Virus record (IMG/VR): IMGVR_UViG_3300020042_001030
Location: 1 to 32,655 of that record
Length of the DNA stretch: 32,655 bases
Reading direction: 5' to 3' (one strand)
From: a virus
Taxonomy: Duplodnaviria; Caudoviricetes
Shown here: piece after piece, positions 1 to 32,655 of the stretch
How the letters are laid out: every line of letters starts with the position of its first letter
How positions within the stretch are numbered: the first letter of the stretch is position 1
Translations under genes and position numbers: made by a program
Notes under the pieces: generated by a model
Seen by the model: only the letters and a program-made list of their open reading frames with translations
What the model was told of the DNA's origin: nothing
Database searches by the model: none

Positions 1-918
1 GATTACTTTAGCGGTAACGGCAGTACTACGGCATTCACGCTGTCTCGCCCAGTTGCGTCTGTAGCGCAGGTGCAAGCGGTGGTCAATAACGTAGCGCAGA
101 ATCCATCGGATGCCTTCACAGTTAGTGGTAGCACCATCACGTTCACCTCTGCCCCGTCCAGTGGCACAAACAACATTTATGTTTACTACACAAGCCCGAT
201 AACGCAGGTGATTGCACCGGGTCAGGGTACGGTGACGACTACGTCTTTGACTTCTGGTTTTACTTTACCCGTTTCTTTTGGCGGTACGGGGTTAAATACA
301 GTCCCACATACAGTTCAAGTATTTACTTCTAGTTCTGGCACATACACAACTCCTACTAATTGCAGAGCAATTCTTATTGAGTTAGTAGGTGGCGGTGGCG
401 GCGGTGGCGGCGGTAGCCAAGGTTCACTTGATGGCGGTACGGGAGGTGCGGGCGGTAGTTCTACTTTCGGCACACTAACAAGTGGTGGTGGTGGTGGCGG
501 GTTAAATAGTTCGCTAGGAGCAGGTGGAACCGCGTCTGGTGGAGATTTAAATATTGTTGGAGCAAGAGGAAATTGCGGCGGCGCAGGAGTAAATGGTGCG
601 GTGCAAGGAACAGGTGGCGTAGGAGGAGCATCCTATTTTGGTGGGGCGGGTGGTGGGTTTTATACCGCCGCAGGGGCGGCAGGGGCAACAAATTCTGGTA
701 GTGGCGGGGGCGGTGGCGGTTGTGGAGCCACATCAGCCCCGTATGGCGGTTCGGGAGGCGCATCGGCTGGCTATGTAAGAAAAATGATTAACTCGCCTGC
801 TGCTACATATTCTTATGCTATTGGGGCTGGTGGTACAGCGGGAACCGCAGGGACATCTGGTTTTGCAGGTGGCGCTGGTGGTTCGGGTGTAATCTTTGTT
901 ACGGAGTACTACGTATGA
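1..918 (+). CDS. Glycine-rich tail fibre/appendage protein (5'-truncated by window edge)
   Basis: Frame is open from base 1 (DYFSGNGSTTAFTLSRPVASVAQVQAVVNN...), so the start at 70 is not the true start. N-terminal beta module, then VFTSSSGTYTTP...ELVGGGGGGG and a Gly-rich domain ending GGAGGSGVIFVTEY. Confidence 0.8.
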   Translation, partial: DYFSGNGSTTAFTLSRPVASVAQVQAVVNNVAQNPSDAFTVSGSTITFTSAPSSGTNNIYVYYTSPITQVIAPGQGTVTTTSLTSGFTLPVSFGGTGLNTVPHTVQVFTSSSGTYTTPTNCRAILIELVGGGGGGGGGSQGSLDGGTGGAGGSSTFGTLTSGGGGGGLNSSLGAGGTASGGDLNIVGARGNCGGAGVNGAVQGTGGVGGASYFGGAGGGFYTAAGAAGATNSGSGGGGGGCGATSAPYGGSGGASAGYVRKMINSPAATYSYAIGAGGTAGTAGTSGFAGGAGGSGVIFVTEYYV

Positions 919-1181
919 AATATGCAATCGTTAAAAATAATGTGGTCGTCAATATCATTGAGTATGAGGCACAGCCTTCTACTCCCCCTCCGGGTTTTGA
1001 AGATGGGCATATAGCTATTCAAGCGGATAGAGTCAGTCCGGGTTGGCACTATGCAAATGGTCAATTCACAAACCCTAACCCGCCTGAAGTTATTGAAATG
1101 CCAGCAGCCAAGTCATTGACCGACATGATTTTGGAAAGCCCGACAGAGTTGGCAAAACTCAAAGCCGCATTAGGAATTTAA
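915..1181 (+). CDS. Small tail-fibre partner/assembly-like protein
   Basis: ATGA overlap with the upstream fibre gene. MKYAIVKNNVVVNII...PGWHYANGQFTNP pattern is typical of small genes that follow Gly-rich fibres. Confidence 0.6.
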   Translation: MKYAIVKNNVVVNIIEYEAQPSTPPPGFEDGHIAIQADRVSPGWHYANGQFTNPNPPEVIEMPAAKSLTDMILESPTELAKLKAALGI

Positions 1182-1182
1182 T

Positions 1183-2130
1183 ATGGCTATTAGTACGATT
1201 GACTCAAAAGGGCTAACAAGCCCACTAACCAGCGGGGTAACTACAAATACGGTTACGTCTGCGGCGGCTACTGCGCTAACTTTGCAGTCTGCTGGCACTA
1301 CGGCAGTAACTGTTGATACTTCACAAAAAGTTGGTATCGGATTAACTTCGCCAAGTCAAAAACTAGATGTATCTGGAGAAGCACAATTAACTTATGCTGG
1401 TGGAACTAACTATTTGTATTTTCAGTCAACAAATAATTATGTCGGTAGAAATACTACGGGTGATATTTGGCTAAATACTGTTGGTGGTCAAAATACTATT
1501 TTTGGTATTGCTGGCACAGAAAAAATGCGCCTTACTGGCAATGGATTTTTATGTATTAACAAAACATCAACACAATACAGCGAAACTTTATCCATAGCAA
1601 CGGCTAATCAGCAAGGTATACACATAAACGAAACTTCAAATTCGTCAAATATTAATATCCAATACTTTACAAAAGGTACTGGCTTTACTAATACAGGTGC
1701 AATCTATTACAACGGCTCAGTAATGGCCTACCAGACCACATCTGATTACCGACTTAAAGAAAATATTGCGCCAATGACAGGTGCGTTAAATAAGATTGCA
1801 CAATTAAAACCAAGTGCATATCGTTGGATAGAGAGCCAACAAGAAGATACTGGTTTTATTGCCCATGAGTTGCAAGAGGTTTTCCCTCAAGCTGTAAGCG
1901 GAACTAAAGATGCAACCCGTGAACAAGAGTACGAAGTAACACCAGCGGTTAAAGATGAGCAAGGAAAGATTACAACCCCTGCGGTAATGGGTACAAAAAC
2001 TGTCCCTGATTATCAAGGCATTGACACATCATTCCTAGTAGCAACACTAACAGCGGCAATCCAAGAACTCAAGGCGTTAGTTGACGCACAAGCCGCAGAG
2101 ATTGCGGAACTCAAAGCAAAGGTGGCGTAA
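1183..2130 (+). CDS. Tail fibre protein with C-terminal intramolecular chaperone (peptidase S74-like) domain
   Basis: TSDYRLKENI autocleavage motif, GFIAHELQEVFPQAV, GIDTSFLVATLTAAIQELK and a terminal coiled coil. KVGIG and EKMRL fibre repeats. Confidence 0.88.
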   Translation: MAISTIDSKGLTSPLTSGVTTNTVTSAAATALTLQSAGTTAVTVDTSQKVGIGLTSPSQKLDVSGEAQLTYAGGTNYLYFQSTNNYVGRNTTGDIWLNTVGGQNTIFGIAGTEKMRLTGNGFLCINKTSTQYSETLSIATANQQGIHINETSNSSNINIQYFTKGTGFTNTGAIYYNGSVMAYQTTSDYRLKENIAPMTGALNKIAQLKPSAYRWIESQQEDTGFIAHELQEVFPQAVSGTKDATREQEYEVTPAVKDEQGKITTPAVMGTKTVPDYQGIDTSFLVATLTAAIQELKALVDAQAAEIAELKAKVA

Positions 2131-2441
2131 TGGCTTTCATAGGCAACCAACCATTCACAGCCGCCTTCCTTGTAGATACATTCTCAGGGACAGGTAGCCA
2201 GACTGCTTTTACTATGACGGTCGCACCTGCGAATACGTCATCAATCCTCATATCGGTTACTGGCGTATTGCAAGACCCAAGTACATACACTGTGTCTGGT
2301 ACAACCCTGACCTTCTCAGCCGCTCCACCAAGCGGTACAAGTAACATTAGCGTAAGATTCCTTGGCATACCAGCCAGCGGAGTAACAAGTGGAATTACAA
2401 CAGGAAAAAGCATTGCAATGGCAATGATTTTCGGAGGATAA
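2130..2441 (+). CDS. Small tail-associated adaptor protein
   Basis: Paralogous to the N-terminal module of gene 1..918 (DTFSGTGSQTAFTM...GVLQDPSTYTVSGTTLTFSAAPPSGTSNI). Ends in ITTGKSIAMAMIFGG. Confidence 0.65.
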   Translation: MAFIGNQPFTAAFLVDTFSGTGSQTAFTMTVAPANTSSILISVTGVLQDPSTYTVSGTTLTFSAAPPSGTSNISVRFLGIPASGVTSGITTGKSIAMAMIFGG

Positions 2442-2445
2442 AAAA

Positions 2446-2847
2446 ATGGCAAATCCAAATATCGTCAACGTCACTTCTATTTATGGAAATACGGCATATA
2501 CCACCCCCGGCAGTACGGCTGTAAACACATCATGGACACATAACGGTACAACAGCATTGACGGGACTAACGCCCGCAGTCGGTTCTGTAAACAAAGTTAA
2601 CAGCATTGTTGTCACAAATACAACTGGGTCACCAGCTAATGCGACTGTAGCAATATCAAACAATGCAACATTTGCATCAGGTACAGCGTTTGCACTTGCT
2701 TCTGCTATTCCTGTGCCTGCTAATTCTTCTTTGATTGTTATAGATAAAGCAAATAATTTATATGTAACAGAAAACCAATCTATTGGAGTTACAAGTGGAA
2801 CATCAAGTGCTTTGACTTTTGTGGCCTCGTTTGAGGTGATTACATGA
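2446..2847 (+). CDS. Conserved phage virion structural protein (beta-sandwich, tail-associated)
   Basis: GGAGG SD upstream. Thr/Ser/Asn-rich beta protein, MANPNIVNVTSIYG...FVASFEVIT. Confidence 0.6.
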   Translation: MANPNIVNVTSIYGNTAYTTPGSTAVNTSWTHNGTTALTGLTPAVGSVNKVNSIVVTNTTGSPANATVAISNNATFASGTAFALASAIPVPANSSLIVIDKANNLYVTENQSIGVTSGTSSALTFVASFEVIT

Positions 2848-3770
2848 GTAGACGCTGGCCCGGTGGGATAGTTTCATCCACTTACACAGCACCTACTACT
2901 AGTTCGGCAACTGGAGTATGGACAACTAACACTCAACTGCAATCTGCTCAAGGCGGAATATGGCCCGGTTATACACTCACACTTGATTACCTTGTTATTG
3001 CTGGCGGTGGCGGTGGCGGTAATGTTTATGGCGGTGGTGGTGGTGCTGGTGGTTACCGTGAATTTACATCACAAACATTATCACTTGGAACTGCATATAC
3101 AGTTACTGTTGGTGCTGGCGGTGCGTCTTCAACAGTCGGTTCAAACTCAGTCGTAAACACAAATACTTCTGCTGGCGGTGGGCGTGGTGGAAACGGTAAT
3201 CCTGACAACGGAACAAACGGAGGCTCAGGCGGTGGCGGCGAAGCAGGAGGTGCTGGCAATACTCCATCAACTAGCCCATCACAAGGTAACAATGGCGGTA
3301 GTAGCGTTGTTGGCGGCAATTATGGTCGTGGTGGCGGTGGCGGTGCTGGGGCTGTTGGTTCAAATGGCGTAAGCGCAACTGGCGGTAACGGTGGTGCGGG
3401 TACAGCATCAAGCATTTCTGGCTCTAGCGTCACAAGGGCTGGTGGTGGTGGCGGTGGCACATTCCAAGGTGGAACTGGTGGTAGCGGAGTTAATGGAGGT
3501 GGTAACGCTGGTGCTGGTGGCGCAAACAATGTAGGAAGCCCCGGCACAGCCAATACTGGCGGCGGTGGTGGTGGCGCGGCTTATCAAAGTGGCGGCGGTG
3601 TCAATGGTGGCGCTGGTGGTAGCGGAATTGTGATTATTAAAATTCCAGACACACGCACAGCAAGTTTCTCTGGCGGTGTAACATTTTCTGGTGGAACACC
3701 TAGTGGTGGTTTCAAGGTGTATTCTGTAACTCAAACATCTACAACAAATGAAACCGTAACTTTTAGTTAA
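2844..3770 (+). CDS. Glycine-rich tail fibre/appendage protein
   Basis: DYLVIAGGGGGG...GGGGAGGY...YTVTVGAGG...ANTGGGGGG...GGAGGSGIVIIK Gly-rich domain. ATGA overlap with the upstream gene. Confidence 0.8.
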   Translation: MSRRWPGGIVSSTYTAPTTSSATGVWTTNTQLQSAQGGIWPGYTLTLDYLVIAGGGGGGNVYGGGGGAGGYREFTSQTLSLGTAYTVTVGAGGASSTVGSNSVVNTNTSAGGGRGGNGNPDNGTNGGSGGGGEAGGAGNTPSTSPSQGNNGGSSVVGGNYGRGGGGGAGAVGSNGVSATGGNGGAGTASSISGSSVTRAGGGGGGTFQGGTGGSGVNGGGNAGAGGANNVGSPGTANTGGGGGGAAYQSGGGVNGGAGGSGIVIIKIPDTRTASFSGGVTFSGGTPSGGFKVYSVTQTSTTNETVTFS

Positions 3771-3778
3771 AAAATAAT

Positions 3779-4162
3779 ATGGCACACTTTGCAAAATTAG
3801 ATGAAAACAATGTCGTAATTTTTGTTACTGTTGGTCGTGACGAGGATAACGGCAAAGAAGCAGAATTGTCTGCACGTTCTGGAGATGTTTACAAGCAAAC
3901 CTCGTACAACACCTATGGCGGTGTCCATGCTAATGGCGGTACACCTTTGCGTAAGAACTACGCTGGTATTGGTTATACATACGATAGTCAGCGCGATGCG
4001 TTTATACCGCCGAAGCCATTTGCAAGTTGGGTTTTAAATGAAACCACTTGTCTATGGAATGCGCCAACTCCAATGCCAACTGATAATAAATATTACCAAT
4101 GGAACGAATCCACATTAGCATGGGTTGAATTTAGTAACACACCCGCAGAGGAGAACCAATAA
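3779..4162 (+). CDS. Conserved phage protein, partner of Gly-rich fibre
   Basis: MAHFAKLDENNVV...KQTSYNT...RKNYAGIGYTYD...DAFIPPKPFASWVLNETTCLWNAP pattern. Lies directly after the Gly-rich gene. Confidence 0.7.
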   Translation: MAHFAKLDENNVVIFVTVGRDEDNGKEAELSARSGDVYKQTSYNTYGGVHANGGTPLRKNYAGIGYTYDSQRDAFIPPKPFASWVLNETTCLWNAPTPMPTDNKYYQWNESTLAWVEFSNTPAEENQ

Positions 4163-4722
4163 TGGCTTTAACGCAAGTAGCCTCTGGGCTAATAGCATCT
4201 GTAGCGGCATCAACGCTTACAGGAACACAAACCATTCCAAGAGGTACATTGCCTACGGGGTCTGTGTTGCAAGTGGTAACGTATACATCTAATTCAAATG
4301 CAAGTACAGCAAATACCACAGGTACAAATTATGTTGCAAGTGGATTTATAGTAACAATCACACCATCTTCAGCAACTAGTAAAGTACTTTTGATGTGCAG
4401 TTCTTGCATTGGAAACAGTGCAGGCGCTTCTGGGATGTCTGTTTTGTTTTATAGAAGTATCGGTGGAGGCGGTTATTCCGCTATTGGTAGTAACGGTTTA
4501 GCAACGCAATATTTAAATAACATTACTTATGTGTCCTACCAAGTAAATATGTTTGGTCTTAATTATCTTGATAGCCCCGGAACTACAAGTTCTGTTTCGT
4601 ACCAACTGTACTTTCAAGGAAATAATGGATCGCCTACTGGAACTTGTTATTTAAATGGTAGAAATAATGACGGGTTACAGCAACCCCAATTAAATTTTAC
4701 AGCAATGGAGATTTCAGCATGA
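4162..4722 (+). CDS. Short tail fibre / receptor-binding-like protein
   Basis: LPTGSVLQVV...ITPSSATSKVL...YLDSPGTTSSVSYQ...TAMEISA, a common phage fibre tip module. Confidence 0.7.
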   Translation: MALTQVASGLIASVAASTLTGTQTIPRGTLPTGSVLQVVTYTSNSNASTANTTGTNYVASGFIVTITPSSATSKVLLMCSSCIGNSAGASGMSVLFYRSIGGGGYSAIGSNGLATQYLNNITYVSYQVNMFGLNYLDSPGTTSSVSYQLYFQGNNGSPTGTCYLNGRNNDGLQQPQLNFTAMEISA

Positions 4723-4988
4723 ACAAACATGAAGCAATTTATAAAACACACCCTACAGTCGTTACTATCCGTGGCAATGTGGCTTACGACAAAGACGAGA
4801 ACATTGTTCAATACAACGAAACAGCAGTTCAAGCCTACATAGATGCTCATGCCTACATAGCCAAGCGTCAGGCTGAGTACCCATCTTTCATCGACTACCT
4901 AGACGGCATGGTCAAAGGTGACCAAGCACAGATTGCCAAATACATTGCCGACTGCCAAGCTGTTAAGGCAAAATACCCCAAAGGATAA
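4719..4988 (+). CDS. Small tail-fibre partner/chaperone-like protein
   Basis: ATGA overlap. Y..KRQAEYP...D.LD...C.AVKAKYPK pattern typical of genes following GSVLQVV-type fibres. Confidence 0.65.
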   Translation: MNKHEAIYKTHPTVVTIRGNVAYDKDENIVQYNETAVQAYIDAHAYIAKRQAEYPSFIDYLDGMVKGDQAQIAKYIADCQAVKAKYPKG

Positions 4989-4991
4989 ACT

Positions 4992-5957
4992 ATGTCAAGT
5001 ACCTATTCAACCAACCTAGCCATTGAACTCATGGGTGCTGGCGAACAAGCTGGTAACTGGGGTTCTACGACCAACACCAACCTCGGCACGCTGATTGAAC
5101 AGGCTATATCAGGTTATGAAACTCAAGCCTGTACGGGCGGCACCGACACTCTGCTAATGACCAATGGCGCGTCAGCCACGGCTAGGAATATGTTTTTAGA
5201 GTTGACGGGTACAGGCGGCGGCACACTGGTTGTGCCAGCCAATAAAAAGCTGTACTTTATATTTAACAATACTGCAAGCGCCATCACAGTAAAAGTAAGC
5301 GGTCAGACGGGCGTATCAGTTCCAACCACAGCCAAGATAGTTTTGGTATCTAACGGCACAGATGTAATAGTCGCGCAAAACTACATTCCAAGTTTAATAA
5401 GTCCAACAATTTCTAACGCAACTTTGACAGGAACGCCTATTGCGCCGACTGCATCACCCGGAACAAACACAACCCAGATTGCTACAACAGCGTTTGTAAC
5501 GACAGGACTTCAAGCGGCGTATCCTGTCGGGTCTATCTATTTGGGTACGCTTAGTACTAACCCTAATACATTGTTTGGCTTCGGTACATGGGTAGCGTTT
5601 GGTGCTGGGCGTATGCTAATCAGCACGGACGCTACATATCTTCCCGGTACAACTGGCGGTTCGGCAACAACTACGCTAATAACAGCAAACCTACCAAGCC
5701 ATAACCACTCTGCTACATCAACTGTTTCAGACCCTACCCACTCTCACCAAGCAGGATACACAAACGGTTCTAGTGGTAATGCTGGTCAGGGTATTCCATT
5801 AGCAGATTTTGGGGCATCAGGTCCCTCAACTTTCAATACATCAGCCGCCGGAACAGGAATTACAGTAGGAACGACCATAGGTAATACAGGCTCAGGCACA
5901 GCAATATCTACCATTTCTCCCTATATTGCTGTGTATATGTGGAACCGCACTGTCTAA
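4992..5957 (+). CDS. Tail fibre/baseplate-like protein with C-terminal collar-like domain
   Basis: N-terminal MSSTYSTNLAIEL...GNWGSTTNTN anchor, LTGTPIAPTA...TTQIATTAFV fibre repeat, AYPVGSIY...NPNTLFGFGTW...LPSHNH...PYIAVYMWNRT C-terminal domain. Confidence 0.78.
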   Translation: MSSTYSTNLAIELMGAGEQAGNWGSTTNTNLGTLIEQAISGYETQACTGGTDTLLMTNGASATARNMFLELTGTGGGTLVVPANKKLYFIFNNTASAITVKVSGQTGVSVPTTAKIVLVSNGTDVIVAQNYIPSLISPTISNATLTGTPIAPTASPGTNTTQIATTAFVTTGLQAAYPVGSIYLGTLSTNPNTLFGFGTWVAFGAGRMLISTDATYLPGTTGGSATTTLITANLPSHNHSATSTVSDPTHSHQAGYTNGSSGNAGQGIPLADFGASGPSTFNTSAAGTGITVGTTIGNTGSGTAISTISPYIAVYMWNRTV

Positions 5958-5960
5958 CAT

Positions 5961-6674
5961 GTGGACCCATTCTCTCTCCTCCTTGCTGCTCAAGCAGCCG
6001 TTGGCTTTATCAAAGCAGGGTGCAACATGCTCCACGATGGACGCATGGAGTTGGAAGGTGCCAAGAAAACTGTCGAGGGAGTCATTAGCGATGTTAAGGC
6101 TATCAAAGGCATATTTGACTGGTTCGTTGGACTGTTTAAACGAGCAGAGCCAGCCAACGCGTCCAAGCCTGTGGCAAAAGCGAAAGCCAAAGCCGCAGCA
6201 AAGAAACAATCTTACGAAGAACTTGAACTCAAACTCATCAGCGAGATTGGGGCAAACCTTGGGGTCTTGTTTGACACACAACAACAGATTAACAACCATT
6301 ACCTTGAACTAGAGGAGGAGAGCAAAACCAACTACGACCCAGCGCAAAACACCAGTCAAAAAGCCATAGAGCGGGCATTGATTGAGTTGCAGTTGGAGAA
6401 GTTGATGGAGCAAACCAGAGAGGCGATGGTCTACGCCCCGCCAGAGTTAAAAGACTTGTACAGCAGATTCTTAGTAATGCACGGCAAAATTGAACGTGAA
6501 CAGGAATGGGCTAGAGCAGAGATGATTCGCAGGACTAGACAGGCTAGGTGGAAACAAGAGCAAGAAGAGATTGAGTTGATTGGGCTGATAAGTAGCGGGG
6601 TTGCAGTTGTGTTTATATCAATGTTTTTTGGATGGGCGATGTGGCAACTACGAAACTTATCTTCTGGGTATTGA
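5961..6674 (+). CDS. Coiled-coil membrane protein of unknown function, first gene of lysis region
   Basis: Hydrophobic/amphipathic N-terminus (MDPFSLLLAAQAAVGFIKAG), long helical charged middle, C-terminal TM segment (LIGLISSGVAVVFISMFFGWAMW). Confidence 0.7.
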   Translation: MDPFSLLLAAQAAVGFIKAGCNMLHDGRMELEGAKKTVEGVISDVKAIKGIFDWFVGLFKRAEPANASKPVAKAKAKAAAKKQSYEELELKLISEIGANLGVLFDTQQQINNHYLELEEESKTNYDPAQNTSQKAIERALIELQLEKLMEQTREAMVYAPPELKDLYSRFLVMHGKIEREQEWARAEMIRRTRQARWKQEQEEIELIGLISSGVAVVFISMFFGWAMWQLRNLSSGY

Positions 6675-6808
6675 TAGGAGTTGCAATATGTATTGTTGTG
6701 GGCGTTACCTCGATGGCATACGTGGAAACCCTATATATGCGAGCGCAACTCAAACAAGAGATGAAAGAACTTCGTAAACTCAAACGCGAACTAAAGGAAC
6801 AGAAATGA
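6632..6808 (+). CDS. Small single-pass membrane protein with coiled-coil tail (58 aa, missing from ORF track)
   Basis: Translated by hand: MGDVATTKLIFWVLIGVAICIVVGVTSMAYVETLYMRAQLKQEMKELRKLKRELKEQK*. Fills the gap before the holin, and its TGA overlaps the holin ATG (ATGA 6805-6808). An alternative GTG start lies at 6641. Confidence 0.7.
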   Translation: MGDVATTKLIFWVLIGVAICIVVGVTSMAYVETLYMRAQLKQEMKELRKLKRELKEQK

Positions 6809-7200
6809 TACCTATCGGCGCACTTTTAGACATTGGTGGGAAGATACTAGATAAGGTCTTTCCTGACCCAGCACAGGCAGAGCAGGCCAAACTCAAACTG
6901 CTTGAGATGCAACAAAACGGCGAGTTGGCAAAACTCAATGCCGATGTTTCTGAGCAACATGAGTTGACCGAGCGCCTCAAGGCGGATATGAGTAGCGACT
7001 CTTGGCTGTCCAAGAACATTCGTCCTATGGTGCTTATATTTCTTTTGTTGGCATACACGGGCTTTGCCGTGGCTTCCATGTTTGATTTTGAGACGCGGGC
7101 TAACTACGTAGAACTCTTAGGAAATTGGGGGATGGTAGTGATGTCGTTTTATTTTGGCGGTCGTACTTTTGAGAAGATAGCCGACAAGGTGAAGAAATGA
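6805..7200 (+). CDS. Holin (GTA-type 3TM holin family-like)
   Basis: GKILDKVFPDP...AKLKL...SDSWLSKNIRP + TM helices + FYFGGRTFEK. Lies immediately upstream of the endolysin. Confidence 0.8.
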   Translation: MIPIGALLDIGGKILDKVFPDPAQAEQAKLKLLEMQQNGELAKLNADVSEQHELTERLKADMSSDSWLSKNIRPMVLIFLLLAYTGFAVASMFDFETRANYVELLGNWGMVVMSFYFGGRTFEKIADKVKK

Positions 7201-7649
7201 ACCTTTCAGACCACTTCACCCTTGATGAGGCAACGTACAGCGAGACTGCTATACGTATGAACATTAACAACCAGCCTGATGAACAACAGATGGCAAACAT
7301 GAAGTCGGCGGCTGAACAACTAGAGGCGGTACGTAATGTCACAGGCGCTCTTCGTGTTAATTCTTGGCTACGCTTGCCTGCTGTTAACGTGGCTGTTGGT
7401 GGTTCTAAGGTATCCAGTCACATGGACGGGTGGGCTATTGATTGCTCTTCTTCTGCTCACACTCCTTACGAAGTATGTCAGCTTGTTATAAAGGCGGGCA
7501 TCAAGTTTGACCAGATGATTCACGAATACGGTCGGTGGATGCACATATCCTTTGCGCCTGAGATGCGTCAGCAAGAGTTGACAATTTACAAGCCAGAGGG
7601 AAAATACAAACTTGGCATCCTGACAGAAGCCCAATACCACGCAAAGTAA
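7197..7649 (+). CDS. Endolysin, peptidase M15A (Zn D-Ala-D-Ala carboxypeptidase-like)
   Basis: LSDHFTLDE N-terminus, NSWLR...N.AVGG...SSHMDGWAID (His/Asp Zn ligands) and WMHISF. Confidence 0.88.
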   Translation: MNLSDHFTLDEATYSETAIRMNINNQPDEQQMANMKSAAEQLEAVRNVTGALRVNSWLRLPAVNVAVGGSKVSSHMDGWAIDCSSSAHTPYEVCQLVIKAGIKFDQMIHEYGRWMHISFAPEMRQQELTIYKPEGKYKLGILTEAQYHAK

Positions 7650-7650
7650 T

Positions 7651-10512
7651 ATGCCATTACAAAAACTACTGCTCAAACCCGGTGTAAACAAAGAAAACAC
7701 CCGATACACCAACGAGGGTGGGTGGTATGACTGCGACAAGATTCGCTTCCGCCAAGGCACGCCTGAGAAGATCGGTGGCTGGTCACAGATTTCTAGTTAT
7801 ACGTACGAAGGCACATGCCGCTCCCTCTGGTCATGGGCTTCTCTAAACGGAATAGTCTATGTTGGGGTTGGCACTTACTTAAAGTTTTATGTAGAGCAAG
7901 GCGGGGCGTATAACGACATTACGCCGATTCGGTCTTATGTAACGCTTAGTGGCCCGTTTGTAGCAATTGCCCCGCAAACATTTACAGTAACTATTGCGAA
8001 CCCCGCAGTGCTAACAGCCTCTTCTTTGGCTACCATAACAAATGGTATGGCGTTTACGCTTACAACCACAGGTAGCCTACCAACTGGGTTAACCACAGGG
8101 GTTACATATTACGCGGTTAATTCGTCTACCAACACTTGCCGACTTGCTTTGACTGTTGGCGGCACTGCCATTATAACAACGGGAACGCAATCGGGTACGC
8201 ACACATTAACATCTACAACGCTAACAGTTACTAGTTCAACACATGGCGCAGCAACAGGCGACTACGTTAACTTCCTTGGTGCAGTAGCTCTCAGCACGCA
8301 GGCGTTTACCGGAGTGACTTTAATTAATGTTGTTATTACTGGTATAGCTGGACAATTTTCTTGTACCGCTTCAGTATTGGCTGTGGGACAGCCTGTAACT
8401 ATTAGTGGTATTTTTGCTGGGACTGGATCAATAACTGGGTATGTCAGCCCAACCACATACTTCATTATTGCAACCAATGGGTCAACTACATTTACGTTGT
8501 CGGCTACTTCTGGTGGCTCAGCTATCACGACAACTGCTGGAACGCCCACAGGTTTAACTTACAGAGTAACAACCAACTTCACCCTGTTCTCAGCACTTGC
8601 ACAGAACACACCCGTTGTTCTCACAATATCTACAGGCGGCGCTTTACCGACCGGACTGTTGACCGGGGTTCAGTACTACATTAATGTGGTGTCGGGTACA
8701 ACTGTCAATTTTACTAACGTCCCTAACGGTGCGGCAATCAGTACATCAACGGTTGGCTCAGGCACATTCTCCTTGTATGTAAACAACGGGGTGACGGCGG
8801 AGGTACTAGACAGCAGTTTTGCTGTTACGGTCATTAACGCTAACTCGTTTACTATTGATACTTCAGTTGCGGCTGGTGTGTACGATACTGGCAATGGTGG
8901 CACAGTTAATGCCTACTACGAAATACCTGTCGGATACGACTCATCACAACCATTAACTGGTTGGGGCGCAGGTGCTTGGGGTTCTGGTTCTTGGGGTACG
9001 GGGCAGTCTAGTGTTGCGCCTGCACGTATCTGGTATCAGAACAACTTTGGTCAGGACTTGATCTTCGGCTACCGTGGTGGCCCGCTCTACTACTGGAACG
9101 CATCGATTGATACGCAGCTAAAGGCTTTCACTATTACTATTGCCGTTCCCGGCGTTGTAACTTTATCCAACGGCTCCCTTACTAATGGTACGGCAGTTGT
9201 CTTGGAGTCTACCGGCACTTTGCCAACAGGCTTGACGATTGGCACAACCTACTACACAGGCGGAGCATCAGGCGCAACGGTAAGATTGGCAACGACCTAC
9301 GCCAATGCTTTGGCAAGTACATTCATCACAACCACTGGCTCACAGACTGGTACGCACTACATCCTACCTAATGGTATTCCGGTTACATCTTTGGGTGGAG
9401 CTTCAGATGTTCCTGCCCTTGCAAATTTTGTAATGGTGTCTGATGCTAGTAGATTTACTATTTGTTTTGGTTGTTCAATCTATGCAGCCACAGACACAAC
9501 AATAGACCCCATGCTGATTCGTTGGTCTGACCAAGAATCCGTTACAAACTGGACACCCTTGGTTACTAATCAAGCGGGCTTTATCCGCCTATCACACGGC
9601 TCTGAAATCGTTACTGCAGTGCAGACTCGCCAAGAGATTGTTGTGTTCACGGATACATCGCTGTACTCCATGCAGTACCTTGGTGCGCCGTTTATCTGGA
9701 GCACACAACTCTTAGGTGACAACGTCTCCATAGCAGGATACAACACTGCCATCGTCGCATCTGGTGTTGTTTATTGGATGGGCGTTGACAAGTTTTATAA
9801 ATACGATGGTAGAACCCAAACTCTGCGTTGTGATTTACTACGACATGTCTATAGCAATATAAATCTCGATCAGCAAGCGCAGTTCTTTGTTGGTACTAAC
9901 GAAGGCTTTAATGAGATATGGTGGTTCTACTGTTCTTCTGGCTCCACAACCATTGATAGCTATGTAACCTATAACTACACAGAGGATTTGTGGGCTTACG
10001 GCAGTATGGCTAGAACAGCATGGCTAGACTCAGGTTTGATTACAAACCCTATTGCGGCTACGTATGTCTATAACCTTGTCTACCATGAGTACGGTGTTGA
10101 CGATAACGCTACAGGAACTGCACTTCCTATTGAGGCATACATCACTTCGTCTGAGTTTGACATTGGCGACGGACACAACTTTGGGTTTATTTGGCGTTTA
10201 ATCCCCGACCTTACGTTCCGTGGCTCGTCTACTACGGGGGCTACTCCGCAAGTTACGTTCTATCTGCTACCCATGCAAAACTCTGGCTCTGGGTACAACG
10301 ATCCAGTGGAATCAGGTAATCAATCAGTTGGCGGTACAAGTTATGCCAACGTAGCCCGTATCGGTACATACGAAGTAGATCAGTTTACTGGTCAAGTCTA
10401 CACACGGGTGCGGGGACGGCAGATGGCTATGAAGATTTCCTCTAATCAAGTTGGAACGCAGTGGCAGTTGGGTGCTCCTCGTATTGACATCAGACCAGAT
10501 GGACGTCGCTAA
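7651..10512 (+). CDS. Tail nozzle/stabilisation-type virion protein (beta-propeller-like) with inserted Thr/Gly-rich repeat domains
   Basis: N-terminal KPGVNKENT...GWYDCDKIRFRQGTPEKIGGW, DPMLIRWSDQE...NQAG, VYWMG, FNEIWWFY, ARTAWLD, C-terminal RVRGRQ...WQLGAPRIDIRPDGRR. Gene position precedes the ejection genes. Confidence 0.72.
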   Translation: MPLQKLLLKPGVNKENTRYTNEGGWYDCDKIRFRQGTPEKIGGWSQISSYTYEGTCRSLWSWASLNGIVYVGVGTYLKFYVEQGGAYNDITPIRSYVTLSGPFVAIAPQTFTVTIANPAVLTASSLATITNGMAFTLTTTGSLPTGLTTGVTYYAVNSSTNTCRLALTVGGTAIITTGTQSGTHTLTSTTLTVTSSTHGAATGDYVNFLGAVALSTQAFTGVTLINVVITGIAGQFSCTASVLAVGQPVTISGIFAGTGSITGYVSPTTYFIIATNGSTTFTLSATSGGSAITTTAGTPTGLTYRVTTNFTLFSALAQNTPVVLTISTGGALPTGLLTGVQYYINVVSGTTVNFTNVPNGAAISTSTVGSGTFSLYVNNGVTAEVLDSSFAVTVINANSFTIDTSVAAGVYDTGNGGTVNAYYEIPVGYDSSQPLTGWGAGAWGSGSWGTGQSSVAPARIWYQNNFGQDLIFGYRGGPLYYWNASIDTQLKAFTITIAVPGVVTLSNGSLTNGTAVVLESTGTLPTGLTIGTTYYTGGASGATVRLATTYANALASTFITTTGSQTGTHYILPNGIPVTSLGGASDVPALANFVMVSDASRFTICFGCSIYAATDTTIDPMLIRWSDQESVTNWTPLVTNQAGFIRLSHGSEIVTAVQTRQEIVVFTDTSLYSMQYLGAPFIWSTQLLGDNVSIAGYNTAIVASGVVYWMGVDKFYKYDGRTQTLRCDLLRHVYSNINLDQQAQFFVGTNEGFNEIWWFYCSSGSTTIDSYVTYNYTEDLWAYGSMARTAWLDSGLITNPIAATYVYNLVYHEYGVDDNATGTALPIEAYITSSEFDIGDGHNFGFIWRLIPDLTFRGSSTTGATPQVTFYLLPMQNSGSGYNDPVESGNQSVGGTSYANVARIGTYEVDQFTGQVYTRVRGRQMAMKISSNQVGTQWQLGAPRIDIRPDGRR

Positions 10513-11165
10513 TGGCTGGATTTGACCTAAAGATAACGGACTTTACAAACCCTGTTGCGCCAAACTTACCCCTTGCGCCGATTCAATACGATAGGCAGTT
10601 CCAAGATCAGTTTGAGAATATCCTACGCCTGTACTTTAATCAGTTAGACAACTCATTTGGTTCTTTGCTTGGGCCATCAGGTGGTAAGTATTTAAAGTTT
10701 CCCTATGGGGCGTTCTCCAGCGATCAAGACCAGACCGCTACGGCTAATACAGCCACATTGATGACGCTTAACACCACGGACTTCTCTAACGATGTGTCGA
10801 TTAGTTCTTCTGAGATTACGGTGGTAAATCCCGGTATATACAACTTGCAATTCAGCGCTCAGTTTCAAAACACGGACACTGCTTTTCAGGATGTCTACAT
10901 TTGGTTAAAGCAAAACGGGGTAGATATACCGGGTTCAACTGGTTTTGTGTCCATCCCAAATAGACACGCTGGAACGAACGGACATGCAATTGTTGGTTGG
11001 AACTATTTTTTAAGCATGGCGGCAAACGATCATGTGGAAATTTACTGGTCTATACCTACCACCGATGTAAGCATCCAGCATATTGCCGCATCTGGAAGAC
11101 CAACCAAGCCTGCAACCCAGTCTGTTGTAGCCACACTTTCATTTGTGTCTAGACTGCCATCGTGA
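10512..11165 (+). CDS. Virion protein with N-terminal helical anchor and C1q/TNF-like C-terminal domain
   Basis: APNLPLAPIQYD...NILRLYFNQLD then PYGAFSS...PGIYNLQFSAQF...DHVEIYW beta domain. Confidence 0.65.
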   Translation: MAGFDLKITDFTNPVAPNLPLAPIQYDRQFQDQFENILRLYFNQLDNSFGSLLGPSGGKYLKFPYGAFSSDQDQTATANTATLMTLNTTDFSNDVSISSSEITVVNPGIYNLQFSAQFQNTDTAFQDVYIWLKQNGVDIPGSTGFVSIPNRHAGTNGHAIVGWNYFLSMAANDHVEIYWSIPTTDVSIQHIAASGRPTKPATQSVVATLSFVSRLPS

Positions 11166-11171
11166 TAAACT
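11143..11171 (+). promoter_or_regulatory. Candidate sigma70 promoter for the internal-virion gene block
   Basis: TTGTGT (11143-11148), 17-nt spacer, extended -10 TGaTAAACT (-10 at 11166-11171), then an AT-rich gap and an AAGGAG SD before 11202. Confidence 0.4.
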
Positions 11172-11201
11172 TTAATAAAATTTTGCTAAAAGGAGCCTCC
11201 T

Positions 11202-12536
11202 ATGGCTGATTACGGTATAGGTGAATATTTATTAGCTGAGGCAGCCGGAGACGCTGCTATTGCCGATATGGTAGGTTTGTCTACTGCGGATTTAATCGGT
11301 TCTGGCGTTATTGAAGGCGTTGGCGCTGGCGCTGGTGCTTTTGGTGCCGCCGAAGCCGTTGGTGCCGCTGGTGCCGCTGAAGGTGCTGGTGCCCTAACTG
11401 CCGCCGATTTAATTGCTTCCGGTGCGGTTCCAAATATAGGTTCTACTGTTGCTTCTGGCGCTTTTGATAGTGCTGGATTTCAAGGCATTGACGCACTTGG
11501 AAATCAAATCATAGACCCTGTAACACGGGCAATCCAAGCGGGAAACATGGCTAATACAGGTATGACTGTACCTAATGCGTTCCAAGGTATTACTGAACTA
11601 GATGCCGCGCAAACTGCGGACTTGATGAAGAACATTGATCCTCGGATGATTGATATGGTTCAACCCGTTGAGGATGCGGCAAATGTAACTTCAAGAGGTG
11701 TAGATTTAGCAGGTAATGGTAATACTCTGCAAACACAGATGGATTTAAGCAATCGAGTTGGAAATATTAATCAAGTGCAAGACATGATGCCTGCTTTTAA
11801 TAGCGGGCCAGTTAGCGCCGTTGCAACTCCCGGATACTTAGACCAAGCACTTGCTCTTGCGGATAAGTACAAAACCCCCCTTATAACAGGCGCGGCTACT
11901 GCAGGTATTAAATCTTTACTAAGTGGGGATAAGCAGAAATATGGCATAAACCCAGAAGCCACAAAACCTTATAGCGGCCCGCTTTCCAAGTTTAGCTATA
12001 ACCCAGCGACTTACACCCCTGCATCAAATCCAGCACCAAACTACTACACCCCACAGTACAAACGCTATGTGGCAGGTGGAATGGCTAAGTCCGATTCAAT
12101 GTCGGATTTAATGGGTAGCAGGGATTCAATAGATAAGTACTTAACAGAGTATCAGTCTGACCCAGCTAGTGTCCATCAAAAAGCTAAAGCTGGCGACTAC
12201 AACGCCATGATTGCGTTAAACAAAATTAACCAAACCCCTAATCAAAATTATGCTACAGGCGGTATTGCCCAACTAGCCGTAGGCGGTAAATTGCTTCGCG
12301 GACAAGGCGACGGCATGAGTGACAGTATCAAAGCAAATATTTCTGGTAAGCGTCAGGCTAGGCTTGCAGACGGCGAGTTCGTAGTCCCTGCAGATGTTGT
12401 TAGCCACCTAGGTAACGGTTCTACCGATGCCGGTGCAAAACAGTTGTATAGCATGATGGACAAGGTACGAAATGCCCGCACGGGGCGTAAGTCTCAAGGA
12501 CGTCAGATAACACCGCAAAAATATATGCCAGCATGA
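11202..12536 (+). CDS. Internal virion/ejection-type protein
   Basis: Strong SD. Ala/Gly-rich N-terminus. C-terminal conserved GQGDGMSDSIKA...RLADGEFVVPADVVSHLGNGSTDAGAKQL motif. Confidence 0.65.
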   Translation: MADYGIGEYLLAEAAGDAAIADMVGLSTADLIGSGVIEGVGAGAGAFGAAEAVGAAGAAEGAGALTAADLIASGAVPNIGSTVASGAFDSAGFQGIDALGNQIIDPVTRAIQAGNMANTGMTVPNAFQGITELDAAQTADLMKNIDPRMIDMVQPVEDAANVTSRGVDLAGNGNTLQTQMDLSNRVGNINQVQDMMPAFNSGPVSAVATPGYLDQALALADKYKTPLITGAATAGIKSLLSGDKQKYGINPEATKPYSGPLSKFSYNPATYTPASNPAPNYYTPQYKRYVAGGMAKSDSMSDLMGSRDSIDKYLTEYQSDPASVHQKAKAGDYNAMIALNKINQTPNQNYATGGIAQLAVGGKLLRGQGDGMSDSIKANISGKRQARLADGEFVVPADVVSHLGNGSTDAGAKQLYSMMDKVRNARTGRKSQGRQITPQKYMPA

Positions 12537-12946
12537 CACTAACGGTTAAGTATGTCCAGAAAGAGCATGCCGCTCAAATGTGGCCTCTTGTTGAAACATA
12601 TATAAAGTCAGCCATGGAGCATGGACATGGGGACTACACACTTGACCAAGTGAAACTGCTAGTATGTATGGGTCAGTGGCTTTTGATGGTAGCGATGGAT
12701 GAGGATAGCAAGATTCATGGGGCGGCAACAGCGTCGTTCATGAACTACCCAAATGACAGGGTTGGGTTTATCACCTTCATGGGCGGCAAGTTAATTACTA
12801 ATCAAGAAACTTTTAAACAGATGTGCGATATTTTGAAACAGCGTGGGGCGACTAAGGTGCAAGGCATGGCTAGACCTGCGACCGCTCGTTTGTGGAAAAG
12901 ATATGGTTTTAATGAGCGTTCCACCTTAGTGGAAACGAGGATTTAG
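12533..12946 (+). CDS. GNAT-fold virion assembly protein (positional analogue of T7 gp13 / P22 gp14)
   Basis: WPLVETYIKSAM...YTLDQV...FITFMGG...GATKVQGMARPATARLWKRYGF acetyltransferase-like pattern. Located among the ejection genes. Confidence 0.6.
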   Translation: MTLTVKYVQKEHAAQMWPLVETYIKSAMEHGHGDYTLDQVKLLVCMGQWLLMVAMDEDSKIHGAATASFMNYPNDRVGFITFMGGKLITNQETFKQMCDILKQRGATKVQGMARPATARLWKRYGFNERSTLVETRI

Positions 12947-12954
12947 GAGGCTTT

Positions 12955-13725
12955 ATGGCAGATCCGGTATCACAGACAATTACGCAAACGAATATTCCCG
13001 AATACGCAAGACCGTACGTCGAGTCAATGCTGGGTGCAACTCAGCAACAACTATTTAATACAACACCTAACGCAGCGGGTGGTTACGACATCTCAGGTGT
13101 TAAGCCATATCAGGCTTATAGCGACGATCCAAGCAGATACTTTGCCGATTTCAGCCCGATGCAACAACAGGCATTTGGACAGGCTGGTCCGGGCGGGTTT
13201 GCTAGTACTGTTGGTCAGTACATGAACCCATACCTACAGATGTCGCTGGCTCCCCAGTTAGCGGAGGCTAACCGTGCTTATGATATTAGTGGTATGAACG
13301 CTAATGCGCAGGCTACTCGGGCAGGTGCTTTTGGTGGTGGTCGTCAGGCTTTGATGCAGTCCGAGAACGAGCGCAACCGTAACATGGGTATCGCAGGTAT
13401 TCTTGGTCAAGGCTACAACAATGCCTTTCAAGGTGCAACAAATCAGTACAACACCGGCATAGGCCAACTGTTGCAGATGGGCGGACAGCAACAACAGCAA
13501 GAACAAAATAAGATTAACCAATCGGTGCAGAACTACGCTATGGGTCAGCAGTACCCACAACAGCAACTCGCGTTTATGAACTCTATGCTTAGGGGTTTAC
13601 CATTACAGACAGCCACAACATCTGCTTATCAAGCGGCTCCTAGTACGGTGTCTCAAATGGCTGGTTTAGGCACTGCCGGTATTGCCGGATTGGGTCTATA
13701 TAACACTATGAATAGAGGTTACTAA
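12955..13725 (+). CDS. DNA ejection/pilot protein (small)
   Basis: AGGAGG SD. Gln-rich, with YMNPY, AGAFGGGRQA, QYPQQQLAFM and a C-terminal Gly-rich hydrophobic helix. Confidence 0.65.
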   Translation: MADPVSQTITQTNIPEYARPYVESMLGATQQQLFNTTPNAAGGYDISGVKPYQAYSDDPSRYFADFSPMQQQAFGQAGPGGFASTVGQYMNPYLQMSLAPQLAEANRAYDISGMNANAQATRAGAFGGGRQALMQSENERNRNMGIAGILGQGYNNAFQGATNQYNTGIGQLLQMGGQQQQQEQNKINQSVQNYAMGQQYPQQQLAFMNSMLRGLPLQTATTSAYQAAPSTVSQMAGLGTAGIAGLGLYNTMNRGY

Positions 13726-13726
13726 T

Positions 13727-15424
13727 ATGGTTGGAGATTACTTCAGCAGAATGGCTACTGCTCAAAATATGCCACCACAAGCGCTTACTAAGTCTGTGCA
13801 GAATGGGGTGTTAACTCCAAACATGGCTAGTGACACAATGCAGAGTCAGGCACGTCCAGCACCTTCACAGGGTATTCAGTCTCTTCAAGAGCCTCCTATT
13901 GCTCAACAGGTTATGCAGGAAGCAGACCAACTAACTGCCCCAGAAAAACTAGCGCAAGAAATTGATTACGTAAGAGGCAATATTCAAAAAGTCCAAGAAG
14001 GTGTTCAAGCTGGCAGTATTGAAGCCTATAAGGGTATACCCTTTCTAAAAGAACAAATAAATACATTGCGTAGCCTAGAGCAACAGTTGCAAGCACTAAC
14101 TAACCCGCAACAAGCAATGCAGCAAATGCCTCAGATGCCTGCTCAACAAACATCTCAAATGCCGCCACAACAGATGGCTCAGGCACCACAAGGTATTGAT
14201 GCCGCTCAGAGTAATTTACCTGCCGAAGGCTACGCTGGTGGTGGTATTGTTGCGTTTGTTAATAATGAAAATCAGCCTGTTGACGCTGAAATGCCCAGTA
14301 CAACTAGTCGGTTTGAACAAATGTTACCTAGTTGGTTAAAGCCCGGCAACCCGCAAGAATACCTTAAAAAAAATAAAGCATATAAAGATTTAATAGAAAC
14401 AACTAAATCTGCTCCGGGGTTTTTTGAACAAACAACACCCCAAAAACTTGCTGAATCACAGGCAAATATAAAAGCCGCTGGCGAAGTGCTTAGAGGTAAA
14501 CCTCCAGAAGTTGTACCCGTTGCTCCTGTTGCGGAAACCAAAAAAAAGACAGGCATTATTATACACGATAACAAGCCTTCAAGTGGTGGCGGCATTAAAA
14601 GGGAACCCCCTACACCGCGTACTGATTTGGGCATTCCATTAATCTATGGACCCCCAGAGGAAGACGTTATTGCTACTCAAAAAGCAGAAAACAAGGCTAG
14701 TAATGAGGAACTTAAAAAGTTAATCCTTGGCGACGCAAAAGATAGAGATAAACAATCCACTATCCAAACACTTCTTAAGATTATGGGTAGGGGTTTTGAA
14801 GCCGCCGGTGGCACTTCTCCATATGCAATGGCTAATATTGGCCCAGCCGCAGCCAAAGGCGCTGGCGATATTGCTGAACTCTACGCACAGCAAGAAGCTG
14901 CTAAAGAGAAGCGTGTTGGTCAGTTGGTTGCTCTTGGTCTCAAAGGCCAAGAACTTAATGCTGAACTTGCTAAGTTGGGGCTTACTAAGAAGTACCAAGA
15001 AATGCACGGGCCATTATTTCAAGCACAGGCTGCAGAAGCACGGGCTAAAATTCCGTTATACGCAGCACAGACCGATTACTTTTATCGGCGTCCAACGGCA
15101 GGTGCAGGTGCCAATGCTGGGGCACCAAAGGGTATTCCGTTTGCGGAAATGCGTAAGGTTGAACAAGAGTTTGAAGGTTATTTAGCTAACCCAAAAACTA
15201 TTCTGGCGTCTCCTTTAGAGCGAATGATTCCACCTGAAACCGATAAGACTCTTGGTTGGATTAGACAAGGGCTAGGAACTAAACCGGGCACGCCTTCGTA
15301 CAATAATTCTATGAAAGCAGTGCGCGACATTGCAGAAGCAGAAAAGAACAAAATGTATCAAAAAGGGTATTTGTTAGGTGGTAGAAACTCTGCGCCCGGA
15401 GTTTTTGCTAGTGAAGAACCTTAA
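13727..15424 (+). CDS. Internal virion/ejection protein (medium)
   Basis: Gln/Pro-rich helical protein with GYAGGGIVAF and GGTSPYAMANIG motifs. Located between the small and large ejection genes. Confidence 0.6.
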   Translation: MVGDYFSRMATAQNMPPQALTKSVQNGVLTPNMASDTMQSQARPAPSQGIQSLQEPPIAQQVMQEADQLTAPEKLAQEIDYVRGNIQKVQEGVQAGSIEAYKGIPFLKEQINTLRSLEQQLQALTNPQQAMQQMPQMPAQQTSQMPPQQMAQAPQGIDAAQSNLPAEGYAGGGIVAFVNNENQPVDAEMPSTTSRFEQMLPSWLKPGNPQEYLKKNKAYKDLIETTKSAPGFFEQTTPQKLAESQANIKAAGEVLRGKPPEVVPVAPVAETKKKTGIIIHDNKPSSGGGIKREPPTPRTDLGIPLIYGPPEEDVIATQKAENKASNEELKKLILGDAKDRDKQSTIQTLLKIMGRGFEAAGGTSPYAMANIGPAAAKGAGDIAELYAQQEAAKEKRVGQLVALGLKGQELNAELAKLGLTKKYQEMHGPLFQAQAAEARAKIPLYAAQTDYFYRRPTAGAGANAGAPKGIPFAEMRKVEQEFEGYLANPKTILASPLERMIPPETDKTLGWIRQGLGTKPGTPSYNNSMKAVRDIAEAEKNKMYQKGYLLGGRNSAPGVFASEEP

Positions 15425-15433
15425 GGAGCACGC

Positions 15434-18400
15434 ATGCCACGCGTAACGATACCCGGAGTTGGGGATGTAATGTTCCCCAACAATATGCCACGTGATGAGA
15501 TCATGTCACGTGCTGAGGCCATGCAAGCACAGGCAAGTCAACCTATGTTTGACCCAAGAGATTTGCCAACTGGAAAACTTATTAGTGGTGGTTTTTCTCG
15601 TGGGTTGGAGGGGTTAAAGGGTACGGCACTTGATTTGATTCCTGCATTTGCAGGGTCTATATTTGGTAAAAACGATTACGCCAAAGAACAGCTAAAAGAA
15701 TACCAAGACCGCATGGCTGCGGCTGAAGTTGAAAATCCCGCCGCGTATGACTCGTATAAAAAGATACGTGATGCAGGAGACATCCTTCCGTTTGCCGCTG
15801 AAACAATAGGTGAAGTCGGTCCTGATATTCTTGGCTTCTTAACCGGTGCTGGCGCTGGTACTTCTATTGGTAAACGACTTGCTACGTCTGGGGCTAAGAA
15901 AGCTCTGGAGACTTCACTACCCGCACGGGTTGCTGAGAAGGGTTTAACCGCAGAAGCCGCTACAGCCTTAGAAAAACGCGCCTTACGCAAAGCCGCAACT
16001 ACTGGTGCAAATGTAGGTCAAATAGTAGGTGTTGGCGGGGCATCCGCTGGATTAAATATCCCAGACACGTTTAACCAAATTTATCAAGATACTGGTAAGT
16101 TAGAGCCGGGAATAGCAATAACCATTGGTTCCTTGGTATCGGCACTTGATACGTTCCTACCCGCTAGGATGTTGGCACAACTTGGCCCATCTGGTAAAGC
16201 CCGGATTGCGGCTGAGATGCTTCAAAAATCTACAGTTGTACCCACAACTTTTAAGAAGGCATTTGCTGGCGAAGTATTAAAGACCGCTAGTGGCGAGTCT
16301 TTGACTGAAGGTGGACAACAAGCCCTACAAATTCTTGCTTCTCAGATAGCAGGGGACAAAGACCCGTTCTTCTCACAGAAAAATATTGATGAGATTATTA
16401 CGTCATCCCTTAAAGGCTTTATAGGTGGTGGTGCATATGGTGCTCCCGGCGCGGGCATTGAAGCTAGTCGTATTAAGTCTGAGCGTAATGCACAGGTTGC
16501 TCAACGCGAAGCCGATGCAGCTGCACTAGCGGCGCAACAAACAACACAGGTTCCTCCACCTCCCCCACTACAACAAGTTGAAACTGACCCCAATAAGATT
16601 ACTAGGGAAGTTGCACCGGGAATTACTTACGTGCCCGCTACTGGTGTATATACACAAACTCCTACTACCACTGCACCACAAATTGGTCGGGAAATACCGC
16701 GTCCAACACAAGAGACAGGCCCATTAGAGATGGTGGGCATGGGCGCACCTACGCTTGATATTAACCAAGGCGAGTTGTTTAACCGAGATTACTCGTACCA
16801 ACCCGCTGAACAGCAAACTCAAGAAGCTGCAGCCGAACCAGCACCAGCCGAATTTGGCACAGTGCTTGATGCTTCTGTCTTGCAAAGAACTGGTCTCAAA
16901 CCACAGTCTGGTTTCTTTAAGCAACTTCTTAACAAGGACATGTCTAATCCAGAGGATCAAGCCGCTGTACGTGCCGTACTTGTACAAATAAGAACCAACC
17001 CAAACTTATCTGAATCTACAAAGCAAGCCATCGAGGGGGTGGCTATGCAAGCGTTTGGCGCACTCGCTAAACAACAAGAGATGTTTGGCCCCCGTGGAGG
17101 CATACTTAAAGGAGCCGATGTTGGAAGAACAATTTCTAGACCTGTCAGTGAACCAACTGGAACAAGCGTTCCAACTACTGTCGAACCCACAAGTATTGAC
17201 CAAACCGCCGAAGGAGTTGAGCCGTCTGAGCAGGGGGGAGTGGGAAGTGCTGTCCGATCTGCTTTCGAGCCTGCAGTTAGAGAAGAAGTACAGCCAGATA
17301 CATTAACCCAAGAAGCACCCGCTCAAGAAGACGCGCTTGCCGTTGCCAATAGAGTTGCTGCACTCAGTGATGAAGAAATACTTAGCAACATGGCACAGTC
17401 CAAGACGTTGCTCAATGCTGTCATTGACAAACTTGGCATAGAGATACCCGGTCACACTAAGAACCGCAACGATAAGAACGCGCTTGTAACGAAGAAATAC
17501 TACATACAAGAGCACTTAAAAGGTTTGCAAGAAGAAACGCCAACGCAGGAAGGCCCAACACAGGAAGAACAAGATGCTATCCAAGCCGAACTGGATGCGG
17601 AACTGGGCAAAGAAACTGCGCCTGTTGTGGCGCGAGTCGCTCCCGCTAAGGAGGGAACTACTGAAGGAGTTTCTGAAGGAACTGATAAAGGCGGCACTAA
17701 GGCAGTGGCTGAGCCTGTTGTTAAAGCTACCCGTGCCAAAAAGAGTAAAGCACCGAGCCCTGCTAAGGCTACTGAAACTGTAGACGTCGACAAGTTGCTT
17801 GAAGAAGCAGATGAGCTTCCTTTAGAGATTCCTAAAAAAGCAAAGTTTGATGTAAGTGGAGGCTACACAGGTTTTGCTAAAAATGACATAACCAACATTG
17901 ATGACAGCATTGCCGTAACAGATTTGTTGCGTACCAAAAAACTAACCGAAATTGCTAAAGCTGCAAAAACTTATTTTGGCAAGATGCCTCGTTTGGTAGA
18001 TAACCTGCTGAACATGGCGTTTGATATTGTTTATGAAACCCCACAATTTAAACGCACAGACGAATCTTCTGAAGAAGCACAGTTCTTCAAAGGTATGAAT
18101 GGTGAAAAAGCTAATGATGCGTTTAAGTGGGTGCAGAACAACCTAAGCCCAGAAACTAACAAAGCGATACGTGAATTTATTCGTCGTTTTGAAATTGCAC
18201 GGGATACGACTAACGACCAACAGTTTATGGATTTGATTCGGGACGGTATTTCCGGCACCAGAGAAAACTACGACGACGAAACCGTTAAGAGTTATATCAG
18301 AGCGCAAGAAGCAGATGCCAAGACTAGGAAGCTTCTCGACAATGCTGTATCTCGTTTAGCGCATAGCCTACACCCAAGCATTATTTCTATGCTTCAAGCG

Positions 18401-21400
18401 GGTGACTTACAGACCGCGTTACGCTTGTTGTCCGCTAGTTCAGACACATTTATATCTACTACCGCTGCTAAGTTAGCAGGTATTAGTCCCAACACTAAAG
18501 TAGTTATAGAGGAAGACCTCGTTGACGAAAACGGTAAACATGTGCCGGGTTACTTCAATCCACAAACTAATACTATCCATCTAGACTCCGTGACCGGCAT
18601 GAACAGCCATGTGTTGCTACATGAGTCTGGACACTCTGCTATGTCGCACGAGCTGGATAACCCCAATAGCGTGTTGGCTCGCCAACTTCAGCAAATACTT
18701 GATAAAGTAAAAGATAGTCTTGGCACTGCCTATGGTGCGTCTGACGTACATGAGTTTGCTTCTGAGGCTTTGGCAAATAAAGAGTTCAGAGCAAAACTGC
18801 AGTCTATCTATCCTGATGGTGGCAACATCTCCGCATGGGATAAATTTACCCGTGCTGTAGTTAACTTCTTCCGTCGCTTAGTGGGTAAAGAATCTCGTCC
18901 GCTGACTTCTGCCTATGACGAAGTTGACCGCATACTATCTGCAATCCTTTCCCCTGCACCTGATTCACGTAATGCTGGTGTGCTGTATGCACAGGCGGCT
19001 AACAAGAGCGCCCAAGTATTCTCATTTACCGACAGAATGATTAACGCTGTGCCGTTCTTGGGTGAGAACCAAAAAGACGCACTAAGTGGTGGTATCGCTG
19101 TAGGGTCTGAAGCCGCACGCTCTGCGCTCTTTTCTGTACTACCTATGCACGCACTGGGCGAAGTAGCAGAAAAGGTATTCCCCGGCTTAGGCATGAAGTT
19201 CAATCGGTTGATTAACGAACGTGCTGGTTATGAGAACAAGTTAAACAACGGTATTGATGCCGCAGTACGCGAGGCTAAAAATGCTATTCAAGCTAAACCA
19301 CAGCAACAAGACGCCTTTAATCGTATTGTTAACGACAGCACGATGGCTGAGGTAGACCCGACTAAGCCACTAGAAACTTATTCAGAGTATTGGCTTACGC
19401 ATCGCAAAGGCGATCAAGAAATTCGCCGGTCGTTCAAAACCATTACTGAAAGAGACGCCGCACTTGAGGCTATAAATAAATCCGCTACTGGTGAACACCA
19501 AGCACGGGGTGGTAAAGGTAGAGTACGGGTGGCATTTAAGTCAGGAGACGCTTCTGTTGAGAATGTAAACGCATGGAAAGACCTTAACTCGCGGTATAAC
19601 AAACTAGACAAAGTTTGGCAGGACTTGTATGTCACTATGCGTAATGCCAATGGAAAGATGTATGACGAAGTCAAAGCGGCAATCGAAGCTCGTATTGACG
19701 AGACTGATCTAGACGGCAAAACCAAGATATTGGTCAAACAAGACATCATGAAGAAGCTCGCTGAGCAAGGTATGATAGACCCATACTTTGCGCTCGGTCG
19801 TGAAGGTAAGTATTGGTTAGCCTCAGACTACACAGATAAGAACGGGCAGAAACAATTTACCGTTGAGGCATTTAAGTCCCCACGGGAACGCTCACGCCGC
19901 CAAGAAGAACTTAAAGCACTAGACCCAAATGCACGGGTTGATGTGTACGCTAACGCAGATCAGATTAACTATCGCAATGCGCCGTCGGGTTCGTTTGTAA
20001 ACAGCGTCTTGAAAATTATGGAAACCAACGGTGTGCCAGAGCAGGCAATCGACGAGACCATGCGCTTGTTTATTACTACCCTGCCTGAGACTGCATTTGC
20101 TAAATCATTCCAAAAACGTAAAGGTAGAGCCGGTGCTTTGACCGATACGATTGGTGTATTTGAGCGCAAGATGCGCGGTACTGCTCATCAAGTATCCAAC
20201 ATGATGTACAACCCCAAACTGACTGGGGTCGTGGATTCTATGGACATGAAGACCAAAGAAGCCGCACAAAGTGGTAAAGGTAATGACCTAGAAATAAGAT
20301 ACCTTAACGAGTTTAAGAAGCACCTTAACTATGTGAAGAACCCAACCAAGAATGACATTGGTAGCATTTTGGCGTCCGGTGCATTCTTCTACACACTAGG
20401 CTTCAACATTTCTTCCGCGCTGGTCAACATGGCTAACGTGCCAATGATTGTGGCTCCGTACCTTAAAGGAAAATACTCCGATGCTAATGTTGCAGGGGCA
20501 ATTGGAAATGCTTCTAAGGTGTTTTTAGGTAGTGGGCGTAAAGCCGCTATGCCTGTAATCGGTGCCGATGGTAGAACCACAATGATGGATGTGATGCCGT
20601 CAATCTCTAACTATGCACCGGATTCGGTTGAAGGTAAAAAGTATGCAACTTTGATTCGTATTGCCGATGAGCAAGGTCAGTTAAACCGTTCTCAGTTGTA
20701 TGAGATCATTAGCGGAGACACCCGCACTGGTCCGCTTGCAAAGATAAATGCTATGGCTGGTTGGGCTTTCCACCATGGTGAGCGTATGAACCGTGAAGTA
20801 ACAATGCTTGCGGCGTATGACCTTGAGTTGGCTAAGCTAAAAAAACAAGGCATCATTGGAGAAGCGGCTGAAGTTCAAGCTGCTAACAATGCAATATACA
20901 TAGGCGAACTTACTAACGGTGGTATATCTGCGGCGGCTGCGCCACGTATAGCGCAAAGTTCTATTGGCAAGTTGTTGTTCATGTATAAGCGCTACGGCGT
21001 GTCTATGTACTACATGATGTTTAAGACTGCCAAAGAAGCGTTGAAGAACGCAGACCCCGCCGTTAGAAAAGCCGCATGGCAACAACTTGGCGGTATCGTG
21101 GGTATGTCTGCGCTTATGGCGGGTGTACAGGGTATCCCGATGTTCGGTCTAGCCTCTATGGTCTACGCGTTGTTCTGTGATGATGACGATGATGATTTGG
21201 ACACCGTGACTCGTAAGGGTCTTGGCGAGTTCATGTACAAAGGTCCGATTGAATACTTCACCAATCTTGCAGTTGCAAGCCGTATTAGTATGAGTGACTT
21301 GATTATTCGAGACACAAAGGGCGGCTCTAACGCAGGTACTTTCTCGCAACAACTTCTTACTGCAATGGGTGGCCCCGCAGTGGGTGTGACTGATCGTATA

Positions 21401-21919
21401 CAGCGTGGTTACAGCAAGATAGCTGAAGGTCATTTTGAGCGTGGTTTAGAAGACATACTCCCTGCTTTCGCGGCTAACATGCTTAAGGCAGGGCGTTATG
21501 TAACCGAAGGTACCCAGACTTTGCGTGGTGATGCAATCACTGGAGATGTTAGTGCGTGGAATGCAGGTGCACAGTTCTTTGGGTTTGCGCCAGCCGACTA
21601 CACCCGACAACTAGAAGAAAACTCTAGGTTAAAAGGTGTTGACAAATACACTAACCAGACTGGTACTAAGTTGCGTCAAAAATGGAACCTTGCACGCACA
21701 GTTGGCGATGCAGAAGGTATGAGCGACGCTCGTGATGAACTTCTAAAACTTGGTGCCAAACACCCCGGACTTGGGCTTAACGCAGGAACTATCAACGAAG
21801 CTCTACAAGACTCGGCTGATGCGTACAACAGAGCAACCAAAGAGATGGTGCATGGTGTACGGTTCTCTAAGAAGATGGCTAAGGAACTTAAAGCCGACTC
21901 TGCTGAATACGACCAGTAA
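15434..21919 (+). CDS. Large polyvalent internal virion/ejection protein with zincin metallopeptidase motif and PLxRFG/LPD39-like C-terminus
   Basis: TAAGGAG SD. Hydrophobic Gly/Ala-rich N-terminal region. PGYFNP...LLHESGH...HEFASEA zincin signature near 18545-18770. DPYFALGREGKYWL, then a helical C-terminus (LGFNISSALVN, ERMNREVTMLAAY). Confidence 0.75.
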   Translation: MPRVTIPGVGDVMFPNNMPRDEIMSRAEAMQAQASQPMFDPRDLPTGKLISGGFSRGLEGLKGTALDLIPAFAGSIFGKNDYAKEQLKEYQDRMAAAEVENPAAYDSYKKIRDAGDILPFAAETIGEVGPDILGFLTGAGAGTSIGKRLATSGAKKALETSLPARVAEKGLTAEAATALEKRALRKAATTGANVGQIVGVGGASAGLNIPDTFNQIYQDTGKLEPGIAITIGSLVSALDTFLPARMLAQLGPSGKARIAAEMLQKSTVVPTTFKKAFAGEVLKTASGESLTEGGQQALQILASQIAGDKDPFFSQKNIDEIITSSLKGFIGGGAYGAPGAGIEASRIKSERNAQVAQREADAAALAAQQTTQVPPPPPLQQVETDPNKITREVAPGITYVPATGVYTQTPTTTAPQIGREIPRPTQETGPLEMVGMGAPTLDINQGELFNRDYSYQPAEQQTQEAAAEPAPAEFGTVLDASVLQRTGLKPQSGFFKQLLNKDMSNPEDQAAVRAVLVQIRTNPNLSESTKQAIEGVAMQAFGALAKQQEMFGPRGGILKGADVGRTISRPVSEPTGTSVPTTVEPTSIDQTAEGVEPSEQGGVGSAVRSAFEPAVREEVQPDTLTQEAPAQEDALAVANRVAALSDEEILSNMAQSKTLLNAVIDKLGIEIPGHTKNRNDKNALVTKKYYIQEHLKGLQEETPTQEGPTQEEQDAIQAELDAELGKETAPVVARVAPAKEGTTEGVSEGTDKGGTKAVAEPVVKATRAKKSKAPSPAKATETVDVDKLLEEADELPLEIPKKAKFDVSGGYTGFAKNDITNIDDSIAVTDLLRTKKLTEIAKAAKTYFGKMPRLVDNLLNMAFDIVYETPQFKRTDESSEEAQFFKGMNGEKANDAFKWVQNNLSPETNKAIREFIRRFEIARDTTNDQQFMDLIRDGISGTRENYDDETVKSYIRAQEADAKTRKLLDNAVSRLAHSLHPSIISMLQAGDLQTALRLLSASSDTFISTTAAKLAGISPNTKVVIEEDLVDENGKHVPGYFNPQTNTIHLDSVTGMNSHVLLHESGHSAMSHELDNPNSVLARQLQQILDKVKDSLGTAYGASDVHEFASEALANKEFRAKLQSIYPDGGNISAWDKFTRAVVNFFRRLVGKESRPLTSAYDEVDRILSAILSPAPDSRNAGVLYAQAANKSAQVFSFTDRMINAVPFLGENQKDALSGGIAVGSEAARSALFSVLPMHALGEVAEKVFPGLGMKFNRLINERAGYENKLNNGIDAAVREAKNAIQAKPQQQDAFNRIVNDSTMAEVDPTKPLETYSEYWLTHRKGDQEIRRSFKTITERDAALEAINKSATGEHQARGGKGRVRVAFKSGDASVENVNAWKDLNSRYNKLDKVWQDLYVTMRNANGKMYDEVKAAIEARIDETDLDGKTKILVKQDIMKKLAEQGMIDPYFALGREGKYWLASDYTDKNGQKQFTVEAFKSPRERSRRQEELKALDPNARVDVYANADQINYRNAPSGSFVNSVLKIMETNGVPEQAIDETMRLFITTLPETAFAKSFQKRKGRAGALTDTIGVFERKMRGTAHQVSNMMYNPKLTGVVDSMDMKTKEAAQSGKGNDLEIRYLNEFKKHLNYVKNPTKNDIGSILASGAFFYTLGFNISSALVNMANVPMIVAPYLKGKYSDANVAGAIGNASKVFLGSGRKAAMPVIGADGRTTMMDVMPSISNYAPDSVEGKKYATLIRIADEQGQLNRSQLYEIISGDTRTGPLAKINAMAGWAFHHGERMNREVTMLAAYDLELAKLKKQGIIGEAAEVQAANNAIYIGELTNGGISAAAAPRIAQSSIGKLLFMYKRYGVSMYYMMFKTAKEALKNADPAVRKAAWQQLGGIVGMSALMAGVQGIPMFGLASMVYALFCDDDDDDLDTVTRKGLGEFMYKGPIEYFTNLAVASRISMSDLIIRDTKGGSNAGTFSQQLLTAMGGPAVGVTDRIQRGYSKIAEGHFERGLEDILPAFAANMLKAGRYVTEGTQTLRGDAITGDVSAWNAGAQFFGFAPADYTRQLEENSRLKGVDKYTNQTGTKLRQKWNLARTVGDAEGMSDARDELLKLGAKHPGLGLNAGTINEALQDSADAYNRATKEMVHGVRFSKKMAKELKADSAEYDQ
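17118..17306 (+). CDS. Candidate overprinted 62-aa helical protein in +1 frame inside the giant gene
   Basis: AAAGGAG precedes ATG-TTG at 17118. Product MLEEQFLDLSVNQLEQAFQLLSNPQVLTKPPKELSRLSRGEWEVLSDLLSSLQLEKKYSQIH. The host frame here is a low-complexity linker. Confidence 0.45.
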   Translation: MLEEQFLDLSVNQLEQAFQLLSNPQVLTKPPKELSRLSRGEWEVLSDLLSSLQLEKKYSQIH

Positions 21920-21946
21920 AAAAACCCCCGATGTTTAGTCGGGGGT
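21918..21946 (-). terminator. Intrinsic terminator at the convergence point (U-tract on minus strand)
   Basis: 8-bp stem ACCCCCGA/TCGGGGGT (21924-21931 / 21939-21946), 7-nt loop. The A-run at 21918-21924 gives a U-tract on the - strand. Confidence 0.85.
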
Positions 21947-21997
21947 AATAGGGAGTTCTCAAGAAAAGAGAAGCAAACTGCAACAGGAGAATGTCGC
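21918..21997 (-). ncRNA. Candidate ~80-nt sRNA with anti-Shine-Dalgarno loop
   Basis: TATACT -10-like box at 22009-22004. Hairpin GCGAC-AUUCUCCU-GUUGC, hairpin UUCUC-UUUUCUU-GAGAA, CUCCCU linker, then the terminator. The seed is complementary to several phage RBSs. Confidence 0.5.
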
Positions 21998-22009
21998 GGC
22001 GCCAGTATA

Positions 22010-22222
22010 TTACAGAATTCTCCAAAAGCGCATACCTAACTTCCCGCTTTCTATACGCTCGTAGCCTTTAAGCGTTAAATTTTTATAATCTGCAATCTTT
22101 TGCACTTGTTTACTCAAGATTGGTAAGTTAACAGCGGGTACAAAAAACGACATCCCTATATCTAGGGAGTCCCAATTTATGCCAATAACCACACCGTCAG
22201 GGCAGACTTGCCCTTCACGCAT
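22010..22222 (-). CDS. Small conserved phage protein, possibly DNA-binding
   Basis: INWDSLDIGMSFFVP...GMRFWRI pattern. ATG at 22222 overlaps the primase stop (coupled). The ORF-track start at 22282 is less likely. Confidence 0.6.
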   Translation of the reverse strand: MREGQVCPDGVVIGINWDSLDIGMSFFVPAVNLPILSKQVQKIADYKNLTLKGYERIESGKLGMRFWRIL

Positions 22223-25070
22223 CACCTTCAAGAACGGCTTTGTGACCTGCGGCGGCTGCGATTTCTTCTTCAACGTCGTCATCTAAAAAGTCCTTGCAGT
22301 TAATCCATAGCACGTCTAGGGACGGCAGATTCATACGGGTACCTTTGCCCATACGCTTCTTCTCTATCTTTGATTTAGAACGTCCACGTTTTAGTGCATC
22401 GACAAAGCCTTCGTAGTTGACCTGCTTCTTCACGCACCAATCCCTGAGCGGACTAAGGTAGATATATAGCATCTTTATGTCGTATTCGTAGCGTGCCATG
22501 TACGACACTCTCGGCGTAGCATCCGGAATAATCAAATGGTCTGCATCATCACGCTTCAATGTGCGGGAATCGTCTGTGCTCTTAATACGCAAAATGTTGT
22601 TGTAGTTCTCAGCCAAAAAGTTAGTGAGCGTTGTCTCGGCGTCGACGTCCATAGATTTAACTTGATCTTGCACCCCGCTAACTACACCCTTGAGCCAAGT
22701 GACCACAGCCTTGAGGTCATAGTCCACTAATCCAGCCCGCTTTGCCGCCATCAATCCCATGATGCCATCTGCCGCTAAGACCGAATGAAACCGAGCGTCA
22801 GGCCCAAACCCACACATCTGATCTAGTTTGTGTTGGGTAGATTTGTACAAAGCCTTAATACCGGCAATGTCCTGCATCACGTACTGCATGTATGGCAGAT
22901 ATGCGTGCCCGTAGTTGTTTAGAAGTGCGTCACTTAATATGTCAGTATCGACCTTGTTGAGTCCGGGGACGGGTTTGGCACGTACCTCTAACAAACGCAT
23001 GGCTTCACCTTTAGGCAGAGCCTTGTAGGTTCCCATCTTCTCCATCATGGATGAGTTGCCTGTACTAACTGCCGCTTGTTTCCATGGCTCGCCCCGGATT
23101 CGCTCTGAGTTGGAGTTCGGCCCCATGCGATTGCGTTGCATACCTGACGTGTACTGATACAGAAAGTCGCTCAACTCCTTGGCGGTGGAGTTGGTCATCT
23201 CGTCCATAGGTAGGAAGATGTTGTTGTAGAGTTCCGCACGGTTCATCTTGGATGCCATAGTGTCGGATTCTTTAAGCACAATCTTGGTCGGGTCGCCCCA
23301 AATACTAGCCCCCGCATACAACGCAGTTGTCTTGCCGATTCCTGAGTCCGGACTGAATATGTGCATCAACGCCCCATTTACAGGGGTGAAGTCGGTAAAG
23401 ATAGAGCCAAAAGATAGTCCGATTACAAACTGGTGCATCTCCATTCCGGGGCGGTTGTAGAAGTTCATGGCTTCTTTCCATGCCTCTAGCGTTCCTTTGG
23501 GTTGAAATGCGTGAAACAGATGTGCTGTAGCTGATGAGGGTGGATTGTGGTCTACCCGATCTGCACGAATTTCTTTATCCCCTAGCACGAATGCTTCGTG
23601 CTTATCATCTATCCAACCAAATTGTCTGTGAGCCGTGTCCGCTCTTGCGTTAAATTGCATGTGGTTTACCCATGTTGTTATGTATGACATTAGTTCGTCG
23701 GTTCTAATCATCGCCACGCCGTTGGATGACATATGCTTACGCAGTTCATCCTTAGAGGTAGCAGACGCAAGAGGTATCGTAAATTCCCGCACCCCGTCAC
23801 GAGGAAGATGTAGCCTTACGACTACCGCCTCACCCACAGCAGAGTCCAGTAACCTACGAGTTACGTACATATCGTTGTGATAGATCATCACTTCGATCTC
23901 GTCTTCTTGCTTGATAACCCGCTTAAAGATACCTCCGTTCTTCCCCCTGAAATAAGGTTCGGGATACTTCGGTATAACGTATGTTTGTGTGTGCCCTTGA
24001 TTCACATTCGCCGGGGCATCTTCTACGATGTTATCTTCCTCAGTTGCTTCTTGCACTTCTCGACCAAGCACAATCGGCGATTTGATTGAGCCTTTGCTTG
24101 GGCATCCGTCGCAACCTTTGGGGTTGTATTCTTCAAACTTAGCGCAGGTATAAGGGCCGCCCTTGATACCACGTACTTTCCTGTCAGCAAATTGTGGGCT
24201 GTACTCAGGGTGCCCACTAGAAATCTTGTCAATAGCCTTGTCTGCGTCTACGCAAAATTTAGCGATAGATAAGCCTGCTCTCCACATCGGTTCCGACATG
24301 GTTGCTTGGTTCTCGTAAATATATCCTAGTTGTTGGCATCCTTCTCCCTTCACAGTTCTAATCATGATGGTCTTGAACCGATTTGTGTAGTTCCCAAGGA
24401 TTGCCTTGGTTACTTCGTCCATCTCTCCACGTGGGATGTAGGGCCGCCGCTCAATGAGTGGGTCACCAATAACATCTTTTAGTGTGTCAAGCTCATACGG
24501 TACGGAACCCTGGCCTAGTAAACTGACAGGGCGTGCCACGTCGTTTTTGTAGTTTAGAGTCCCCGGAACCCGTAAGATTCGTACCGCATCCGCCGTTACT
24601 ACGTGGTCAATGTGCAGGTCATGGTCGTCACACATACTCTTTAACTTCTCAGCCAAAGGCAACCATGTTTCACGTGAAACGGGTTCAGTAAATGTCCAAT
24701 AGACATGCACACCCCCACCGGAGTTAACCAGCGTAGGCTTCGGCATCTTGGTCGCCTTGCAGAACTGCTTTAGGGCAGTGATAGCTTCGGCTTGTGTCGC
24801 GTATGGTTTATCTTCTCCGCAGTCTATGTCTAGGAACAACGATTTCAGTTGTTTGACGTTAGGTGCTTTGCGTGACTTGCCATCCTTGAATGTTGCTAAT
24901 GCGTAGTACGCATCGTATCCCTCGTTTTTCAAATTCTCGGCTACTGCTACTGCGTCTTCCACTGTGCGGAAGAACTTTTGTACAGGCTTGTCTGACCCAT
25001 TTTTTAGCCCAACTATGCAGTAGTATCCGTCGTCCCCGAGGACTTGCTGTAAAAATTCTAAATTGTCCAT
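22215..25070 (-). CDS. Primase-helicase (AEP/RepB-like primase, PriCT-like and Zn-binding region, DUF927 / Cch-like helicase)
   Basis: LFLDIDCG, VNSGGGVHVYW, RILRVPGTLNYK primase motifs. SEPMWRAGLSI and C-x8-C-x2-C. RQFGW, SGIGKTT Walker A and MDE Walker B. ATG at 25070 follows GGGTGG. Confidence 0.87.
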   Translation of the reverse strand: MDNLEFLQQVLGDDGYYCIVGLKNGSDKPVQKFFRTVEDAVAVAENLKNEGYDAYYALATFKDGKSRKAPNVKQLKSLFLDIDCGEDKPYATQAEAITALKQFCKATKMPKPTLVNSGGGVHVYWTFTEPVSRETWLPLAEKLKSMCDDHDLHIDHVVTADAVRILRVPGTLNYKNDVARPVSLLGQGSVPYELDTLKDVIGDPLIERRPYIPRGEMDEVTKAILGNYTNRFKTIMIRTVKGEGCQQLGYIYENQATMSEPMWRAGLSIAKFCVDADKAIDKISSGHPEYSPQFADRKVRGIKGGPYTCAKFEEYNPKGCDGCPSKGSIKSPIVLGREVQEATEEDNIVEDAPANVNQGHTQTYVIPKYPEPYFRGKNGGIFKRVIKQEDEIEVMIYHNDMYVTRRLLDSAVGEAVVVRLHLPRDGVREFTIPLASATSKDELRKHMSSNGVAMIRTDELMSYITTWVNHMQFNARADTAHRQFGWIDDKHEAFVLGDKEIRADRVDHNPPSSATAHLFHAFQPKGTLEAWKEAMNFYNRPGMEMHQFVIGLSFGSIFTDFTPVNGALMHIFSPDSGIGKTTALYAGASIWGDPTKIVLKESDTMASKMNRAELYNNIFLPMDEMTNSTAKELSDFLYQYTSGMQRNRMGPNSNSERIRGEPWKQAAVSTGNSSMMEKMGTYKALPKGEAMRLLEVRAKPVPGLNKVDTDILSDALLNNYGHAYLPYMQYVMQDIAGIKALYKSTQHKLDQMCGFGPDARFHSVLAADGIMGLMAAKRAGLVDYDLKAVVTWLKGVVSGVQDQVKSMDVDAETTLTNFLAENYNNILRIKSTDDSRTLKRDDADHLIIPDATPRVSYMARYEYDIKMLYIYLSPLRDWCVKKQVNYEGFVDALKRGRSKSKIEKKRMGKGTRMNLPSLDVLWINCKDFLDDDVEEEIAAAAGHKAVLEGDA

Positions 25071-25085
25071 AGCCACCCATTGTTA

Positions 25086-25160
25086 GGTGGGGGTACTCGC
25101 TACTTCCGGCAGTCAGGAGTCCAATCTAGACTTGCCAGCATCCGCTTTCCCCCCGAAACC
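25086..25160 (-). ncRNA. Candidate structured RNA (long hairpin with loop-E-like motif) upstream of primase-helicase
   Basis: Minus strand GGGGG-GAAA-GC-GGA-UGCU-GGC-A-AGUC...GACU-GCC-GGA-AGUA-GC-GAGUA-CCCCC: nested pairings with GAA opposite AGUA. Confidence 0.5.
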
Positions 25161-25165
25161 ATTAA

Positions 25166-26074
25166 TTAAGCATCGTCCCATTCGCCAACCAAGTCTTCTA
25201 ACTTGGGTTCATTGGCTACGGGTGCTTTCTTGGGTGCGGCTTTCTTTGGTTCATCAACTTCCTCAGCTTCTACCTTTGCGGGCTTGGCTTTAGGGGCTTC
25301 TTGCGCTTCTGCTTCGGGTGCAAACAAGGAGGGTTTTGGCCTGTCCTTGACACCATCGGTTTGTGCAACAGTCATTGTGATTGCGCTGACTGCTTCGGGT
25401 GAGTCCTTGAGTTGTTGGACTGTGTTGAACTCTTCCTCGGTCACGGGGCGCACAGGCTTGAACACCAATTTAGGTGTAGGGCTTGCAGTATCAAAACGCA
25501 TCTCGGTCACAACACCAGTAATAGGTGTGCCGTGGTTCTTCAAATGGCGAGCATAGGCTTGCAAGGGTAACTTGCCCTTCTCACCATCACCAAACACAGA
25601 TGTTGGGGGCAACACTAGTTGGTAGACTTCTTGTTTTTCCACTTCACCATCAAGCACGACGGCTAAACGCTGTTGGTAACGGCATGCACGGCTATCGCCT
25701 TGACCGGAACCCTTGATGTTTTGTGGGCAACTCAAACAAGTAGCTGACTGCTTGTTCTCTTCCTTGACCTTTACATCGGGACGTTGGCTATCTGCTGACC
25801 AACATGTCGGGGATACGGCTTCACCTTCGCTATAAGTTCCTGCGTAGTAGATACGGGAAACTTTCGGCGCGGCTTTGATGATGACAACATTCATCGCACG
25901 CTCTTCTGACACGCGGTATTCTTTACCGCCAATGAACTCACGAAATACTCCGCCCTTGATACTGATACGACGTGAACCTAAGCTCTCTCCAGCTAGGGCA
26001 TTCGTTGCATCATCTGCGTTTGCGTTCTTGAGGTATGCGGGTAGTCCGCCTTTGAAAAGTGCTAAATCACTCAT
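25166..26074 (-). CDS. Putative single-stranded DNA-binding protein (Cys/Zn-containing, acidic C-terminal tip)
   Basis: RISIKGGVFR, PTCWS.D, CLSCPQNIKGSG...RAC. Ala/Pro/Lys linker, ends EDLVGEWDDA. AAGGAG SD supports the ATG at 26074. Adjacent to the primase gene. Confidence 0.6.
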   Translation of the reverse strand: MSDLALFKGGLPAYLKNANADDATNALAGESLGSRRISIKGGVFREFIGGKEYRVSEERAMNVVIIKAAPKVSRIYYAGTYSEGEAVSPTCWSADSQRPDVKVKEENKQSATCLSCPQNIKGSGQGDSRACRYQQRLAVVLDGEVEKQEVYQLVLPPTSVFGDGEKGKLPLQAYARHLKNHGTPITGVVTEMRFDTASPTPKLVFKPVRPVTEEEFNTVQQLKDSPEAVSAITMTVAQTDGVKDRPKPSLFAPEAEAQEAPKAKPAKVEAEEVDEPKKAAPKKAPVANEPKLEDLVGEWDDA

Positions 26075-26087
26075 TTCTACATTCTCC

Positions 26088-26360
26088 TTAAATATCATCG
26101 TTGGGGTTAAAGTTTAAAGTCATTTGAGTAGAACCCTGTGGGGGTTTTACCGTAAGACTTCCGTCTGCTTCTTCTCTCACAAGCGTTCCGCCGTTTAGGA
26201 CTCGCATCGCCTCTTCCACTTCGCTAATCTTGAAACGGTAGACACCGCCAATCTTTAATGAGGGGATTAGGTCTTGCCGAATCCATGCGCGGACAGTCGA
26301 TATGGACACCGCAAAATGCTTTGCCACACTTTCTATCGGAACAAAAGATTCATCAACCAT
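26088..26360 (-). CDS. Excisionase-like helix-turn-helix DNA-binding protein
   Basis: IESVAKHFAVSISTVRAWIRQDLIPSLKIGGVYRFKISEV is a winged HTH of the HTH_17 type. Confidence 0.8.
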   Translation of the reverse strand: MVDESFVPIESVAKHFAVSISTVRAWIRQDLIPSLKIGGVYRFKISEVEEAMRVLNGGTLVREEADGSLTVKPPQGSTQMTLNFNPNDDI

Positions 26361-26772
26361 TTTTACTCCTTTTTATGGTCACGGAATATTCCGCATTCGC
26401 GTTAAGCCCCGGCGGAAGCACGTCGGGGTGTTCTTCTAAAAATGCCTTCATATTGGTTTGGTGAAGTCGCTTCTCCAATAGTTCCGGCACACCATGTTCA
26501 AGTATGAATTTGCCCATGGATTCCCAGTCGTTCGTTGAGTACGTCGTCCTTACGGTGCGATACACAACTCCGGCTTCGGTTCGCAGACTCTCAGCGCCAA
26601 TGACTTTCATGTGGTCAAGAATCGCTGTCTTGACTGTCTTCATGCCGTCTTCAACCTTGGCGATTTCCGCTTCTAGTTGATGGGTGAGTTCTGCTTTTTT
26701 GTCCCGCATCTTGATATAGACACGGGTAAGTTTTTCTAAAGGCACTTCTGCCTGTACTGTAGCTTCTTCCAT
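26353..26772 (-). CDS. Conserved phage protein, Gam-like coiled coil plus beta domain
   Basis: YIKMRDKKAEL coiled coil, LRTEAGVVYR, DWE...LLEKRLHQTNM...PPGL. ACAGGAG SD. Confidence 0.6.
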   Translation of the reverse strand: MEEATVQAEVPLEKLTRVYIKMRDKKAELTHQLEAEIAKVEDGMKTVKTAILDHMKVIGAESLRTEAGVVYRTVRTTYSTNDWESMGKFILEHGVPELLEKRLHQTNMKAFLEEHPDVLPPGLNANAEYSVTIKRSKNG

Positions 26773-26831
26773 TTACATTCTCCTGTTTTAAAAATACGAT
26801 AGCGGTTTGTTGTTCTCACTATCTTCCCTCT

Positions 26832-26860
26832 ACTCTACTATCAAATTCTACCTTAGTCAA
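26832..26860 (-). promoter_or_regulatory. Sigma70-type promoter driving the Gam-like / HTH / SSB / primase genes
   Basis: TTGACT (26860-26855), exactly 17 nt, TAGAGT (26837-26832), followed by a ~55-nt leader with a 7-bp hairpin (26798-26823). Confidence 0.6.
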
Positions 26861-28391
26861 GTAAATTCTTGTAAAGTTCAACTAACTTTACATGATTGTC
26901 AATACGGTTGTCAAGCATTTTGTATAGGTGTTTCTCCGCATTTGAACCCTGTAATCGCACAATCGTGACCGGATGGCGTTGCCCCGCCCTATGCGCTCTT
27001 GCATTGGCTTGGGCATAAATTTCTAGGCTTGGGGTCGGCCCCCACCAAACAACCGTATCAGCCGCCGTCAAGGTCACGCCATGAGCCGCCGCTTGTGGTT
27101 GGATTATCAAAATCCTTGGGTCACTGGTATCTTGGAAATTCCTAAATATTTCAGCGCGTTTGTGGGCAGGCACGTCACCATTGATGATCTCGGTTGAGAA
27201 CCCGTCTGCTTCTAGCTTTTGGCTGAGAATCCGGATCGTATTTTTAAATGGTACAAAGATCAATATCTTTTGTTGTGTCTCGTCGATCACTTCTCTCAAC
27301 ACCTTATAGCGGTTCTTGATGTCAAACTCCAAGGTCTCGCCAGTATCAGAGTACACCGCGCCACAAGATATTTGCAGGAGTTTGCTCAATCCGACTGCAG
27401 CGTTAACTGCCGTAATTTGCTCCCCCGCCGTTTGCACAACAAGTTGCTTGCGTAACAACTCATAGTATTTCTTCTGTTGGGGAGTCAGTTCAACTTCCCG
27501 TGAGACATACGTCATCTCAGGTAGGTCAAGGCATTCCTCTTTGGTGAACCGGATGGCGGGTTGTAGGGCTTCGTAAACTATCTTGTCCGCATGGGGGCGT
27601 GGCACCCACTTGAACTGTGTAATCTTGTACATAACCATGTCTTTAAACGCGCTGTAGAACTTAGGCACACCGCTAGGACTTACAAGTTTTGCTAGTCCGT
27701 AGGCGTCCACGGGGGACTGAGCCGCAGGTGTTCCAGTCAGCATCCAGAGCCATGTCTCAGGCTTTAGAATACGGTTTAACGTCTTCCAACGTGTTGTCTG
27801 CGCGTTCTTGTACGCATTGGCTTCGTCGATAACGATTAAATCAAACCCACCATTAGCCACCGCTTCTTGAACAATCTCCACCCCGTCATAGTTGATGATG
27901 ACAAACTCGGCGTCCGATGCGATCACTCGGTTGCGCTTCTCTTTAGAGCCATAGGCAATGTCCACGGTACGGTGCATGGCAAACCTAAACAAGTCAGCAC
28001 GCCAAGCAGAATCCATGATGGACAATGGGCAGATGACCAGTACACGGCGAATCCGACCAAGTTTCATCAGGTAATCAGCCGCCCAAATGACAGACCCCGT
28101 CTTGCCTGTGCCTTGCTCATTAAGGCAGAAAGCTCGCTGGTGCAGGGTCAAGAATGACGCAGTAGTCTTTTGATGGTCAAACGGCTTGTAGAGTCCGGGC
28201 CACCCGTACTGTCCCATGATTGGTGATGGGATGTTTTTTATTTGTAGGTTCTTCAACACCCGTGCTTCATCTAGTCCCCACTTCACCGCTACTTGATGTT
28301 CTCCAATTTGTCTGCTCTTTGGTATAACCGTTGTCACTTTATTGGGGTGACGTAGGTTCAATAGCAGTATCTTGTTCTCTACGATTTCCAT
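26853..28391 (-). CDS. SNF2-family (SF2) DNA helicase
   Basis: EQGTGKT (I), VLVICPLS (Ia), IVIDEAN (II), LTGTP (III), HGVTLT (V), QANARAHRAGQ (VI). ACAGGAG SD supports the ATG at 28391. Confidence 0.92.
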   Translation of the reverse strand: MEIVENKILLLNLRHPNKVTTVIPKSRQIGEHQVAVKWGLDEARVLKNLQIKNIPSPIMGQYGWPGLYKPFDHQKTTASFLTLHQRAFCLNEQGTGKTGSVIWAADYLMKLGRIRRVLVICPLSIMDSAWRADLFRFAMHRTVDIAYGSKEKRNRVIASDAEFVIINYDGVEIVQEAVANGGFDLIVIDEANAYKNAQTTRWKTLNRILKPETWLWMLTGTPAAQSPVDAYGLAKLVSPSGVPKFYSAFKDMVMYKITQFKWVPRPHADKIVYEALQPAIRFTKEECLDLPEMTYVSREVELTPQQKKYYELLRKQLVVQTAGEQITAVNAAVGLSKLLQISCGAVYSDTGETLEFDIKNRYKVLREVIDETQQKILIFVPFKNTIRILSQKLEADGFSTEIINGDVPAHKRAEIFRNFQDTSDPRILIIQPQAAAHGVTLTAADTVVWWGPTPSLEIYAQANARAHRAGQRHPVTIVRLQGSNAEKHLYKMLDNRIDNHVKLVELYKNLLD

Positions 28392-28414
28392 GATTCTCCT
28401 GTTTTTATAAAGCA

Positions 28415-28546
28415 CTGACAGAGCAAAAGTGGTCTCCCACTTCGCTCCATCAGATTGTCGGTTCCCTACCGGAAAGAGTAGTGCCGACTGGTAAGGTTAT
28501 TTCGGTTTCCCGCGATGCACGCCACTCATACCTTACGCTTGCATCA
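28415..28546 (-). ncRNA. Candidate multi-hairpin structured leader RNA upstream of the SNF2 helicase
   Basis: Stems GUAAGGU/ACCUUAC and GUCGG/CCGAC, a 17-bp GAGA-capped hairpin, and GAUGCA/UGCAUC crossing the first stem. Confidence 0.5.
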
Positions 28547-28559
28547 GACTATGAACCAA

Positions 28560-28883
28560 TCAGGCTCGTCGTTTTCTTTCTCGCTTGCTAGTCTCACCAA
28601 CTAGGTTGCTCTTTGAGTCTCTCTTGAATGACCGATTCTTTGCAGGTGTCTGCACAGAGAATCCGTCCTTGTTACTACCGCCGTTATCTAACGCTTTCTT
28701 GTGTGCTAGGTCTTTACCTTCACGGCTCTCGGCAGTTTTACCCTTATCTGTTGCGCTGTCCTTATGCTTCTTGTCGTATTCACGACGCAAGCGTTGACGC
28801 TCCATACGGCGTTCTAGTTCGCCACGGGCTTTTTGTTGCTCATACTCTTTCTTGTATGGGCGGGGTTTATTTACATACGGCAT
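28560..28883 (-). CDS. HNH-endonuclease-like protein
   Basis: RPYKKEY...GKDLAHKKALDNGGSN...KNRSF: H-N-N beta-beta-alpha-Me pattern. Highly basic. Confidence 0.7.
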   Translation of the reverse strand: MPYVNKPRPYKKEYEQQKARGELERRMERQRLRREYDKKHKDSATDKGKTAESREGKDLAHKKALDNGGSNKDGFSVQTPAKNRSFKRDSKSNLVGETSKRERKRRA

Positions 28884-29551
28884 CAGTTCCTCCCGTTATG
28901 GGCACACTCAAGCACTAAACAATGCTTCTTGCATAGTCCGCTAGGGCGGGGATTCCACACATTGTTGGCGTATGAAAGCTTCATACGGCTGTGCTCTGCG
29001 AACCATTTCGCCCACATCTTATCCTGATTTTCGATATCGTACGAGTCTTTAATAAAGTTTTTTGAGACCACGAAAAGTAGCCCACCTTTGACCCGTTTTA
29101 CTTGGGGGAAGTGTTTAAAAATAGCCAACGCCATCAACTCCAGTTGGTCAGTATCGGCATACTTGGCAGACTTACCCGTCTTGTAGTCTACGCACCGTGC
29201 TTCTTCTCCATTGATAACCAATAAGTCGGCAACGCCACGCCACCAAACATTTGGGTCTTTGAATCCACAAGGCTCTAAGTTCTCAGTCAGCCCGAACTCA
29301 TACTCACAGTACTTATCACCCGTTAACTGTCTTAAGTTATCGAGGGTTGGTTTGGCATAGTTAAACTGCGGAGGTAGTGGTACGTCATCACGTACGTAAT
29401 GTTCTGCTGCCGAATGAAATTGTTTGCCATAAGTTATTGCTTCAGTAGGCGGTTCGACTACATCCTTAACCACCTTCAAGTGGTAATACTTCTTCGGGCA
29501 TTGATCGTACGTCTTGATACTGGAGTAACTCCATGCGGGAATCTTAGTCAA
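28883..29551 (-). CDS. Cas4-like PD-(D/E)XK exonuclease
   Basis: WSYSSIKTYDQCP, GKQFHSAAE, RGVADLL...VDYKTGK, QLELMA, C-terminal C-x3-C-x4-C completing a four-Cys cluster. Confidence 0.88.
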   Translation of the reverse strand: MTKIPAWSYSSIKTYDQCPKKYYHLKVVKDVVEPPTEAITYGKQFHSAAEHYVRDDVPLPPQFNYAKPTLDNLRQLTGDKYCEYEFGLTENLEPCGFKDPNVWWRGVADLLVINGEEARCVDYKTGKSAKYADTDQLELMALAIFKHFPQVKRVKGGLLFVVSKNFIKDSYDIENQDKMWAKWFAEHSRMKLSYANNVWNPRPSGLCKKHCLVLECAHNGRN

Positions 29552-29984
29552 AATTTACCTCAGCCATTTCCTTAAGTTCTTTATACATGGGCAACAACGC
29601 ACACATCTCCCGGTGCACGGTGCGCTTATCATTCATATAGTTGTAGTCGTCTATTGTCTTCTCATCGCGGGTGTCACCAGCCGCTTTCGTTATTGCCAGT
29701 GCGTTCTTCTCACGGATGCGAGACAAAATACCCATCAATGGTGCGCCCATTTTTTGTACTCTGTGCACAGGATGACCCAGTTTTTCGGCAACGTCTTTCC
29801 ATATCATTCCTTGCATCCGCATCTTTAGTATCTGCGGTTGAAGTCGACGTTTCTCTTTGTCGTCATGTATCCACATCTCAGCAGTCGACGAGTCAGCATA
29901 TCGACGCCATGCGTCGTACCGTTCTTCGGGTGTATACCCATAGTTAGCTTGCTCTAGCACTATGTCAATAATGTCAGTCTTCAT
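29544..29984 (-). CDS. Hypothetical protein with possible HTH
   Basis: Overlaps both neighbours. LKMRMQGMIWKDVAEKLGHPVHRVQK resembles an HTH. Confidence 0.6.
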   Translation of the reverse strand: MKTDIIDIVLEQANYGYTPEERYDAWRRYADSSTAEMWIHDDKEKRRLQPQILKMRMQGMIWKDVAEKLGHPVHRVQKMGAPLMGILSRIREKNALAITKAAGDTRDEKTIDDYNYMNDKRTVHREMCALLPMYKELKEMAEVNFD

Positions 29985-31813
29985 TAACAGTCTCCATAAG
30001 ATTTACCATAGCCACTTTCACAGTTAACGGGTAAACCTTCAGCCCACTCAGGCGTCCACCGCATAGAGTCTTCGATGAACTTCTGCGCTTCTCCAACTTC
30101 CGCCTCGGGTACTAGACAGGCAATCGCATCATGTACTGTTAATACAACGTCATAACGCTTTGATATGTTAATCATCTGCTCTCCGATGATGCAACGGGCA
30201 ATCGCTTGGCATGTGTTCTCGATTACTTTACCGCCGTAGATTTTGTTCCAACCATAGCGTGTCTTGTATTGATACTGCACACCCTTATCATCACGGATAG
30301 GCACTAACTTCTCGTAGCGCATCAGCAACCCACTTGGTAGGCGAATGCCCTTCTCTGCGGGGTCAATGTAGAGCACGCCTTCACGTCCTAAAGATGCTGT
30401 ATAGCCTTTGCTGATTGCTTCCAGCGCTTGTTGCGCTTGACGCCACAACATAACTATGTGTGGGTACGTCTCTCTGTAAATTTGGATAATGTGGCGCGAT
30501 TCTCCCTCTGTAATCGCAGTACCAAAAGTTTTGAGTTGTGCTTGAAACTTAATCGCTCCCATTCCATACCCCGCGCCGAGAATCGTTGTCTTGCCAACAA
30601 ACCTCTCGTCTTTTGTAATTTCTGTTGCATCCTTGCCGTATATAGCCGATGCCATGAGTTTGTATACGTCCTCGCCATTTTTAAATGCCTCCACTAAATC
30701 GTTTTGCCCCGCCAACCAAGCAAGCACACGCGCTTCAATTTGACTTGAGTCAGCATCAATGATTGCGTAGCCTTCCGGTGCAACAATCGCCTTCTTCAAT
30801 TTACCCGCGTTGTCCCCACGTGAGGGTAAGTTCTGCAAGTTCAACGAGTCTGAACCACCCCACCTTCCAGTATGTGCGGCATAGTATTTCAACGGCACAG
30901 GCATAAGCCCACGCTTGGCAATACCAATGAATCGTTCTGTCCTAGTTTCTTCTAGTGTTGACTTCGTACCAAGGCGAGCCGCGACTAGAGCCTGCACTCT
31001 TACATCAGGGTGTTCCGCTAGTGCCTTGAACTCTTCGTCGTTCTTGGCAAGTGCATAAGTCTCTTTGTTAGTCGTCGGGCTAACTTTCATGGGAACCTTA
31101 ACGCCTATCTTTTCAAGTAGAGCCGCAAATTTCGGGTTACTCGCTAGGTCGGTCTTGTCAACATCTGCTTGCAACAACAGCATGTTCTTCTTATCCTGTA
31201 CGTCACGCAAGTGCATCTCGAGTAAGTTCAAGTCAAGATCGAGTTTGGGTTGTATAAACATCCGCAAAGTTAAGTCAATCAGCTTCATCTCTTTCTTCGG
31301 GAACCCATGAGTCACCATGACGTTAAACAACTTGTAGGTTAAGTTCACGTCGTTAATACAGTAGTCCCCGTATCTGCTAAGTTCTTCTTCAGTAAACTCT
31401 TCACGCTTTTTCCCGGAAGCAGCGATTACTTCATCACCCTTAACACCTATTTTGTATGCTTCAACAAGCGACCCGAGGCCCGCACTAGATTCGACACCAT
31501 GTAGTCCACGCGCCATACACATAGTGTCAGCATACGCCTTCGCATGAATACCAAACTTCTGCGACAAGATAAATCCATCAAACGCCGTGTTGTGTGCAAG
31601 CATCATGGAGTCAGCCCACGAGAATGAATCAAGGTAATCCTTAATCTGTTCGTGTGTACCACTCGCCCACTCAGTCTCCCCACCGTTTAACTTAACGCCT
31701 ACGCCAATGACTTCAAACTTGTCATCACGCACGTACTCTTCTGTTGTCATCTTCGACAAACTGAATGTCGACTTCTCGTAGTATGTTTCAAAATCCACCG
31801 TTATTATGTTCAT
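29984..31813 (-). CDS. polA: Phage DNA polymerase family A with 3'-5' exonuclease domain
   Basis: Exo motifs DFETY, AHNTAFD, YCINDV. HTGRWGG, NLQNLP, motif A DSSQIEARVLA, motif B RFVGKTTILGAGYG, motif C TVHD. ATG at 31813 preferred over TTG at 31825. Confidence 0.95.
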   Translation of the reverse strand: MNIITVDFETYYEKSTFSLSKMTTEEYVRDDKFEVIGVGVKLNGGETEWASGTHEQIKDYLDSFSWADSMMLAHNTAFDGFILSQKFGIHAKAYADTMCMARGLHGVESSAGLGSLVEAYKIGVKGDEVIAASGKKREEFTEEELSRYGDYCINDVNLTYKLFNVMVTHGFPKKEMKLIDLTLRMFIQPKLDLDLNLLEMHLRDVQDKKNMLLLQADVDKTDLASNPKFAALLEKIGVKVPMKVSPTTNKETYALAKNDEEFKALAEHPDVRVQALVAARLGTKSTLEETRTERFIGIAKRGLMPVPLKYYAAHTGRWGGSDSLNLQNLPSRGDNAGKLKKAIVAPEGYAIIDADSSQIEARVLAWLAGQNDLVEAFKNGEDVYKLMASAIYGKDATEITKDERFVGKTTILGAGYGMGAIKFQAQLKTFGTAITEGESRHIIQIYRETYPHIVMLWRQAQQALEAISKGYTASLGREGVLYIDPAEKGIRLPSGLLMRYEKLVPIRDDKGVQYQYKTRYGWNKIYGGKVIENTCQAIARCIIGEQMINISKRYDVVLTVHDAIACLVPEAEVGEAQKFIEDSMRWTPEWAEGLPVNCESGYGKSYGDC

Positions 31814-31815
31814 AG

Positions 31816-32043
31816 TTATTTCCAAAATCGTTTGAGGTTGTCGGTTGTAAAAGTCTTTTGATACTCAGTCTCTTGGGGTTGCGTTAATCGCTTCTTACTT
31901 GGCACAGCCCCCGCAAATACTTCTTCTCTTGTTTTGAAATTACAAAAACAAAGTTTGCAATACCTTCTGCGGTAAGTAAACTCTTCGTTCTGTATGGTTT
32001 CAACAATCGCTATGTTGTTACCCTCACACTTCGGGCACTTCAT
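31816..32043 (-). CDS. NrdR-N-terminal-like zinc-ribbon protein
   Basis: MKCPKC...VET...RRRYCKLC...FKTRE. No ATP-cone. ACAGGAG SD. Confidence 0.75.
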   Translation of the reverse strand: MKCPKCEGNNIAIVETIQNEEFTYRRRYCKLCFCNFKTREEVFAGAVPSKKRLTQPQETEYQKTFTTDNLKRFWK

Positions 32044-32197
32044 TTTTGTTCTCCTGTTGTTTAAAAATAGGGGACTGTTTTATTGCTTCATACTTTGCTT
32101 CTTCGTACCCAATATCAAAGGCATTCATAGCTAGAGTAAAAGCGTTCCCGTCTACGCCTGTTATTCGTAACAAGTTTGCTAAGTCTTCTTTTTTCAT
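32024..32197 (-). CDS. Small hypothetical protein (57 aa, missing from ORF track)
   Basis: Translated by hand: MKKEDLANLLRITGVDGNAFTLAMNAFDIGYEEAKYEAIKQSPIFKQQENKNEVPEV*. ATGA-coupled to the upstream ORF. Confidence 0.6.
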   Translation of the reverse strand: MKKEDLANLLRITGVDGNAFTLAMNAFDIGYEEAKYEAIKQSPIFKQQENKNEVPEV

Positions 32198-32295
32198 TCT
32201 TCGCTACTCAACATAAAAATTGATACGGCGACTATCACCACTACCACCCCACCAAGGCACATCAATAAGACTGCCCATGCGATTGTTTCAAGCAT
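32194..32295 (-). CDS. Small single-pass membrane protein (33 aa, missing from ORF track)
   Basis: MLETIAWAVLLMCLGGVVVVIVAVSIFMLSSEE*. AGGAG SD, overlaps both neighbours. Confidence 0.6.
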   Translation of the reverse strand: MLETIAWAVLLMCLGGVVVVIVAVSIFMLSSEE

Positions 32296-32503
32296 CTTTG
32301 TCTCCTATTTCCAAAAGTTTTTCTTCCAGTCTACGAATGCGTTGACGGTTGTACTCGACAACGCTCATTGCATACTCAAGCGACTTCTCCGCTTGCATCT
32401 TGCATATAGTTGCATCACGCATCTCTATATCAATAATTTCTTTCAGCGTGCGTGGTCGCAACATATCTTTAATGAAGGCCACTATGGTTTCTCGTTTAGT
32501 CAT
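32288..32503 (-). CDS. Small helical hypothetical phage protein
   Basis: AAGGAG SD, ATGA overlap. Coiled-coil LEYAMSVVEYNRQRIRRLE. Confidence 0.7.
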   Translation of the reverse strand: MTKRETIVAFIKDMLRPRTLKEIIDIEMRDATICKMQAEKSLEYAMSVVEYNRQRIRRLEEKLLEIGDKDA

Positions 32504-32655
32504 GTGTTTAGCTCCTTTAATCTTTTCTCCGTTGCTCTGACTACGTCAACCCAGTAGTAGAGGTCGGGCAGGTTGTGTTTTAGTTCGTTGATGTCTTGTT
32601 CAGACAAGCCAACCCAAGGTTTCTTGTAGTCTTGGATGTCATCGTCTTCTTCAGT
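32500..32655 (-). CDS. Small hypothetical phage protein (5'-truncated by window edge)
   Basis: Frame open from the window end: TEEDDDIQDYKKPWVGLSEQDINELKHNLPDLYYWVDVVRATEKRLKELNT*. Confidence 0.6.
   Translation of the reverse strand, partial: TEEDDDIQDYKKPWVGLSEQDINELKHNLPDLYYWVDVVRATEKRLKELNT

Follow-up and report, generated by a model that had tools for sequence, protein, structure and literature searches.

Organization of the locus and anatomy of the unit

The stretch of DNA that we analyzed (hereafter, the window) is a 32.7-kb virus record that is about 51% complete. Its plus strand carries tail, lysis and virion genes, the last of which is a 2161-aa gene ending at 21919. The minus strand carries genes for DNA polymerase A, an exonuclease, an SNF2 helicase, a DUF7307 protein, an HTH protein, an SSB-like protein and a DUF927 primase-like protein, and a small ORF. 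A short minus-strand unit sits where the late half of the plus strand and the early/replication half of the minus strand converge. A first-pass annotation of the window had proposed that this unit encodes a trans-acting RNA aimed at the ribosome-binding sites (RBSs) of early genes.

The unit begins with a -10 box, TATACT (22004-22009), which stands directly behind the TAA of the small ORF and 6 nt before the predicted +1. In most relatives the box is preceded by TGTGA, an arrangement of the extended -10 type. From the putative start at G21997, the predicted small RNA of about 80 nt covers 21918-21997. Its 5ʹ hairpin, GCGACA-UUCUCC-UGUUGC (21980-21997), shows an anti-Shine-Dalgarno (anti-SD) loop and contains the seed ACAUUCUCCUGUUG (21981-21994), which is complementary to early RBSs. 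Half of the seed is paired in the stem, and opening it in the window costs about 5.9 kcal/mol. A second hairpin, UUCUC/GAGAA (21956-21972) with the loop UUUUCUU, is followed by CUCCCU and by an intrinsic terminator (21917-21946, stem 21946-21924), which has a U tail on this strand only and overlaps the stop of the convergent 2161-aa gene. Every coordinate that had been given for the box, the hairpins and the terminator was reproduced on the minus strand. The stem of the first hairpin has 6 pairs rather than 5, and the open loop is UUCUCC.

The small ORF upstream (22010-22225, minus strand) encodes 71 aa from the ATG at 22225, or 90 aa in its longest form, and its stop abuts the -10 box. It had no Pfam or PHROG match. 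Its product ends in G-x-R-x-W-R. The ORF stays beside the unit across the family, and its final codons would hold the -35 region.

A generic promoter scan found no -35/-10 pair at the unit, so the promoter call relies on the conservation of the -10 box. Folding energy preferred neither strand (25 vs 24 of 51). Lake-water RNA libraries contained contigs 99% identical to the unit region, one of which covers 21770-21968; the four RNA-labelled runs analyzed consist of short assembled contigs that cannot resolve a discrete transcript. A U-tailed terminator for the late strand was not found at the convergence in the window (21917-22010, plus strand) or in the relatives G002-G004, and late transcripts may therefore read through the unit as perfect antisense.

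Conservation of the unit in related loci

Two primase searches gave 101 loci, of which 74 were used after 27 were dropped as duplicates or as cut before the primase end. The unit was found in 69 of the 74 loci, with primases 41-100% identical to that of the window, and its length ranged from 45 to 85 nt. The calls were automatic for 65 loci, by hand for 3 and by eye for L069. Among the five loci without a call, L059 is truncated within the terminator, L050 and L095 stop short of the unit, and the unit is missing from L089 and L093. For the comparisons, 68 loci and the window were grouped into 44 clusters at less than 90% primase identity.

The sequence TAnnnT stood directly behind the small-ORF stop in 39 of the 44 clusters; its first T, its A and its last T were present in 40, 41 and 43 clusters, respectively, and the neighboring positions were variable. 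In L025, the -10 box moved with the unit across an upstream insertion of about 50 nt, and in L069 the small ORF is missing and the box stands directly behind the primase stop. These two arrangements indicated that the box belongs with the unit rather than with the small ORF.

A stem of at least 5 bp starting at the predicted +1 or +2 was present in 36 of the 39 clusters that needed no hand placement, against 8.7±2.6 (maximum 16) in shuffled sequences. The arms of this stem were diverse (GCAAC, GUAAC, GACAG, ACAAG, GUGGC, UGAUGG). The conserved 5ʹ hairpin that had been suggested as a check of the proposal was therefore seen in relatives. The second hairpin, which had been described as part of the same unit, was kept in the close clade only. 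CTCC occurred in 41 of the 44 unit bodies and GGAG in 2, showing that the orientation is fixed antisense, and a T-rich tail followed the terminator hairpin on the unit strand only across the clusters. A covariance model gave one strong match per genome in the window, G001-G003, G006 and L221.

In a separate clade (L080, L081, L084, L086, L090 and L101), the unit combines a long stem bearing a UCCCC(U) loop with a terminator whose long loop contains GUUnCCGAGGC, and no target among the phages' own genes was found. In L089 and in L093 (genome G007), the unit and the terminator are both lost, while the early RBSs share the motif AGAAAGGA, which makes these loci a natural control. The RBS of the DUF7307 gene in G007 reads GGAGAAUGU. 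RBS uniformity can thus exist without the RNA, and the unit is dispensable because these two loci lack it.

This dispensability would fit a unit without function, in which an ordinary terminator stands next to either an inverted RBS copy or the RBS of a mini-ORF on the late strand. We regard this as the least probable of the readings weighed here, with hardly any chance of being correct, since it explains neither the conservation of the unit nor the co-variation of seed and RBS described below. The mini-ORF itself was rejected: in just 9 of the 44 clusters does an ATG follow the core by 4-10 nt, and there is no shared peptide.

Outside this family, the nearest primases of cultured phages were at most 29% identical, and blastn of the region returned only 25-nt chance hits. 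In Pseudomonas phage Rollin the corresponding genes abut without a unit. Rhizobium phage RHph_TM3_14A has a terminator, with no unit visible by eye and a model score that was not significant. A hairpin pattern scan of viral contigs was unspecific: model searches of 100 of its 120 loci gave 2 strong matches, both on contigs already in the set, and 2 marginal ones.

Pairing with early RBSs and co-variation of the seed

In the window, the seed is the exact complement of four minus-strand RBSs, each just before a start codon. The main target is the RBS of the DUF7307 coiled-coil gene (gene 26772-26353), with 13 nt at 26775-26787. The others are the RBSs of the SNF2 helicase gene (11 nt at 28393-28403, start 28391), the Zn-ribbon gene (11 nt at 32049-32059, start 32043) and the SSB-like gene (10 nt at 26079-26088, start 26074). 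The Zn-ribbon gene had no homologues among the fetched loci. When the CUCCU core was kept and the rest of the seed was shuffled, pairing of at least 10 nt, which the real seed achieves at 4 of the 12 same-strand starts, occurred at 0.13 starts on average, and none of 300 shuffles reached 4. The four complements listed in the first-pass annotation were thus confirmed and are beyond chance. In four other genomes, 3-6 starts paired over at least 10 nt against shuffle means of 0.06-0.10, with at most 1 of 300 shuffles reaching the observed number. Matches of 10-11 nt were also found away from starts, for example at 18753-18763 and 8764-8773.

The HNH RBS pairs with the seed over 10-11 nt including G-U pairs. 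The late starts at 11202, 12955 and 15434 pair over 5 nt, as had been stated, but the late gene at 4162, which pairs over 7 nt, had been missing from that list. By our own estimate corrected for accessibility, the DUF7307 (-13.4 kcal/mol), Zn-ribbon (-10.0) and SNF2 (-8.4) sites took the top ranks in the window; the best late gene reached -6.6, the SSB-like site was weak at -5.5 and the HNH site reached -3.3 kcal/mol.

Two of the target regions show a further feature. On the minus strand, an AUG followed directly by a stop (AUG UAA at 26772-26777, AUG UAG at 26074-26082) lies within the seed-matched spacer just before the true start. Elsewhere on this strand (about 25071-25092), in the window and its close relatives, a conserved CCCC(A)CC lies about 20 nt before the primase start and could pair with the unusual GGUGG SD of the primase gene.

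The protein of the main target had been labeled Gam-like, a label that is weakly supported: it obtained a BFVD row "host-nuclease inhibitor" (E 1.8e-4), but its similarity to the Gam structure 2p2u (Z 4.9, rmsd 6.8, 72 aligned) was tied by generic coiled coils. Its Pfam match to DUF7307 is below the cut-off, and its confidently predicted fold consists of a long helix and a beta domain. The SSB-like label has modest support from an acidic WDD tail and a similarity to the gp32 core (OB fold; Z 6.2, rmsd 4.6, 147 aligned). Neither of the two target proteins had a clear match in PDB sequence or Foldseek searches.

We then compared cognate and non-cognate pairing across the clusters. Starts were chosen with a generic anti-SD tail, blind to the unit, and each unit was paired with the start regions of all clusters for each gene. 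For the DUF7307 RBS, the own unit formed 9.44 Watson-Crick pairs against 6.72 for units of other clusters (n = 43 clusters), corresponding to a z of 11.2 in permutations that ignore relatedness; at 70% clustering, z was 8.7 (n = 22). The SSB-like gene gave 6.0, and 4.6 at 70%. Signals were weaker for SNF2 (3.5 and 0.8), the polymerase (3.1 and 3.6) and the primase (2.9 and 3.4). An own advantage was absent for the HTH (z 0.4), HNH (0.0) and exonuclease (-0.6, by base count) genes, and also for two late genes (-1.3 and -0.7; n = 9 and 12). This result ruled out HNH, HTH and exonuclease as co-evolving targets. The HTH gene shows no signal although its SD is good and the two best targets flank it, so the pattern cannot be put down to a host-wide SD dialect.

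The co-evolution of the seed with the RBS extensions that the annotation had suggested looking for was thus seen, above all for DUF7307. Among the targets that it listed, DUF7307 stood as the main one and the SSB-like gene as a weaker one, the SNF2 signal was lost at 70% clustering, and the HNH gene kept its G-U-containing pairing without any advantage of the own phage.

In disjoint sister pairs, the own DUF7307 RBS was better by energy in 17 of 21 (p = 0.0013); by base count, 11 were better, 4 worse and 6 tied, which is borderline (p = 0.059). The HTH control gave 7 vs 13 by energy and 4 vs 9 by base count. The match reaches into the spacer between SD and start (3.3 nt against 1.6 nt when permuted), and the paired changes of seed and spacer sit on separate branches of a quick primase tree. 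Matched spacers include AGU (L014), AAUGGA (L028), AAUGAG (L029), AAUGAC (L025), AGAGA (L044), AGAAUC (L072), AACGAA (L061/62/75) and GGAAGAGG (L091), and matched changes upstream of the SD include AAUCAU (L070) and AACCAA (L079). Even the start codon is followed in one case: L062 has a GUG start and CAC in the unit, and L075 has AUG and CAU. In the clade of L062 and L075, the seed lies 3ʹ of the hairpin, not in its loop.

Pairing of at least 9 nt with the own DUF7307 start was found for 26 of 43 units, compared with 56 of 1466 distant non-cognate pairs. For L069 (10 nt) and L221 (13 nt, tied with another start), which were not part of the swap set, the best pairing was likewise with their own DUF7307 RBS. 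The L099 unit pairs instead with its own primase start over 13 nt. In 13 of 43 clusters, no match of at least 9 nt was present in the eight early gene starts.

When starts throughout the window and eight longer records were analyzed, pairing of at least 9 nt was found at 33 of 196 SD-bearing early-strand starts and at 1 of 175 late-strand starts, the sole late-strand match being a spurious ORF over the unit itself. These counts come from a simple ORF caller of our own, which is imperfect (it does not list the DUF7307 start of L032). In complete genomes, the distance between the unit and its targets is as much as about 20 kb, and the additional predicted targets include a DUF2201 metallopeptidase/VWA gene, a DUF3150-like gene and small early genes. 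The early strands of G001-G003 carry 4, 8 and 5 copies, respectively, of the 9-mer ACAGGAGAA, and the one reversed copy in each is that of the unit. The genomes of L076, L084 and L090 had no match genome-wide, and L091 had one.

The shared motif might be a protein site, either a DNA operator or the RNA site of a translational repressor. The unit would then be a further copy of it, or a decoy carried on RNA from late read-through. The close-clade motif is palindromic (AACA-GGAGAA-TGTT) and lies just downstream of promoter-like boxes, the late strand lacks a detected U-tailed terminator at the convergence as noted above, and bases flanking the pairing were neutral, with no enrichment of G-U over A-C (own 27:28, non-cognate 671:344). 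In other clades (L062, L075), however, the matched stretch is non-palindromic and lies over the start codon. The antisense orientation is fixed (41 vs 2), and transcription from a promoter into a terminator 80 nt downstream yields an RNA in any case. We consider a protein site very improbable.

An RNA that chiefly targets host mRNAs or serves as a general anti-SD damper, with the phage RBS match being secondary, is only a little easier to accept and remains quite improbable. It would account for the CU-rich core in 41 of 44 clusters and for the clade of L080/81/84/90/101, which keeps its UCCCC loops without own-gene matches, but not for the spacer portion of the seed, which tracks the phage's own RBS. 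In one cellular bin with a relative, 4 of the 8 copies of the 10-mer lay on the 55-kb phage contig of the 2.5-Mb assembly, the host assignment being weak. One relative (primase 78% identical) was in a bin labelled Candidatus Methylopumilus, a weak hint of the host.

A promoter-like TTGACT-N17-TAGAGT (26832-26860, minus strand) precedes the DUF7307 gene. It is not significant alone (5 sites found vs 8.6 expected), and similar boxes before this gene were visible by eye in relatives. With this site, the DUF7307 gene would head the transcript that terminates at the unit. The unit could then be the 3ʹ UTR of a DUF7307-HTH-SSB-primase mRNA that folds back on the SD of its first gene, limiting translation or marking full-length mRNA for decay. 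Such a cis arrangement has a precedent in icaR of Staphylococcus aureus, in which an anti-SD motif at the 3ʹ end pairs with the SD at the 5ʹ end, as described in the available part of PMC3868564, and the best target of the unit is indeed the first gene behind the promoter-like site. It leaves unexplained the conserved -10 box with a stem from +1, its retention in L025 and L069, and the matches at another 4-8 starts, at distances of up to about 20 kb. The icaR transcript is one monocistronic mRNA with no internal promoter described in that part of the source, whereas the unit has several targets and a conserved -10 box. We judged cis action as the sole explanation unlikely; it may add to action in trans.

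Proposed action and comparison with known RNAs

We concluded from comparison of the sequences that the unit is a real and conserved phage RNA element that is not catalogued and is selected for pairing with the early RBSs of its own phage. That it is an independent RNA selected for this pairing is well supported, and of the trans-acting RNA first proposed, the selection for pairing stood through the co-variation, while the HNH target did not. It is fairly probable that this predicted RNA of about 80 nt acts in trans and keeps the 30S subunit from loading on some of the early genes of its phage.

Exclusion of the 30S subunit is established for anti-SD sRNAs in general. Host sigma-70 polymerase would start at G21997, and the open loop UUCUCC would nucleate on GGAGAA. 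The 6-bp stem would then open into a duplex of 10-14 bp over the SD and spacer, extending over the start codon in some clades, which would exclude the 30S subunit and block translation of the early gene subset. As genome copies multiply, the predicted RNA would build up and damp the synthesis of early/replication proteins, the DUF7307 protein first. Dosage-linked negative feedback is the role that we prefer, because a host-type promoter would fire from each genome copy. Late genes would be spared, since the generic core is all that their RBSs have in common with the early ones. The purpose of the RNA is the most speculative part of the proposal, and both an early-to-late switch and superinfection exclusion would be compatible with such feedback.

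A broader idea, possible but doubtful, is a barcode-and-reader system in non-integrating phages. Early genes would carry a phage-specific SD extension, and one RNA would read it and shut the set down. Seed and barcode would drift together even between sisters (L028/L029, L062/L075, L014 vs its sisters). Such a system would control copy number through RNA and exclude superinfection in a self-specific way, with no need for a repressor protein, and late transcripts running across the unit could be its built-in antidote. In a search for the tyrosine integrase family PF00589, no member was found in 5 of 5 near-complete relatives.

Early-gene shut-off in phages relying on host RNA polymerase is poorly mapped. 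A compact RNA gene evolving in step with several RBSs would provide natural cognate and non-cognate seed-RBS pairs for a two-plasmid reporter in E. coli. With the unit, sequence alone is enough to predict early regulons of uncultured phages, and its seed-RBS pairs could serve as orthogonal translation switches.

Rfam gave no match at the gathering score for the window and 8 relatives. Seven weak hits at E<=10, such as PsrR1 (25 bits vs a cut-off of 42), were rejected as reflecting the terminator and the CU content, and the c4 antisense RNA (RF01695) was not among them. The c4 RNA is processed from a precursor, whereas the unit has its own predicted promoter and terminator. According to the available part of PMC12197685, c4 of P1/P7 is a phage-encoded, trans-acting RNA of 77 nt, with a loop-displayed complement to phage mRNA near the RBS, in which sequence differences give heteroimmunity. 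The unit likewise displays in a loop a complement to the phage's own mRNA near the RBS. The same part of that source gives the antirepressor mRNA of temperate phages as the c4 target, whereas the predicted targets of the unit are several early/replication RBSs. The unit thus works like c4 of P1/P7 but is not a member of the c4 family by Rfam or by target. PMC2864571, in the part available, lists c4 and Polynucleobacter-1 with Rfam numbers, and the unit matched neither Rfam family.

The Cuckoo/CcsR/ar14 sRNAs, in the available part of PMC4615179, are chromosomal RNAs of Alphaproteobacteria with 2-4 hairpins, each with an invariant CCUCCUCCC. The unit resembles them in showing an anti-SD motif in hairpin loops on variable stems. 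Unlike them, it lacks CCUCCUCCC, is single copy, and has a variable seed that tracks the RBS of its phage. P22 sar, lambda OOP and aQ, lambda PreS and VP882 VpdS are phage small RNAs that tune development post-transcriptionally; they have single or host targets, and none is described in the available part of PMC12197685 as reading a motif common to a set of phage RBSs. No description of the unit RNA was found in the literature searched. In PMC10690425, which reports candidate structured RNAs of viruses, supplements 3-6 held no seed strings in the parts available, and file 4 also lacked three contig ids; a description may yet be in supplements 1-2/mmc1-3, which are probably alignments. As in trans-acting sRNAs in general, the unit is non-coding and has its own promoter and an intrinsic terminator, as judged by conservation only, and its seed-target complementarity is under selection, though not in all clades.

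Two further features were noted in the window and in a relative. The 2161-aa protein of the window (15434-21919, plus strand) has LPD39 and DarB-like matches, and phages that are otherwise identical (L001 vs L003/L004) differ in the 3ʹ end of its gene, the switch lying exactly at the terminator. In the complete relative G002 (L230:1132-2814), a TPR and glycosyltransferase-9-like gene adjoins a methyltransferase-like gene.
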